From the NCBI GenBank assembly GCA_023665185.1, contig JAMPEL010000004.1, forward strand, positions 10,489-74,488: a DNA stretch of 64,000 nt, written 5' to 3'. Origin of the DNA: Roseburia sp. (GTDB lineage: Bacteria; Bacteroidota; Bacteroidia; Bacteroidales; Bacteroidaceae). Under the pieces are notes generated by a model. It was given only the letters and a program-made list of their open reading frames with translations. It was not told where the DNA came from and ran no database searches. Within the stretch, counting starts at the first letter, position 1. Each line of letters begins with the position of its first letter. A program made the position numbers and the translations under genes. Positions 1-64,000 of this stretch are shown one piece after another.

Positions 1-1633
1 CGCGCTTGTCGATTTGAAGAAGGCAATGGAAAATGTGGAAGAAGGCACGTTGCTTTATGCAAACTTGGCTGTGGCTCTTAAAACACTTTCTGAGGCAATC
101 GAGAATAATACAACTGCCAATCAGGTGACAATCAACAATGCTAAGGCTGTGCTTGAGGCGGCTCAGGATGCTTATGACAACCACGCATATTCTAACGAGG
201 CTGCACAGCAGGCTATTTCCGACCTTAACGCTGCCTCTGTTTCTGTGAAGATGGGTGGCGACAAGGCTACCGAGGACAATCCGGTTGATTATTCTTCTAT
301 GATTGTCAATAACAACTTCGATCCTGCTCGTGGCGACAAGAACACTTCTACCATTGAGGGATGGACAACCACTACATTGAACGGTTATAAGGAGAATACT
401 GCTTCTTACAACAAGAATACTTTCGCGCTCAGCCAGACACTTACAGGTCTGCCAAAAGGCAAGTATAAAGTGACTGTACATGCCTTCTATCGTGCCGGAA
501 GCTACGAGGAAGAGGCAAACAACATCAATAACGGTGTTGACACTCATCTTGCCGTTCTTTATGCCGAGACCTCTGCCGAGACATTCAAGAAGCCTGTGAT
601 GAACCTTTCTGAGGGCGGTGTAGCATCTGCCGATGAGGTTCCGGGTGGTGTGAAGACACAAATCATCAACGGGGTCTATGTTCCTGACGGCACATCTCCT
701 TCTGTGGCATTCTACAATGCCGGCTACTATCTCAACGAACTTGAGTTTACAGTGGGTGAGGACGGTGTATCGACAATCGGTATGCGTCTTGACAAGACTA
801 TCGGTTCTAACGACTATGTGGTTATCGGTGAGTGGAAACTCTGGTATATGGGCGACGCGTCTGAAGGACAGACTGAGCAGAAAGTGAGCGAGTTGATTGT
901 CAACAATAATTTCGATCCTGCCCGTGGCGACAAGAGTACTACCACTATCGAGGGATGGACTACTACGACTATGAACGGTTATAAGGAGAATACTGCTTCT
1001 TACAACAAGAATACTTTCGCGCTCAGTCAGAAACTGTCAGGTCTGCCGGAGGGTACTTACAAGGTGACAGTTCATGCTTATTACCGTGCGGGAAGTTATG
1101 AGGAAGAGGCAAACAATATCAATAATGGTGTAGATACTCATCTGACAATTCTTTATGCCCAGACTTCAGAGGACAAGTACTCAAAGCCTGTAATGAATCT
1201 TTCCGAAGGTGGTGTGGCATCTGCCGATGAGGTGCCGAATGGTGTGAAGACACAGACCATCAACGGCATTTATGTGCCTGACGGTACTTCTCCTTCCGTT
1301 GCGTTCTACAATGCCGGATATTATCTTAATGAACTTCCGTTCTATGTTGGTAACGACGGTGTGGCAACTATTGGTATGTATCTCGACAGAACCATAGGTT
1401 CAAACGACTATGTGGTTGTGGGCGAATGGAATCTGTATTACTATGGTTCTGGCAAGAACAATGATATACTTGGTGGTGATGTCGATGCTGTTGAGACTCC
1501 TGCCGCTGTATCAGAGCTTGCTGTTCCGGTTGCTTATTATTCTGTTTCCGGAGCTAAGTTGGTTGTTCCGCAGAAAGGTATCAATATCGTGAAGATGAGC
1601 GATGGAACTGTAAGGAAGATATTGGTGAAGTAA
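1..1633 (+). CDS. Secreted protein, 5'-partial at window edge, with two tandem ~185-aa domain copies and a T9SS C-terminal sorting domain
   Basis: The frame of ORF 14..1633 stays open back to base 2, so the real start is upstream. aa 96-280 and 294-478 are near-identical tandem copies. The C-terminal tail (GINIVKMSDGTVRKILVK) looks like a Por/T9SS sorting domain. Confidence 0.7.
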   Translation, partial: ALVDLKKAMENVEEGTLLYANLAVALKTLSEAIENNTTANQVTINNAKAVLEAAQDAYDNHAYSNEAAQQAISDLNAASVSVKMGGDKATEDNPVDYSSMIVNNNFDPARGDKNTSTIEGWTTTTLNGYKENTASYNKNTFALSQTLTGLPKGKYKVTVHAFYRAGSYEEEANNINNGVDTHLAVLYAETSAETFKKPVMNLSEGGVASADEVPGGVKTQIINGVYVPDGTSPSVAFYNAGYYLNELEFTVGEDGVSTIGMRLDKTIGSNDYVVIGEWKLWYMGDASEGQTEQKVSELIVNNNFDPARGDKSTTTIEGWTTTTMNGYKENTASYNKNTFALSQKLSGLPEGTYKVTVHAYYRAGSYEEEANNINNGVDTHLTILYAQTSEDKYSKPVMNLSEGGVASADEVPNGVKTQTINGIYVPDGTSPSVAFYNAGYYLNELPFYVGNDGVATIGMYLDRTIGSNDYVVVGEWNLYYYGSGKNNDILGGDVDAVETPAAVSELAVPVAYYSVSGAKLVVPQKGINIVKMSDGTVRKILVK

Positions 1634-1659
1634 CCATAGATTCTTTATAATATGAAAAT

Positions 1660-1705
1660 CAGGGACATACGGAGAGATAATCTCGTATGTCCCTGAACTT
1701 TTTTT
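1660..1705 (+). terminator. Rho-independent terminator after the T9SS cargo gene
   Basis: 12-bp perfect stem cagggacatacg / cgtatgtccctg, 12-nt loop, then aacttttttt. Confidence 0.7.
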
Positions 1706-1975
1706 GATTCTTTCCCTGATTTTATCAGGTTGTGTTTTGGATTTCTCTGAATATCTTGCTTTAGTTTGGGATAGGTTTTAGAATAAAGCACATTGTTTTA
1801 TTGTTCTTACAAATGTATACCATACTCATTTTATATGAGTTTGACAAGAACTTTAGGCAAGGAATGAAAAGAAGCTCCTTTCTGCTACGGATGGAAAGAA
1901 ACATTGTAATCGCAAAGCCTCCCTTTTGGACAGCGGAGTCATGACCGTTTTTTTATAGGCGGTGCAGAACAATAA

Positions 1976-2575
1976 TTTGACATTTTGTCAGTTGGCGGAA
2001 AAACTCTGTTTTAACATTTCGGACATTTATTTTTGCTCTGAAATGCACATGAGTTCGCTTTGTATTGTGCTAAGTATCAGATAATCAAATAGATATAATT
2101 TTACCCAAAAAGGTATGGTTTTAGCTCAAAAACCAAGTGTTTGAACCAAAATAGAATATATTGATAATCAATACATTATGATAAAATTCATCTAAAACTG
2201 TGGTTTTTCGCCTTCAAAATCAAAATCTGTTTGGAGAGACGCACAAAACTGTCTGTAAACATAAATTAAGGATTGCCATAGAATATGCACGGTTTTAGCC
2301 CGAAATAAGGACGTTTCAAAACTCGTGCGCCTTGAAAATTTATTTTCAAGGTACACTTCAAAAAATTGCGAGGCGCACGAGTTTTATTTTCACAGTACTC
2401 TAATTTCGGCAAAAACGCGCTCAAATGTAAATAAATGTATCTTTTTAAGACAAAAATTAATACATTTTCACAAGCCATTTTCAATGACAAAAAACCTCCG
2501 TAGAATCGCCTAAATGCAACCGTGGTGGAGTTTGGTTGATTTTGAGCGATTTTACGAGGTTCGGATTTTAACATA
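1976..2575 (+). repeat. Copy A of a ~0.6 kb dispersed noncoding repeat family
   Basis: Shares ordered blocks with 22934..23558 and 55029..55652: tttgacattttgtca, ttttaacatttcgg, ttgataatca (twice), ccttgaaaa, ccgtagaatcgc ... gcgatt(c/t)tacg, cggattttaacat. No credible ORF. Confidence 0.7.
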
Positions 2576-2952
2576 TCATCCATCACAAAAAGCATATTAT
2601 TATTGATATTTTACAGCTTATTGACACAATACAGAGTCTTTGACAGACATTTTGCACCAGCATAAAAAGTTCGACAATCAATTCTTCATGTTTGGCAGAT
2701 ATAGAATCCCTGCTGGATATGGCAATAAAAAATCCACAGAAAGTGTCTGTGAATTTCGCACGGGATTCCCCTTTCTATTCTAATCGCTTGCTCTAAGACA
2801 TATTCCAAACTCACGTAAACCATACAGCCTTGAAGCAAGAGGACCCAACAATCAAAAAGAGGGTATGCGCCGACACGCACACCCTCTTGGCAAATAATCT
2901 AAACTAATACTAAATATTAAGAAAACAATCTTTTACCATTGAAACAAAACCT

Positions 2953-5121
2953 TTATTTCAACACCTTTGTAACATTTCCGTCCACATTGACAATGTAGAT
3001 GCCATTTCCTTCAACAAGGATTGGTTTGTTTGCCACACCATTTGCAACAAGCATACCGTTAGCAGCGTAAACCTTTACTGCTGCACCCTCTGCTGCATGA
3101 GCAACGATTGCATTGTCGCTGACAGTAACAACAACCTCAGCCTTGCCTGTTACAGCAGCGATTGCGTCTACCTCATTGTTTACAGTAACTTCAGCTACAG
3201 TTGTAAACGGACTTGCCGCATAAGAGTAAGAAACAGTCTGCACACCAACTGTGTACTTGCCGTTCTCCACATTCTCGAAAGTGTAAGAAGGGTCTTCGCC
3301 GCCGCTGAGCACGTATGCGCCAAACTGAGCGTAAGCCTTCTGATAACCAGTAGTCTCGTTTGCCGGAACAAGCATGCGCATCTCGCCTGTAGCTTCATTC
3401 TTGAGGTAAAGGTTGTACATCGGCTCGTTGCCGCTCATAGGAAGAGAAGCTGCATCCCATGCGAGAGTTATCTTGTTGCCCTCAACTGTTGCAGTAACTG
3501 TTTCCGGAGCAGACGGAAGAGTAATCTCAGCGTCTGTTGTATTGCGGCTGAAGAGCACTGTATCGCCAGCTGTGTACCAGTCAGAAGCCATCATATCCAG
3601 AAGTCCGTCACCGTCAAAGTCACCGAAGCTCATTGTCTCAGAGAAATGTCCGCCAATCTCACCTGGCTCATTGTCAGTAAAGAAGTCGATAGTGTAGTTG
3701 TTTGTGCTTCCGTTACTGTAATTGATAGCCCAACGCCAGTCGTTAATGCCCTCGTATGAAGTCCATCCACGGAAAACGAAATCAGGAATATCATCACCGT
3801 TAAGGTCGGCTACAGTTGCCTGACGGCATGTAAGTCCTGAGAAAGGAACGATGCCGGCAACTTCCTCATTGAACGCGATGTTGCCGTCCTCAGAAATATT
3901 TGTAAGCAGACAAGACTGCTTCAAGTCTCTGCCGCGCATCGAGCCAATAATCATAAGGTCGATTTTTCCGTCCTGATTATAATCCATTGCATGAAGGAAA
4001 CTGTCTTCTGTACCCCAACGCTTAGCCACATCAGTCACAGTCTCGCCCTCATTGCACAGCATGTCTGTCACATCCTGGAACTGGCCGTTCTGCATGTTGC
4101 GATACACACGGAAACCGTCGCCGCCTTCCTGTACACCTACAGCTGCGTCAGAATCATCACCGTCCATATATCCTGTAGCAACAATATCAAGCCATCCATC
4201 GTTGTCAAGGTCGGCAAAAATCACAGAACCATGACTCATAGGCTTTGCCTTCATTGTAGGTTCCTGAATGTATGAGCCAGGAATCTCTATACCGTCTTCA
4301 TCAACCGTAGGCTCTGTCTTCTTATATACACCTACCTTGTTTGTCTCTTTCTCCCATGCCAACGGATTGAACACGTCAGCCACTTCAAACGACTTGCCTT
4401 CCACATTCCTCAAAAGAGTAACGAAACGTCCGTTGTCGCCTGTGCCCTCTACAACAAGGTCTGGATAACCGTCCTTATCATAGTCGCCGATTGAGATACA
4501 TCCCACTTCCTGATCCTCATTGAAAGAATTGTTGTTGTTGCCGAAGTTAAGCGATGAGAGAGCCTCGTCGTTTACCTTCTCAAATTTGTAGTTGCCCAAG
4601 TTCTTTACAAGCACAAGTTCCTTCAATGTGCCAGTGTCGTTACCACCTCTGTTCAAGTAGATGAAATCGACAAGACCATCCTGATTGAAATCAATTGGAA
4701 GGCTACCCATTCCATACGCTGTGTAAGGAAGTCCGTTTGCCATACCTAAAGTTCTTTCCTGTTCCTGATAAGTCGGCTGTCCATCCTCATCAAGAATAGG
4801 ATTTCCATCCTCGTCTGTCACCGGAACCTGAATAGTCTCCTTCACCACTTCTGTGTCCATCTCAAACTGCAAGTTTCCAAGATTCTTTACAAGGAAACCG
4901 CCCGAAGTCCAACCGTGTATGCAAGATGTCCCACTATAATAAACATCCATCTTGTCATCGTTGTTGAAATCTGCCCAGAACGGAACTGTACGGTGAGTTG
5001 CACGTAATGCGTCAGAAAAGTCCACATCTCTTTGGAATGTGATTCGCTGCGCCTGTGCGTTTGTAGCCATACCTGCAAGAGCCGCACAAGCAAAAACTGA
5101 TTTTAGTGTAAAATTTTTCAT
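2953..5121 (-). CDS. FG-GAP/VCBS repeat protein with signal peptide and T9SS C-terminal sorting domain
   Basis: N-terminal signal (ALAGMATNAQA). Repeated DxDxDG / FGDFDGDG-type FG-GAP motifs. C-terminal tail (VKVYAANGMLV...GIYIVNVDGNVTKVLK). Confidence 0.8.
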   Translation of the reverse strand: MKNFTLKSVFACAALAGMATNAQAQRITFQRDVDFSDALRATHRTVPFWADFNNDDKMDVYYSGTSCIHGWTSGGFLVKNLGNLQFEMDTEVVKETIQVPVTDEDGNPILDEDGQPTYQEQERTLGMANGLPYTAYGMGSLPIDFNQDGLVDFIYLNRGGNDTGTLKELVLVKNLGNYKFEKVNDEALSSLNFGNNNNSFNEDQEVGCISIGDYDKDGYPDLVVEGTGDNGRFVTLLRNVEGKSFEVADVFNPLAWEKETNKVGVYKKTEPTVDEDGIEIPGSYIQEPTMKAKPMSHGSVIFADLDNDGWLDIVATGYMDGDDSDAAVGVQEGGDGFRVYRNMQNGQFQDVTDMLCNEGETVTDVAKRWGTEDSFLHAMDYNQDGKIDLMIIGSMRGRDLKQSCLLTNISEDGNIAFNEEVAGIVPFSGLTCRQATVADLNGDDIPDFVFRGWTSYEGINDWRWAINYSNGSTNNYTIDFFTDNEPGEIGGHFSETMSFGDFDGDGLLDMMASDWYTAGDTVLFSRNTTDAEITLPSAPETVTATVEGNKITLAWDAASLPMSGNEPMYNLYLKNEATGEMRMLVPANETTGYQKAYAQFGAYVLSGGEDPSYTFENVENGKYTVGVQTVSYSYAASPFTTVAEVTVNNEVDAIAAVTGKAEVVVTVSDNAIVAHAAEGAAVKVYAANGMLVANGVANKPILVEGNGIYIVNVDGNVTKVLK

Positions 5122-5144
5122 AACATTATTTTTTGATGTCGCTG

Positions 5145-5152
5145 CAAAAGTA
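5145..5152 (-). promoter_or_regulatory. Putative Bacteroidetes -7 box (TACTTTTG) upstream of the FG-GAP gene
   Basis: Minus-strand TACTTTTG sits 24 nt upstream of ATG 5121 and matches the TAnnTTTG consensus. Confidence 0.4.
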
Positions 5153-5689
5153 GCGGTTTAGCGCAAGCCAAGCCGATACAAATGCTTCAAATATTGCAAT
5201 TATTGATTAAAAAACTGCCGAAACAAGCACAATAAAGCATCTTTCGCATTTTGTGAACATAATATGACAGAAACATCACTTTCATTATGGAATGAGACAA
5301 AAAAAAGCCTCAGAACTATTCGTCTCATGAAAGAGAATTGAGTATTATGCAGGAAAGAACTGCGTTATCCATCAAAAATACCTGATAAAAAACATACCCA
5401 TTCCGTTTTAAAAGTGCCATGCACTGACCTCAAATCCAGCTATCCCGTTACACTCTTTACCCTTATCCATCCCGGAGACACCCAATAAAATCCCAAAAGT
5501 TCACTCAACACTCAGTATTAATTTTGTCCTGTCCTTTTGTCCATATAGTCCTACAACACATCAGCAACACCTTATTATATATTACAACAAATTCATATTG
5601 TCCAATCAACAACCATCAAAAGTAAATCCGGCATACAAATAGAAAAAGATGCCTGAGAGGAAAAAGTTTTTTTGGGAAAGTCTGCAAAG

Positions 5690-7570
5690 TCATTTCAGAA
5701 ATTCCCCAAATATTTCTCCCGATTCTGATACAATCACTATCTCAAGGTATTCAGGTGGAAAAACAGAAGCAGCCACTTCAAGGGATTTACTAAGAATACG
5801 ACTAAAAAACAAACGGGAGTCATCGGCATCCAAAATAGTCCAAAGTTCACGGGCAAGTTTTATTTCTGATATTACATTTATTGCCGACAATGAACATCCT
5901 GACTCAACCGCCTGTTGTATCAGAAAGTCCTTATTCATCACCACCTTATGGCTGTGTGTATCGAGATGTCCCTCTGCCAGTTTCACAGCCTTGCCAATCA
6001 TGACACCTAAAGTGACACGGCATTCGGAATCGCCATACACCTCACGAATGGCAGCAAGCGTCTCACCAATAAAGTTTCCATAATGGATAAAAGCTTGCGG
6101 AACAAGTGACGGGAAGCGATTTTTAAGGACACGCTCACTTTTCGCGCCCGAATTGATGACAATATGTCTGCATCCGGAAGCATGAGCCACCTCAATCTCC
6201 CGATGAATGCTTTCAACAAAAGCCTCATTGGAGAACGGACGCACAATGCCCGATGTGCCGATGATGGAGATTCCGCCAACGATCCCGACTTTCGGATTAA
6301 AAGTCCGCTTGGCAAGTTCCTCACCTCCGGGAACACTTACTATTATCCGCAAGTGGCTGTATTTATCTGAGCAAGAACACATATCCCGCATAGCGGACAA
6401 TTCTGTTCTTATCATATTGCGCGGAACAGGATTAATGGCTGGTCCGCCAACCTCAATCCCAAGTCCGGGCAATGTGACTGTGCCTACTCCTTGCCCTCCA
6501 ACAAACTCAAATTCCGGGCTGCCGGAATTTGTCTCACACTGCTCCACACGCACCACAATTCTGCATCCGTTTGTCACATCAGGGTCATCACCTGAGTCTT
6601 TCACAATCACCGATTCTGCATTATGTTCCCCTATCAAAGTAGACTCTACAGGAATTGACAATATCTCTCCATCGGGAAGAGAAAAAGATACATCGGCAAG
6701 TTCCTCTCCATACAGCAAAGCATAAAAAGCGGCTTTTGCCGCTGCGGTAGCACACGCTCCCGTTGTAAGCCCTGTATGCAGTGGATAAAAATCTGGTATG
6801 AGATGTTCCAAAGCTCTCCGCAATCCGTGCCGTCCGGTAACAATCTGCGGACAGAATCCGGGAATAGAGGTCTGGGGATGGGAAACCACGAATATCTTTA
6901 TTCCCATCCGGCGCGCCGCCTCCACTTTTGCAGCAAATCCTCCCGACTCCCCACTCTCTTTTGTGATAATCGCATCAGGGCATACAGAAGACATGACAGC
7001 CAGTTCCTCCTCTACAGTAGGGAGGGAATTAGCAGCCATATCACCTTTATAATAAATAAGATTTGATTCAGGGAAGCCTTGTTTTTTTGCCAAGTCAATA
7101 CTTTCCTTCCGGGGAAGAATCCGAAAAAAAGTATCTACACTCTGCCAAAACGGTTTCAATTTGGCGATTGTGTTGGCACCACTCAAGGCAAGCAGACGTC
7201 TGACACCATGAGAGAGAAGTCGCGTTACCGCATCATTATAACCGGCACAATATACAGCATCTTCGACTTTATGTCCGAAACTTCTTTGCAACCGTATGAC
7301 TGGTATCGACAGTTGCAATGAGGCCTCTGCTATCGACAAATGCAGATTCTCGGCGAACGGATGTGCCGCATCTACTATACAGCAGATGTCATTATCACGG
7401 CAAAAGGCTACCATGTCGTCTTTTGTCATCACACCGGACAACCTTTTGCCGTGATGAAGAGCAATCTGTTGTAGTTCTCCTTTAGTTGAATAAAAGAAAC
7501 ACCTCCCCGACTCTTCTGCCACTTCAGCAGCAAGTCTGCCTTCCGTTGTTCCACCGAAAATCAAAAGCAT
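5690..7570 (-). CDS. cbiJ/cbiD: Fused cobalt-precorrin-6A reductase (CbiJ/CobK) and cobalt-precorrin-5B methyltransferase (CbiD)
   Basis: N-terminus MLLIFGGTTEGR ... VDAAHPFA is CobK/CbiJ-like. The C-terminal half has the CbiD signature GLTTGACATAAAKAA. Confidence 0.8.
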   Translation of the reverse strand: MLLIFGGTTEGRLAAEVAEESGRCFFYSTKGELQQIALHHGKRLSGVMTKDDMVAFCRDNDICCIVDAAHPFAENLHLSIAEASLQLSIPVIRLQRSFGHKVEDAVYCAGYNDAVTRLLSHGVRRLLALSGANTIAKLKPFWQSVDTFFRILPRKESIDLAKKQGFPESNLIYYKGDMAANSLPTVEEELAVMSSVCPDAIITKESGESGGFAAKVEAARRMGIKIFVVSHPQTSIPGFCPQIVTGRHGLRRALEHLIPDFYPLHTGLTTGACATAAAKAAFYALLYGEELADVSFSLPDGEILSIPVESTLIGEHNAESVIVKDSGDDPDVTNGCRIVVRVEQCETNSGSPEFEFVGGQGVGTVTLPGLGIEVGGPAINPVPRNMIRTELSAMRDMCSCSDKYSHLRIIVSVPGGEELAKRTFNPKVGIVGGISIIGTSGIVRPFSNEAFVESIHREIEVAHASGCRHIVINSGAKSERVLKNRFPSLVPQAFIHYGNFIGETLAAIREVYGDSECRVTLGVMIGKAVKLAEGHLDTHSHKVVMNKDFLIQQAVESGCSLSAINVISEIKLARELWTILDADDSRLFFSRILSKSLEVAASVFPPEYLEIVIVSESGEIFGEFLK

Positions 7571-7582
7571 AACGCAATATTC

Positions 7583-9454
7583 CTAATCTACCTTTGCCGT
7601 TCTGAATAAATGAGTAAAACCTCCATCATAAAGTTTGCTCAGTCCGCTACGATTGTCAATAGCCTCACCAACGACAATCATTGTGGTCATGTCGAGCGAG
7701 TTTCCTTCCACAATAGACACAAGTTCACTAAGTTTGCCACGGTAAATACGCTGTTCCTTCCAAGTGAGCTTATAACATGCCGCCACAGGAGTTTCAGGAG
7801 GATAGCATTCCAATAACTCCGCCTGCACCTGACGGACAATTCCGGCACTGAGGAAGATACACATTGTAGACTGTGAGCGCGCAAGCAAATGCAGTTTTTC
7901 CTTTTCCGGCATAGGCGTACGACCCTCACCACGTGTGAGAATAATAGTCTGCACTCTTTCAGGAATCGTAAACTGGGAGCGAAGTTCAGCCGCAGCAGCC
8001 TGAAAAGAGGATATGCCCGGTGTGATATGATAGCTCATTCCATATTTGTCAAAGAAGTTCATCTGTTCTTGAATGGCTCCATATATACATGGGTCACCAG
8101 TATGCAAACGCACCACAAGCAGCCCTTTATCATAAAAGCTCTTCATCAGTTCAAACTGTTCTTCCAGATTCATAGAGGCTGACGAACGCACTACCGCCCC
8201 CTGCTTTGCACAATATGTCAGCTCGCGAGGCACCAAACTTCCGGCATACAGAATGAGGTCGGCACGTTCAAGAAACTTTCTGCCTCTCACACTGACCAGT
8301 TCAGGATCACCGGGACCTGCCCCTACAATTTCTATATGCCCGCCTTGCTTGCGCTCGGAAGAAACTGCAAGCGCATAAGTATAATGTGAAGTGGCGTCCA
8401 GACGGCACACTCCTTTATGTTTCTCAATCACAAGACGCGAGTCGGAAGCTCCCGCCAGAGCGGCTGCTTCGGCAACCCCGTATGTTCCGGTCGTCTGAAA
8501 AACTTTTTCAGAAGGATTCGGAACTTCCATTTCATTCAGTCTGTCGGCTGTGTAAATGCACAAACGGGCAGCCTTGCAGAATTGAAGAAGCTCAGGCAAC
8601 ACAGGCTCGTCTTTCTTCAATTCAATAGTACCAATCGTGGAGATTGATTCTGGTGCGTATCCTGCCATTGTCACTTCTTCTATAATCTGAATCGCCGTCT
8701 CTTTTGGTGTCAGCCTCTGACATCCTATGCCAAGATGCAAGACTGGCGGGAAAAATTGTAGATATGAAATATTCTCAACCTCATAAATACGAGGAGAGAC
8801 AAGTATCAGAAGAGCAAAATCTTCCTTTCCTTCAAGATGTTGCTCATTACGGACAGCACAAAATTCCTCATAACTGAAAAAGACATCAACATGTTCAGGC
8901 TTGGAATCCAACATCATATCCGTACCGGCAACCTTACATTCCACCACCAAAGCTGTCTTGCGTCCGCCAACAAACAGGGAAATCGCATCATTCATCTGTT
9001 TGTGAGAAGCCGTAACTTGCCAACCATAATCACGCGCCAAAGTATCAAGTGCCCACAAACCATGGTTGTCACTCTGTGTGGTAATGACAGCTTCTCCACC
9101 TGTCACAGAAGCAATAAACCGGGCAAGCTGATTTGCTCCGCCTACATGTCCAGACAATACGGGAATGACATAATGTCCGGTACTGTCCACACATACAACA
9201 GCCGGATCCTCGTATTTGTCATTCACCAAACCGGAGATACTTCTGACACATATCCCCATAGCGCAAATAAAGACCAAAGCGTCCACCTTTCCAAACAGTT
9301 CTTTTGCTGTATCGGATACGGAAGTGATTCTCTCACAACCTTCAATCTCGCCCTTATAATATAATGTCACGTCCGACTTGCCTGCCTCGCTTTTTATCGC
9401 TTTTGCCACCGCCAATGATGATGGCGACACAAGTATTATCGCTATCTTTTTCAT
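7583..9454 (-). CDS. cbiG/cbiF: Fused cobalt-precorrin-5A hydrolase (CbiG) and precorrin-4 C11-methyltransferase (CbiF/CobM)
   Basis: N-terminal CbiG-like region. C-terminal tetrapyrrole methylase motif VGAGPGDPELVSVRG ... LILYAGSLVP is typical of CbiF. Confidence 0.75.
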   Translation of the reverse strand: MKKIAIILVSPSSLAVAKAIKSEAGKSDVTLYYKGEIEGCERITSVSDTAKELFGKVDALVFICAMGICVRSISGLVNDKYEDPAVVCVDSTGHYVIPVLSGHVGGANQLARFIASVTGGEAVITTQSDNHGLWALDTLARDYGWQVTASHKQMNDAISLFVGGRKTALVVECKVAGTDMMLDSKPEHVDVFFSYEEFCAVRNEQHLEGKEDFALLILVSPRIYEVENISYLQFFPPVLHLGIGCQRLTPKETAIQIIEEVTMAGYAPESISTIGTIELKKDEPVLPELLQFCKAARLCIYTADRLNEMEVPNPSEKVFQTTGTYGVAEAAALAGASDSRLVIEKHKGVCRLDATSHYTYALAVSSERKQGGHIEIVGAGPGDPELVSVRGRKFLERADLILYAGSLVPRELTYCAKQGAVVRSSASMNLEEQFELMKSFYDKGLLVVRLHTGDPCIYGAIQEQMNFFDKYGMSYHITPGISSFQAAAAELRSQFTIPERVQTIILTRGEGRTPMPEKEKLHLLARSQSTMCIFLSAGIVRQVQAELLECYPPETPVAACYKLTWKEQRIYRGKLSELVSIVEGNSLDMTTMIVVGEAIDNRSGLSKLYDGGFTHLFRTAKVD

Positions 9455-9473
9455 ACATTCATGTTTTATGCGG

Positions 9474-9481
9474 CAAAAGTA
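9474..9481 (-). promoter_or_regulatory. Putative -7 box (TACTTTTG) upstream of cbiG/cbiF
   Basis: Minus-strand TACTTTTG sits 20 nt upstream of ATG 9454. Confidence 0.4.
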
Positions 9482-9751
9482 CTGAAAAAGTAGCTAACTA
9501 CATCACTTTTGATGTTTTTGTGTTCTTTGGGTCGGTGTTCTTTCTCAAACTTTTCACATTCGGCAGATGTACAGACATAAGTTTTGTGGATAGCACCATT
9601 CAGTTTCACCACACTAAAGTCTAAAATCAACAATGCTGATTTAAAAAATCCGCTCTCCATTCCAATTTTGACATTGCAGACTAAAAAGAACTTTAAGCAA
9701 AAGTTATATGCACTATATAACAGATATTATCATCTGAAATGTCAGACGGAC

Positions 9752-9785
9752 AAAAAAAAGAGTGAAGCTGTCAAAACTTCACTCC
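9752..9785 (-). terminator. Rho-independent terminator after rubredoxin
   Basis: Minus strand reads GAGTGAAG-loop-CTTCACTC followed by TTTTTTTT. Confidence 0.6.
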
Positions 9786-9822
9786 TTTCTCTTAGATTAT
9801 TAATATTCAATCCTGAAAAAAA

Positions 9823-9987
9823 TCAATCTTCAACTTCTGAAAATTCATCTTTGCCTACAGCACACAAAGGACATTCAAAATCTTCAGGAAGGTCCTCAAA
9901 TGCTGTTCCAGGTTCGATACCTGCTTCTGGTACACCTACAGCCGGGTCGTAAACCCAACCGCATACATCACAAACATACTTTTTCAT
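9823..9987 (-). CDS. Rubredoxin (54 aa, below the ORF-track size cutoff)
   Basis: Hand translation of the minus strand gives [54 protein letters not shown]. It has both CxxCG and CPxCG knuckles. It lies directly upstream of cbiG/cbiF and downstream of rubrerythrin. Confidence 0.9.
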
Positions 9988-10023
9988 AATAAAATCATTT
10001 TATAGTGTAAACAATAAATATAT

Positions 10024-10563
10024 TTAGTAATTCTCTGCCTTAATCTGATAATAGGCACGCGCATGTGAACATACTGGACATTTTTCAGGTGCTTCCTTTC
10101 CAATGACTATATGACCGCAGTTGCCACACTGCCAGATACATTCTCCATCTTTAGTGAACACTTTCTTGTCAAGCACATTTTTGAGCAATTTGCGATAACG
10201 CTCCTCATGTTCTTTCTCAATGGCGGCAACACCTTCAAAAAGATCTGCAATATCATCAAACCCTTCCTCGCGGGCTTCCTTAGCCATTCGCGGATACATG
10301 TCACTCCATTCATACTGCTCACCTTCAGCGGCATCGAGCAGATTTGCGGCTGTCTCTTTGACTTTGCCTCCCGACAGAAGCTTAAACCAAATCTTGGCAT
10401 GCTCTTTCTCGTTGTTTGCAGTTTCCTCAAACAAGTTTGCAATTTGAACATATCCGTCCTTTTTAGCCTTGCTTGCATAAAAAGTATATTTGTTCCTTGC
10501 TTTTGACTCACCAATATAAGCCTCCATGAGGTTTGCTTCCGTTTTTGTACCTTTTAGTTTCAT
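10024..10563 (-). CDS. rbr: Rubrerythrin
   Basis: Ferritin-like diiron domain ([35 protein letters not shown]) plus a C-terminal rubredoxin-like CGNCGH...CPVCSH. Confidence 0.9.
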
Positions 10564-10580
10564 ACCAACAATGTTTTTGA

Positions 10581-11215
10581 TTATGGTTTATAATTGACTT
10601 TTATTACTAAAACACGCAGCCGCTGATTTTGTTCATTTGTTTTGATTTTAGCAATATGCCAATCACACGGGAACATGATATTAAACGTACCCGGAACAGA
10701 ATTGAAACGCTCAAGCTTAGAGGAGTCAAACGTATATTCATATCTGTCTGGTTTATACTCATTCTTTGGTACAGATGTCTCATGGTCCAAACGTGCAAAC
10801 CCTTCTGTCCCTGACACCACATACATGAAGTCTATTTTCTGAAGATGTGATTCTGAGCCTTTGCCGTTCTTTAAGTCCTGCTCTGAGCACCAATTGTCTC
10901 CATCTTCCACAGAAACAGTCAAATCTGTACCTTCAATAGGAATCCGGCCGGAACAGCCTGCAAATCATTGTTTTCAAGCCATGCAAACAATGCCTTCCAT
11001 TCCTCTGGGTTACGATGATACTGAAGATAAAATTCCACCAGATTCACATTATCTGCGGGAACAGCTTTCGTTAAACCATTTTTCCACTCTCCTTTCTTCA
11101 CCCATTTCTCCGCAACCTTACACATTGCCTTCGGATAGCTGTTCGTATATGACTGTGCCTCCATATTGCCGGAAAAAGCAAGCAACAAGGCTAAAGCTGC
11201 AAAATAAATCTTCAT
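10581..11215 (-). pseudogene. YhcH/YjgK/YiaL (DUF386) family gene split by a frameshift
   Basis: ORFs 10919..11215 and 10581..10922 are consecutive halves. Reading through ccggccgg at 10944-10951 in the other frame gives ...AVPAGRIPIEGTDLTVSVEDGDNW, a continuous YhcH-like sequence. Confidence 0.6.
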
Positions 11216-11238
11216 ACTCTCTATTTTTATTCCATTTT

Positions 11239-12060
11239 CTAATACTGCTCATTCTCATTAGGGAAATCGCAGTTCTTTACGTCCTGTATATAATGTCCTA
11301 TGGCATCAGTCATAACTGTACCTAACTCGGCATAACGACGGAGAAATTTTGGAGAGAATCCCTTTGTCATGCCAAGCATGTCGGCAATGACAAGCACCTG
11401 ACCGTCACATGCGCCTCCGGCACCTATTCCGATAGTAGGAATTGTAAGTTCTTTTGTGACCCTTTCAGCAAGTTTTGCCGGAATCTTTTCCAAGACAATA
11501 CCGAAACATCCCGCATCTTCCAACGCATGTGCGTCGCTGATTAACTTCTCGGCTTCTGCCTCTTCCTTCGCACGCACTGTATATGTTCCGAACTTATTTA
11601 TGCTTTGTGGAGTAAGTCCAAGATGTCCCATAATTGGAATACCTGCATCGAGAATTTTTCTCACGGTATCAATTATCTCCACACCACCTTCCAATTTCAA
11701 GGCATCGCAATGACTTTCTTTCATAATGCGTATCGCATTGGTCACTCCTTCCGTAGGATTTACTTGATACGTACCGAAAGGCATGTCACAGACCACAAGT
11801 GCTCTTTGCGTGGCTCTGACAACCGCCTTCGCATGGTATATCATTTGATCTAATGTGATAGGCAATGTCGTAACATTTCCCGCCATCACATTGGACGCGG
11901 AATCGCCTACAAGAATCACATCCATGCCCGCACCGTCCACAATCTGCGCTGTTGTATAATCATAAGAGGTAAGCATTGCTATCTTCTTGCCTTCCTGCTT
12001 CATTTGTATCAAACGGTGTGTGGTCACCTTTCTTTTGTCTTCGACTAAATATCCTGCCAT
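11239..12060 (-). CDS. panB: 3-methyl-2-oxobutanoate hydroxymethyltransferase
   Basis: [30 protein letters not shown] and full-length PanB-like sequence. Confidence 0.9.
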
Positions 12061-12083
12061 TTTACCAATCTTATTCAGTTCAT

Positions 12084-12722
12084 TTATAAAAGTTCAACTA
12101 TATCATGGTATGCCAGATTCGTAAAGTCATCGAATATGGCATTACACTTTCCTTCTATCGCCTCACGGGAGTTCGTCGTAGCCAAACCAACTGTGAACAT
12201 TCCGGCACTCATACCGGCTTCCAATCCGGTAAAAGCATCCTCGAAAACCACACATTCATCAATATCGGCTCCAAACACTTTGGCTCCGAGCAAATAACAG
12301 TCTGGATTGGGTTTTGACGCTGCAAACATTTCCGCAGTAAGAATTTTATCAAACATATCCACAAACTCTGGTACAGCCGCACATACACTCTGCATCTTTT
12401 TCTCATTGGAACTTGTGACCACAGCACAACGTACTCCATGCTTTCTTATATCAGCAATGAAATCTTGCGCACCGGGAACAAACTCATATTGCATATTCCT
12501 TTCCCATTCATCAAGTTCACGAGTTATTTCCTGTTGCAACTGCACATCTTGAAAATAACGTTCATATATTTGCGTAAGAGTCGTTCCTTTGATTATCTTA
12601 TCAAAATCCTCTATTTCCGGATGATATTTTCGTCCTATACCTCCCCAAAAAACAGAGTAAAGCTTTTCTGTATCAAAAATCGTTCCGTCAAGATCAAACA
12701 ACGCAACTTTAAAACTACTCAT
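12084..12722 (-). CDS. HAD family hydrolase (beta-phosphoglucomutase-like)
   Basis: Motif [12 protein letters not shown], motif II VVTSS, C-terminal [11 protein letters not shown]. Confidence 0.8.
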
Positions 12723-12886
12723 AATTCTATTTGTTATTGTTACAGTTGTGCAAAGTAAACGAAAAATATCATTCCCACCAAAATTACAAGCAATAGTTTA
12801 CCACAAAACAAAAGTGGAGAGAAACCATATAGAGAGAAAGCCATACAAAGAAAGGCATGCCCAAAAAGACACACGGAGAAAGACAT

Positions 12887-12934
12887 AAAAAATGTCCGGA
12901 GAATGACAAATGAATATATTTGCCATCCTCCGGA
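12887..12934 (-). terminator. Rho-independent terminator after secA
   Basis: Minus strand has a 17-bp stem, TCCGGAGGATGGCAAAT / ATTTGTCATTCTCCGGA (two G-U pairs), followed by CATTTTTT. Confidence 0.6.
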
Positions 12935-12980
12935 CAATCCTTATGTTGTTTATTCGTGAATAATTACCTTATCACATTAT

Positions 12981-15900
12981 TCAAAACAAGCCCTTTCCAT
13001 GACAGTTCTTGAACTTTTTGCCTGAACCACACGGACATAAATCATTCCGTCCAACCTGCGGACCTTCATTCTGTATCGGTTGACGCGGCTGTTGCTCGCG
13101 AGTGTCTTGAGATGCAGCAGCATTCTGAGCATCATCCTCAAGGTCTCTCTTTGTCTCAGTCAAACGCTGCTGAGGCTTGCGCGGCATTTCTTTTGGTGCC
13201 TGCTGCACTTGCTCCGGCTCCGCAATAGGAATAGAGCAACGCATCAGCACACTGATTGTACCGTTGTTTATGTCGCTCACCATATTATCAAACAATGTAA
13301 CCGACTCAAGTTTGAAAATCAATAGTGGGTCTTTCTGCTCATAACTTGCATTCTGCACAGACTGTTTCAGTTCGTCAAGCGCACGCAAGTTCTCTTTCCA
13401 TGCTTCATCAATAGTATGGAGAAGGATTGCTTTTTCAAAAGCCACAAGTATCGACCGTCCTTCTGTCTCATAAGCTTCCTTCAATGGTATTGAAATCTGA
13501 TATATGCGACGTCCGTCAGTGATTGGCACAATGATATTCTCATACATTTGTCCTTTTGTCTCATACACATCTTTTATGACAGGGAAAGCAACTTGTGCCA
13601 AACGCTCACTACGTGCCTTGAAGTTTGCAATGACCACATCAAAAGCCTCATCTTCCAGCTTCTCTCTAGACTTACTCTCAAAATCCTTCTGTGAGAAAGG
13701 CATTTCCATTGCAAATATCTTCAAGAACTCTTCCTTGCATCCCTCGAAATCATTGTTCTCAATGATATGGACACAACGGTCCCAAATCATATTTGAAATA
13801 TCCATACCTATACGCTGTCCCATAAGCGCATGACGGCGACGCTCGTAAATAACCTTACGCTGTTTGTTCATCACATCGTCATATTCAAGCAGACGCTTAC
13901 GAATACCGAAGTTGTTCTCCTCAACTTTCTTCTGCGCACGCTCAATAGACTTATTAATCATCGGATGCTCAATCATCTCTCCATCCTCAAATCCGAGACG
14001 GTCCATCACCTTCGATATACGGTCGCTTGCAAAAAGACGCATCAATTTATCCTCAAGCGACACATAGAATACAGATGATCCCGGGTCACCTTGACGTCCG
14101 GCACGTCCACGCAACTGGCGGTCTACACGACGGCTCTCATGACGCTCTGTACCAATAATCGCAAGACCTCCGGCAGCCTTCACTTCGTCAGAAAGCTTGA
14201 TATCCGTACCACGTCCTGCCATATTTGTCGCTATTGTAACAATACTGCGCTGACCCGCACGTGCCACAATATCCGCTTCTTTCTGATGAAGTTTCGCATT
14301 AAGCACATTATGCTCTATATGACGCATTGTAAGCATCTTGGAAAGCATCTCCGAAATCTCGACACTTGTAGTTCCGACAAGTACTGGACGTCCTGCCTCT
14401 ACCATCCGTTCAATCTCCTCAATAACAGCCTTGTACTTCTCACGATTCGTCTTATATACACGATCATTGAGGTCCTTACGGGCAATAGGACGGTTCGTTG
14501 GTATTTCCACCACATCCAATTTGTATATATCCCACAACTCGCCTGCCTCTGTTATGGCAGTACCAGTCATACCCGAAAGCTTGTGGTACATTCTGAAATA
14601 GTTCTGCAAAGTAATCGTGGCAAATGTCTGAGTGGCAGCTTCTATCTTCACGCGCTCTTTTGCCTCAACAGCCTGATGCAGTCCGTCGCTCCAACGGCGG
14701 CCATCCATAATACGTCCGGTCTGCTCATCCACAATCTTGACCTCACCGTCCATCACCACATAATCATCATCCTTGATGAACATAGTATATGCTTTCAGAA
14801 GTTGCTGTATAGTATGCACACGCTCACTCTTCAAAGCATAATCCTGCATAAGGGCATCCTTCTTTGCAAGACGTTCCTCGTCAGACAGCACCTCGTTCTC
14901 CAATTCTGAAAGCTGGGAAGCTATGTCAGGAAGCACGAAGAACTGGTCATCGTTCACGATATTCGCAATCAACTGATTACCCTTATCAGTCATATCAACC
15001 GACTTCATTTTCTCGTCAACCACAAAGAACAACGGGTCTGTAGCCTCCGGCATACGACGGTTGTTATTCTCCATGTATATCTCCTCAGTCTTGAGCATAC
15101 CACTCTTTATTCCCGGCTCAGACAAATATTTGATGAGTGCCTTGTTTTTTGGCAATCCTTTGTATGCACGGAAAAGAGAAAGGAATCCTGCCTCAACATC
15201 TTCTTTATTATCCGACTCCACAAGTTTCTTTGCCTCTGCCAAATACTGTGTGGCAAGTTTTCTCTGAGCCTCGACAAGTCGCTCCACAATCGGGCAATAC
15301 TGCTCAAACATCTGGTCATCGCCCTTAGGTACAGGACCAGAAATAATAAGCGGAGTACGCGCATCATCAATCAGCACCGAGTCAACCTCATCCACAATCG
15401 CATAATTATGCCTGCGCTGAACAAGGTCATTCGGATTCATAGCCATATTATCACGCAGATAGTCAAAACCAAACTCATTGTTTGTTCCAAATGTAATATC
15501 CGCCTGATAAGCCCGTCTACGCTCATCTGAATTCGGACGATGCTTGTCGATACAGTCTACTGAAAGCCCGTGGAACATGTAAAGAGGACCCATCCACTCC
15601 GAGTCTCGTTTAGCAAGATAGTCGTTCACCGTTACCACATGCACACCATTGCGTGTCAGTGCGTTAAGGAATACAGGCAGTGTGGCAACAAGAGTCTTAC
15701 CTTCTCCAGTAGCCATTTCCGCAATCTTTCCCTGATGCAGAACCACACCACCAAAGAGCTGCACATCATAATGCACCATGTTCCAAACAGTGTCATTACC
15801 TCCGGCAATCCAGTGATTATGCCAAACAGCCTTGTCGCCTTCTATTGTCACAAAATCGTGTCGGGCAGCAAGCTCACGGTCAAAATCATTTGCTGTGACC

Positions 15901-16289
15901 TCTACTGTCTCGCCCTCTGCAAAACGGCGGGCAGTATCTTTCACTATGGCAAAGACCGTAGGCAACACCTCGTTGAGTCCTTCTTCAAACTTGTCAAGTA
16001 TTTCTTCCTCAATCTTGTCTATAGCATCGAAAATAGGCTGTCTCTGGTCTATCTCCGTTTTCTCAATCTTGGCTGTCAGTTCCTCAACCTTAGCTCTCAG
16101 TTCCTTTACAGAGTCCTGAAGATAAAGTTTTATTTCGTCTGTCTTTGCACGCAATTCGTCATTCGACAACTTCTGGATTTCAGGATACACCTCAAGCACC
16201 TGGTCTACGAACGGTTTGATTTCCTTTATGTCACGCGATGCCTTGTTTCCAAACAGGCTGCTCAACAACTTATTGATATTAAATCCCAT
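12981..16289 (-). CDS. secA: Preprotein translocase ATPase SecA
   Basis: 1102 aa. Walker [29 protein letters not shown], and the C-terminal zinc motif [14 protein letters not shown]. Confidence 0.95.
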
Positions 16290-16371
16290 ATATAATTTTT
16301 TTTATTTCTAATTTATAAATTCCGTGTAGGCTTGACTATTCAAGCCCCATCTCTCACAATCTGCCACGTTC

Positions 16372-17949
16372 TTAATAGCTAAGAAACAATGGGGCTGTCG
16401 AACAGGCATTCGGTGCTCTTATGCGCATGAAATGCGCTACCGTAGGAGCAATGCAATCTACAGTGACTGGCTGTTGCACTATCTCCGGCTGAATGCCACA
16501 ACCAAAAAATATTAGGGGAAACTCCAAATATGAGTCACGTTGCATACGACTGGTCGCATTGTCTTCATTCACAAGATTCCAGCCCGGCGCAACCTGTATG
16601 AAGATGTCCCCGGAACATTTCGGATTATAGCTGTTGCGTATGCGATTTATGCCAGGAGTCCATGCTCCCTGTGTCAAGCGTCTTGATGTATACACATCAC
16701 GCACACCGCTGAACTGGAACAGAAAGTCTTCACAACGTTCCAATATCTCAGCCAGATTCAGCTGCTTTTCCTCAATAAGTTTATGATTAAGGTATAATTC
16801 ATGTCCAAAATACGACTCCACATACTGTCCTTGCCCGTATATAGCCATAAGATAAATATTGAGCAGGGCAGCGCATCGGTTTATCTCAAAGTCACCTGTA
16901 GGAATTCGATATTTCTCAAGTCCGATATTCTCAGGAGTATCGTCATATCCTGTTGAAGTGACAAATATCAAAGTATTTGTAAGTCCTACAGTCTTGTCTA
17001 TCTCATTAAGCAATGCGGCAATCTCCGCATCCAGACGTGCATAGGTGTCCTGAAGTTCTGCCGCACATTCTGATATGGGCTTGTCGCCAAATGTTCCGGC
17101 ATAATAACACACAGACACCATATCTGTAATATCATCCGAACCCACATACCCGTTACGCAGACATGAGCGCACAGCGTTGGTCACTTCCTCGTTCACAAGC
17201 GCGCTGTTCTTAAACTTACGATAGCGTTTGTCGCCTGTAAACGTATGGCTGAACGATTTCTTGTCGCATGCAAAATAATAGTTGTATTTCCCTATCGCAT
17301 CATTGGCAGGTTTCCATGTCAACGAGGATATTTTATGAGAAACAGAGGTAGAGCTTAGGTATTTCACCCATGAAGGAGTGGCACCATAATATGTGGTTCC
17401 TGCCCATTGTCCCGTATTGTCGTCAATCCACAATGCCCAGTCCGCCACATGTCCGGCAGAAAGAACAGCCATTTCCCTATTTGGGGCAATGGCATATACC
17501 ATAGCCTTTCCGTCTGTCGCCACTTTAAGCTCATCGCCTATAGTGGAAACCTGAAGGTTCTTGGGCGACGAGCAGTCTGATGTCTCCACTCCGACGCATC
17601 TGAAATCGTTCACACAATACATCGGGCGCATAGTGGGACGGTCCATCCATTCCTCTGCTACAATGCCATGATTATATGGAACAGTACCGGTAAAGAGTGA
17701 AGCCACAGACGAGGCCCTGTCCACACTTGCCATTGGATACTGTGCATTGGAATACAGTTTTCCTTCTCTCAACAGACGCTTGAACCCATCCTCGCCATAT
17801 AGAGGAGCAAAAGCATCCATATAATCTGTCCGCAACTTGTCAATAGTAATTCCTATGACAAGACGAGGCACAGACACACGTGTAGTCTGTGCAAGGACAT
17901 TGGCTGCCGTCACAGACATAATGAATGCCGTTATCAGTTGTTTGTTCAT
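16372..17949 (-). CDS. Alkaline phosphatase / nucleotide pyrophosphatase family protein (secreted)
   Basis: Signal peptide. ITIDKLRTDY ... FTGTVPYNHGIV pattern of type I phosphodiesterase/AP-superfamily enzymes. Confidence 0.7.
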   Translation of the reverse strand: MNKQLITAFIMSVTAANVLAQTTRVSVPRLVIGITIDKLRTDYMDAFAPLYGEDGFKRLLREGKLYSNAQYPMASVDRASSVASLFTGTVPYNHGIVAEEWMDRPTMRPMYCVNDFRCVGVETSDCSSPKNLQVSTIGDELKVATDGKAMVYAIAPNREMAVLSAGHVADWALWIDDNTGQWAGTTYYGATPSWVKYLSSTSVSHKISSLTWKPANDAIGKYNYYFACDKKSFSHTFTGDKRYRKFKNSALVNEEVTNAVRSCLRNGYVGSDDITDMVSVCYYAGTFGDKPISECAAELQDTYARLDAEIAALLNEIDKTVGLTNTLIFVTSTGYDDTPENIGLEKYRIPTGDFEINRCAALLNIYLMAIYGQGQYVESYFGHELYLNHKLIEEKQLNLAEILERCEDFLFQFSGVRDVYTSRRLTQGAWTPGINRIRNSYNPKCSGDIFIQVAPGWNLVNEDNATSRMQRDSYLEFPLIFFGCGIQPEIVQQPVTVDCIAPTVAHFMRIRAPNACSTAPLFLSY

Positions 17950-18030
17950 CTGTTGCTGTATATAGTTTTCATCGTTTATTTATAACGTCTCTTTTCTGAC
18001 ACTTCAATCGCAGGCTTGTCCATACCGGAA

Positions 18031-19254
18031 CTACCGCTTACGAGCAAATAACAATTTCATCTTGCTTTTGTTTTCTTGCCTCACAAAGACATTTACTGCT
18101 GAACGTAGCAGCAAAGTACATACCAAAGGTATCACCGCCACGTTAAAACTCTGTGGAAGGCAGGGCATTGCCGCCACAAAGAAGAGTTGCACTGCCATGT
18201 TGGCAATATATATGACATCAGGTTTCTTGTGCATGGCTTTTGCCACCATGAACGGAAGCCAAAGGAGAGGCAAAGGATTGAAGAGGATTACAAGCCAGTT
18301 CGTCCCCACTGCCGGATGCTCAGAAAAGAAGAACAGAAAGGCTACAACCACACCTGCTCCGCCTTGCAAAAGCAGGAGCAAAGTGTCGAATACCCACAAC
18401 ACACGTTTCTTTTTCATTTCATACACACTAAGTACCAATGCCAGCACGAGCAAAGACACAAACACATTTATCGGTGTCAAAACTGTATCAAACAACCCTT
18501 GTACCTCTTTTTCTGTCTCCACCACTTCCTTCAACAGTTCACTTTTTTCTGCCACCAACGGCACTCTGCCACCATCATTCCTAAGGATATAAGCAGAATC
18601 CGCGTCATTCATATAATAAGAAGGGATGAACATTTGTTTCCTCCTGTCAATCACAGAATCAATCTCATCGCCAAGTACCAAATCAATTCCAAATTCCAGC
18701 CACGGACTGCATGAGGTAAACTCCGTCAGAATTTGCCTAAACGTCAGCGGACGGTCTTTTATATCATATACCACCCTGCCGCTCACAGCTGACTCTATAA
18801 TATCACGCGCCCGAGTCGTGCAATTGTCATACAGGAAATTATATCTGTACACCCTGTTTTCCGGCAGATAATTAACAAGAATCGCATGGTATAAAGCAAC
18901 AGACTCATCTGCGTCAAGATTAAGAAGTTGCTCCGTAACACCCTCTCCTCTGAGGCCATAACGCATCAAGAAGAGCTGGGTATATTCAGCCCCCAGCTCA
19001 TAATCCGTTTCTCCCTTCACAAAGCGATAAATAAAATTTTCTGCCTTGTAATTGAACATGCCATAATTAAAAACCACATCCTCACCGGTATGCATATTTC
19101 TCACTCGTATTGCAGAATGGCCGAAATGAGCATAGGCATCACTTCCTGGAGTACAGGTCAGCAGAGATATATGTAAAGAGTCAACCTGCCCATTCACTTT
19201 CATAAATGGGACAAGGAAGAGGAGGAACATATATATCAAATATTTTTTCATCAC
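18031..19254 (-). CDS. DUF4105 (Lnb N-terminal) domain membrane protein
   Basis: SLLTCTPGSDAYAHFGHSAIRV motif followed by a multi-span hydrophobic C-terminal half. Confidence 0.7.
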   Translation of the reverse strand: MMKKYLIYMFLLFLVPFMKVNGQVDSLHISLLTCTPGSDAYAHFGHSAIRVRNMHTGEDVVFNYGMFNYKAENFIYRFVKGETDYELGAEYTQLFLMRYGLRGEGVTEQLLNLDADESVALYHAILVNYLPENRVYRYNFLYDNCTTRARDIIESAVSGRVVYDIKDRPLTFRQILTEFTSCSPWLEFGIDLVLGDEIDSVIDRRKQMFIPSYYMNDADSAYILRNDGGRVPLVAEKSELLKEVVETEKEVQGLFDTVLTPINVFVSLLVLALVLSVYEMKKKRVLWVFDTLLLLLQGGAGVVVAFLFFFSEHPAVGTNWLVILFNPLPLLWLPFMVAKAMHKKPDVIYIANMAVQLFFVAAMPCLPQSFNVAVIPLVCTLLLRSAVNVFVRQENKSKMKLLFARKR

Positions 19255-19273
19255 TACAGTTCTTTACATTTTG

Positions 19274-19281
19274 CAAAGATA
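19274..19281 (-). promoter_or_regulatory. Putative -7 box (TATCTTTG) upstream of the DUF4105 gene
   Basis: Minus-strand TATCTTTG sits 20 nt upstream of ATG 19254. Confidence 0.4.
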
Positions 19282-19871
19282 ATGTAAAAAATGGAATATT
19301 CAGAAATTATCACTGAATTTTATAATATGAGTTTGGGACAAGAGTTTGGAAAATTGCCCATTCCTGATGAAGAAAAGAAACACCGCAACAGCAAAGGCTT
19401 TCTGAGAGATTAAGAAACAATCTTGGGTTTTATCCGAAATTTACTGTGTACAATCTGAATGGACGCAGTTCAAGCAATCACTTCGGCTGAGTTTAAGTCT
19501 AAGGGAATGCCCGCAACTCACCAGAAACATCCCCGCTATTCCACAAATACGATAAGACGGAAATCTAAAGCCACTTCCTCTCTGCCAAATTCTCAAAACC
19601 ACAATGCGGTTTGAAGAATCTTGCGTGCAAGAACTTAGTCTTCACCAACACCTTATTTAAAAGCATCACGAAGAATTTTCCACTTTTTTATTAGCCTTTT
19701 CCAGAAGAATTTTCGTAATTTTGTCTGCGACGAGCATGATGAGCATTATTTGCGACAACTTCATAAATCCACATTATAGAAGCGCGGAAATACACAACCC
19801 CGCAGACGGCAACAATTTACAATTCAAGAATAAAACAAATATTCTAACATTAATATAAATATAGTAAGACA

Positions 19872-20549
19872 ATGAAACGTATAACAATTTCTTTATTGTT
19901 GATACTTGTCACATCCACACTGTGTATGGGACAGTATCGCAAGTCGGTATCTATTCTCGGAGACTCCTACTCCACTTTTGAAGGCTACCTGCAACCGGAC
20001 ACCAACAGGGTGTGGTATTGGAAACAACCAAAGAAGACAGATGTAAACAGTGTCACCCAAACATGGTGGCACAAATTCATCAGCCGCAACGGGTATAAAC
20101 TGTGCGTAAACAACTCTTTCTCAGGAGCGACTATATGCCATACAGGATACAGAAAGGAAGACTATAGCGACCGTTCTTTCATCACCCGCATGAACAACCT
20201 CGGTTGTCCGGACATCATATTCATTTTCGGTGCCACCAACGATTCGTGGGCGAATGTTCCAATGGGTGAGTATAAATATGAGAACTGGACGAAAGAAGAA
20301 CTGTATCAGTTCCGCCCTGCTATGGCATACATGCTGGCAGACATGATAGAACGCTATCCGAATGTAGAACTGCACTTTATCCTAAACAATGAGCTGAGCG
20401 ACAAAATCACAGAGTCGGTGAAAGCTGTATGCGTACACTATGGTGTAGACTGCATTGAGCTTAAGGACATAGACAAGCAGAACGGACACCCTTCCATCAA
20501 AGGAATGGAGCAGATAGCAGAACAAATCGAACAACACCTAAAGATGTAA
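19872..20549 (+). CDS. SGNH/GDSL hydrolase family protein (secreted)
   Basis: Signal peptide, block I ILGDSYST, C-terminal DxxH-like NGHPS. Confidence 0.7.
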   Translation: MKRITISLLLILVTSTLCMGQYRKSVSILGDSYSTFEGYLQPDTNRVWYWKQPKKTDVNSVTQTWWHKFISRNGYKLCVNNSFSGATICHTGYRKEDYSDRSFITRMNNLGCPDIIFIFGATNDSWANVPMGEYKYENWTKEELYQFRPAMAYMLADMIERYPNVELHFILNNELSDKITESVKAVCVHYGVDCIELKDIDKQNGHPSIKGMEQIAEQIEQHLKM

Positions 20550-20596
20550 CAGACCACTTATTTAGGAAGCAAGCTTGAAGAAAAAGGATATATAAT

Positions 20597-20632
20597 ACGT
20601 AGGGAAATCAATTTTTCCTACGTATTTTTTTT
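20597..20632 (+). terminator. Rho-independent terminator after the SGNH hydrolase gene
   Basis: Stem acgtagggaaa / tttttcctacgt (11 bp) followed by a T8 run. Confidence 0.7.
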
Positions 20633-20651
20633 ACATTCCAATGTAAATCGC

Positions 20652-20659
20652 TAATTTTG
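20652..20659 (+). promoter_or_regulatory. Putative -7 box (TAATTTTG) upstream of tRNA-Leu
   Basis: TAnnTTTG match ends 21 nt before the tRNA 5' end. Confidence 0.45.
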
Positions 20660-20679
20660 CACCCGAATTAACCAGAGCT

Positions 20680-20763
20680 GCCCGAATGGTGGAATGGTAG
20701 ACACGAGGGACTTAAAATCCCTTGGCCATTATGGCTGTGCGGGTTCGAGTCCCGCTTCGGGTA
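20680..20763 (+). tRNA. tRNA-Leu (anticodon TAA)
   Basis: Cloverleaf read by hand: acceptor GCCCGAA/TTCGGGT, anticodon arm AGGGA-CTTAAAA-TCCCT, long variable arm, T arm GCGGG-TTCGAGT-CCCGC. No encoded CCA. Confidence 0.9.
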
Positions 20764-20766
20764 CGG

Positions 20767-20803
20767 AATTGGAGAGTTTCATCACGAGACTCTCCAATTT
20801 TTT
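20767..20803 (+). terminator. Rho-independent terminator after tRNA-Leu
   Basis: 10-bp stem aattggagag / ctctccaatt followed by tttttt. Confidence 0.7.
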
Positions 20804-20933
20804 ATTGCCCCGCAACTCTTGTGCCCAAAGACCGGGCAAAGAATGCGCAGCGCATCATGCCGGTTCTATATTAATATGTAGAATCCGGACGAGCAAAACC
20901 TCCTTATATTACATTCATTACAAACTCCCTCCC

Positions 20934-21917
20934 ATGAGATTCTACAGCAAACAGGAAGCCATAAAGCGCATGAACAATCTGGCGGCAGCAGGCAAAGAGT
21001 TCGTTTTCATCATCGACTATAAGCAGCAACGAACAGTAGTGGAAGAAAAAGCAAACATAGACGAGACATGGTGCAGATATGAGTTCAGAGGAAAAGGAAA
21101 CTACCCGACACAGCACAACAAACCGGACAAAAACATTATATGGAACGCAGCACCTCCCACATTCAACGATTATTGCCGCTCATTCAATATTGTGAAAAGA
21201 AATATTATGAACGGCAACAGCTATCTGACCAATCTCACATGCAAAGTCCCCATCGAAACCAACCTTACACTTGAAGAAATTTTCCGCTGTTCGGATGCCC
21301 CATATAAATTATGGTTGAAAGACTGTTTCGTATGCTTCTCTCCTGAAACATTCATACGAATCAGGCATGGAAAAATAAGCTCCTACCCGATGAAAGGCAC
21401 TATCAACGGAGCATGTCCGGAGGCATACAGACTGTTGATGGAAGACAAAAAGGAGGCAGCTGAACATGCCACTATTGTCGACTTGATACGCAATGATTTA
21501 AGTATGGCAGCAAGCGGAGTGACCGTCGGCCGATACCGCTATTGTGAGAGACTGGACACGCATAAGGGACCGATACTTCAAACAAGTTCGGAAATCACAG
21601 GTATATTGCCGAAAGACTACCGGTCGCACATCGGAAATATCATTTTCAGCCAACTTCCGGCAGGCTCCATCACAGGTGCCCCTAAAGCCCGGACATGCAA
21701 AATCATTGCCGAAGCGGAGAAATATGAGCGCGGATTCTACACCGGTGTGGCGGGAATATACGACGGAAACAACCTTGACAGCGCGGTAATGATACGTTTC
21801 ATAGAGCAAGAAGACGGCAAGCTGTTCTACAAGGCCGGAGGCGGCATTACCTCGCAAAGCCGTGCAGAAAACGAATACCACGAAATGATTCAAAAAATAT
21901 ATGTGCCAATTTATTGA
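20934..21917 (+). CDS. pabB: Aminodeoxychorismate synthase component I (chorismate-binding enzyme)
   Basis: Start moved to ATG 20934, because the ORF-track start at 20694 lies inside the tRNA-Leu. Motifs LPAGSITGAPK, ERGFYTGVAGI, AGGGITSQS. Overlaps the downstream ADC lyase-like gene. Confidence 0.75.
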   Translation: MRFYSKQEAIKRMNNLAAAGKEFVFIIDYKQQRTVVEEKANIDETWCRYEFRGKGNYPTQHNKPDKNIIWNAAPPTFNDYCRSFNIVKRNIMNGNSYLTNLTCKVPIETNLTLEEIFRCSDAPYKLWLKDCFVCFSPETFIRIRHGKISSYPMKGTINGACPEAYRLLMEDKKEAAEHATIVDLIRNDLSMAASGVTVGRYRYCERLDTHKGPILQTSSEITGILPKDYRSHIGNIIFSQLPAGSITGAPKARTCKIIAEAEKYERGFYTGVAGIYDGNNLDSAVMIRFIEQEDGKLFYKAGGGITSQSRAENEYHEMIQKIYVPIY

Positions 21918-22506
21918 GACAATACGAATAGAGCATGGACAGGCAAACAACCTTTGCTACCATGAACGGAGACTGAACAACACACTCAGCCACTTTTTCG
22001 GAACAGGCAGCAACATACAGCTGAAGGATTATCTGCTACTGACACCGGACATGCACGAGACAAAATGCAGAATAATATATGGTGAGAAAGGCATATCGGA
22101 TGTGAGCTACTCACGCTATACCCCCAGACCTGTCCGCTCGCTGCGCATGGTTTGTGCCGACAACATTGACTACGCATACAAGAGTGCGGACCGAAGCGCC
22201 ATCAACCAATTGTTTGGTCTGCGGGGAGAGCAAGACGACATTCTCATTGTCAGACAAGGATTGCTGACAGACACATCCATTGCGAATATCGCACTGTATG
22301 ACGGCTCCTACTGGCATACCCCATGCCATCCGCTGCTGAAAGGCACACGAAGGGAATCGCTCATAGACAGAGGAATACTGAAGGAAACAGACATCACCCC
22401 GGAAATGATGAATATGTTCTCCCGCATACGTCTGTTCAATGCAATGATTGACTGGGATGCGCAGGAACTGCCAATAGAATCCGTATGGTTGCCATCCGGG
22501 CAATAA
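21901..22506 (+). CDS. pabC: Aminodeoxychorismate lyase-like (class IV aminotransferase fold)
   Basis: Short class-IV-like protein overlapping pabB by 17 nt. This is the typical pabB-pabC pairing in Bacteroidales. Confidence 0.65.
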   Translation: MCQFIETIRIEHGQANNLCYHERRLNNTLSHFFGTGSNIQLKDYLLLTPDMHETKCRIIYGEKGISDVSYSRYTPRPVRSLRMVCADNIDYAYKSADRSAINQLFGLRGEQDDILIVRQGLLTDTSIANIALYDGSYWHTPCHPLLKGTRRESLIDRGILKETDITPEMMNMFSRIRLFNAMIDWDAQELPIESVWLPSGQ

Positions 22507-22933
22507 CGACATCAGACCCATACAAAAGGCTATCCCGAAATTTGGAGCAACAATGGCAATTGCGCTGTATATGCAGAGCCTCGACTTGAAAAAATTGCAG
22601 TATCCCCACCCCAATTGAACCTTTTGCCCTTACTCTATATATTAATGGAAGTCCTACAAGCCCAAACCATTTTCCGTATACACTTGCCAGACAATAATAT
22701 GCAGACGGGGGTTGGTGACACTATGCTATTGGGGTCTGAACGCTGATTTTAGGTTCATCCGGCATTTCGAGTGATACGACACACAGTGTGTATAGCCCTC
22801 ACCAAATATATTACACGTCTCCAGACAAAGGGCATCCATTACATCGCTTGTACATGTTTTATAAACGGAAGTCCTAAAACCCGAACCATTCTGACGCGCG
22901 TAATGCAAGACAACAGTATGCAGGTAAGGAATG

Positions 22934-23558
22934 TTTTGACATTATGTCACTTGGACGTGAAAGGCGAATTTTAACATTTCGGGCGGCTGCCGACTTAGAA
23001 CCGGTACTTGATTTTGAATGTTTTATTGATAAGTCGTTGATAATCAGTTAAATGTATTTTTAGCGAAAAGTACGCGTTTTTTGGCATAAAACGCATGGTC
23101 TGAGTCAAAACAGGATGTATTGATAATCAGTGAGTTATGAGAAATTTGTCTTAAAATAGTCTTTTTCCGGGTTCAAAATCCATTTTTGTTTTTCGGGGCA
23201 TGGAAAAGGCGGCTGTCGTCTTTTTGAGGACGTGATTCGGAAAAATGCCCGATTTTGGGCCGAAAAACGGGCTTTGAAAATTTTGTTCACCTTGAAAATA
23301 AAATTCGTTCACCTTGCGAAAAAAATCAGTGTGCCTTGAAAATAAATTTTCAGCACCTTGTAATTTTGGGTTTTAGTGGGCTTTTGGGTGGGGAAGGTGT
23401 GTTTTGAGGTGAAATTCTATATCTTTTAGTCGGTCGGATTGTCCTGTTTGTCCACTCGGTTTTTAAGGTTCAAAAGCCTCCGTAGAATCGCGTTTTTGCA
23501 ACCTCGGCGGAGTCCGGTTCATTTTGAGGCGATTCTACGGAGGTCGGATTTTAACATT
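22934..23558 (+). repeat. Copy B of the ~0.6 kb dispersed noncoding repeat family
   Basis: Same ordered blocks as copies A and C. TTTTAACAT occurs at 22969 and 23549. Perfect 15-bp terminal hairpin, cctccgtagaatcgc (23477-23491) / gcgattctacggagg (23529-23543). The left-flank unit is also present twice, at about 22643-22712 and 22862-22930. Confidence 0.75.
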
Positions 23559-24017
23559 CACAGTTAAAACAAAAGCAAGCAAAATCATTTATATATCAAC
23601 AAAATATCAGAATATGCAACCTTTTTACTATCATCTACAAACAAACAGCCCACAGACAAATCCCAACAATTGGCAGTTTGTCAGCGTCCGTTATTTGTCA
23701 TAATCCAAATGAATAAATATCCGACAGGATTCTTTCAAATTTATGCCGCCTTATCACTTGAAATGCTGGATGAGCAACAAAGATGCGACATCCACGAGAT
23801 TTAATATAGACTTGGGAGTCAGATTAGCCCAATTCAAAAAAAAGGATTATATTTGCAAGTTAGATGCGATTTGTCACTGACAAACAGACCAAAGATGTGG
23901 AAATACAAACAACATGAAGAGAAGTTCTCTCGTAGTCGCAAAAGGATTGGTCTCCCTGTCAGAGCTGCAAGGGAGTTTCTTGTACACAAAAAAGGAAATA
24001 ATGCTTCTTTCTGAAAT

Positions 24018-24248
24018 ATGAACATAAGTGGTATTGAGATTGCTGTTGAGCGTAAAGCCATTAAGCACATGCATCTGTCGGTATATCCTCCTGATGGACG
24101 TGTGCATCTCAGTGTGCCGCATTCTACCAGCGACGAACAAATCCGTCTGTTCATACTTTCAAAGTGGGTCTGGCTCATAGAGAAACGAGAAGCGGCAACC
24201 AGCCATAAAATCATATACATGGAGATTTGTCCAATCCAGAAGGAATGA
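24018..24248 (+). pseudogene. N-terminal fragment of a YgjP-like (DUF45/M48-type) metallopeptidase
   Basis: MNISGIEIAVERKAIKHMHLSVYPPDGRVHLSVP...FILSKWVWLIEKRE matches the N-terminal third of YgjP-like proteins. The HExxH part is missing. Confidence 0.5.
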
Positions 24249-24637
24249 TCTTCGGATACGGTGACGAACTGGATGAAGATTACAAACGAATATCACGTAT
24301 CAATGATAACGAGTATCTTAGGTTCATGAAATCAGTAAGGTATCTTGAAACAGAAAACTATAGGAAAATGCTGTCCTTCATCGAATCTGCTCCATATCAG
24401 ATATACATTATGGGACATTCTTGCGGAAATTCAGACAGAACGCTATTGAACACGTTGTTTGAACACAGGAACTGTGTGTCCATCAAACCTTTTTATTATG
24501 CGGCAAGCAATGGAACGGACAATTATATGGACATCATTCAAAACATTAGTCGAAACTTTACTGACATGAAATTGATGAGAGACCGTGTCGTAAACAAACA
24601 CCATTGCAAGCAATTACCACAACAGACTCTCAAATAA
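24227..24637 (+). pseudogene. C-terminal fragment of an AbiH-like abortive-infection protein
   Basis: QIYIMGHSCGNSDRTLLNTLFEH resembles the AbiH C-terminal GHS..D motif. The expected N-terminal half is absent. The ORF starts where the YgjP-like fragment ends. Confidence 0.5.
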
Positions 24638-24776
24638 AAGTGAAACAGAGATGGATATGGGTAGATTCAATCTGTGTGCAATACAACTTATCACTTAAAA
24701 TGTCGGATGAACCACAAAAACACCGCCCTTTCGTACATTTTAAATGACAAAATGCCTTTTTATACAAACGATTAGC

Positions 24777-24784
24777 TACTTTTG
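24777..24784 (+). promoter_or_regulatory. Putative -7 box (TACTTTTG) upstream of the M6 protease gene
   Basis: TAnnTTTG match lies 130 nt upstream of ATG 24914, which would mean a long leader. Confidence 0.3.
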
Positions 24785-24913
24785 CAGCCATAACAAGAGA
24801 ACAACGCGCAAACAACCAATATAGGGGGATTACGGACAGCCAAGTAAAAACACATAAGCTATTCATTCCTGCAAGTTGGAACGTATCATTCTCACAACAA
24901 AAATCAAGCAACA

Positions 24914-26734
24914 ATGAATATCAAGCGATTACTCATTCTCATGTCAATGATGCAGGCTACATTTTCAGCCAATGCAGGCATTAAACCACGCAAGGGCATA
25001 ATCATTGCCCGGCAGAGTGACGGAACGGAAATCACACTCCACCATATTGGTGACGGAACATTCTCATACTTTCGGACAACCGACGGTTTTGTGGTGGCAA
25101 AAGGAGCGTCAGGCGACTATTGTTATGTGGAGTCAATCGGAGAAAACGGCTTTACGGTCTCTTCCATCACGGCACACAACACAGACCAACGGAGCGAAGA
25201 AGAGAAAGTATCTATCAAACAGATGAAACGGGAGCATGAAACCGCCCCATTGCTGTCGCCTGCAGACAACACCTCCCTGTACACGAGAATAAGCAGCATA
25301 GGTCTTGCCCCGCTTCCATCAACAGGCTCACCCCGCATACCGGTCATTCTGGTCGAGTTTAATGACCTCGCCTTCTCTGCGGCTGAAACAGCAGAAGCGA
25401 CCAATAGTTTTTTCGACAAATACTGTAACGGCACGAACAACGGGAAGAACTACACCGATGCCGGCAGTGCAGGAGCGGTAAGGGACTATTTCATCGCACA
25501 AAGCGACAGTCTGTTCCAACCACAATTCACAATCATTGGTCCGGTCAGACTCAGCAGAGAATACGCTTACTACGGAAAAAACACGGGGCGAAAAGACATA
25601 AACATCGACCAGTTTTTTTCCGAGGCGATAGAAAAAGCCCATGAGACAGGCATAGACTGGACACAGTTCGACAACAACCACAACGGCAGCGTGGACATCG
25701 CCTATTTCATCTATGCCGGAGAGGGAGAAAATGCCAGTGAGGACACCAACACCATATGGCCCAAAGAAGTAAACAAAAAAGAGACGATATGCGGCATCAC
25801 CTTCGATGCTTATGTTTGTAACAATGAAACTTATAACGGAAAAACTGACGGTATAGGCACAATGTGTCATGAACTGAGCCACGCACTTGGACTCCCCGAC
25901 TTGTACGACACCGGATACACGGCTTTTGGCATGGATTATTGGGACATTATGGATTCCGGCAATTACTGTGCCGATGGATATTGTCCTTGTGGATACAGCG
26001 CGTATGAGAAAGATTTCATGGGATGGAAACCTTTGATTACATTGGAAGCGGGGACGGAACAGGAAATCACTTTGGTTCCTCTGACCGAGGGCGGAAGCGG
26101 ATATAAAATTGTCAATCCGGAAAATCCGAATGAATATTACACTGTGGAGAACAGACAAAATACAAAATGGGACTTGCGGATTGGACAGAGTTCGGAAGAA
26201 AACAAGCATCACGGTATGCTTGTAAGCCATGTAGACTATTCACAATATATGTGGACTACAAATCAAGTCAATACCGCCCCATCCCACCAAAGGCTCACAT
26301 TGATTCCTGCGGACGGCGAACTTTTCTCATCGATTTACATAACAACGGAAAACGACTTTGCGTATTATTTGGAGTCAATGGCGGGCGACCCATATCCGGG
26401 AGCAAGAGATATCAGGGAATTATCCGGCGACAAGGCTTTTGTGTATACGGAATCGAAAAGAATGGGGCAACCTATCACAGACATCAAAGAGTCGGATAAC
26501 GGCATCATCACCTTTACATTCTGTAAGGGAACAACCGACAAAATAGAGGAAGTGGAAGGGAACAACATATTGGAAATAAAAGGAAGCATCATTTCCGCAA
26601 ACAATGCGGAGATATACAATATGGCAGGAACAAAGATAGCGCAAACCGGAAAGACTGCTTCCGAGGTAAAGCTGCAACCTGGAATATATTTAGTCAGAAC
26701 CCATAAAGGCACCCACAAAATTGCCATAAAATAG
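24914..26734 (+). CDS. M6-family (immune inhibitor A-like) metalloprotease with T9SS C-terminal sorting domain
   Basis: Signal peptide, zinc motif HELSHALGLPDLYD, and C-terminal tail IYNMAGTKIAQ...GIYLVRTHKGTHKIAIK. Confidence 0.75.
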   Translation: MNIKRLLILMSMMQATFSANAGIKPRKGIIIARQSDGTEITLHHIGDGTFSYFRTTDGFVVAKGASGDYCYVESIGENGFTVSSITAHNTDQRSEEEKVSIKQMKREHETAPLLSPADNTSLYTRISSIGLAPLPSTGSPRIPVILVEFNDLAFSAAETAEATNSFFDKYCNGTNNGKNYTDAGSAGAVRDYFIAQSDSLFQPQFTIIGPVRLSREYAYYGKNTGRKDINIDQFFSEAIEKAHETGIDWTQFDNNHNGSVDIAYFIYAGEGENASEDTNTIWPKEVNKKETICGITFDAYVCNNETYNGKTDGIGTMCHELSHALGLPDLYDTGYTAFGMDYWDIMDSGNYCADGYCPCGYSAYEKDFMGWKPLITLEAGTEQEITLVPLTEGGSGYKIVNPENPNEYYTVENRQNTKWDLRIGQSSEENKHHGMLVSHVDYSQYMWTTNQVNTAPSHQRLTLIPADGELFSSIYITTENDFAYYLESMAGDPYPGARDIRELSGDKAFVYTESKRMGQPITDIKESDNGIITFTFCKGTTDKIEEVEGNNILEIKGSIISANNAEIYNMAGTKIAQTGKTASEVKLQPGIYLVRTHKGTHKIAIK

Positions 26735-26787
26735 ACGGTGACAAATATTTTTCATGCCAAATGTTTGCTTTATCAAATCTATCAGCC

Positions 26788-27007
26788 TATCTTTGCAGTG
26801 CATTTGAGAAAGAGTAGAACAACAGCCGGGGTACAGGATCGATTGGGATACTCATCAAATTTTAACTGAAAACCGAGAACGTTTCGTTCTTTAATGGCGG
26901 GCCACGCCTCGAAAGGGGTAACCTTTATGGTCGGTGGATTACAAAGAAGTCCGAACACTCAAATCTTGTTTACTCGGAGTTTCATCACATCTCCTCCCGG
27001 CTTTTTT
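26788..27007 (+). ncRNA. Candidate small structured RNA of unknown identity
   Basis: The -7 box TATCTTTG (26788-26795) is followed by ~200 nt with no ORF. The 5' agccggg (26824) pairs with the 3' cccggct (26995), which is followed by tttttt. Internal hairpins: gaacg/cgttc, ggcg/cgcc, aaagg/ccttt. Confidence 0.3.
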
Positions 27008-27061
27008 ACATAGGAGACTCATGGCTTCATACAAAAGGAATGCCGGAGTCTCTTTTATTAA

Positions 27062-27149
27062 GGAAAGTTGCCAGAGAGGTCGAATGGGGCGGACTCGAAA
27101 TCCGCTATACGGTTCTACTGTATCGGGGGTTCGAATCCCTCACTTTCCG
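27062..27149 (+). tRNA. tRNA-Ser (anticodon CGA)
   Basis: Acceptor GGAAAGT/ACTTTCC, anticodon arm GCGGA-CTCGAAA-TCCGC, long variable arm, T arm GGGGG-TTCGAAT-CCCTC, discriminator G. Confidence 0.9.
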
Positions 27150-27185
27150 CTGAACCGAAACGACACAAATCGTTAATTCAGAATA

Positions 27186-27220
27186 AAACCGCAGGCTTAC
27201 GGCAAGTCTTGCGGTTTTTT
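27186..27220 (+). terminator. Rho-independent terminator after tRNA-Ser
   Basis: Stem aaaccgcagg / cttgcggttt followed by a T-run. Confidence 0.7.
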
Positions 27221-27382
27221 CATTCCATATATGCTCAAATCCGAAACCACATTATCATGAAACTGGAGACAAACACTTGTTTTTTTGGAGGGGGCAAGGT
27301 TTATCACACTATAGACACTGTATCCTCAAAATATAAAAAGAACCACTCTGGAAGGATATTTGCGAGACTTAAATCTTTATTG

Positions 27383-27390
27383 TACCTTTG
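27383..27390 (+). promoter_or_regulatory. Putative -7 box (TACCTTTG) upstream of mazG
   Basis: TAnnTTTG match sits 27 nt upstream of ATG 27417. Confidence 0.45.
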
Positions 27391-27416
27391 CGAAAAACAT
27401 ACCATAAATAAGAAAT

Positions 27417-28208
27417 ATGCACAGCAGAGAAGAGAAAATGGAAGCATTCGGGCGACTGCTCGATGTGCTCGACACACTAAGGGAAAAATGCCCGTGGGAC
27501 AAGAAACAGACCAACGAAAGCCTGCGCCCGAACACAATAGAGGAAACATATGAATTATGCGATGCTTTGATAAAGGATGACCAGCTGAACATCTGCAAGG
27601 AATTGGGCGATGTGCTTCTGCATGTATGCTTCTATGCGAAAATAGGAAGCGAAAAAGGAGAATTCGACATAGCTGACGTATGCCACAAACTGTGCGACAA
27701 ACTCATCTACCGCCACCCGCATGTATATGGCGACAGTGTGGCTGAGACAGCAAAAGATGTCATACAATCATGGGAGCAGCTGAAACTGAAGGAAAAAGGC
27801 GGAAACAAGACTGTACTCAGCGGTGTTCCCGAATCACTGCCTTCTCTGATAAAAGCCTACCGCATTCAGGACAAAGCGCGCAATGTGGGTTTCGACTGGG
27901 AAGAGCGTACACAAGTATGGGACAAGGTGAAGGAAGAAATTGCAGAGTTCCAAGCGGAAATTGAGAATATGAATCAGGAAAAAGCAACAGAAGAGTTTGG
28001 TGATGTAATGTTCAGCCTCATCAACGCAGCCCGTCTGTATCACATCAATCCCGACAATGCCCTTGAACATACCAACCAGAAATTCATCCGTCGCTTTGGA
28101 TATGTCGAGGCACAGACCATCAAACAGGGACATTCGCTGAAAGAGATGAGCCTGGAAGAGATGGATGCGCTATGGAATGAGGCAAAACAGGCTGAAAGGG
28201 CAGAATAA
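27417..28208 (+). CDS. mazG: Nucleoside triphosphate pyrophosphohydrolase MazG
   Basis: Tandem MazG domains: EKCPWDKKQT...EETYE and EEFGDVMFSLIN. Confidence 0.85.
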   Translation: MHSREEKMEAFGRLLDVLDTLREKCPWDKKQTNESLRPNTIEETYELCDALIKDDQLNICKELGDVLLHVCFYAKIGSEKGEFDIADVCHKLCDKLIYRHPHVYGDSVAETAKDVIQSWEQLKLKEKGGNKTVLSGVPESLPSLIKAYRIQDKARNVGFDWEERTQVWDKVKEEIAEFQAEIENMNQEKATEEFGDVMFSLINAARLYHINPDNALEHTNQKFIRRFGYVEAQTIKQGHSLKEMSLEEMDALWNEAKQAERAE

Positions 28209-28272
28209 GAGCATTAGCCTATGCCGACTTATGAAAACAGCCACCAAATTTCATATTTTGAATTTTATTCTA

Positions 28273-28280
28273 TACTTTTG
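28273..28280 (+). promoter_or_regulatory. Putative -7 box (TACTTTTG) upstream of ORF 28308
   Basis: TAnnTTTG match sits 28 nt upstream of ATG 28308. Confidence 0.45.
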
Positions 28281-28307
28281 CATTCATAACATCAAAAAAC
28301 GCAGATA

Positions 28308-28754
28308 ATGAACTTTAATCAGCAAACGGCAACAATCGTCAGAGAGGCAATCAGACAAGCTGCAAACAAATATGCAGAGACGGAAGAATGCAACAACATT
28401 GTGACAGACTTCCATATATATATCAGAGAGAAAGAATGCAAAATCGAAATCTGTGATGATGAGGACACTCTACTTGCAGCAGCCGACTTCCAGCCACTGT
28501 TTGCAGAGATGCCCGAGAAAGCAAGATTGGCAGACATGCAGATAAACAAGCTGTTGCAACATGAGCTGCATGACATGAACAAGGGAAAGGAATTTGACAA
28601 TGTGAATATCTTCAAACCATTCTCCTTTTTGCTTGAAAATCCAGACGATGAAACCTTTGAGGAACTGCTGATTGTGGACGACAACAATGTTATTGTATGC
28701 GAAGAGCTTCTTAAAGGACTGGACGAGTTCCTTCATCATCTGTTGGACGAATAA
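28308..28754 (+). CDS. Hypothetical acidic protein
   Basis: 148-aa ORF with its own -7 box. No motif recognised. Confidence 0.5.
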   Translation: MNFNQQTATIVREAIRQAANKYAETEECNNIVTDFHIYIREKECKIEICDDEDTLLAAADFQPLFAEMPEKARLADMQINKLLQHELHDMNKGKEFDNVNIFKPFSFLLENPDDETFEELLIVDDNNVIVCEELLKGLDEFLHHLLDE

Positions 28755-28844
28755 CAAGACATGCCATTGAAAGGCTTTATCCTTTCATACGGAAAGAATA
28801 TGAACAGAATAATATAATGAACAAATAAAAAAAGAAGAAAGATT

Positions 28845-29438
28845 ATGGCAATACAGAACAACTACATTACAGTAGCTTATAAACTATATGTGAAAGACAG
28901 CGAAAGCGAAGAGACAGAGGCTTTGGTAGAAGAATGCACAGCCGAACATCCATTCCAGTTCATCAGCAACCTCGGTGTGGCTCTTGAATCATTCGAGAAG
29001 ATTGTAGCACCTTTGGCAAAAGGAGAGGCATTCGATTTTGTCATTCCGGCAGCCGACGCTTACGGAGACTTTCAGGATGAGCTGATGTTTGATGTGGAGA
29101 AAAGCCTTTTCGAGGTAAACGGACGCTTTGACAAAGAGCACATTTTTGAGGGAAATGTGATACCTCTTGCCGGTCCTGACGGCGAACGCTTCAACGGAAC
29201 TGTTATCGAGATAAAGGAGAATGCCGTAACTATCGACCTCAACCACCCTCGTGCTGGACAAGACTTGCATTTCGTAGGCAAAGTTGTAGAAAACCGCGAG
29301 GCTACCAACGATGAGGTGACAGGCATGATAAACATGCTTAGCGGCGAAGGATGCGGATGCGGATGTGGTGACTGCGGAGGAGGCTGCTGCGATGATCATC
29401 ACCATGACGAGGGATGCGGATGCGGACATTGTCATTAA
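28845..29438 (+). CDS. slyD: FKBP-type peptidyl-prolyl isomerase, SlyD-like, with a Cys/His-rich C-terminal tail
   Basis: FKBP core with an insert-in-flap region. Tail GCGCGCGDCGGGCCDDHHHDEGCGCGHCH. Confidence 0.8.
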   Translation: MAIQNNYITVAYKLYVKDSESEETEALVEECTAEHPFQFISNLGVALESFEKIVAPLAKGEAFDFVIPAADAYGDFQDELMFDVEKSLFEVNGRFDKEHIFEGNVIPLAGPDGERFNGTVIEIKENAVTIDLNHPRAGQDLHFVGKVVENREATNDEVTGMINMLSGEGCGCGCGDCGGGCCDDHHHDEGCGCGHCH

Positions 29439-29444
29439 ATTCTT

Positions 29445-29518
29445 AACAGACAAGTTGATGGACTGGACAAGCAGACATATTGAAAGACATCTGCTTGTAT
29501 TTCGTCAACTTGTCTGTT
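29445..29518 (+). terminator. Compound hairpin between slyD and aroC (possible terminator)
   Basis: Outer 14-bp stem aacagacaagttga / tcaacttgtctgtt encloses an inner 9-bp stem acaagcaga / tctgcttgt. It is followed by a T-rich stretch. Confidence 0.5.
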
Positions 29519-29559
29519 TGCTTACTAAAACTCGTCTGTTTGTTTACTAACAAAGAATT

Positions 29560-30636
29560 ATGCGCAACACATTTGGTAATGTATTTACCCTGACTACTTT
29601 TGGCGAAAGTCATGGAGCAGGTATAGGCGGAGTCATTGACGGATTTCCGGCTGAGATAGACATTGACATGGATTTCATACAGAAAGAACTGAACCGCCGT
29701 AGACCTGGACAAAGCCGTATCACAACAGGAAGAAACGAAGGCGACAAGGTTGAAATCCTTTCTGGAGTATTTGAAGGCAAATCGACAGGTTGCCCGATAG
29801 GCTTCATTGTCAGAAACACCAACCAGCATTCAAATGACTACGAGAATGTGCGTAACATATATCGGCCCTCACATGCCGATTACACTTACACAAAAAAATA
29901 CGGAGCAAGAGACTACAGAGGCGGAGGACGCTCGTCGGCACGGGAAACAATCTCACGCTGCGTAGGAGGTGCATTTGCCAAACTTGCTCTCAGGAATCTC
30001 GGAATCACAATTACCGCCTACACATCACAAGTGGGCAACCTTGAGCTTGAACGTGACTACCGCAAATATGATTTATCTGCCATAGAGGAGAATCCCGTTA
30101 GATGTCCAGACCCAGAAATGGCAAAAAAGATGGAAGAACTCATCTTTAATGTGAAGACTGAGGGTGACACCATCGGCGGAGTAATCACATGTGTAATAAA
30201 AGGATGTCCGGCAGGCATCGGTGAACCGGCATTTGGAAAACTGCATTGCGCACTTGGATGCGCCATGCTAAGTATCAACGCAGTTAAAGGATTTGAATAC
30301 GGTGAGGGATTTGCAGGTGTCGTACAAAGAGGCTCAGAGCAAAACGACATATTCTTCAGTCATAACGGACAGATACATACACGTACCAACCATAGTGGCG
30401 GTGTGCAAGGAGGAATAAGCAATGGAGAGGACATTTATTTCCGGGTAGCCTTCAAGCCTGTAGCCACACTGCTACAGGAACAACAGACCGTTGACAAGCA
30501 AGGAAATGACACAGCTGTGACAGTGAAAGGTCGTCATGACCCTTGCGTGCTTCCGCGTGCTGTACCTATTGTTGAGGCTATGGCGGCAATGACCATACTC
30601 GACTACTATCTGCTAAACAAAACAGTTATACTATAA
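29560..30636 (+). CDS. aroC: Chorismate synthase
   Basis: [16 protein letters not shown], and full-length AroC-like sequence. Confidence 0.95.
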
Positions 30637-30651
30637 GAGGAAGAAACGGAC

Positions 30652-31098
30652 ATGTCATTGAATAAAGTAATGCTTATAGGCAATGTAGGACAAGAACCTG
30701 TTGTCAGATATTTAGATCAGGGAGTATGCGTAGCCACAGCCAGTCTTGCCACTACAGAAAGAGGCTATACGTTGCCAAACGGCACACAGGTGCCGGAACG
30801 CACCGAATGGCACAACCTCGTTTTCTGGAGAAAACAAGCAGAAATCGTAGAGAAATATGTGCATAAGGGTGACAAGCTGTATGTGGAAGGAAAAATACAA
30901 AGCCGCACATGGAATGACAAACAAGGGGTGCGTCATCAGATAGTGGAGATTATGGTGGAGAACATGGAAATGCTCTCCGCAAGACCTTCACAAAACGTCC
31001 AGCCAACTAATGAGCCGCAAACCATAAAGCCAACTCCAACCTCACAGAACAGTCAGGTGGTACGTCCTCAGGACAATAACGGACAATTCCCTTTCTGA
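30652..31098 (+). CDS. ssb: Single-stranded DNA-binding protein
   Basis: OB fold LNKVMLIGNVGQEP...WHNLVFW, Pro/Gln-rich linker, acidic/aromatic tip DNNGQFPF. Confidence 0.9.
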   Translation: MSLNKVMLIGNVGQEPVVRYLDQGVCVATASLATTERGYTLPNGTQVPERTEWHNLVFWRKQAEIVEKYVHKGDKLYVEGKIQSRTWNDKQGVRHQIVEIMVENMEMLSARPSQNVQPTNEPQTIKPTPTSQNSQVVRPQDNNGQFPF

Positions 31099-31739
31099 TG
31101 ATTCTATTTGAAAAACAAACAGATGAGTACCATATTGCAGTATGGAATGTGGAGGAGGATATCGAGACATTACTTTCTATGATTCCTGACAGCTATAACA
31201 TACGCATGGAGGCTGACAACAGATTCCATTCTGACACACGCAAAAAAGAATGGATAGCCACAAGAGCATTGTTATATGCCATGCAGAAAAATCCTGTGGA
31301 AATAGTATATGCCGACAACGGTGCCCCACTCCTTTTTGGAAAACACATCCATATAAGCATATCACATACCAGCGAAAGTGCAAACGGAAGGAATTTGATG
31401 TATGTGGCTGTGGCTCTTTCCGCAAGACATAGAATAGGAATCGACATTGAACGTATATCGGCAAGAGTATGCAAAGTAAAAGAGCGGTTTATTGGAAAGG
31501 GCGAAAGAGCGGACACTCAAAGCAGTCTTTTGCTACACTGGTCAGCAAAAGAAGCCGCGTTCAAGGTTTTATCGACAGAAGGAGTGGATTTCATCAGACA
31601 TTTACATATTGAGCCTTTTACGGAAACAGAGGAAGGTTCTTTTATTCTCACAGAAAGCAAGACAGAAAAGGCTTGCCGCATGAACGTAATGTACAAAATG
31701 TTTAATGATTTTGTACTCACTTTTATTTGTACAGATTAA
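31098..31739 (+). CDS. 4'-phosphopantetheinyl transferase (Sfp-type)
   Basis: GIDIE and WSAKEAAFK motifs. The start overlaps the ssb stop (TGATG). Confidence 0.75.
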   Translation: MILFEKQTDEYHIAVWNVEEDIETLLSMIPDSYNIRMEADNRFHSDTRKKEWIATRALLYAMQKNPVEIVYADNGAPLLFGKHIHISISHTSESANGRNLMYVAVALSARHRIGIDIERISARVCKVKERFIGKGERADTQSSLLLHWSAKEAAFKVLSTEGVDFIRHLHIEPFTETEEGSFILTESKTEKACRMNVMYKMFNDFVLTFICTD

Positions 31740-31766
31740 AAACATACAATAACAAAGGATTCAATT

Positions 31767-32528
31767 ATGCAAAACCATATCACACTCATAGCAGGTCCAT
31801 GCGTTATAGAAAGCATGGAAATATTGGAAACAGTGGCAGAAGAACTGGTACGACTAAACGAAAAATACAGAGTCAACATCATATTCAAATCATCGTTTGA
31901 CAAAGCTAACCGAACATCCATCAGCTCATACCGCGGTCCGGGCCTGGAAAAAGGGTTGAGAATGTTATCGGACATAAAGGAAAAATACAAGCTCAGAATC
32001 CTGACAGACATTCACGAAAGCTGGCAGGCACAAGCTGCCGGTGAAGTGGCAGACGTATTGCAAATACCAGCCTTTTTATGTCGCCAAACAGATTTACTTG
32101 TGGCTGCGGCGCGCACTGGGCGCATTGTAAACATAAAAAAAGCCCAATTTCTTTCGGGCGAGGACATGAAATATCCGGCACAAAAAGTAAGAGAAAGCGG
32201 CAATGACCGTGTGTGGCTTACAGAGCGTGGCAATATCTATGGCTACAACAATCTTGCCGTAGACTTCAGGAACATCGCAGATATGAAACATTACAGCGAC
32301 ACTGTCATTATGGACTGCACTCACTCAGTACAGCGACCGGGAGCAGCCGGAGGAAAAACAGGAGGAAACAGGGAGTTTGTTCCGGCAATGGCACTTGCTG
32401 CCAAAGCTTTTGGGGCAAACGGATTCTTCTTTGAAGTGCATCCTGACCCAGACAATGCACTCAGTGACGGCCCAAACATGCTGAAGCTGAACGAACTCGA
32501 CGCTGTAGTGGCATCACTTATCATTTAA
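31767..32528 (+). CDS. kdsA: 3-deoxy-8-phosphooctulonate (KDO-8-P) synthase
   Basis: IAGPCVIES, FKSSFDKANR, QIPAFLCRQTDL, DCTHSVQ. Confidence 0.9.
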   Translation: MQNHITLIAGPCVIESMEILETVAEELVRLNEKYRVNIIFKSSFDKANRTSISSYRGPGLEKGLRMLSDIKEKYKLRILTDIHESWQAQAAGEVADVLQIPAFLCRQTDLLVAAARTGRIVNIKKAQFLSGEDMKYPAQKVRESGNDRVWLTERGNIYGYNNLAVDFRNIADMKHYSDTVIMDCTHSVQRPGAAGGKTGGNREFVPAMALAAKAFGANGFFFEVHPDPDNALSDGPNMLKLNELDAVVASLII

Positions 32529-32546
32529 GTATATATTTAGAGAAAA

Positions 32547-33506
32547 ATGACTGAAGCATTCAATATAAGAGAGTATGCGGAAAGATGCATAAGGGATGAG
32601 GCACAAGCATTACTCGACCTTATACCCCAATTAGACAAGAATTTCGACAAGGTTGTGGAACTTATATTCCAGTGTGACGGGCATGTGGTAGTCACTGGAG
32701 TGGGAAAATCAGGTCATGTTGGTGCCAAAATAGCAGCCACACTGGCAAGCACCGGAACACCTTCCATATTCATCAATCCTCTTGATGCCATGCACGGTGA
32801 TTTGGGAATGATTATGCAAAACGATATTGTGCTAATGATTTCAAACTCAGGCAATACGGACGAATTGTTGCGCATCATCGCATCACTTGAGGAAAGAAAA
32901 ATACCAGTTGTCGCAATGACAGGCAATAAAGAATCATTGATTGCCCAACATTCTAACTATCACATATCAGTACAAGTAGACCGTGAGGCATGTCCTCTAA
33001 ACCTTGCGCCAACCTCCTCCACTACCGCAGCCCTTGCCATGGGTGACGCACTTGCATGCGCACTGATGGAAGTACGTAAATTCAAGGCCAATGACTTCGC
33101 CATGTTCCATCCAGGAGGCAGTCTTGGACGAAAGTTACTTACAAGAGTGAAAGATGTCATGTACACGGATAACTTCCCTATTCTTCCGCCAGACATGAAA
33201 TTGAGCGAGGCAATCATATTGATTAGCAATGGCAAGCTCGGTCTTGGTATAGTAATGGATGGAGAAGAGATTCTTGGAATCATCACAGACGGCGACATAC
33301 GTCGTGCCGTGGAAGACGCGCAATCAAATTTCTTCAGTCTGCATGTATGTGACATCATGACAAGAAACCCCAAAGTAATCAATCCTGATGCAAAACTAAC
33401 CCAAATACAAAGCATGTTCCGTAAACACAAAATCCATTCGTTACTTGTAATTGACGAGAATAAACATCTGGTAGGCATAGTAGACTATTTTGCAATAATG
33501 AACTGA
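32547..33506 (+). CDS. kdsD: Arabinose-5-phosphate isomerase (KpsF/GutQ family; SIS plus tandem CBS domains)
   Basis: SIS motif VTGVGKSGHVG, followed by two CBS domains. Adjacent to kdsA. Confidence 0.85.
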   Translation: MTEAFNIREYAERCIRDEAQALLDLIPQLDKNFDKVVELIFQCDGHVVVTGVGKSGHVGAKIAATLASTGTPSIFINPLDAMHGDLGMIMQNDIVLMISNSGNTDELLRIIASLEERKIPVVAMTGNKESLIAQHSNYHISVQVDREACPLNLAPTSSTTAALAMGDALACALMEVRKFKANDFAMFHPGGSLGRKLLTRVKDVMYTDNFPILPPDMKLSEAIILISNGKLGLGIVMDGEEILGIITDGDIRRAVEDAQSNFFSLHVCDIMTRNPKVINPDAKLTQIQSMFRKHKIHSLLVIDENKHLVGIVDYFAIMN

Positions 33507-33547
33507 TCAGCTTAATCAAATCACGGCATATTCAAAAACTCTGAAAG

Positions 33548-36022
33548 ATGAAAAATAGAATTATAATACCAGTTGTATCCGTCTTGATGATGTCAAGTTG
33601 CCTGAATACAGGAAAAACACAAATTGACTCCGCCAAACCTATTTCAAACGAAGCCGTAAAAATGCTGAACGAAATAGGCAAGCCATCGTTTCTTCTGACA
33701 GACAGTATGTTGCCCCAACATATAGACTTCAACACAGATATAAGCAGAATCTCATATGGAGAACTACGCCTTCTAAGGAGTTATCCATACGCACTTCACG
33801 GATTCTGGTTTAAGGAGGCAGACATCAATACATTCTTTTGCCAACGTACAGACTGGTATTACAACCTGTGTGAGGAAGTTGTATATAAGAAATACGAAGA
33901 ATATGCAAAAAATCATCATGACGACTACGGATATGGCATTGTGGACGACTTTATTCCATATAGCGAGGTGGAACTTACTAAAGAGGAAAAGGATTTTGTG
34001 GAGAAAATTGACAAGCGCATGAGGGAAATGGAACGTGATTCCATCACAGTCAATGAGCTACTTAACCCAAATCTCTGTGTAAACGTCTTTCAGATAGACG
34101 AACCAGACAGCCAGTTTGTCAATCTGATAGCAGACAACAACTTTGCAATCATCCCCACACAATGCGAACAGCTTTTCAATATATATGAGGCAAATGACTA
34201 CGCAATGATGCCGAGTTTCATTACAACGGACTTGTATCTGCAAATAGCGCACACTTATTTCAGCTATACATTGAAAAGCCTTGAGCGAAAAGCTTTTTGT
34301 CCGGCACTTCTGAGCAGTATAAAAGCCATGTATGAAAAAGCCATGCAAATAGCAGAAAACACAGACGAGAAGGAACTGAAGAACTGTGCTGAATATGCTG
34401 CCACATTTTTTGCCATAGCTGGCAAACTCATGTCGGACGAAGTATATGAAGTACCGGAAACATACCGTCAAAACTTCAATGAGGAAATACAGAAAATCAT
34501 GAATTGCGAAGATGCACTTTCCGACTATCTCGGATACAAGGACGTAGTATTTCCCTATAGTTTATTCAAACCCCGGGGACATTATACCCGTAACGAGAAT
34601 GAGACCGCGTATTTCCGCACAATGATGTGGCTGCAAGCAGCCTCGTTCTGCCGTGAGAATAAGTATGAGCTTCAAAAGGCTGTATTCATCGCACAGATAT
34701 TCAATCACATTCCGAGTCAGGAACAAAAGAGATGCCGAAACGTATATGATGCCATATCGTTCTTAATGGGCGAGCCGGATAACCTGTCTATCATTGAGAT
34801 AGCAGATTATATGAAAGCAAAAGGTTTTGCGGAAATATCAACTGCCACGAATGACAATGTGCTGAGTGACATCAATGAGATGCTTGTCGAAGCATTTAAG
34901 ACACGGAACAAAATTGCCCCAAAAATACAAATAAGTTGTGCGGACAAAATCAATTTTATGCCGCAACGCTATATGGCAGATAACGAGATTCTTGCAGCCA
35001 TGACAGATGTTACAATAGATGCAGAGCGTGCTTTTCCAAAAGGACTTGACGTGTTCGCCGCATTGGGTGTGACCACCGCTGACTCATTGCTTGACAATTG
35101 CTATAATGAGTCTCGGTCTTGGAATGAGTATGAAAAAGAGGCCTCCAAGATAAAAAGCAAGTTTGATACCGGACTTAACTGGAATGCCACAATGTATAAT
35201 AAATGGATTGAAAACCTTTTGTCCATTCAGCAGGAAAACAAAAACTATCCGAGATTCATGCAAACCCCAGCATGGCAATGCAAGAATCTCAATACGGCAC
35301 TTGCCTCATGGTCTAAACTCAAACATGATGCTGTATTATATGCGGAACAGCCACTTGCAGCAGAATGTGGCGATGGTGGACTCACCCCTCCAATTGTTGT
35401 GGGATATATAGAGCCCAACTTACTGTTCTGGACTAAACTAAAAGAAATGGTTACACTCAATCGCAACATGCTGCAAAAAGCAGATATGCTCACTACAGAT
35501 CTCGATGACAAGACTTCAGTATTGGAAGAAAAGATTGATTTCTGCATCAAAATCATCAGAAAAGAAATGGCTGGAATACAACCGACCAGAACTGAATACA
35601 TGGATATCCAGAAAATGGGAAGTTCCATTGAATGGTACACATTGTCTATACTTGACCCTGACGTCACATTAGATTGCTGGGAGAATATAATCGGAGCAGA
35701 CCGTTCCATTGCAGTCGTATCAGATGTATATACACGTAATGTAACTGGATGTTCCAAAAATGGAATCCTGCACGAAGGCACCGGAAATGCGGATGCCATA
35801 TATGTCGTTGTAAATATTGGCGGAACCTTCTATATCACGCGAGGCGCGGTATTCTCACATTATGAATTTGTGCGCCCGCTCAATGAACGGCTTACAGATG
35901 AGGAGTGGCAGAAAATGATAGAAGAAAATAATATTCCAATACGGCATAAATGGATGCAGAAATTTATCATTGATAAAGAGCCGGGATTAAATGAGGAACT
36001 TTTCTACAGTTCCGGATGCTAA
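33548..36022 (+). CDS. Lipoprotein with a YARHG-like N-terminal domain and a DUF3160-like body
   Basis: Lipobox LMMSSC. LRLLRSYPYALHGFWF (YARHG-type). FKPRGHYT motif typical of DUF3160. Confidence 0.6.
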   Translation: MKNRIIIPVVSVLMMSSCLNTGKTQIDSAKPISNEAVKMLNEIGKPSFLLTDSMLPQHIDFNTDISRISYGELRLLRSYPYALHGFWFKEADINTFFCQRTDWYYNLCEEVVYKKYEEYAKNHHDDYGYGIVDDFIPYSEVELTKEEKDFVEKIDKRMREMERDSITVNELLNPNLCVNVFQIDEPDSQFVNLIADNNFAIIPTQCEQLFNIYEANDYAMMPSFITTDLYLQIAHTYFSYTLKSLERKAFCPALLSSIKAMYEKAMQIAENTDEKELKNCAEYAATFFAIAGKLMSDEVYEVPETYRQNFNEEIQKIMNCEDALSDYLGYKDVVFPYSLFKPRGHYTRNENETAYFRTMMWLQAASFCRENKYELQKAVFIAQIFNHIPSQEQKRCRNVYDAISFLMGEPDNLSIIEIADYMKAKGFAEISTATNDNVLSDINEMLVEAFKTRNKIAPKIQISCADKINFMPQRYMADNEILAAMTDVTIDAERAFPKGLDVFAALGVTTADSLLDNCYNESRSWNEYEKEASKIKSKFDTGLNWNATMYNKWIENLLSIQQENKNYPRFMQTPAWQCKNLNTALASWSKLKHDAVLYAEQPLAAECGDGGLTPPIVVGYIEPNLLFWTKLKEMVTLNRNMLQKADMLTTDLDDKTSVLEEKIDFCIKIIRKEMAGIQPTRTEYMDIQKMGSSIEWYTLSILDPDVTLDCWENIIGADRSIAVVSDVYTRNVTGCSKNGILHEGTGNADAIYVVVNIGGTFYITRGAVFSHYEFVRPLNERLTDEEWQKMIEENNIPIRHKWMQKFIIDKEPGLNEELFYSSGC

Positions 36023-36064
36023 TCGGTACATAAAAGGATACGTTCTATCTAATATTGGCTCTGT

Positions 36065-37042
36065 ATGACACAGCGATTATTTATTCACATCACATTTTTA
36101 TCTCTGTCAGTTTTATCGTTTACAGAGACTGAAAGTCATATCCATCCTGTGGATATAACAGAGAAAATAGAACAATCGGACAAAGATACATTATCAATTG
36201 TTTTTACAGGTGACGTACTTCTAGATAGAGGAGTACGTCGCTATATTGAAAGCGAGGGAATAAAAGGACTGTTTGCAGATGTAGAAAACGATTTCAGAAA
36301 ATCGGACGCGACAGTAATCAATCTTGAATGCCCCATAACCGATACCATTTCGCCGTTAAACAAGAAATTCATCTTTCATGCTGACCCTATAGTAGCCTCA
36401 AAGATGAGAAGTATAGGAATCACTCATGCCGCACTTGCCAATAACCACACAATAGATCAGGGACGCAGAGGATTGGCCGCCACATATCGGCATCTGCTAC
36501 GGCACGGAATTGTTCCGTTAGGATACGGACACACACTTGAGGAAAGCCTTGTGCCGGCAATAATAGAGAAAAGCGGAATTAAGGTGGCTTTATTCAATGC
36601 CGTATTATTGACAATCGAAAACTGGTCCTCCACTATTGAAGGACAACCTAGTGTCTGCCAACCAACCATACAGGAATTGTCAAAGGCTATCTATAAATAC
36701 AAACAGTCGCATCAAGACACATATTGTGTAGCTATACTTCATTGGGGCATAGAATACCAAACAGTCCCTTCCATAAACCAACGATATGAAGCAGCTATGC
36801 TTGTAAACTCAGGAGCAGACGCAATAATCGGACATCATCCGCATGTCATACAGACAACAGATATTATAAATGGGAAACCAATATATTACAGTTTGGGAAA
36901 CTTCATTTTTGACAACACGCACCCTCTTGCACAAAATACACTGATGGTGCGACTATGCTTTACAAAAGACAGCATTGTATGCGAAGAAACGAAACTCCAC
37001 ATACAATGCTGTCGTCCTGTAAGAAAGCAATCAAACCATTAG
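36065..37042 (+). CDS. CapA family (PGA_cap metallophosphatase-like) protein
   Basis: FTGDVLLDRGV ... LANNHTIDQG ... HWGIEY ... GHHPHV pattern. Confidence 0.7.
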   Translation: MTQRLFIHITFLSLSVLSFTETESHIHPVDITEKIEQSDKDTLSIVFTGDVLLDRGVRRYIESEGIKGLFADVENDFRKSDATVINLECPITDTISPLNKKFIFHADPIVASKMRSIGITHAALANNHTIDQGRRGLAATYRHLLRHGIVPLGYGHTLEESLVPAIIEKSGIKVALFNAVLLTIENWSSTIEGQPSVCQPTIQELSKAIYKYKQSHQDTYCVAILHWGIEYQTVPSINQRYEAAMLVNSGADAIIGHHPHVIQTTDIINGKPIYYSLGNFIFDNTHPLAQNTLMVRLCFTKDSIVCEETKLHIQCCRPVRKQSNH

Positions 37043-37815
37043 TTTTTTATGTTTTCCCTTATCTTACCCAAATATTGCTGCATACGATTTTCATCCTTAT
37101 ATTCTATAATATCAATCAGTTCTTTCATCTCCTGACGAATCTGCTCAACCTGATCTTTTGTATACGGATTGAATAGGATTTCTCGCAACAAACAGTCATC
37201 CTCACTCAGCACACCTTGTGCAATCTTCATATGCCGCTTAAATGTGGTGCCCGGGGCATCCTGATGTTTCATCACCGCTGCAAATGCGAAAGTAGAAATA
37301 AACGGAATGGACAAAGAATAAGCCACAGTTTTGTCATGCTCCTCAAATGTATATTCACAGACATGAAGTCCAAGTTTTGAATACAGGTCTTTAAAAAATA
37401 TACGTCCCATGTAGTCCCCCTCGTTGATTACAATCGCATTTTCATCAGCCAACTTGCCAAGATTGGCGAAAGTAGGACCAAACATCGGATGAGTAGATAC
37501 ATAGCGAAAACCGCACTGCTCATAAAAATCCTTGAAACCAGTCTTTACAGATGAGATGTCACTTAAAATGCAATCATGAGGAAGATACGGAATAATCTCA
37601 CGAAATACATCCAATGTATATTTAAGACTCACCGCATTTATCACCAACTCAGGAGCAAAGGTTCTCACTTCCTCCTTATCCGTAAAACGCTGTGTATTGT
37701 ACATAAAGCGAAGTTTCTTGGCATCTATTTCATACACAGCCACTTCATGGTCAAAACTTAGAAGGTCGGTAAAAAAACTACCCATTTTACCGGCACCAAG
37801 TATGAGTATTCTCAT
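37039..37815 (-). CDS. tyrA: Prephenate dehydrogenase
   Basis: Rossmann motif MRILILGAGKMG and an HPMFGP motif. Last gene of the phe/tyr operon. Confidence 0.75.
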   Translation of the reverse strand: MRILILGAGKMGSFFTDLLSFDHEVAVYEIDAKKLRFMYNTQRFTDKEEVRTFAPELVINAVSLKYTLDVFREIIPYLPHDCILSDISSVKTGFKDFYEQCGFRYVSTHPMFGPTFANLGKLADENAIVINEGDYMGRIFFKDLYSKLGLHVCEYTFEEHDKTVAYSLSIPFISTFAFAAVMKHQDAPGTTFKRHMKIAQGVLSEDDCLLREILFNPYTKDQVEQIRQEMKELIDIIEYKDENRMQQYLGKIRENIKN

Positions 37816-37897
37816 TCGGATTCAATCTATAAAAAGCAGAAGATTAAAAGTAGGAATATCGCAAACAGTTTTCCACCTTTTAATCTTCTGACCATAA

Positions 37898-38965
37898 TTA
37901 TTTATTTATGATTTCTATTTGCTGCCTCACACTTTCCTCATGGATTGCCTCAAATATCTGACGCACACATGACTGCTCAATGCCACAAAGACTTCCCTGC
38001 GCACCACGTTTGTCAAGGATCTCACCATACCGACTTGTCTGCACAATTGTCATCCCATGCTCTTTCTTGTACTGACCGATTTCACGAGAAATACGCATAC
38101 GCTTGGCTAAAAGATCAATTAATTGGTCATCTATTAAATCAATCTGCTTGCGTAAAGCTGATATATTCTCTGTAGTCTGAATTTCATCACGGATAACCAA
38201 CAGATTTAGAATATACTCAAGAATATCAGGTGTTACCTGCTGTTTCGCATCACTCCATGCAGCATCCGGATTACAATGACTCTCCACAATAAGTCCATCC
38301 ATACCCAAATCCATTGCCTGCTGGCAAAGAGATGCAATAAGATCACGACGTCCTCCAATATGGCTCGGATCGCATACAATTGGAAGATTTGGAATACGTC
38401 TGCGCAACTCTATAGGAATCTGCCACATCGGTAAATTTCGATATATTTTCTTATCATATGAAGAGAATCCACGATGTATGGCTCCCAGACGTTTGATACC
38501 TGCGCCATTCAGACGTTCAAGAGCACCAATCCACAGTTCAAGATCTGGATTGACAGGATTCTTGATAAGCACAGGCACATCTACACCTTTCAAAGAATCC
38601 GCAAGTTCCTGTACAGCAAAAGGATTCGCACTTGTACGCGCACCAATCCAAAGAATGTCAATTCCAGCTTCAAGAGCAGCCTCCACATGCTTTGGTGTAG
38701 CAACTTCTGTAGAAGTAAGCATACCAGTTTCTTCTTTCACACGCTTCATCCACGGCAAAGCAAGCAAACCATTTCCTTCAAAACCTCCGGGTTTAGTACG
38801 TGGTTTCCATATTCCGGCACGGAATATCTTTATACCGCAGTCAGCAAGTTGCCGTGCCGTATTCATCACTTGCTCTTCTGTCTCCGCACTGCACGGTCCG
38901 GCAATGACCAATGGACGTTTGTCCTCCACTCCTGTCAAATTAAGTGGTTGCAATTCAAGTTCCAT
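37898..38965 (-). CDS. Bifunctional 3-deoxy-7-phosphoheptulonate synthase / chorismate mutase type II
   Basis: KDO8P/DAHP-synthase-like TIM barrel (IAGPCSAE, CDPSH) plus a C-terminal chorismate mutase helix bundle (LRKQIDLIDDQLIDLLAKR). Confidence 0.85.
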   Translation of the reverse strand: MELELQPLNLTGVEDKRPLVIAGPCSAETEEQVMNTARQLADCGIKIFRAGIWKPRTKPGGFEGNGLLALPWMKRVKEETGMLTSTEVATPKHVEAALEAGIDILWIGARTSANPFAVQELADSLKGVDVPVLIKNPVNPDLELWIGALERLNGAGIKRLGAIHRGFSSYDKKIYRNLPMWQIPIELRRRIPNLPIVCDPSHIGGRRDLIASLCQQAMDLGMDGLIVESHCNPDAAWSDAKQQVTPDILEYILNLLVIRDEIQTTENISALRKQIDLIDDQLIDLLAKRMRISREIGQYKKEHGMTIVQTSRYGEILDKRGAQGSLCGIEQSCVRQIFEAIHEESVRQQIEIINK

Positions 38966-39014
38966 ATATTTTCAGTTTAATTATAATACTTTCTTTTTTA
39001 TATTTCCGAATACT

Positions 39015-40208
39015 TCAGTTCCTTCCAAAAACATCCTCTATTCGCTCCAAAGCCTCTTGCATCTTCTCATCTTTGGCACAAAGGGATATCCTTATATATC
39101 TCTCACCATTACTGCCAAATATGAATCCCGGAGTGATGAAGACTCTTGCCTCATGCAGCACTCTCTCCGTAAGTTCTTCTGCGGAAGAATAAATATCTGG
39201 CACTCTTCCCCACAGGAACATGCCTTGTTGATTTGTGTCAAAAGTACATCCCAAACACTGCATGATTTTCTCTGCTATACAACGGCGCGTCTGATAAGTC
39301 TCCACATTTGCATGATAATGCCACTCCTCTGTATTCTCATAAGCACGCGCAGCCGCAAGCTGCATCGGGCGGAAAGTTCCAGAATCAATATTGCTCTTTA
39401 TTTTCAGAATCCATTCTACAAACGTGGAGTTCGTGGCAAGCATCCCCACACGCCATCCCGGCATATTATGACTCTTGCTCATCGAATTGAACTCAATGCA
39501 GCACTCTTTGGCTCCCGGTATCTGCAAAATACTAAGATACTCATCCCTATTCAGAATAAAACTGTATGGATTGTCATTCACCACTACAATATTATGACGA
39601 ACTGCAAAATCCACTATTTTCTCATAAAGCTCACGTGTAGCACGTCCTCCTGTAGGCATATTAGGATAGTTTGTCCACATGATTTTCACACCGTCAAGAT
39701 TCATTCTCTCCATTTGCTCAAAATCAGGCTGCCATCCATTGTTCTCAAGAAGATTATAGTTGACTATTTCCGTTCCAAGAATACGGTTCAAAGAAGTGTA
39801 TGTCGGGTATCCGGGATTCGGAACAAGCACCTTGTCACCCGGATTCGCCAATGCCAACGTCACATGGAGTATTCCTTCCTTTGAACCAATCAACGGCTGT
39901 ATCTCCGTATCAGGATTCAGCTCCACACCATACCATTTCTTGTAGAATGCCGCCATAGCATTACGCAACTCAGGTATTCCCACTGTAGGCTGATAGCCAT
40001 GCGCATTATCAAGGCAGGCATTTTTGCAGAGCGTGTCTATTGTCTCTTTAGAAGGCGGCATATCAGGACTGCCAATTGCCAGACTTATTATATCCTTGCC
40101 CTCAGCATTAAGACGCGCCACTTCCTTGCCCTTGCGGCTAAAATAATATTCATTGACCGTTGATATACGGTCTGCCGGAAATATGTTCTTATTATAAATA
40201 TCAGCCAT
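39015..40208 (-). CDS. Class I/II PLP-dependent aminotransferase (probable aromatic/prephenate aminotransferase)
   Basis: NPGYPTY, NPYS, and the SMSKSHNMPGWRVG lysine motif. Embedded in the pheA-tyrA operon. Confidence 0.8.
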   Translation of the reverse strand: MADIYNKNIFPADRISTVNEYYFSRKGKEVARLNAEGKDIISLAIGSPDMPPSKETIDTLCKNACLDNAHGYQPTVGIPELRNAMAAFYKKWYGVELNPDTEIQPLIGSKEGILHVTLALANPGDKVLVPNPGYPTYTSLNRILGTEIVNYNLLENNGWQPDFEQMERMNLDGVKIMWTNYPNMPTGGRATRELYEKIVDFAVRHNIVVVNDNPYSFILNRDEYLSILQIPGAKECCIEFNSMSKSHNMPGWRVGMLATNSTFVEWILKIKSNIDSGTFRPMQLAAARAYENTEEWHYHANVETYQTRRCIAEKIMQCLGCTFDTNQQGMFLWGRVPDIYSSAEELTERVLHEARVFITPGFIFGSNGERYIRISLCAKDEKMQEALERIEDVFGRN

Positions 40209-40238
40209 ATTCTTATTTATTATATCAATAGAATTCCG

Positions 40239-41081
40239 TTACAATGTAGATTTTCCATCCTGATACTCGCCCAATATCTTCAGTTGCTTTGTAAGAGGAC
40301 GTATAGCATCTATCGACTGCCTGTACCTTATATAATCATCATATGTGACATCCACATAAAACAAATATTCCCATTCACGTCCGATGATTGGCAGCGACTG
40401 TATTTTGGTAAGATTTATCTTATAAAAAGAAAATATAGACAACACTTGGGAGAGGCATCCTTCATTATGGGGAGTACTGAACACAATACTTGCCTTGTTC
40501 GAATAACGAGGATTGCACAGTTCTTCTGCAATCCACGGATCACTAATTACAAGAAAACGGGTAAAGTTGTGCTTGTTGGTCTCTATACCTTCCTCCAGAA
40601 TTTTCATGCCATAAAGAGGAGCGGCAAATTTTGAGCAAATGGCAGCGTGTCCTTTCAAATGACATTCACTTATGTGCTTGGCTGACCCCGCTGTATCCTC
40701 TGTCTCCACAACCTTAAAGTCCGGATGCTTGGTCAGAAAATCACGACACTGCATAAGTGCCACAGGATGTGAGTTCACCTCCGTTATATCTTTCCAATCC
40801 TCTTCAGGAAGACACATGATACTGTGTGATATACGCAACTTATGCTCGCCTACTATCTGCATACCACTGTCACGCAGCAATTCGTAATTGTGCAGCAAAC
40901 TTCCAGCAATTGTATTCTCTATAGCAAGCAAAGCCACCACACTTCCGTCCGCTTTCATTTCCTCAAAAACCTGTTCAAACGTGTCGCAACATATAATGTC
41001 AAGTTCCTCTCCTTCGAAGAACTTATGGGCGGCAATATCATGAAATGACCCTATAACACCCTGTATTGCTACTTTTCTCAT
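40239..41081 (-). CDS. pheA: Prephenate dehydratase
   Basis: PDT domain plus C-terminal ACT domain (TRFLVI, ESRP-like region). Confidence 0.85.
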   Translation of the reverse strand: MRKVAIQGVIGSFHDIAAHKFFEGEELDIICCDTFEQVFEEMKADGSVVALLAIENTIAGSLLHNYELLRDSGMQIVGEHKLRISHSIMCLPEEDWKDITEVNSHPVALMQCRDFLTKHPDFKVVETEDTAGSAKHISECHLKGHAAICSKFAAPLYGMKILEEGIETNKHNFTRFLVISDPWIAEELCNPRYSNKASIVFSTPHNEGCLSQVLSIFSFYKINLTKIQSLPIIGREWEYLFYVDVTYDDYIRYRQSIDAIRPLTKQLKILGEYQDGKSTL

Positions 41082-41095
41082 TGTTTTATCTTTTT

Positions 41096-41128
41096 GAAAA
41101 AAAAATCCCGCTCTTTTACAAGCGGGAT
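41096..41128 (-). terminator. Attenuator terminator immediately upstream of pheA
   Basis: Minus strand reads AUCCCGCU-UGUAAAAG-AGCGGGAU followed by a run of 9 U. It ends 15 nt before the pheA ATG. Confidence 0.7.
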
Positions 41129-41158
41129 TATTATCTTTAATTTATTTGCATCGTCCAT

Positions 41159-41239
41159 TTATGCACATACAACTTCCCGCTTCACTTTATTATTAAAGTA
41201 AAAATAAAAAAAGTAATATGTACCGTAAAAAGACTTCAT
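41159..41239 (-). CDS. Phe/Tyr-rich leader peptide (26 aa) of the pheA operon
   Basis: Hand translation gives MKSFYGTYYFFYFYFNNKVKREVVCA. Ten of codons 4-15 are Phe or Tyr. It lies between a -7 box and the attenuator hairpin. Confidence 0.65.
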   Translation of the reverse strand: MKSFYGTYYFFYFYFNNKVKREVVCA

Positions 41240-41266
41240 AAATTACATTTATTTCTTATTTCGCTG

Positions 41267-41274
41267 CAAATGTA
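41267..41274 (-). promoter_or_regulatory. Putative -7 box (TACATTTG) for the pheA leader transcript
   Basis: Minus-strand TAnnTTTG match sits 28 nt upstream of the leader ATG 41239. Confidence 0.5.
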
Positions 41275-41428
41275 GCAATATTAGCTAATATGGCAAACAT
41301 TTAGTGACGTTTTTTAATCCACAGACGCTTTTTTATTCAAATCCATTCAACATACATTGATTCTAAATCCGAACATATCATGAAAGCGCGTCCATGCCTA
41401 AACCACTCATGCCACAAACAAATCAGTA

Positions 41429-42418
41429 TCAATACTCAATGTTGTAATGGTTTGAGTGTACCGCCGCGAAAAACTGTGTACGCTCAAAAGAAGTCTCGTC
41501 TGAGATGTTTCCCGCATTAAGCTTGCCACGGAACTGCTGCACGGAATCATATCCGTGTCTGCCCATCCAATCTTCAACACCTGCAATCATGTCTTTTACA
41601 GCCGACGCGCCATTTTTATACAATGCGCTGCACACCTCCACAGTCTGCGCGCCTACAAGCAAGGCTTTCACCACATCACTGCCACTATGCACACCGCCTG
41701 ATATGGCTATATTTATGCTTGGTATGAGAGCCGAACAAATGGCAGTCCAACGCAAACGCTCACAAATATCAGCCGGTGTACTGCATATCTCCCCACTTAC
41801 CGGCTTGATTTTCTCAATGTCAATGTCTGTCTGATAATGACGGTTGAAAAGCACTATATCACGTGCTCCATGAGCATAAAAAGAATTTACAGCCGCTACC
41901 GGATTGGTGAGTCCCTGTCCAAGCTTGATTACAACAGGAATACTAACAGCAGACTTCACAGCTGTGTATATATCCACCTGCTGCTCCTCGAACGCACCAT
42001 ACACATAGTCTTTTTCTGCACACACAGACATGATGTTCAACTCTATGGCATCAGCTCCGGCATCCTCTATGACCTTTGCGAATGTGCTCCACTCACCCAA
42101 ACGTGAACAACAAATACTGGCAATAACAGGAATAGACACCGCCGACTTGACGCTCTTTATAAGGTTGATGTAAGTATTAAGCACATCACCTTTTACATAT
42201 TCAGCCAATGAATCAGCAGCCTCACCAAGATCACCGCCAAGCCATTCCTGAGTTTGCATTGCTATTTGCTCCTCAAAAATAGATTTCAAAACTATAGCTG
42301 CCACTCCAGCCTCTTCAAGTTTCTTACATCTGTCCGGACTTGCCGTAAATCCGGAACTTGCTGCAATAACAGGATTCTTCAATTCGAGTCCTGCAAATGT
42401 TGTTTTCAGATTTGCCAT
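41429..42418 (-). CDS. Dihydroorotate dehydrogenase-like flavoprotein
   Basis: TFAGLELKNPVIAASSGFT and a TIM-barrel DHOD-family pattern. Confidence 0.75.
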   Translation of the reverse strand: MANLKTTFAGLELKNPVIAASSGFTASPDRCKKLEEAGVAAIVLKSIFEEQIAMQTQEWLGGDLGEAADSLAEYVKGDVLNTYINLIKSVKSAVSIPVIASICCSRLGEWSTFAKVIEDAGADAIELNIMSVCAEKDYVYGAFEEQQVDIYTAVKSAVSIPVVIKLGQGLTNPVAAVNSFYAHGARDIVLFNRHYQTDIDIEKIKPVSGEICSTPADICERLRWTAICSALIPSINIAISGGVHSGSDVVKALLVGAQTVEVCSALYKNGASAVKDMIAGVEDWMGRHGYDSVQQFRGKLNAGNISDETSFERTQFFAAVHSNHYNIEY

Positions 42419-42501
42419 TTTGTATTATAAGTTTATATTTGAAATGTATCTATTCTTTATATTCTCTTTTATAAAGCAAACAGGAATATTGCCTATCGCT
42501 G

Positions 42502-43488
42502 TCAAATCCTTATACTAAAATTATATGGATTGATTTTATTATAGGCATCAAGCATCACATCCTCCATGTTTGTAAATTTGCCGCTAAGCTCCTTTCCTTC
42601 ATCAGGACTCAGCTCAAGCGATTTTTTCACATCGGCAGCCGCCCCTTCCTTATCACCATTCAAAAGACGCAACCCTCCACGAGTACGGAACAGTTCCGGA
42701 GACTCTGGATTCTGCTCTATTCCCTCTTCCATCACACTGAGGGCCTTATCGTTATTTCCTGCTTCCGAATAAATACGGCTCAGCTCAATATATGCCTGAG
42801 GAATGAAGGGATTCATGTCAATGACATTGCCATAGCATCTCTGCGCCTCCTCACTTTTTCCAAGAGCCGCACACACTATCGCCTTCTGAAACAACACTTC
42901 CTCGTCTGCCTCCGTATGTTCCATAATATAGTCCACATCTTTTTCCGCCTCCACATACTGCATCATCTCACATAATATTTGCGCTCTTAGAAGATAGGCA
43001 TCAAAGAAATCTGCTTTCGCACCGATAGCCTGAGTAACCTGAACTATCGCATTTATGCAATCTTTCTGCACCTTACACTTCTTTGCAAGCACATAATGAG
43101 GACGCGCCAAAGCCGAATCTATGTTCAATGCCTCATTACACCAATATTCGGTCTTTTCATAATCTTCAAGTTGAAAATATAAATCCGACAGTCCGATAGC
43201 CACCGACGCGTCAGCAGGGAGCAACTCATGCAACCTCACGTACTGTTCAACCGCATCCTCAAGTCTGTCGCCCGCAATCAGCACATTGGCAAAAGCACGA
43301 CGTATGTCAGCATCTTCCTCTATGGCAAGCGCATGTTCAAAACACTTTATTGCATAATCAGCCTTTCCCATTTTCAAAGCCTGCATACCATCATATTTCA
43401 GTATGTCGAAATCGCGTTTTTCCTTGCTAATCCGCTCATTCTCCGGAGTATCCTCCTTGCCTGTAAAAAGAGTCTTAAAAAAGCCCAT
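42502..43488 (-). CDS. Tetratricopeptide repeat protein
   Basis: Repeated 34-aa A/Y/L-patterned helices throughout. Confidence 0.7.
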   Translation of the reverse strand: MGFFKTLFTGKEDTPENERISKEKRDFDILKYDGMQALKMGKADYAIKCFEHALAIEEDADIRRAFANVLIAGDRLEDAVEQYVRLHELLPADASVAIGLSDLYFQLEDYEKTEYWCNEALNIDSALARPHYVLAKKCKVQKDCINAIVQVTQAIGAKADFFDAYLLRAQILCEMMQYVEAEKDVDYIMEHTEADEEVLFQKAIVCAALGKSEEAQRCYGNVIDMNPFIPQAYIELSRIYSEAGNNDKALSVMEEGIEQNPESPELFRTRGGLRLLNGDKEGAAADVKKSLELSPDEGKELSGKFTNMEDVMLDAYNKINPYNFSIRI

Positions 43489-43496
43489 ATCTTTAT

Positions 43497-45428
43497 TTAT
43501 TGTAATGTGTTTATATTTTTCTTTAGCCTGATATTGCCTGTGTCCTGCTCCAATTCCTCTTCCATAGCCATCAACCGCAGAGTCTCGTCCAGCAGTTCTG
43601 TTCCAAGAGGCAGGGCATTCAGTTCGTCAGCCTTGTGCCATTCTCCATCCGCAAAAAGTGCTCTCACCGCTTCCCTTGCATCGCACAAATCCTTTTCCGC
43701 AGGGCTATTCTTTTTCTGGCGCAGACACACATCGCACTGACCGCAGCCCTCTTCCGTCCGTTCTCCGAAATACTCCAGCAACATTCTGCTCCTGCATTTG
43801 TCCACAGAACCGGCATATTCTATCATGCTGTCTATACGTTTTGCATATTCTGCCTTACGCTCATCATAGACGGCAGGCGACAAATAGACCCGAGAAGTAT
43901 CGACACGGGGAACAGTAAAGGTAATCGTCGGGGTATTGCGCCGAGGAATATAGCTGATGACACGATTCCTGTTCAGTTCCTTCAACATATTATATATACG
44001 CTCGACCGAAAGTCCTGTCACATGGGAAAGCATCATTTCCTCGATATACACATAATCGGCAAAAACCCCAGAGTATGTACGAAGTATGGCATTGATAAGC
44101 ATATCCATCTCCGCCCCATTATTGCCAAGCCGGTACAAATCTTCTTTCAGTAATGTGAATTGCAATCTCGACTTGAAATCCTGCTCCTCGTTATATTCAA
44201 TATAGCCGGCATTCGTCAGCAACTTCAGCGCGCTGTCCGTATGTACCGCAAACTGTCTGAACTTCTTGCAAAATTCCTCTATACAGAATGCAAACGTGCG
44301 CCCTTCTCCCTCACCCTCTCCTACTTGCAGGAAACAACATACATTCTCGTATGTCTGGCACACATATTCTTTGTCAGGATAAGTCTCAGAAATACGCTTT
44401 TTGAGCTGCACCTTGTCTCTCGGATTATACAACAGTACGGCATATGCCGCCCCGCCGTCACGTCCTGCCCTTCCTGCCTCCTGAAAGTACGATTCTACAG
44501 AGTCAGGAACATTATAATGTATCACGACCCTCACGTCCGGTTTGTCTATCCCCATACCGAAGGCATTGGTCGCCACCATCACCCTACAACGCCCCTTAGT
44601 CCAGTTTGTCTGTTTCAGGTCTTTTTCCGCATCCGTAAACCCAGCATGATAGTTGTCAGCCGTAATGCCATTGACATTCAGAAAGGAAGCAATCTCGTTG
44701 GTAAGCCTCCTGCTTCGTGTATAGACTATGGCACTTCCCTGCGGAACATTTTTCAATATGTGCAGCATCTCTTCCGCCTTGTTCTCCGTATCTCTCACCA
44801 CATAAATGACATTCTTGCGCTCGAAACTCATGGAGAACACACACTTCTCCTTGAACTCAAGCTTCTCCATAATGTCATCGACCACTTTCGGGGCCGCCGT
44901 AGCTGTCAGGGCAAGCACCGGCACTGGATAAGGTATCAAGTGCCGTATGCGGGATATTTGCAAATAAGAGGGCCGGAAATCATATCCCCACTGGGACACA
45001 CAATGCGCCTCATCTACTGTAATCATGGAGATATGGCGCATACGCTCCAGCTTGGCAAGAAATATGTCGGATGCCAGACGCTCCGGAGACACATACAGGA
45101 ATTTATAGTTGCCAAGAATACAATTGTCAAACACCCTGACCACATCATCGCGCATCATGCCTGAATAAACTGCCGCCGCCTTTATGCCTTTCGCACGTAA
45201 CTGACGCACCTGATCTTTCATTAAGGCAATCAATGGAGTGATGACAATGCACAGTCCCTCACGTGCCAGCGCAGGCACTTGGAAACAGACCGACTTGCCT
45301 CCTCCAGTGGGCATCAGTCCCAATGTGTCACGCCCTTCGCCTATACTGCCGATAATATCTTCCTGTATGCCTCTGAAACTGTCAAAGCCCCAGTACTGCT
45401 TCAATATGTCTATGTATCTGCTGTCCAT
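43497..45428 (-). CDS. recQ: RecQ-family ATP-dependent DNA helicase
   Basis: MPTGGGKS, DEAHCVSQWGYDFRPSY, ATNAFGMGIDKPDVR, QEAGRAGRDG. Confidence 0.85.
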   Translation of the reverse strand: MDSRYIDILKQYWGFDSFRGIQEDIIGSIGEGRDTLGLMPTGGGKSVCFQVPALAREGLCIVITPLIALMKDQVRQLRAKGIKAAAVYSGMMRDDVVRVFDNCILGNYKFLYVSPERLASDIFLAKLERMRHISMITVDEAHCVSQWGYDFRPSYLQISRIRHLIPYPVPVLALTATAAPKVVDDIMEKLEFKEKCVFSMSFERKNVIYVVRDTENKAEEMLHILKNVPQGSAIVYTRSRRLTNEIASFLNVNGITADNYHAGFTDAEKDLKQTNWTKGRCRVMVATNAFGMGIDKPDVRVVIHYNVPDSVESYFQEAGRAGRDGGAAYAVLLYNPRDKVQLKKRISETYPDKEYVCQTYENVCCFLQVGEGEGEGRTFAFCIEEFCKKFRQFAVHTDSALKLLTNAGYIEYNEEQDFKSRLQFTLLKEDLYRLGNNGAEMDMLINAILRTYSGVFADYVYIEEMMLSHVTGLSVERIYNMLKELNRNRVISYIPRRNTPTITFTVPRVDTSRVYLSPAVYDERKAEYAKRIDSMIEYAGSVDKCRSRMLLEYFGERTEEGCGQCDVCLRQKKNSPAEKDLCDAREAVRALFADGEWHKADELNALPLGTELLDETLRLMAMEEELEQDTGNIRLKKNINTLQ

Positions 45429-45470
45429 AACTCATCGTTGATATGCCCGGAAACCGGGTATCCGCCGTCA

Positions 45471-47189
45471 TCACAAACTGCCTCTGATGTCTTCTATTTG
45501 CAATTGCACCTCGCCGCGTTTGTAACTGTTCTCCTCTACGGTGTACACAATGTCAAACGAGCTTTTTGTCTTTATATACCTCACTTGAGAACTTTGTCCG
45601 AAAGCAATGCCGTTCATCACATTGTTCGATTTGTTGTCCACAAGCTCAAGCTTGATGTGCTCCTGCTCACGTCCTACCACCTTGCTGGTTCCATAATCAT
45701 AAACCTGTTTCGTACAGAACATCGGATTGTGATTGTCGGGACCGAAAGGACGCATCCGCTTCAAGTCGGCATGGAACTTATGCGTAATGTCACGGAAATT
45801 GATTACCGCGTCAATATACAAATTGGCACTGGTCTGCTCCGGCTTTATCGTCTCTGTCACATACTTCTCAAAGCGTTGCTTGAACAACTCCACGTTCTCC
45901 ACTTTCAGCGAAAGTCCTGCGGCATACGTATGACCACCAAAATTCTCAAGCAAGTCGCGGCACTGCTGTATTCCCTTATACACGTCAAAACCGCTCACAC
46001 TGCGGGCAGATCCGGTCACCATGTCTCCTGTACGTGTAAGGACAACCGCCGGACGATGATACATCTCCGTCAGACGCGACGCGACAATCCCGATGACACC
46101 CTTATGCCAATCTTCATTATAAATGACTATGGCATCGTGTTCCGAGAGTTCCGGCATCTTTTCCACAATAGCACTCGCTTCTTCGGTCATCTGCTTGTCA
46201 AGCTCCTTTCGCTCCTCGTTATACTTGTTTATCTGCAACGCCCTCTCACGCGCACGGTTATAGTCATGCTCCACAAGCAGTGCCACCGATTCCTTGCCGT
46301 TCTGAATGCGTCCGGACGAATTGATTCGCGGACCAATCTTGAACACAATGTCGCTCATCGTGATGTCCTTACCCTGAAGTCCGCATATATCGACCACGGC
46401 TTTCAGACCCACACTCGGATTGTTGTTTAGCTGGCGCAAACCGTGATAGGCAAGAATACGGTTCTCTCCCATCACCGGCACAATGTCGGAGGCTATGCTC
46501 ACCGCCACCAAATCGAGCAAGGGAATAAGCGAGCTGAAGCTGATGCCATTGCTTATGGCAAAGGCCTGCATAAACTTAAAACCTACTCCACAGCCCGACA
46601 AATGCCGGTATGGGTAGGTGGCGTCACTACGCTTGGCATTGAGTATAGCTACAGCAGGAGGCATCTGCTCATCTGGCACATGATGGTCGCAGATAATGAA
46701 GTCTATGCCTTTCTGCCTTGCATATGCAATCTCATCTACAGCCTTTATGCCGCAATCAAGCACAATAATGAGCTTCACTCCTGTTTCGTGCGCATAATCC
46801 ACACCTCTCACCGACACACCATATCCCTCCTCATAGCGGTCAGGAATATAGTAGTCGATATTTGAATAGAATTGTTGCAGGAATCTGTACACCAATGCCA
46901 CAGCCGTACATCCGTCCACATCATAGTCACCATACACAAGGATTCTTTCCTTTCTGCCCATTGCCATGTTTAGCCGTTCCACGGCCTTGTCCATATCGCG
47001 CATCAGAAAAGGGTCATGCAGTTCATGTAACTGGGGACGGAAGAATTTCTTCAGCTCCGCAGCATCAGAGATTCCTCTCCGGATAAGCATACCGCATAGT
47101 ATAGGACTTACCCCGGTTGCTTCCGACAATTTTTCAGCCGCATCCTTCTGTTCTTGTGTGGGTGTTTCTAAATTCCATTTGTAATTCAT
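45471..47189 (-). CDS. recJ: Single-stranded-DNA-specific exonuclease RecJ
   Basis: DHH motifs (GDYDVDG, DHH at ICDHH) and a DHHA1 GGH motif. Confidence 0.9.
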   Translation of the reverse strand: MNYKWNLETPTQEQKDAAEKLSEATGVSPILCGMLIRRGISDAAELKKFFRPQLHELHDPFLMRDMDKAVERLNMAMGRKERILVYGDYDVDGCTAVALVYRFLQQFYSNIDYYIPDRYEEGYGVSVRGVDYAHETGVKLIIVLDCGIKAVDEIAYARQKGIDFIICDHHVPDEQMPPAVAILNAKRSDATYPYRHLSGCGVGFKFMQAFAISNGISFSSLIPLLDLVAVSIASDIVPVMGENRILAYHGLRQLNNNPSVGLKAVVDICGLQGKDITMSDIVFKIGPRINSSGRIQNGKESVALLVEHDYNRARERALQINKYNEERKELDKQMTEEASAIVEKMPELSEHDAIVIYNEDWHKGVIGIVASRLTEMYHRPAVVLTRTGDMVTGSARSVSGFDVYKGIQQCRDLLENFGGHTYAAGLSLKVENVELFKQRFEKYVTETIKPEQTSANLYIDAVINFRDITHKFHADLKRMRPFGPDNHNPMFCTKQVYDYGTSKVVGREQEHIKLELVDNKSNNVMNGIAFGQSSQVRYIKTKSSFDIVYTVEENSYKRGEVQLQIEDIRGSL

Positions 47190-47748
47190 TATATATGTTC
47201 TTATTTTACTTACTTCTCATTAATGGTCTGGTGCAATGGAAAACGTGTCAAGCCATATACTATTGGTTACATCCACATCATTTTTATCGTTCAAGAACAA
47301 TAAACAGATGACTATGAACACACTGCTGTCCGCCATGCATAATTCCACATACCGGAAAACGCGCAACACACCATTATAGTTTGTAAAGGTAGAAAAAAAG
47401 AGCTTACGGTATATTTAGCTCCGCGTTAATTTTATAAAAAAACTTATTTTACGGAGTCAATAAATGCCTGAAAGCATGAATAATACTCCAGTTAATGCTT
47501 ATGATTTATACAACATTTTTCGCTCCAATCAGGATGTGCCCATATAGGAATATCTGTCATCTCAATTGAATTGCGATGTATTTGCTGAATAGTTACAAAG
47601 TTCCTCAAATTCCATCTTGATCATAAAATTAAAGATTATAATCGCTGTGCAACTTTGCATAACGCAAAATTACAACCAGATTACAATTTCCCAAAGGTGT
47701 ACTTCAATAAGTGCTTACACTTCAGTTAATGTTTACGTTAATGTTTAC

Positions 47749-47796
47749 CACTCACAAAAATAGCCGCCCATTTATGGACGGCTATTTTTGTGAGTG
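47749..47796 (-). terminator. Long perfect hairpin downstream of the island operon (possible terminator or boundary)
   Basis: 18-bp perfect stem cactcacaaaaatagccg / cggctatttttgtgagtg with a 12-nt loop. There is no clean external U-run, so its function is uncertain. Confidence 0.45.
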
Positions 47797-47851
47797 CCAA
47801 CCTGCTATTGCGGACGGTTATACGAATGTAATCGATGTCAGGGATTTGTTA

Positions 47852-48193
47852 TTATATAGTTCTATCAAAATCCTTTTTGATACCCGCAAAATTACGAACA
47901 ATGTCGTAAATCATCACTTCATTGGCATCGATATTTTCATCAACAACTATCATGTTTGCCATAAGATCTGCGAAATATTCCTTTTGTTCTTCGTCAAACA
48001 TTTTGACTTGCGCTAATGCCATTAGTGAATTTTTGTCATCTACATCTTTGCGAGAATCATCTTGCATCTGAAACTTTTCTTTCAACTGATTGAAATAAAA
48101 CATTTCTCGGGCATCAATACGACCATCAGCTTGGATAATATCCAATAAGATGCGCATTATTGCTATTTTTTGCTGATAATTAAATGTATTCAT
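47852..48193 (-). CDS. TerB-like small protein (island gene 4)
   Basis: Two TerB-type helical pairs: ILLDIIQADGRIDAREMFYF and LMANMIVVDENIDANEVMIY. The start is 5 nt after the upstream stop. Confidence 0.65.
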   Translation of the reverse strand: MNTFNYQQKIAIMRILLDIIQADGRIDAREMFYFNQLKEKFQMQDDSRKDVDDKNSLMALAQVKMFDEEQKEYFADLMANMIVVDENIDANEVMIYDIVRNFAGIKKDFDRTI

Positions 48194-48198
48194 ATATG

Positions 48199-49452
48199 TT
48201 ACTTCTTTTTGTTCTTAGCCATACGTTTCTTTTCCATCTCTGGATCAAATCCGTATAAAGCGATGACGTCTTTTACATTTTTGTCAAACTTTCTCACAGT
48301 TTCATATCCAAGAGATAATTTCTTCTCATAATCTTCGTTGTCATAGACAGGACAAACATCAGCTTTCCCCTTACCCTTCTGCTTTTTTCTCATCCACAAA
48401 ATAGGAAGTTTGCAGGCTGTAACATCATCTATGCCATCTTTTGGAGCTGATGGGGTAACAGTAACATTCTTCTTAAAGAATGCCAAGTCTGCAGCTTCAT
48501 AGAATGCGTCGTAAGTCTTATCATATCCTAAAGTAATACCAAGAAGATAAACTGCCACAGAACATTCAAAGCCTCCAATTGTCTTAGCATAAGAGATAAC
48601 TTTTTCGCTTGGCCTATGATCCATTCCATTAGAGAATTTATCCTTTAGGAATAAGAACAATGGCGCAGCTATTGCAAATTTACATCCTGAGACTCGCTCA
48701 GTCTGATGAGACAAAGGCGAAGCTTCTACTAATTTATAAAGAGACGCATACTGTGGATCTTTACATGATATAAGTTGCAGATAAATCTGAGTAGATTCTG
48801 CAACTTCACCATCAAGTTCTTGTTTCTTTAAGAAGTTACAGTACACGTGTATAAAATCGCAGAAAAATCCTATCATATTTTTGGGATAAAAGCTATGGCG
48901 CTCATATCTAAGTAAGTATGTCCAAATAGACAAATCACCAAAAGGACGTTCGTTCGCATATAACTGGCGGAACACTTCTTGGACTGATTCGGGAGTAATT
49001 ATTTCTTCACATTTCTCACGATCCTCCTCAGGCAAATCAAATATTAACCAAAGGTTGTCTATCCCGCGCATGCATTGTTTAATATATAAACTCTGTTGAA
49101 GTTTCTCAAATTTATCCACCCAAGGTGATACATGAAGCTGGATACGCGGATCAAAAGAAATCGACATTTCCTTTTTTGCTTCTTCATCAAAAGTATACAC
49201 ACCACGAACATTTCTAATATCTATCTCGATATATAAACCATTACATTCTTCTGCAATAAAATGAACTATCAAGTACTCAAAAGAGTACCCATACATATTT
49301 ATTCTTGAAGTGAGAGCATCAAATAGTTCTTCGTCATTTGCATGCTCTGATACTAATCCATCAAATGGTACAGCATAGCTAATACGGAACTGACCATATT
49401 TAAATAAGTCGACAAAATCTAACTTACGTATTATTGCTAAGTAATCTTTCAT
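48199..49452 (-). CDS. Orphan 417-aa protein (island gene 3), no recognisable motif
   Basis: Long AT-rich ORF. Start chosen at ATG 49452 because the junction TAATTATG repeats the junction of the preceding gene pair. An alternative ATG is at 49467. Lys-rich C-terminus. Confidence 0.6.
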   Translation of the reverse strand: MKDYLAIIRKLDFVDLFKYGQFRISYAVPFDGLVSEHANDEELFDALTSRINMYGYSFEYLIVHFIAEECNGLYIEIDIRNVRGVYTFDEEAKKEMSISFDPRIQLHVSPWVDKFEKLQQSLYIKQCMRGIDNLWLIFDLPEEDREKCEEIITPESVQEVFRQLYANERPFGDLSIWTYLLRYERHSFYPKNMIGFFCDFIHVYCNFLKKQELDGEVAESTQIYLQLISCKDPQYASLYKLVEASPLSHQTERVSGCKFAIAAPLFLFLKDKFSNGMDHRPSEKVISYAKTIGGFECSVAVYLLGITLGYDKTYDAFYEAADLAFFKKNVTVTPSAPKDGIDDVTACKLPILWMRKKQKGKGKADVCPVYDNEDYEKKLSLGYETVRKFDKNVKDVIALYGFDPEMEKKRMAKNKKK

Positions 49453-49454
49453 AA

Positions 49455-50639
49455 TTAGAAGCCCCAAGTACTATTACCTCCAAATGATGGAGTTTGTATT
49501 GTTGAAGAAATATCTATCTGAGAGCAATTTGATTTGAATGCGTCTAGATAATCGCTAGGACAACCATTATAGGTGATATAGAGATTCTTACGAGTTCGGG
49601 TCATTGCAACCATAAACAAAGTCTTAGCCAATGAATCATTAGGGCTAATATACATGCTTGCATTCGCATATGGTATAAATACGTTTTCAAAGTCAAGACT
49701 TTTGGCACTATGAAATGTCATGATAATGATTCGATGATCATTTTCATCAAAGCTACCATATCCATTACCTATATATTGCATTTTTATACCATTTCTGCGC
49801 AAATGAGAGTTCATTGCACCAAAATCAATTCTTCCCCAGTTGTTTGTTGTTTCAACCCATTCCGGCTTGCCAGCATCACTAAGCGCTTGATTCACGAATT
49901 TAATAATCTTTTGAGCTGTAGGTATAAGAACTGCTGTTGAATCTCCAACATTCACTGCTTTAGTTGCTTGTTCCATTATATATTTTACCTCTTTTGCTTC
50001 AGAAGGTGCGGTACAAAGACGTATTTGCGTATCATCCTTGGTCATATCCCTCTTTGAAGAAAAAATATTCATTCGAGGTAAGAAACGTTGAACAGCATCA
50101 ATAATAGAGCGTGATAATCTATGAATGATGCCCAATTCATAAGGTTCGCCATTAATTAGACGTCCTATTTGCGATGGTGTAACTGTTGCTTCTCTCCAAC
50201 GAGGATCGCTATCATAGATAGATTGATTAGAGTCTCCTGCTACAATTATATTTGAACCGCGAGCATTCATTTCGCAAATAACACGTGGTATCAAATCTTG
50301 TACCTCATCACAAAGAATATAATCATAGTTAGAGCTACCCTTCATAAAACCGTAATACGTATCAATTGTTACTTTCGAATCAAGGCCTAGCTCCTTAAAG
50401 TCTGCCTTAAACATTTCTACAAGTGATTTTGTAAATACAACAACCAAAATACTGGAATCGGGGTTCTTCGCAAGGATTGTCTTTGCTGCATACGCAAGCA
50501 AGACGGACTTTCCAGAACCAGCAAATCCTTGAATCCATTGGTTGCGAAAACTTGTACTATAATTGTTAACAAATGCGCTGACTTTGTCAAGAAAGGCCTG
50601 CTGTTGTGGGTCTAACCTGTTAATTGGAGGAATGTGCAT
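49455..50639 (-). CDS. Compact SF1 (UvrD/Rep-like) helicase-family ATPase (island gene 2)
   Basis: Motif I GFAGSGKS, II CDEVQD, III VAGDSNQSIY, V FHSAKSLDFENVF, VI VAMTRTRKNLYI. Confidence 0.75.
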   Translation of the reverse strand: MHIPPINRLDPQQQAFLDKVSAFVNNYSTSFRNQWIQGFAGSGKSVLLAYAAKTILAKNPDSSILVVVFTKSLVEMFKADFKELGLDSKVTIDTYYGFMKGSSNYDYILCDEVQDLIPRVICEMNARGSNIIVAGDSNQSIYDSDPRWREATVTPSQIGRLINGEPYELGIIHRLSRSIIDAVQRFLPRMNIFSSKRDMTKDDTQIRLCTAPSEAKEVKYIMEQATKAVNVGDSTAVLIPTAQKIIKFVNQALSDAGKPEWVETTNNWGRIDFGAMNSHLRRNGIKMQYIGNGYGSFDENDHRIIIMTFHSAKSLDFENVFIPYANASMYISPNDSLAKTLFMVAMTRTRKNLYITYNGCPSDYLDAFKSNCSQIDISSTIQTPSFGGNSTWGF

Positions 50640-50641
50640 AA

Positions 50642-53050
50642 TTAATATTTTGTTGTTAGCATATTTGTTTTTGTTTTAGATAGATTTTCTGAGTCGTAAT
50701 AAGTATCTCCTTGTGGTCCCGGTGTCGACATACGAATTTCTTTTGCAAAAAGCTTTTCGCCAAGTTCTTCTGCAACACTAGCAAACCAGCCATAAGCATA
50801 ATTAGGCAAAGAATTAGTTTTCCACTGACGAAGATACATGTCATATACTTTCTGAAATTTTTCTTTTGCCCCTGTTTGGTCACCTTCTGACTTTTGAATT
50901 CTACCAAGTTCAATTAGTGCAATATCATGCTCTGGATCCACAGAAATGGCTCTTTGCAAATACTCTTTTGCTCGCTTTGGATCACGGAATCTTAAGGTTG
51001 AACCTAAGTTGGCATTAGCATACTTATGATTAGGATTCTCCTCCAATGCTTTCTCATAGAACTCAATCGCCTTATCTGTCGCTCCTGCGTTATTGTAGAG
51101 CACAGCAATCCCATTATACATATCAGCTTCTGGATATAATTCATTTTGCAGTTCATATGTTTCAGCAGCTTTAAATGTGTGGCCGGCTTTATCATATGCT
51201 CTACGAAGAGCGATAAGCGTTTGTTTTGATGGGATTCCACCATTTAACTCTGCCTCTAGATTAGCTTGCCTTTCTGCTTTTAGTGCGACTCTGTCCTCGG
51301 TACTAAGCTCTTTGTTTGCAAATGGGCTTAGAGGTTCTACATGACATATAACACCCATACATGTAGCTCGCACTATTAACATTTTGTCTGTGTTAACTTC
51401 TATAGCAAGCTCAATAGGACAATTGATAGGGAATCCACGTGGTAAGGTTGATTCTATTTTTATGTTGAACAATAATTTTCTTACATCACCAACACATATA
51501 GGCAACTCTACAACTTTTTGACCATCACGGCTTGTAACCAAATCGTCAATAATAATAGTGTCACAAGGAATTTGTGTTCCTGCAGGTAGAATCACTTTTG
51601 GCCGCTCATCCTTCGTAATAATTAGGATTGGCTCGCTTGAAATCGGTTGGATCAAACACTTATTCATTCCGTTAAACAACAGACTATGTATTGCAGCTCC
51701 TTGCGAAACATGAGTTTGCAGATTAGAAGGAACTAACATTTCAGAATCCTCAAAGTATTTTTTCAATTCTTCTTGAATATAAGGGCTTTGAGCACTTCCA
51801 CCAATAAAGAGAATGTAATCTATTTCCTCTTTCGCAACTTTAGATTTTTTAATGGCACTTTCAATAGGTGAGTAAATGCTGTTATATTCATCCTCACCCT
51901 TAATGCGAGTTGTTTTACTATAACCATTTTTCAAGAAAATGCTTATAGTATCAGTCATTTCCTTATAGGTTAAGTAAAAAGCACTTTGTCTTAACTCGCC
52001 CTTGTTTGTGTAAACGACAACTTCTGATTCTACTGTAGCCTTCATATCACTGTTTTTTACAATAGGCATAACAAATTCAGATGTAAGCATAGCAAGAGAC
52101 TTGTTTATCATTATTTTAAGACGCTCAGCTACTTTATACAATGCGGAAGCTATATACTTCTTTTCATTTGTGCGGAATTGTTCCATTTGCTTGCCATTTG
52201 CTTGCAAAAAGCGAGGCATTAGATAATGGTAAGTTATGTACCGATCAATATCATCACCGCCAAGTTTTGTAAACTTTGATATGGCTATATTTTTTGAGAA
52301 GAAGCCATTCGCACTTTGACCAATTTCCAAAATGGATATATCACATGTTCCACCACCGAAATCAAAAACTAAAACCTTTGAGTTGTAGTCTGGATTTACA
52401 AACATAGGTTGTCCATCTGTCGCACGATAAACTGCATAACTAATGAAAGCCGCATTAGGCTCGTCAATTAAAGCTTGCTTAGAGATTTTCATGTCATTAG
52501 CCATTAACGCATCCAATAAATCCTTACGCTGATTTGCTTCGAAAGATGCAGGAATACTAACTGCATACGATATATCCTTGCTCAATTTATTCTCTTGGCA
52601 ATAGCCTATAATCAAATACTTTAGATATGCGAAAAAGACTCGTGCAGCATCTTTGGGGTTGCGAATATAAAAAGGGGCTGTATTGCGAAGCTCACTTTCA
52701 TAATACTTTGCTCCCAAATCTTCACCAAGTTCCATTTTGAATGAGTACCATATATTTTTTCCTCTTTTAAGGTGATATTTGAGTTGAGACGCTCCTTCTC
52801 CTACAAGAATTTGCTCGTTATTCCACGCTATTACGGATGGAACAATTTCCGAAGAATAAAGAGTTCCGTCAGGTAACTTTTGTTTTAGACGTAATGAATC
52901 CGTGTGAATCAAACAGCCATCTTCATCGTACGATGCTACAGAGACAACAGATGTTGATGTTCCAAAATCAATACCCACATAGGTTTTGCATCGCAGTATT
53001 GCATTATTTCTTACTGCTGGCAAAAAAGATGAAATAGTAATTTTATTCAT
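50642..53050 (-). CDS. Hsp70-family ATPase fused to C-terminal TPR repeats (island gene 1)
   Basis: Start moved to ATG 53050, because the ORF-track start 53257 overlaps the upstream gene. GIDFGTSTS, VFDFGGGTCDIS, ILFIGGSAQSP, then a beta-rich region and three to four TPR-like repeats. Confidence 0.75.
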   Translation of the reverse strand: MNKITISSFLPAVRNNAILRCKTYVGIDFGTSTSVVSVASYDEDGCLIHTDSLRLKQKLPDGTLYSSEIVPSVIAWNNEQILVGEGASQLKYHLKRGKNIWYSFKMELGEDLGAKYYESELRNTAPFYIRNPKDAARVFFAYLKYLIIGYCQENKLSKDISYAVSIPASFEANQRKDLLDALMANDMKISKQALIDEPNAAFISYAVYRATDGQPMFVNPDYNSKVLVFDFGGGTCDISILEIGQSANGFFSKNIAISKFTKLGGDDIDRYITYHYLMPRFLQANGKQMEQFRTNEKKYIASALYKVAERLKIMINKSLAMLTSEFVMPIVKNSDMKATVESEVVVYTNKGELRQSAFYLTYKEMTDTISIFLKNGYSKTTRIKGEDEYNSIYSPIESAIKKSKVAKEEIDYILFIGGSAQSPYIQEELKKYFEDSEMLVPSNLQTHVSQGAAIHSLLFNGMNKCLIQPISSEPILIITKDERPKVILPAGTQIPCDTIIIDDLVTSRDGQKVVELPICVGDVRKLLFNIKIESTLPRGFPINCPIELAIEVNTDKMLIVRATCMGVICHVEPLSPFANKELSTEDRVALKAERQANLEAELNGGIPSKQTLIALRRAYDKAGHTFKAAETYELQNELYPEADMYNGIAVLYNNAGATDKAIEFYEKALEENPNHKYANANLGSTLRFRDPKRAKEYLQRAISVDPEHDIALIELGRIQKSEGDQTGAKEKFQKVYDMYLRQWKTNSLPNYAYGWFASVAEELGEKLFAKEIRMSTPGPQGDTYYDSENLSKTKTNMLTTKY

Positions 53051-53118
53051 GTGTACTAATTGTTTGGTTGTTATTGAATATCCCGTATTTACAACTACAT
53101 TTTTAGGAGTTGCGAAGT

Positions 53119-54606
53119 TTACTCCGAGCCTCCATCTTGAAATTGTGGCTTGATTACTTTCCAATGGCCGCCGAAGTCCGGGCCAATCCTTTGTAGCAGT
53201 CCTTTTTCTCGCAGACCATCTACAATTCGTCTTGTAGCTTTTACCGAAAGACTGCATTCCTCGGCTAATTGTGAAACGCTGATACGAGGATTATCCTTTA
53301 TTAGGTCCAAAATTAGGTCTTGCCCCTGTCTTGCCCCTGTCTTGCCCCTGTCTTGCCCTTCTTCTTGTTTCTTGCTAAATTCCGTACCAGTCCCCCGTCT
53401 TAGGATAGTGGTTTCAGCATCTTTATCTTCTGCAACAGACGTGGCAAATACTGTGGCTTTCATGATGAACGCCACAACATTGTACAAAGGCTCACGAGTA
53501 CCCATAGCTATGAGTTCACGGCACATACGATCAACACCCTCACCAAACTCCTTTACATAATCGTAGGCTTTGAGGTATTCAGCAATCTTAGGATTGCGAG
53601 AGAAGTGGGTATGGCGGATATTGTCAGTGCGAACGATGCCAGGCAGTTTGCCGGGAGTCTCGAACACAATGCGGTCATCAAACATCTTTATTTGGATTTC
53701 CGTTCCTTTGATGCTGTAGTCACGGTGACAAACCGAATTGACCACCATCTCCTGTATCACAAACTTCGGATATTCACGGTCGGTACGGAAGATGCCATTC
53801 TCGCCAAGATAGGAATGTTCCTTTACTTGGGTTTCAAGGTATTCGATAGCCTTTTTTATCTGGTCGAGGATGCGCCCCTCAAAGGTTATGTCCTTGATAA
53901 CGTTCATTTCACGACCGACCTTCTCTTCCGTACCAGCATAGCGGATAAAACGCACACGGGCACGAGGGAAAAAACGCTGGGGATACCTGCCAAAGAGCAG
54001 AATGCAAGCAGTGCTTACCTGCGGAGCATCATTCTTGTAGGTTACAAAGTCCTTGTTCTCAGTGAGATATTCAATGGCGGACTTACCATAGCCGATGCGG
54101 TTCATGTAAGCCTTGACCATATCCATATCAACATCTTCGAGCGTGGCATCGTAAGCTGGACTGTCCTCAAAATAGCGTTCGCCTTTGTCGTACATCAGTC
54201 GGAGACGTTCCTCAAAAGAGAGTTTACGCGACTTGTCGCCTACCCTCCAAAATACCTCATCGGCTTGGTTGGCATGAAGACGTGGACTGGCCGGAACGTT
54301 GATGATTAGAATATGGTTGTCGTTGCCATAGTCGTCAACGCATGGAACAAGGTCGGTATTAACGGTTATACTCGGTACACAAAAATCAAGCGGTGTACGA
54401 AGAATCTCATTGAGATGTGCCGTATCTTGGTCCACTCCTTCAATGCGTCGAGTCTTATCAGAGATACCCACTGCAATCATACCCCCATCGGCATTGGCCA
54501 TAGCCACGATGGTGGTGGCAAGAGCTTTCGGATCTATGTGAATGCTTTTGCAATCAAAGGTCTGCCCTTCGGGCTTCAGACAGAGTTCTTCTATGGTGTA
54601 TCTCAT
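53119..54606 (-). CDS. AlbA_2 (Schlafen-like divergent AAA) / HATPase_c_4-like / C-terminal winged-HTH protein (COG2865-type)
   Basis: N-terminus EGQTFDCKS...AMANADGGMIAVGISD. Central NSVCHRDY...FETPG region. C-terminal wHTH ISVSQLAEECSLSVKATRRIVDGLREKGLL. ATG 54606 preferred over TTG 54633. Confidence 0.75.
   Translation of the reverse strand: MRYTIEELCLKPEGQTFDCKSIHIDPKALATTIVAMANADGGMIAVGISDKTRRIEGVDQDTAHLNEILRTPLDFCVPSITVNTDLVPCVDDYGNDNHILIINVPASPRLHANQADEVFWRVGDKSRKLSFEERLRLMYDKGERYFEDSPAYDATLEDVDMDMVKAYMNRIGYGKSAIEYLTENKDFVTYKNDAPQVSTACILLFGRYPQRFFPRARVRFIRYAGTEEKVGREMNVIKDITFEGRILDQIKKAIEYLETQVKEHSYLGENGIFRTDREYPKFVIQEMVVNSVCHRDYSIKGTEIQIKMFDDRIVFETPGKLPGIVRTDNIRHTHFSRNPKIAEYLKAYDYVKEFGEGVDRMCRELIAMGTREPLYNVVAFIMKATVFATSVAEDKDAETTILRRGTGTEFSKKQEEGQDRGKTGARQGQDLILDLIKDNPRISVSQLAEECSLSVKATRRIVDGLREKGLLQRIGPDFGGHWKVIKPQFQDGGSE
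53318..53361. repeat. 11-bp tandem repeat (gtcttgcccct x3 plus one imperfect copy) inside the AlbA_2-family gene
   Basis: Read directly. It is translated in all three frames as GQDRGKTGARQGQD in the linker before the wHTH. Confidence 0.85.
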
Positions 54607-54611
54607 TGTGG

Positions 54612-54824
54612 TTATTTCCGCTTGGTGTGGCAAATCAACTCGTGAATATCAATGTTTAGCAACTCGGCAATTCGAGCCAATGTATAAAGGTCGGGCTGCG
54701 CGCAATTAGTGCATCACTTGGATACCGTTGCAGGGTCTTTCTGCAAAAACTTTGCAAGCCATTTACTCATTATACCTCGTTCTGCCAGCACTGCTTTGAT
54801 ATGATTCAATTCTGCCAGCCTTAT
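54612..54824 (-). pseudogene. XRE-type HTH regulator remnant with an in-frame TGA and no ATG start
   Basis: Minus-strand frame reads IRLAELNHIKAVLAERGIMSKWLAKFLQKDPATVSK*CTNCAQPDLYTLARIAELLNIDIHELI. The TGA at 54714-54716 sits where XRE proteins have Trp (VSKW). The first codon is ATA. The stop lies 5 nt before the AlbA_2 ATG. Confidence 0.5.
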
Positions 54825-54843
54825 ATAAATTATGGGTTCACCA

Positions 54844-54851
54844 CAAATTTA
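54844..54851 (-). promoter_or_regulatory. Putative -7 box (TAAATTTG) upstream of the XRE remnant / AlbA_2 gene
   Basis: Minus-strand TAnnTTTG match sits 20 nt upstream of position 54824. Confidence 0.4.
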
Positions 54852-55028
54852 TGGCATTTTCTTGAGAAATCCTCATGATTGGGTGGAAAACTGTGAAAAC
54901 GGCAGCAAATTCGCCTCCTCCACACATTCATTATGTCCCTTGTCCACACTTTACATATAATGGAAATATCTTAAAACCCGAATCATTCCTCCGTCCATAT
55001 CGCAGAACAGCTGTATGCGGACAAAAGC

Positions 55029-55652
55029 ATTTTGACATTTTGTCACTTGAAAAGAGAACTCGATTTTAACATTTCGGGCGGTTTGGGATCTTGATTTTTG
55101 GAGCGATTTTTGAGACAACACACATAAATCGTTGATAATCAAACAGTTCCTATTTTGTAAAAAAGTCGCAGTTTTTGATCAAAAACGCATGGGTTTGATC
55201 AAAATAGGGAGTATTGATAATCAGAGAGTTATGAAAATCCGCCGTTAAAATCGCCATTTTTCGGCTTCAAAATCAATCTTTGTTTTTCGGGGTGTGGGAA
55301 AACGATATGTGAAAAGAAATTAAGGATTGTCCGGAAAGATACTCGATTTTAGCCCAAAATGCGGACTGAAAAAATTTCTTTCACCTTGAAAAAAAATTTG
55401 CAAGGTGAAACGCAAAAAATCGGTGCGCCTTACAAAAAAATTTTCAGCACCTTGCAATTTTGGACTTTTGGGCGGTTTGGGGCGGAAAAAGCATGTTTTG
55501 GGATTGATTTATTTTATCTTTTAAAATATAAATTACCTTATTTTTACATTTGAATTTCAAGTTTTGAAAACCGCCGTAGAATCGCTCAAATGCAGCCGAG
55601 GAAAGGTGCAGTCGATTTTGAGCGATTCTACGGGCATCGGGTTTTAACATTT
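55029..55652 (+). repeat. Copy C of the ~0.6 kb dispersed noncoding repeat family
   Basis: Same ordered blocks as copies A and B. TTTTAACAT occurs at 55064 and 55642. Terminal hairpin ccgtagaatcgctcaaa / tttgagcgattctacgg. A shared left-flank unit lies at about 54958-55027. Confidence 0.75.
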
Positions 55653-56121
55653 CAAATTGTCAGACATTTAGCACTTTTCCAAAGAAAATTCAGGAATTTA
55701 GTTGTTTTTTGTGTACACACCGCAACTTGCGACAGCAAACGGATGCTTATTAGTGCGGCATCACTTTTTCAAAGCCCAACGAAGCTGCTCGGCCATGAAC
55801 AGTCGGCTGTCCTTGCCCCACCAGCGTGTCGCCATCATTTTACACCGCAGTTGCCCGGCACGCCCAAGTCATGCAGAAACGGCTAATCACTATATATCAG
55901 TACCATGTTTGCCGACATAAAATTATCAGAGTGGCTTATCAGACTCAACCAAATCGCCATCCATCAGACGAGCGTATTGAAAAAAATGGCGATAACGACC
56001 GAAAGTTACTGAAATAAGTATTTAGAAAGGAAACATGGCAATAACCCCGGTATTCCGACATGCCCGTATGCACTTCCAGTTACTTTTTATAATATAACTC
56101 GCATTCTTCAGAAAAAAGACG

Positions 56122-56129
56122 TACCTTTG
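56122..56129 (+). promoter_or_regulatory. Putative -7 box (TACCTTTG) upstream of the MBL-fold hydrolase gene
   Basis: TAnnTTTG match sits 31 nt upstream of ATG 56160. Confidence 0.45.
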
Positions 56130-56159
56130 TGACAGAATTGAAAAGCAAGGTAAAACGAT

Positions 56160-56966
56160 ATGTTACAATTTATAAGTTTTGGAAGTGGAAGTTGTGGAAA
56201 CTGCTACTGTCTTAGCGATGGGAGCTGTTCTATTCTTATTGACGCGGGCATAAGCACCAGACGGCTGAAACGCTATTTTCGCGACTACGGTGTGAATCAG
56301 TCAGCAATATGCGCGCTCATTGTCACACACGACCATGCAGACCATATAAAAGCTGCCGGAAAGGTAAGCGGTGAATTAAAAATACCGGTATATGCCACAA
56401 AACTTGTACATGAGGGGATAAACCGCAATTTCCATGTACGAAACAAGATAGAGGAAACTTATGCACGGACGATTGAGAAGAACGAGACTTTTGAAATCGG
56501 GCAGTTCAAGATTACCCCATTCGAGATTCCGCACGACTCGATGGAGAATGTGGGATATTCCATCGAGCATGAGGGAGAGATTTTCACTATCATGACAGAC
56601 GTGGGGGCACCGACTAACAATGTGAAGCATTACATCTCAATAAGCAACCACCTCGTCATCGAGGCAAATTATGACATGGAGATGCTGGTGAACGGGAAAT
56701 ATCCTCTCCATCTAAAACAAAGGATTATGAGCGGAACGGGGCATCTGTCGAACAGACAGACAGCCGAGGCACTGGCGGAAAACTTCCATGCCGGATTGCG
56801 GAATGTATGGCTGTGCCACCTGAGCGAGGAGAACAACCATCCGGAACTGGCGAGGAAAACAATAGAGCAATATTTACGCTCGTATGGAATCATTGCCGAC
56901 ACCGACTTCACACTGGAGGTGTTGCGCAGAAAGATTCCGACAGGACCTTTCAACATCAGCGAATAA
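56160..56966 (+). CDS. MBL-fold metallo-hydrolase
   Basis: VTHDHADH motif plus downstream His/Asp ligands. Confidence 0.8.
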   Translation: MLQFISFGSGSCGNCYCLSDGSCSILIDAGISTRRLKRYFRDYGVNQSAICALIVTHDHADHIKAAGKVSGELKIPVYATKLVHEGINRNFHVRNKIEETYARTIEKNETFEIGQFKITPFEIPHDSMENVGYSIEHEGEIFTIMTDVGAPTNNVKHYISISNHLVIEANYDMEMLVNGKYPLHLKQRIMSGTGHLSNRQTAEALAENFHAGLRNVWLCHLSEENNHPELARKTIEQYLRSYGIIADTDFTLEVLRRKIPTGPFNISE

Positions 56967-57113
56967 ATCAACATCAGCAAATAAGAAGAAAGGAAACGGG
57001 AACGGATTCTTCAACGGTATATCCCATCATCCTGCATCTCACACAGCAAAGGCGGAGAAAGAAAACATTTTGCCTGTTTTCTTTCTCCGCCTTCTTTATT
57101 GTCCACTGCCGCG

Positions 57114-59753
57114 TCAGAAAGTCATTCTGACCATAAACCGCACACCCCAATTGTTTGTACCGGGATTGTCGAGATAAGTCAGACGCTTCACGTATTCGAC
57201 ATGAAGTATCTTGAATATATTGTGTATTCCCAAACGAAGTTCCGCATACGGGGTTTTCTTGTCCATAATCTGGGTATTGCACTCATACGTGCCGTCGGCA
57301 AGAAAATGTCCGGGAAAATAGAACAACTCGCTGTCATTATAGCCTGAAGCCGCCGGATTGTTCTTGTCGGTAAGTGTTCCCCACAAGACATTTACACCGA
57401 CAAACTCCCTCCATTTCAGTTTTTTCAGCAATGGAATGCGATTGAAAATCTTACCGTTCAAATCCCAAGACAACATCAATGAGGCATAACGGTCGTTCAG
57501 AAACTCCAGATTTGAAATCAGGGAGAATGTGTTGTCTTCGAGAATATACGACTGGTTGGCTGCCGGATGTATGAGCAGAGGAAACGGCACCTTGTTCCAT
57601 TGTATTCCCACTTTGGCATCTATATCAATCTTTCCCCAGCTGCCCATCCAGAAACGCTTGTACATTCCCGCCTCGGTCACATTATAATCATACTGTCCGC
57701 CAAGAAAACCATTGACACCGGCAGTGTGGCTCACCGTAAACACCGGTGCATCAAGATTAATCTTCAGGCGTCGCTGCTTGGTATTGACGTATGTTGCTCC
57801 CGGCTCAAAGGTGAATCCAACCTTAAACTCTGTCGTTGTAATGTCTTTCACCCACACCGAAGGGTCATTGACAGGCTGGCTGACACCTGTTTCCGCATCA
57901 AGTATGCCTGTCCCCACTTTCTGATAGAACAGCGCGTCTACCGGAGTGTTGTTGGTACGGGTAAAATTCAGCTTAAACTTCAGCCCCGACTCCCATTCGC
58001 GGTCGTATGCCACATGCCACTCCCTCGTATGATTGTATTGGTCTACCTTGCTTGCATGGAACGAGGTGAACATATTGTCCTTGTCCGTTGGAATAAACTT
58101 GTCGAAAGGCGACATTATATCATCCAGATAATACACGGAAAGATTGTTCTGCGGAAACTCGCGCGGCAAGTATGCTTTCTTGTTGAAAGCATATGTGAGT
58201 TGCAATTTTCCGTATAGGTTCTGTGTTTTGGTTCCGTAAGCCGCATATCCGCTCATAAAGAAGTGAGGATTGAAATTGGCAGTTGTAAGGGCTGAGATAC
58301 GGAAACGCAACTTGTCATAATCGTTTGAGGATATGATGGTGTTTATAGGCCCTATATCCACCTTGCTCGGATGGAGAGAGTCGCCTGTCTCCACAAAGTT
58401 CTCGACCAAAGCCTTGAATCCGAATATAAAATACTTGAATCCTTTCAAACTCTCAATACGGCTGATGAATGTCCCCATCTGGCTTTCGCTCGGAGTCAGC
58501 TCCACCTTGCGGTAGCTCTCCCAAAAACTGTCGTCCTGCATCTGTGCGTCCGGCTCACGGAACACACTGCCCTTGATTCTTTTAAATACCTTGTTGGGGA
58601 TTTCCTCAAAGGCAAAATCCGACAGGCGGGTAGTACGCTGCACAAGAAACTTGCCAAGCCACTTGGTGAGTTTCAGCTCCACCAGCATGTCATTGTTAAT
58701 AGCCACGCGCTCTCCTGAAGGCAGTTCCATGAAATCTTGCATGATAATCATATTATCAACGAAGTTCACATCGCTGCGAGCCGGAATGTTAAGCTCCACA
58801 CGGCGTACCTGATAACTTGAATCCGCCATGATGAACAAATGTCCCGAAAAGCCGAAATCCTGCTGGTTGTTCGGCAGAAAGCCAACATCTATCACCTTGT
58901 CATTGTCAATGAAAATGGTGTCCTGTATATAATAACGGTAGAAACTGATGGCACTGTTTGCGATAGGACTTTTAAAAGGATACTGAAGCAAACGGCATTC
59001 ATTGTCATAAATATCCACATCGGTAAATACATCCTTCAGCGTGGTGGTGAATATCTCACCGGTATTTACCAGTTCCGTCACACCTTTATTGCTCTCGCCT
59101 TTTATCAGCACCTTCTCCGAATGCGGGTCTTTCCGGTAGAAAATCTCCGACAATGTCTCATCGACTGTCAAAGGAAGAATAAGCTTCCCTGTCTCCGGAC
59201 ACGTCTCCACATGGTCTTTCAGGAACGCGAACTTTTTAAATTCACCCTCCTCAAACACCTTGTCCGTAAACTCATTGACAGAGAATGTCATCTTTTCGTA
59301 CTTTGTGTACGTAAAAAAATCCTTCTGACGGAGGTCGCTCATCTTTTTCGCATCAATAACCTTGCGCATCAACTCTACAGCCGGATTGTTCTTTCTGCTG
59401 TATTTGGTTTTCTTCGCCGTAATTGTCACACCTTGCAGCTTACGCGGTTCCGGCACAAGCTTGATGGTCAGGTTTTTCTTTTTTCCCGGCACAAGTTTTA
59501 CCACTTGAGTGACATATCCCATTGTAGACACGGTAAGCTCGTTCCATGACGAATCTTCTTTGACGACAAAACGTCCGTTCTCGTCAGTCAGCTCACCTAC
59601 ATTTTTCCCTTCATAATACACATTCACAAAGTCCAGCAGCTGCCGGGTCTTTGAATCTATGACAATACCTGTCACTTGGGCTGTTGCGGCCAAGCCACAG
59701 AATATCCATGCACAAAAAAGAAAAACATATTTCAGAACATATTTTTTCAACAT
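57114..59753 (-). CDS. Carboxypeptidase-regulatory-like domain plus DUF5686-like outer-membrane protein
   Basis: Signal peptide. N-terminal VTGIVIDSKTRQLLDFVNVYYEG...ENGRFVV (CarboxypepD_reg). Long beta-rich C-terminal body ending in aromatic F. Confidence 0.7.
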   Translation of the reverse strand: MLKKYVLKYVFLFCAWIFCGLAATAQVTGIVIDSKTRQLLDFVNVYYEGKNVGELTDENGRFVVKEDSSWNELTVSTMGYVTQVVKLVPGKKKNLTIKLVPEPRKLQGVTITAKKTKYSRKNNPAVELMRKVIDAKKMSDLRQKDFFTYTKYEKMTFSVNEFTDKVFEEGEFKKFAFLKDHVETCPETGKLILPLTVDETLSEIFYRKDPHSEKVLIKGESNKGVTELVNTGEIFTTTLKDVFTDVDIYDNECRLLQYPFKSPIANSAISFYRYYIQDTIFIDNDKVIDVGFLPNNQQDFGFSGHLFIMADSSYQVRRVELNIPARSDVNFVDNMIIMQDFMELPSGERVAINNDMLVELKLTKWLGKFLVQRTTRLSDFAFEEIPNKVFKRIKGSVFREPDAQMQDDSFWESYRKVELTPSESQMGTFISRIESLKGFKYFIFGFKALVENFVETGDSLHPSKVDIGPINTIISSNDYDKLRFRISALTTANFNPHFFMSGYAAYGTKTQNLYGKLQLTYAFNKKAYLPREFPQNNLSVYYLDDIMSPFDKFIPTDKDNMFTSFHASKVDQYNHTREWHVAYDREWESGLKFKLNFTRTNNTPVDALFYQKVGTGILDAETGVSQPVNDPSVWVKDITTTEFKVGFTFEPGATYVNTKQRRLKINLDAPVFTVSHTAGVNGFLGGQYDYNVTEAGMYKRFWMGSWGKIDIDAKVGIQWNKVPFPLLIHPAANQSYILEDNTFSLISNLEFLNDRYASLMLSWDLNGKIFNRIPLLKKLKWREFVGVNVLWGTLTDKNNPAASGYNDSELFYFPGHFLADGTYECNTQIMDKKTPYAELRLGIHNIFKILHVEYVKRLTYLDNPGTNNWGVRFMVRMTF

Positions 59754-59899
59754 GTCAGTACAGGTTTATATGATTGTAAATACAGTCTCAACCTTACTTA
59801 GCTGCCGCTGCCTTTTGCTCCCCGAAAATGTCATTCAGGCAGAGAGAGCAATGCTTGCGCGGAAACTTTCAGGCATATTGCAAAAAAGAAAGCCTCAAA

Positions 59900-59930
59900 G
59901 TTTCCCTTTTTCCACAAGAAAAAGGGAAAC
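59900..59930 (-). terminator. Hairpin downstream of the inositol-3-phosphate synthase gene
   Basis: 12-bp stem gtttcccttttt / aaaaagggaaac, followed on the minus strand by a T-rich stretch that is not contiguous with the stem. Confidence 0.4.
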
Positions 59931-59973
59931 TATGAAGCTTTTCATGGTTTTATAGTCTCAGAGACAAAAGAGA

Positions 59974-61281
59974 TTAGTCAATTTCCTCATCTGCCTCATA
60001 TCCACCCATTTCACGGATAGCGTTCTTCAACATAGTGTACTGCTGGAAGAGATGGTTCACAGCCACTTCGTCCTTTGTGTAGTCGTGCATTGGCGACTTA
60101 AGGAAGAAGCTGAGGAAACGCTGTATGCCGAAGCGTCCTGCGCGTGCGGCAAGGTCGGAAAGCAGACAGAGGTCGAGCAACAGCGGTGCGGCAAGAATTG
60201 AGTCGCGGCAAAGGAAGTTAATCTTAATCTGCATAGGATAGCCCATCCAACCGAAGATGTCTATATTGTCCCAGCCTTCCTTGTTGTCGTTACGAGGCGG
60301 ATAATAGTTGATTCTTACCTTGTGATAATAGTCGGTATAGAGGTCTGGCTGCTCTTCCGGAACAAGGATAGACTCCAAAGTAGACAGCTTTGACACTTCC
60401 TTTGTACGGAAGTTTGCCGGCTCGTCCAATACAAGACCGTCTCTGTTTCCAAGAATGTTTGTAGAGAACCATCCGCTCAGTCCGAGGCAACGAGTGCCGA
60501 TTATAGGAGCAAAGCCTGACTTCACAAGTGTCTGTCCTGTCTTGAAGTCCTTTCCCGCAATAGGCATCTGGGTTTTCTCGGCAAGTTCCCACATAGCCGG
60601 AATGTCGACTGTTGTATTCGGAGCACCCATGATGAAAGGCGCGCCCTCGGCAAGCGCAGCGTATGCGTAACACATAGAAGGTGCGATGTGCTCTGTGTCA
60701 TTATCCTTCATTGCCTGCTCAAGTGCGGCAAGAGTTCCGTGTACAGGCTCGTAAATAGGCACAAAAATCTCAGTAGACGCTGCCCATGCCACAACAATAC
60801 GGTCACAACCGTTGTCAGCCTTGAACTTGCGTATGTCTGCACGAAGTTCCTCGACCATATCCCAACGCGTCTTGCAGTCTTTTACATTGTCACCATCGAG
60901 ACGCTTTGCGAAGTTCTTGTCAAAAGCAGCCTTCAAAGGAACAATCTTCTCAAGCTCGTCCTTAACAGGCTCAATGTCCTTTTCTTTCAAAACCTCCGCA
61001 TACATGGCAGAGCGATAAGCATCGGCAGGATACACATCCCATGCACCAAACACGATGTCATCAAGAGAAGCCAATGGCACAATGTCTGAGTAATGAAGAT
61101 ATTTCTTATCAGCTCCTTTGCCGACACGAATCTTGTCATATTGTGTCATAGAACCGACAGGCTTTGCCAATCCCTTGCGGGCCATGAGAACACCTGTCAT
61201 AAAAGTTGAAGTTACAGCACCAAGACCAACAACCATTATACCCAATTTGCCGTTGGCTGGCTTAACATTCTGTTTTTCCAT
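59974..61281 (-). CDS. ino1: Inositol-3-phosphate synthase (myo-inositol-1-phosphate synthase)
   Basis: GIMVVGLGAVTSTF Rossmann start and full-length MIPS-like sequence (435 aa). Confidence 0.85.
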   Translation of the reverse strand: MEKQNVKPANGKLGIMVVGLGAVTSTFMTGVLMARKGLAKPVGSMTQYDKIRVGKGADKKYLHYSDIVPLASLDDIVFGAWDVYPADAYRSAMYAEVLKEKDIEPVKDELEKIVPLKAAFDKNFAKRLDGDNVKDCKTRWDMVEELRADIRKFKADNGCDRIVVAWAASTEIFVPIYEPVHGTLAALEQAMKDNDTEHIAPSMCYAYAALAEGAPFIMGAPNTTVDIPAMWELAEKTQMPIAGKDFKTGQTLVKSGFAPIIGTRCLGLSGWFSTNILGNRDGLVLDEPANFRTKEVSKLSTLESILVPEEQPDLYTDYYHKVRINYYPPRNDNKEGWDNIDIFGWMGYPMQIKINFLCRDSILAAPLLLDLCLLSDLAARAGRFGIQRFLSFFLKSPMHDYTKDEVAVNHLFQQYTMLKNAIREMGGYEADEEID

Positions 61282-61320
61282 TTTTGTATATACTTTTATT
61301 AAATACTAAGTTACAGCTTG

Positions 61321-61328
61321 CAAAATTA
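61321..61328 (-). promoter_or_regulatory. Putative -7 box (TAATTTTG) upstream of ino1
   Basis: Minus-strand TAnnTTTG match sits 40 nt upstream of ATG 61281. Confidence 0.45.
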
Positions 61329-61501
61329 AGAATTTTAGGGTGTTTAATACTAATCTTTTTATCCACAAATATGACCGAAAAGTAATCAATTTGCATTTTT
61401 CTCATTCTGCACTACGCTTTTTTCGATAAATTTTGCATCTCATATCGAAACCGCCACAAATATACATAATATATTTTGACTTCACTGTAACAATAAATCC
61501 A

Positions 61502-61509
61502 TAACTTTG
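61502..61509 (+). promoter_or_regulatory. Putative -7 box (TAACTTTG) upstream of the BadF-type ATPase gene
   Basis: TAnnTTTG match sits 18 nt upstream of ATG 61527. Confidence 0.45.
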
Positions 61510-61526
61510 CAACATAAAAATTTTAT

Positions 61527-62417
61527 ATGGAAAAAACAATAGACACTATGATTTTGATAGCAGACAGCGGTTCGACAAAGACGGAATGGTACGTCACAGA
61601 CAGCGGCATTCCTGACCAGACAATCATCACAAGCGGAATTAATCCCGTGCTTCAAGACAAGCAAGAAATCCGCCGCATTCTCGAAACGGAATTGCTTCCT
61701 CAAATACACGCTGCCAGTACAGCTGTCAAGCAAATATATTTTTATGGCGCAGGGTGTACCCCGGAGAACGTTCCCTTAGTCACATCTGCCCTAAGCCACA
61801 CGTTCACTCAGGCAAGTACGGTTTTTGCGGGGAGCGACTTGTTGGGGGCTGCGCACGCGCTCTGCGGAAACAGCACCGGCATTGTCTGCATACTCGGCAC
61901 AGGATCAAACTCGTGTCTATATGATGGAGAAAGAATCGTAGAGCAAGTGTCGCCACTCGGCTTCATTCTCGGCGATGAGGGAAGCGGCGCCTATATCGGC
62001 AAAAGGCTTGTCGGGGATGTACTGAAGCACCAGTTGCCGGAGGAGTTATGCCGATTGTTTTTGGAGCACACCAGGCTTACTGTAGCGGAAATCATCCGAA
62101 AAGTGTATCGCGAGCCTATGCCCAACCGTTTTCTTGCCTCTCTCTCCAGATTTTGTCACGAAAACCGCAGCCATCCCGCCATGCACAAACTGCTGGTCGA
62201 CTGCTTCAACGAGTTCTTCAAACGGAATGTCATGACATACCGCCATGGGAAGACTGATGGAGATGAGAGCAAAATAAATTTTGTCGGCTCCGTTGCCTAC
62301 TATTATATAGAGGAGATAAAAGAGGCTGCCGCCATGAACGGGCTTTGCATCGGGAAAGTAGTCCGCAACCCTATCAAGGATATGGCTGCATACAGATTGC
62401 GCACCTGTTCCGTTTGA
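61527..62417 (+). CDS. BadF/BadG/BcrA/BcrD-type ATPase (N-acetylglucosamine kinase-like)
   Basis: ILIADSGSTKTEW, ILGTGSN and GDEGSGAYIG, the ASKHA-fold sugar kinase motifs. Confidence 0.75.
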   Translation: MEKTIDTMILIADSGSTKTEWYVTDSGIPDQTIITSGINPVLQDKQEIRRILETELLPQIHAASTAVKQIYFYGAGCTPENVPLVTSALSHTFTQASTVFAGSDLLGAAHALCGNSTGIVCILGTGSNSCLYDGERIVEQVSPLGFILGDEGSGAYIGKRLVGDVLKHQLPEELCRLFLEHTRLTVAEIIRKVYREPMPNRFLASLSRFCHENRSHPAMHKLLVDCFNEFFKRNVMTYRHGKTDGDESKINFVGSVAYYYIEEIKEAAAMNGLCIGKVVRNPIKDMAAYRLRTCSV

Positions 62418-62616
62418 GAAATACCATAACTGAACACCATATTGACTTTGCGGATAAATAAATCCGCAAAGAAGCATGTCGGGAACATTCTACAAATAGA
62501 AACACAGCCTGCCCTGCAACCAACATAACCAAAGGCAGTTTGAGAATCCATTTGCAATAATCGGGCAAAATGGAACCTCAAACTGCCTATAATATTTCAG
62601 AAAACAAACAGTATGT

Positions 62617-62826
62617 TTACTTTCTGCGCTGAGTCGGTCTGTTCTTGACTCTCTGCCTTATTTCAGCCTTATGCTTTGCAGCCCCAGAACCGTGAGCACC
62701 AGTCTGGTAAGCCTTTTTCCGGGCTTTAGTCTTCACTTTGTCCGAATTTCCGCTATTCGCCCTGAATCCTCCTCCGAATGTAATGCCATTCATTATGGCA
62801 TTCTGTATTTCATTGTCTGAAGCCAT
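62617..62826 (-). CDS. Small basic hypothetical protein (69 aa)
   Basis: ORF 24 nt downstream of the purH stop. Gly/Lys/Arg-rich with no motif, so its coding status is uncertain. Confidence 0.3.
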   Translation of the reverse strand: MASDNEIQNAIMNGITFGGGFRANSGNSDKVKTKARKKAYQTGAHGSGAAKHKAEIRQRVKNRPTQRRK

Positions 62827-62850
62827 TGTATAAGAATTATTACCGATTTA

Positions 62851-64000
62851 TTAATGATGGAACAATCTGATGCCGGTGAATGCCATAGCAATTCCATACT
62901 TATCGCAAGTATCAATAACATGGTCATCGCGCACCGAACCGCCTGCCTGTGCAATATACTCCACTCCACTCTTGTGGGCACGTTCTATATTGTCGCCAAA
63001 CGGGAAGAATGCGTCGCTACCCAGACATACACCTGTATTCTGCGCAATCCATGCCTTCTTCTCCTCCTCTGTAAGCGGCTCCGGTTTTTCCGTAAAGAAC
63101 TGCTGCCATGTACCTTCCTGAAGAACGTCCTCATACTCGTTTCCGATGTACACGTCAATAGTATTGTCGCGATCAGCACGTCTGATATTCTCCTTGAACG
63201 GCAATTCCATTACCTTCGGGCACTGACGAAGCCACCATACATCAGCCTTGTTTCCAGCCAGACGGGTACAGTGAATACGGCTCTGCTGTCCCGCGCCTAT
63301 ACCGATAGCCTGTCCGTCCTTGACATAGCAAACAGAATTTGATTGTGTGTATTTCAAAGTGATAAGGGCAATCTTCAAGTCGCGCTTCGCCTCGTCTGAG
63401 AAAGTCTTGTTGTGGGTCGGAATGTTCTCGAACAGATTATCGCCCGAAAGGTCAATCTCATTACGTCCCTGCTCAAAAGTGACACCAAACACTTGCTTGC
63501 GCTCTATTGGAGCCGGACGGTAGTTCGGGGCAATCTTTATCACATTATAAGTACCTTTGCGCTTCTCCTTCAATATCTCAAGAGCCTCGGGAGTATAGTC
63601 GGGAGCTATCACACCGTCACTGACCTCACGCTTGATAAGCAAGGCTGTCACCTCATCGCAAGTGTCGCTAAGAGCGATAAAGTCGCCATACGAAGACATG
63701 CGGTCAGCACCTCTCGCACGCGCATAAGCCGTAGCTACTGGCGAAAGCGGCAACTTGATGTCGTCTACAAAGTAAATTTTTTTCAGTGTGTCGCTCATCG
63801 GGACACCGACTGCCGCACCCGCAGGACTCACATGCTTGAAAGAAGCTGCCGCTGCCATACCGGTAGCCGCCTTAAGTTCTTTTACAAGCTGCCATGAGTT
63901 CAGGGCATCAAGCAAATTGATATACCCGGGACGTCCGTTAAGAATCTCAATAGGGAGTTCACCTTCTTCCATATATACTCTGGAAGGTTTCTGGTTGGGA
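62851..64000 (-). CDS. purH: Bifunctional AICAR transformylase / IMP cyclohydrolase, C-terminal part (runs off the window)
   Basis: AICARFT region (FKHVSPAGAAVG, GIGAGQQSRIHCTRLAG, SDAFFPF, GGSVRD). The frame is open to the window end. Confidence 0.9.
   Translation of the reverse strand, partial: PNQKPSRVYMEEGELPIEILNGRPGYINLLDALNSWQLVKELKAATGMAAAASFKHVSPAGAAVGVPMSDTLKKIYFVDDIKLPLSPVATAYARARGADRMSSYGDFIALSDTCDEVTALLIKREVSDGVIAPDYTPEALEILKEKRKGTYNVIKIAPNYRPAPIERKQVFGVTFEQGRNEIDLSGDNLFENIPTHNKTFSDEAKRDLKIALITLKYTQSNSVCYVKDGQAIGIGAGQQSRIHCTRLAGNKADVWWLRQCPKVMELPFKENIRRADRDNTIDVYIGNEYEDVLQEGTWQQFFTEKPEPLTEEEKKAWIAQNTGVCLGSDAFFPFGDNIERAHKSGVEYIAQAGGSVRDDHVIDTCDKYGIAMAFTGIRLFHH

Follow-up and report, generated by a model that had tools for sequence, protein, structure and literature searches.

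Literature searches for Hsp70 modules comparable to the one considered here returned only the CoCoNuT systems, the GTPase-centric systems of the Aravind laboratory and a preprint on DnaK-like domains joined to EACC1. In type III CoCoNuT, the CnuD protein combines an Hsp70-like NBD/SBD with HEAT-like repeats, occurs with McrBC homologues and has Walker-like motifs described as degenerate (PMC11090510). [quoted passage not shown] The GTPase-centric and EACC1 systems are understood as precedent for Hsp70-family ATPases in immune or cell-death modules, yet their partners (GTPases, tubulin and GrpE in the former; caspase-like proteases and EACC1 in the latter) differ from those at the locus described here, where an Hsp70 carrying a TPR array (Hsp70-TPR) is encoded together with a compact UvrD-like SF1 helicase and an orphan protein, P3. 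The EACC1 DnaK-like domain is also about 50% identical to DnaK, compared to about 22% for Hsp70-TPR. From CnuD, which is partnered by an McrB-like GTPase and McrC, Hsp70-TPR is set apart by description: its partners are the helicase and P3, its catalytic residues are invariant, and Pfam finds neither an McrB-like GTPase nor McrC (DUF2357) in the four operon proteins.

Avs-type STAND proteins present a likeness of architecture only. N-terminally extended relatives of Hsp70-TPR share with them a swappable N-terminal effector, a central NTPase and a C-terminal TPR array, and both are mobile and found in defence islands. The Pfam matches of Hsp70-TPR include no P-loop STAND NTPase (NACHT, NB-ARC); where Avs has the P-loop STAND module, Hsp70-TPR has an actin-fold Hsp70 ATPase and a β substrate-binding domain. 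Avs proteins need no such helicase or P3 and carry a fused effector, whereas the Hsp70-TPR system always involves a separate helicase and P3, and the version studied here is devoid of a fusion. The analogy with STAND/TPR sensors, drawn in a preliminary description from the letters of the DNA, is borne out by the effector-NTPase-repeat layout of relatives with HEPN, NERD, EAD11, TIR, kinase or DuOB domains. We regard the operon as a candidate for a new defence system, one whose Hsp70 ATPase would stand in place of the STAND NTPase of Avs-type sensors, with a presumed mechanism set out below. Gabija, Hachiman and Shango resemble the locus in that each is a small mobile operon encoding a helicase along with partner proteins. 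The helicase partly matches GajB, but the operon lacks the GajA ATPase-TOPRIM nuclease, and it also lacks the HamA of Hachiman; in distinction from all three systems, its helicase is a minimal 394-aa SF1 core and the ATPase partner is an Hsp70. Shango, like the operon here, includes a TerB-domain protein and also combines an ATPase with a helicase. PADLOC (v2) at E ≤ 0.1 has no matching model for Hsp70-TPR, P3 or the TerB-like protein; therefore, none of the three fits the Shango (SngABC) models, and no Sng model is among the helicase matches listed.

The window, that is, the whole stretch of 64,000 nucleotides that was analysed, contains the Hsp70-TPR gene at 50642..53050 on the (-) strand (stop codon included), where it opens a low-GC operon of closely coupled genes that continues with the helicase, P3 and a TerB-like gene. 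The genes are translationally coupled, with the junction TAAttATG occurring twice. Translation from the ATG at 53050 gives a protein of 802 aa, in agreement with homologue lengths of 801-805 aa; a longer reading frame starting at 53257 was dismissed, as it overlaps the upstream gene and is supported by no homologue. The nucleotide-binding domain motifs, noted early on as intact, are confirmed as such. Pfam HSP70 (PF00012) matches at 111.4 bits (cut-off 20.6, E 4.6e-32), and in BLASTP against E. coli DnaK residues 25-562 pair with DnaK 5-488 at 22% identity. The ATPase domain (residues 23-462; 51665..52984, (-) strand), delimited by the DnaK alignment, contains all of the Hsp70 catalytic residues: DnaK D8, K70, E171, D194, T199 and D201 correspond to D28, K105, E197, D230, T235 and D237, and all six are invariant across 43 family members. 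Given this invariance, together with the conservation of at least 90% of the helicase motif residues described below, the machinery of both Hsp70-TPR and the helicase looks functional as judged from sequence. The AlphaFold2 model of the protein (mean pLDDT 86.6) has the Hsp70 fold with a β domain, as the preliminary description implied, and Foldseek returned full-length DnaK and BiP as its top matches (E 1e-28), DnaK being the best.

Beyond the ATPase domain, the interdomain linker (CLIQP), partly hydrophobic, and the β substrate-binding domain occupy residues 463-575 (51326..51664, (-) strand), as deduced from the BLASTP alignment up to DnaK residue 488 and from the modelled strands. The β-rich segment recognized at the outset (PISSEPILIITKD...) aligns with the start of the DnaK β substrate-binding domain, and residues 475-570 are modelled as a β-sandwich. 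A loop and a single lid-like helix (584-602 in the model's secondary structure) follow at residues 576-607 (51230..51325, (-) strand); this block shows the highest conservation in the protein, at 0.57 mean column identity. The TPR array comprises residues 608-775 (50726..51229, (-) strand) and is evident from Pfam (TPR_1 at residues 642-675 with 43 bits, cut-off 27.8; TPR_8 with 39.4 bits, cut-off 25.7; TPR_16 and others), from consensus-TPR PDB chains aligning with residues 608-739, and from ten modelled helices across 609-774. The expectation that the C-terminal region folds as TPR is thus upheld on all three counts, with the number of repeats revised slightly upwards from three to four to 4-5 hairpins; the notion that the array replaces the helical lid holds for the array itself and needs correction for the one lid-like helix retained ahead of it. 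The TPR region varies more than the ATPase domain (mean column identity 0.38 compared to 0.53; 0.48 for the whole Hsp70). The EEVD tail is a feature of cytosolic eukaryotic Hsp70 forms. Its reported absence here is correct, and in its stead the C-terminal tail (residues 776-802; 50645..50725, (-) strand) bears a conserved motif, Y785-[N/D]-x-[E/D]-N789-L790-[T/S], whose Y785, N789 and L790 are each kept in 66-69 of the 73 family sequences used for the column counts.

The Hsp70 fold, the catalytic residues and the β substrate-binding domain are common to Hsp70-TPR and DnaK, HscA and HscC. Unlike DnaK, the protein has no α-lid save the one helix, no EEVD and a TPR array in addition, and unlike the canonical chaperones it has no linked J-domain or GrpE gene. 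Scores against the NCBIfam DnaK/HscA equivalogs reach just 88-108 bits for cut-offs of 620-1019 (TIGR02350 for DnaK, 107.7 bits, cut-off 822.55; TIGR01991 for HscA, 88 bits, cut-off 708.55), and the 'molecular chaperone' model NF008673 gives 40.1 bits for a cut-off of 331, placing the protein outside the housekeeping clade. Searches with tblastn using the J-domains of E. coli DnaJ, DjlA and HscB as well as GrpE gave no match in the window at E ≤ 1, nor did a small J-domain HMM detect a J-domain there, in keeping with the early remark that such genes are missing; tblastn with E. coli queries likewise found no J-domain or GrpE gene in 89 related loci. Because its scores fall so far under the equivalog cut-offs, because it lacks the α-lid and EEVD, and because no J-domain or GrpE gene lies in the window, Hsp70-TPR is, by sequence criteria, a non-housekeeping Hsp70. 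One might still conceive of a specialised stress chaperone, an Hsp70 that has its own TPR co-chaperone module and folds or protects a particular set of proteins, the helicase and P3 being either clients or cofactors. The intact ATPase and β substrate-binding domains and the partly hydrophobic linker would suit such a function. TPR domains are classical Hsp70 co-chaperone modules, and the TerB fold is also that of the N-domain of the DnaK co-chaperone DjlA. The patchy, horizontally acquired distribution (214 matching stretches in 185,579 species genomes) is difficult to reconcile with it, as are the nearby J-domain or exchange-factor gene lacking from most loci, the relatives fused to nuclease, NADase or kinase domains, and the restriction-modification and Abi neighbours. 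We consider the stress chaperone very improbable.

The helicase (49455..50639, (-) strand; 394 aa; Pfam UvrD_C, UvrD-helicase and Viral_helicase1) starts with an ATG positioned 2 nt past the Hsp70 stop codon. The residues of its motifs Q, I, II, III, V and VI, assigned by eye, are at least 90% conserved across 68 sequences. Comparison to PADLOC yielded partial GajB matches (E 1e-14 to 1e-8) and partial NERD+UvrD matches, and phmmer found no helicase relative in the PDB at E ≤ 0.01. P3 (48199..49452, (-) strand; 417 aa) always comes after the helicase. It consists of a conserved N-domain of about 325 aa, a hypervariable disordered linker and a small C-domain; its 277 homologues are all unnamed, and no family assignment was obtained from Pfam, NCBIfam, PADLOC or PHROGs. 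The structure model is confident (pLDDT 88), Foldseek gave no match at E < 0.2 in PDB or BFVD, and a profile search of the PDB returned a single low-complexity match (E 6.5). DarT and OGG1, with TM 0.1-0.17, were taken as noise. A confident model having no structural relative in PDB or BFVD suggests that P3 may represent a new fold, possibly that of an effector or an adaptor. No enzyme signature is detectable, the near-invariant polar residues across the broad family being Y183, R185, D199 and Y318 only; a PD-(D/E)xK motif, sought by eye in the N-terminal α/β part, was rejected on account of an unconserved candidate Asp. With mean column identities of 0.44 for the helicase and 0.23 for itself, P3 is the fastest-evolving component.

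The fourth gene encodes the TerB-like protein (47852..48193, (-) strand; 113 aa), whose match to Pfam TerB is marginal and partial (25.6 bits, cut-off 24.4) and whose residues 3-105 align with PDB 2H5N (P. gingivalis PG_1108) at E 2.4e-7. About 55 nt 3' of it, an inverted repeat (47749..47796) with 23-nt arms, the pair 96% complementary, is the probable end of the operon. A small TerB-like gene follows P3 in 15 fetched loci and is limited to a subset of Bacteroidales loci. A TerB domain is what the operon has in common with Ter systems, through a match that is marginal here, and systems with TerB have, according to Anantharaman 2012 as quoted elsewhere, been connected with stress as well as with resistance to phages. 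A Ter-type response to chemical or membrane stress, or a DNA-repair module, built around the TerB-like protein and the helicase could be imagined on this ground, the more so as recJ and recQ adjoin the operon in the window. That adjacency, however, is not seen at other loci with inspected flanks, most triad loci have no TerB-like gene, and neither the operon (Pfam) nor the inspected neighbour lists contain TerC, TerD, TerZ or TelA, all of which makes such a module most improbable.

The order Hsp70-TPR, helicase, P3 is retained in essentially all of the roughly 70 loci with enough DNA. As their gene content indicates, these three constitute the core of the system, to which the TerB-like protein is added in many Bacteroidales. 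Hosts of the triad are distributed over Bacteroidia, Cytophagia, Flavobacteriia, Chitinophagia, Campylobacterota, delta-proteobacterial MAGs and one Gracilibacteria MAG, and Bacteroidales of the human gut and the mouth, such as Prevotella, Bacteroides and Tannerella, carry it in abundance. Viral contigs carry the cassette rarely, with 6 related stretches (4 good matches) among 2.9 million. No description of the triad was found in the literature searched; the 2012 Ter survey by the Aravind laboratory may already mention a TerB-Hsp70-helicase neighbourhood. The operon, which is widespread and mobile and has not yet been given a name, has Hsp70-TPR as its signature gene.

That the triad moves horizontally follows from several lines of evidence. 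The cassette has a GC content of 0.34-0.39 compared to 0.46-0.50 in the flanks, and insertion sites vary from genome to genome. An integrative mobilizable element of about 10 kb, composed of HTH, triad, Mob_Pre relaxase, DUF5906 and tyrosine integrase, has the triad as its main cargo in some Bacteroidales, and the identical element was found in four chromosomal contexts. In one Hymenobacter strain a copy in the chromosome coexists with another on a plasmid; in Antarctobacter (Alphaproteobacteria) a plasmid has the triad between IS6 and IS256, and plasmid copies adjoin IS elements, partition genes and toxin-antitoxin genes. Island ends in the window are marked neither by a flanking tRNA nor by convincing direct repeats. 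Frequent carriage on mobilizable elements, as main cargo next to relaxase, DUF5906 protein and integrase or on plasmids in the company just described, could equally mean that the triad serves the element, with the Hsp70 remodelling a replication or transfer protein while helicase and P3 assist in replication, mobilisation or stabilisation of the element DNA. DnaK remodels plasmid and phage replication initiators, which provides a parallel. In the window and at loci from several phyla, however, the triad stands alone among housekeeping genes, with no relaxase, integrase or replication gene nearby. The HEPN, NERD, TIR and EAD11 domains fused to relatives are modules for toxicity or immunity, as opposed to replication, and P3 diverges much faster than expected for an origin-bound replication factor. 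A mobile-element accessory is thus regarded as unlikely.

Several triad loci adjoin restriction-modification or Abi genes. Among 131 immediate neighbours at about 50 loci (PADLOC, E ≤ 1e-8; raw counts), type I MTase occurs three times and mad2 four times, along with a type IIG RM enzyme, a type I RM fusion, SspC and DrmD. One locus (L097) reads HsdR, Abi_alpha, DUF4145 (HEPN), HsdS, HsdM, an SLFN-like gene, the triad, relaxase and integrase, and the kinase-fused version of the Hsp70 adjoins an Eco57I-like gene, an SNF2 gene, HicB and MazE. In the window the sole defence-like neighbour is the upstream gene at 53119..54633 ((-) strand), which Pfam resolves into SLFN/AlbA_2, HATPase_c_4 and winged-helix parts. 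Genes of this type are also next to the triad in L019, L041 and L097, with a position and an orientation that differ between loci; a role for the gene as fifth core component was discounted in view of its GC content of 0.46-0.48 compared to the cassette's 0.34-0.39, its occurrence in 4 loci only and its inconstant arrangement.

About a third of the relatives listed have an extra N-terminal domain ahead of the Hsp70-TPR body, with an extension of 170-370 aa in 48 representatives among those listed. The domains are HEPN_Swt1 (n=20), NERD (n=8), EAD11 (n=4), DuOB (n=2), protein kinase (n=1) and TIR (n=1). In the NERD, HEPN, kinase and DuOB versions alike, the helicase is still present downstream and, where the contig runs on, is followed by a P3-sized gene without Pfam match. 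Such exchange of N-terminal domains, as read from domain assignments, is the effector-swapping signature of conflict systems. The version in the window has no recognisable toxic effector.

We infer an immune function for the operon. Because it is conserved across phyla, mobile, flanked at several loci by restriction-modification, Abi and other defence genes and equipped with swapped N-terminal domains in relatives, it is probably an uncharacterised mobile conflict system, directed most likely against phages or plasmids; the same evidence favours the original suggestion of a conflict-system switch as opposed to a folding chaperone. In the mechanism proposed, Hsp70-TPR would act as ATP-driven sensor and switch. 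The β domain, the TPR array and the C-terminal motif would hold either a partner, P3 or the helicase, or a protein or peptide from the invader; binding, together with ATP hydrolysis, would shift the conformation, as in the Hsp70 cycle; and the change of shape would license an output arm. In the window this arm would be the helicase and P3, working on invader or host nucleic acid, and in relatives a nuclease, NADase or kinase would be added at the Hsp70 N-terminus. The mean column identities of Hsp70, helicase and P3 fit an arms race. Since P3 evolves fastest and carries the hypervariable linker, it appears to be the best candidate for specificity determinant or target of phage counter-measures, and as a specificity candidate it may be considered at least as good as the TPR array.

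A more specific form of the conflict-system proposal, which we advance tentatively and as rather doubtful, has Hsp70-TPR as a chaperone-derived pattern-recognition receptor, the Hsp70 counterpart of NLR/Avs, that senses phage proteins by client-binding logic. Detection would occur through the β domain, J-type contacts and TPR docking. The triggers could be unfolded structural proteins made in abundance, or else factors by which a phage hijacks the DnaK of its host; in the latter case Hsp70-TPR would serve the host chaperones as a decoy or guard. ATP hydrolysis would then engage the helicase-P3 nucleic-acid arm, with P3 as a new-fold effector or adaptor, or else the fused HEPN, NERD and TIR effectors. 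If the operon is a defence system, it would introduce a third class of core ATPase into bacterial immunity, the actin-fold Hsp70 beside the P-loop STAND and ABC/SMC-type ATPases, and would imply that evolution can turn the chaperone cycle itself into a switch for immunity. Phage-host biology of Bacteroidales is poorly charted, and standard screens in E. coli or Bacillus miss Bacteroidales systems. Natural variants, with or without fusions, TerB-like gene or J-like effectors, render the mechanism directly testable.

As regards the J-like variants, two loci from Campylobacterota (L072, L077) have an added fourth gene with a J-like domain (...KLCHPDIV...), found by the small HMM in these loci only and scoring 20.3 bits with Pfam DnaJ, under the cut-off of 27.8. 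The domain is fused to DUF4145, which a HEPN survey lists as a HEPN family (PMC3710099), in L072, and to a methyltransferase-like domain in L077. These gene fusions hint that effectors can couple to the triad Hsp70 via a canonical J-type contact.

The Hsp70-TPR protein (802 aa; 50642-53050, minus strand) is understood here as belonging to a candidate defence-like system, unnamed and widespread, in which an Hsp70 ATPase is encoded together with a UvrD-like SF1 helicase and an orphan protein, P3. The coordinates in the preliminary description are correct: read from the ATG at 53050, the protein is 802 aa long, and its homologues measure 801-805 aa. An extension of the frame back to 53257 would overlap the last part of the gene upstream and is supported by no homologue. 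Both classical Hsp70 domains are present, as evidenced by Pfam (HSP70, E 4.6e-32), by structure modelling and by alignment to DnaK with invariant catalytic residues. The AlphaFold2 model, computed from 43 family members (mean pLDDT 86.6), comprises an ATPase domain (residues 23-462), a beta-sandwich (475-570), a single helix (584-602), ten helices forming 4-5 TPR hairpins (609-774) and a short tail (776-802; 50645-50725 in the window), and its top Foldseek matches are full-length DnaK and BiP (E ~1e-28, 18-21% identity). BLASTP aligns residues 25-562 with residues 5-488 of E. coli DnaK. The catalytic residues D8, K70, E171, D194, T199 and D201 of DnaK have D28, K105, E197, D230, T235 and D237 as counterparts; all six are invariant among the 43 family members. 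The nucleotide-binding domain is thus intact, as had been described, and the beta-rich segment noted behind it is the beta-sandwich of the model. The TPR array proposed to follow in place of the helical lid is borne out by AlphaFold2, by several Pfam models (top, TPR_1 at residues 642-675) and by designed consensus TPR chains in the PDB that align over 608-739 (Hsp70 ATPase domains aligning over the N-terminal half), with the qualifications that the hairpins number 4-5 instead of three to four and that most of the lid is replaced, the helix 584-602 being kept. An EEVD tail is indeed missing; the extreme C-terminus carries another conserved motif, Y785-[N/D]-x-[E/D]-N789-L790-[T/S], whose Y785, N789 and L790 are each kept in 66-69 of 73 sequences. 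Modelled as short beta strands with modest confidence, this tail might dock, as a pseudo-substrate, into the beta domain or TPR groove of Hsp70-TPR itself.

Membership of a housekeeping Hsp70 clade, raised in the preliminary description, is not what NCBIfam scores indicate: the protein is an Hsp70 superfamily member outside the DnaK and HscA equivalogs and the NF008673 family, and the 64-kb window, as observed before, holds no J-domain or GrpE gene. Three minus-strand genes follow with almost no spacing (junctions TAAttATG, TAAttATG and TAAcatatATG), namely the helicase (394 aa; 49455-50639), assigned by Pfam, P3 (417 aa; 48199-49452), without family match, and a TerB-like protein (113 aa; 47852-48193), after which lies an inverted repeat with 23-nt arms (47749-47796). 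The GC content of the four operon genes is 0.34-0.39, compared with 0.46-0.50 for recJ and recQ on one flank and 0.46-0.48 for a SLFN-like gene on the other. In the helicase, the Q motif and motifs I, II, III, V and VI were placed by eye, and the residues so assigned show conservation of 90% or more in 68 sequences; phmmer found no relative in the PDB, and PADLOC gave partial matches only, to the GajB and NERD+UvrD models. The TerB-like protein passes the Pfam TerB cut-off narrowly (25.6 vs 24.4 bits) and matches a Porphyromonas gingivalis hypothetical protein, PDB 2H5N, over nearly its full length (E 2.4e-7).

A pattern scan over one genome per species returned 214 related stretches; 80 loci were fetched, and their gene order was read with profile HMMs made from the window proteins. 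The order Hsp70-TPR, helicase, P3 recurs in essentially all loci with enough DNA (P3 in 67), the hosts including Bacteroidales, Cytophagales, Flavobacteriales, Chitinophagales, Campylobacterota, delta-proteobacterial MAGs and one Gracilibacteria MAG. At E<=1e-30, 324 clusters were recovered from 1.84 billion representative proteins. Fifteen fetched loci have the small TerB-like gene in fourth place, after P3, all Bacteroidales or close relatives by assignment; in the remaining loci the fourth position varies or is empty. A role of the operon as a module for Ter-type stress or for repair is extremely unlikely: most lineages do without the TerB-like gene, and no other locus with inspected flanks shows the adjacency to recJ-recQ. 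Depending on lineage, the gene just past P3 encodes a PIF1-like helicase (L070:5500-6909, positions within the fetched locus, as below), HsdM (L057:13385-15568) or DUF2130 (L048:13254-14531). One locus (L018) has, besides the small TerB-like fourth gene, a 447-aa protein directly upstream of the Hsp70 gene (6511-7854), with an N-terminal TerB-like domain, a C-terminal part of ~330 aa and no Pfam match.

The location of the cassette differs between genomes. In one Prevotella it is flanked by SusC/D genes and by the ribosomal protein operon, in a Tannerellaceae MAG it adjoins a region with a primase, HU and DUF4248, on a metagenome contig it adjoins SusC/D, and on an Antarctobacter (alphaproteobacterial) plasmid it lies between IS6 and IS256 elements. 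Hymenobacter sp. 102 carries the triad both on the chromosome (L054) and on the 168-kb plasmid unnamedB (L055); gene coordinates and HMM scores agree exactly between the two fetched loci. With a P3 homologue as the starting point, we found an integrative mobilizable element of ~10 kb, identical in four chromosomal contexts in Bacteroidales (L103-L106, with one of its genes at 9001-10365 in each, listed together with L097), that encodes a small HTH_3 protein, Hsp70-TPR, helicase, P3, a Mob_Pre relaxase, a DUF5906 protein and a tyrosine integrase. Across the assembly collection, the index lists the exact P3 protein of this element in 84 blocks. The association with relaxase and integrase would fit a replication or transfer module serving the element itself, a reading we consider unlikely in view of the stand-alone copies of the triad and of the toxin-type fusions.

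These fusions concern 48 of the 150 listed Hsp70-TPR representatives, in which an N-terminal extension of 170-370 residues precedes the common Hsp70 body. Pfam identifies HEPN_Swt1 in 20 of them, NERD in 8, EAD11 (an "effector-associated domain") in 4, DuOB in 2, and a Ser/Thr kinase and a TIR domain in one each. The downstream helicase is retained in the NERD, HEPN, kinase and DuOB versions alike, followed, wherever the contig extends far enough, by a P3-sized gene without Pfam match; genes around them include Mrr_N, an Eco57I-like gene, SNF2, HicB, MazE and DUF488. Toxic or signalling domains that vary on a conserved NTPase-repeat chassis are what typifies immune sensors, Avs/STAND proteins among them. 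Were the triad instead a specialised chaperone, neither its patchy and mobile distribution nor the effectors fused to its relatives would be expected, and we regard this as very unlikely. In two Campylobacterota loci, the P3 stop lies within the next gene, whose product is a coiled-coil protein having a J-like segment (...KKACKLCHPDIVSDNLKEKAHEIMQLLNEAY...) with HPD motif, below threshold for Pfam DnaJ (20.3 vs 27.8 bits), followed by a C-terminal DUF4145/HEPN domain in one (L072:12897-15746) and a methyltransferase-like domain in the other (L077:8469-11042); DUF4145 is listed as a HEPN family in a survey of HEPN domains (PMC3710099). This thin evidence suggests that effectors can be wired to Hsp70-TPR via canonical J-domain contact.

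Defence genes are also found as neighbours. In the locus L097 the order is HsdR, Abi_alpha, DUF4145 (HEPN), HsdS, HsdM, SLFN-like gene, triad, relaxase, DUF5906 and integrase. Among 131 ORFs at most 1.8 kb from the cassette in ~50 loci, PADLOC (E<=1e-8) matched mad2 four times, type I methyltransferase three times, and a type IIG enzyme, a type I fusion enzyme, SspC and DrmD; as raw counts without matched control, these are supportive only. Mobility, defence neighbours, swapped N-terminal domains, the J-like partners and the unequal conservation of the components (given below) together support the main point of the preliminary description, that of a conflict system rather than a folding chaperone, and the triad is probably a conflict or defence system. 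Its candidate kind is an NTPase-plus-repeat immune module with swappable effectors and an Hsp70 ATPase at its centre.

How the work would be divided can be proposed tentatively, with Hsp70-TPR as ATP-dependent sensor and switch, and helicase and P3 as output arm, although this assignment may well prove otherwise. The beta domain, TPR array and conserved tail would hold a partner or an invader-derived protein, and a nucleotide-driven conformational change would release or activate the output arm, made up of helicase and P3 in the window version and joined by the fused nuclease, NADase or kinase in relatives; the TerB-like protein might be an optional modulator. The specificity element may be P3 rather than the TPR array. 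Mean column identity is 0.23 in P3, compared with 0.53 in the ATPase domain, 0.49 in the beta domain, 0.38 in the TPR array and 0.44 in the helicase, and only a dozen positions are near-invariant in the broad P3 family, the polar ones being Y183, R185, D199 and Y318. P3 has no match in Pfam, NCBIfam, PADLOC or PHROGs, and none of its 277 detected homologues is named or has a Pfam domain. A conserved N-domain of ~325 aa is joined to a small conserved C-domain by a disordered linker that varies from near nothing to ~150 residues among homologues; the AlphaFold2 model is confident (pLDDT 88), with no Foldseek match at E < 0.2 in the PDB or the viral structure library.

There exist likenesses to known systems. 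Avs/STAND sensors have a similar architecture but use a P-loop NTPase, absent from Hsp70-TPR; Gabija shares the UvrD-like helicase with the window operon, and Shango the composition of TerB, ATPase and helicase. No PADLOC model matches Hsp70-TPR, P3 or the TerB-like protein. Hsp70-like modules were already predicted in other conflict systems: CnuD in CoCoNuT with McrBC homologues (PMC11090510), GTPase-tubulin-HSP70 and HSP70-GrpE systems (PMC7159879), and a lid-less DnaK-like domain fused to EACC1-protease modules (bioRxiv 10.1101/2025.11.14.688446). Their partners all differ from helicase and P3, and the ATPase motifs of CnuD are described as degenerate, whereas the catalytic residues of Hsp70-TPR are intact. 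The literature searched gives no description of the triad, an earlier mention being possible, for example in a 2012 Ter-systems paper outside the search.

The SLFN-like gene upstream of Hsp70-TPR (53119-54633, minus strand; SLFN/AlbA_2, HATPase_c_4 and winged-helix domains) has counterparts adjoining the triad in three other loci (L019:13660-15339, L041:4772-6286 and L097:7721-9211), in varying position and orientation. It matches a pAgo-associated PADLOC model (E 3e-37) and may be an independent defence-island gene. The ~1.5 kb between it and an MBL-fold gene (54634-56160; GC 0.36-0.42) is without long ORF, had no tRNA found in it, and contains a number of short inverted repeats, among them the pair 55574-55590 and 55617-55633 (100% complementary). 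Within the SLFN-like gene, an 11-nt unit, GTCTTGCCCCT, is present in about four tandem copies (53317-53360), placed in the linker (…EEGQDRGKTGARQGQD…) that joins HATPase_c_4 to the winged-helix domain. As 11 is not divisible by three, one copy more or less would put the downstream codons out of frame, so that the protein would lose its DNA-binding domain; the repeat could be a phase-variation site. The linker of the related protein in L097 is similar to that of the window, not identical with it.
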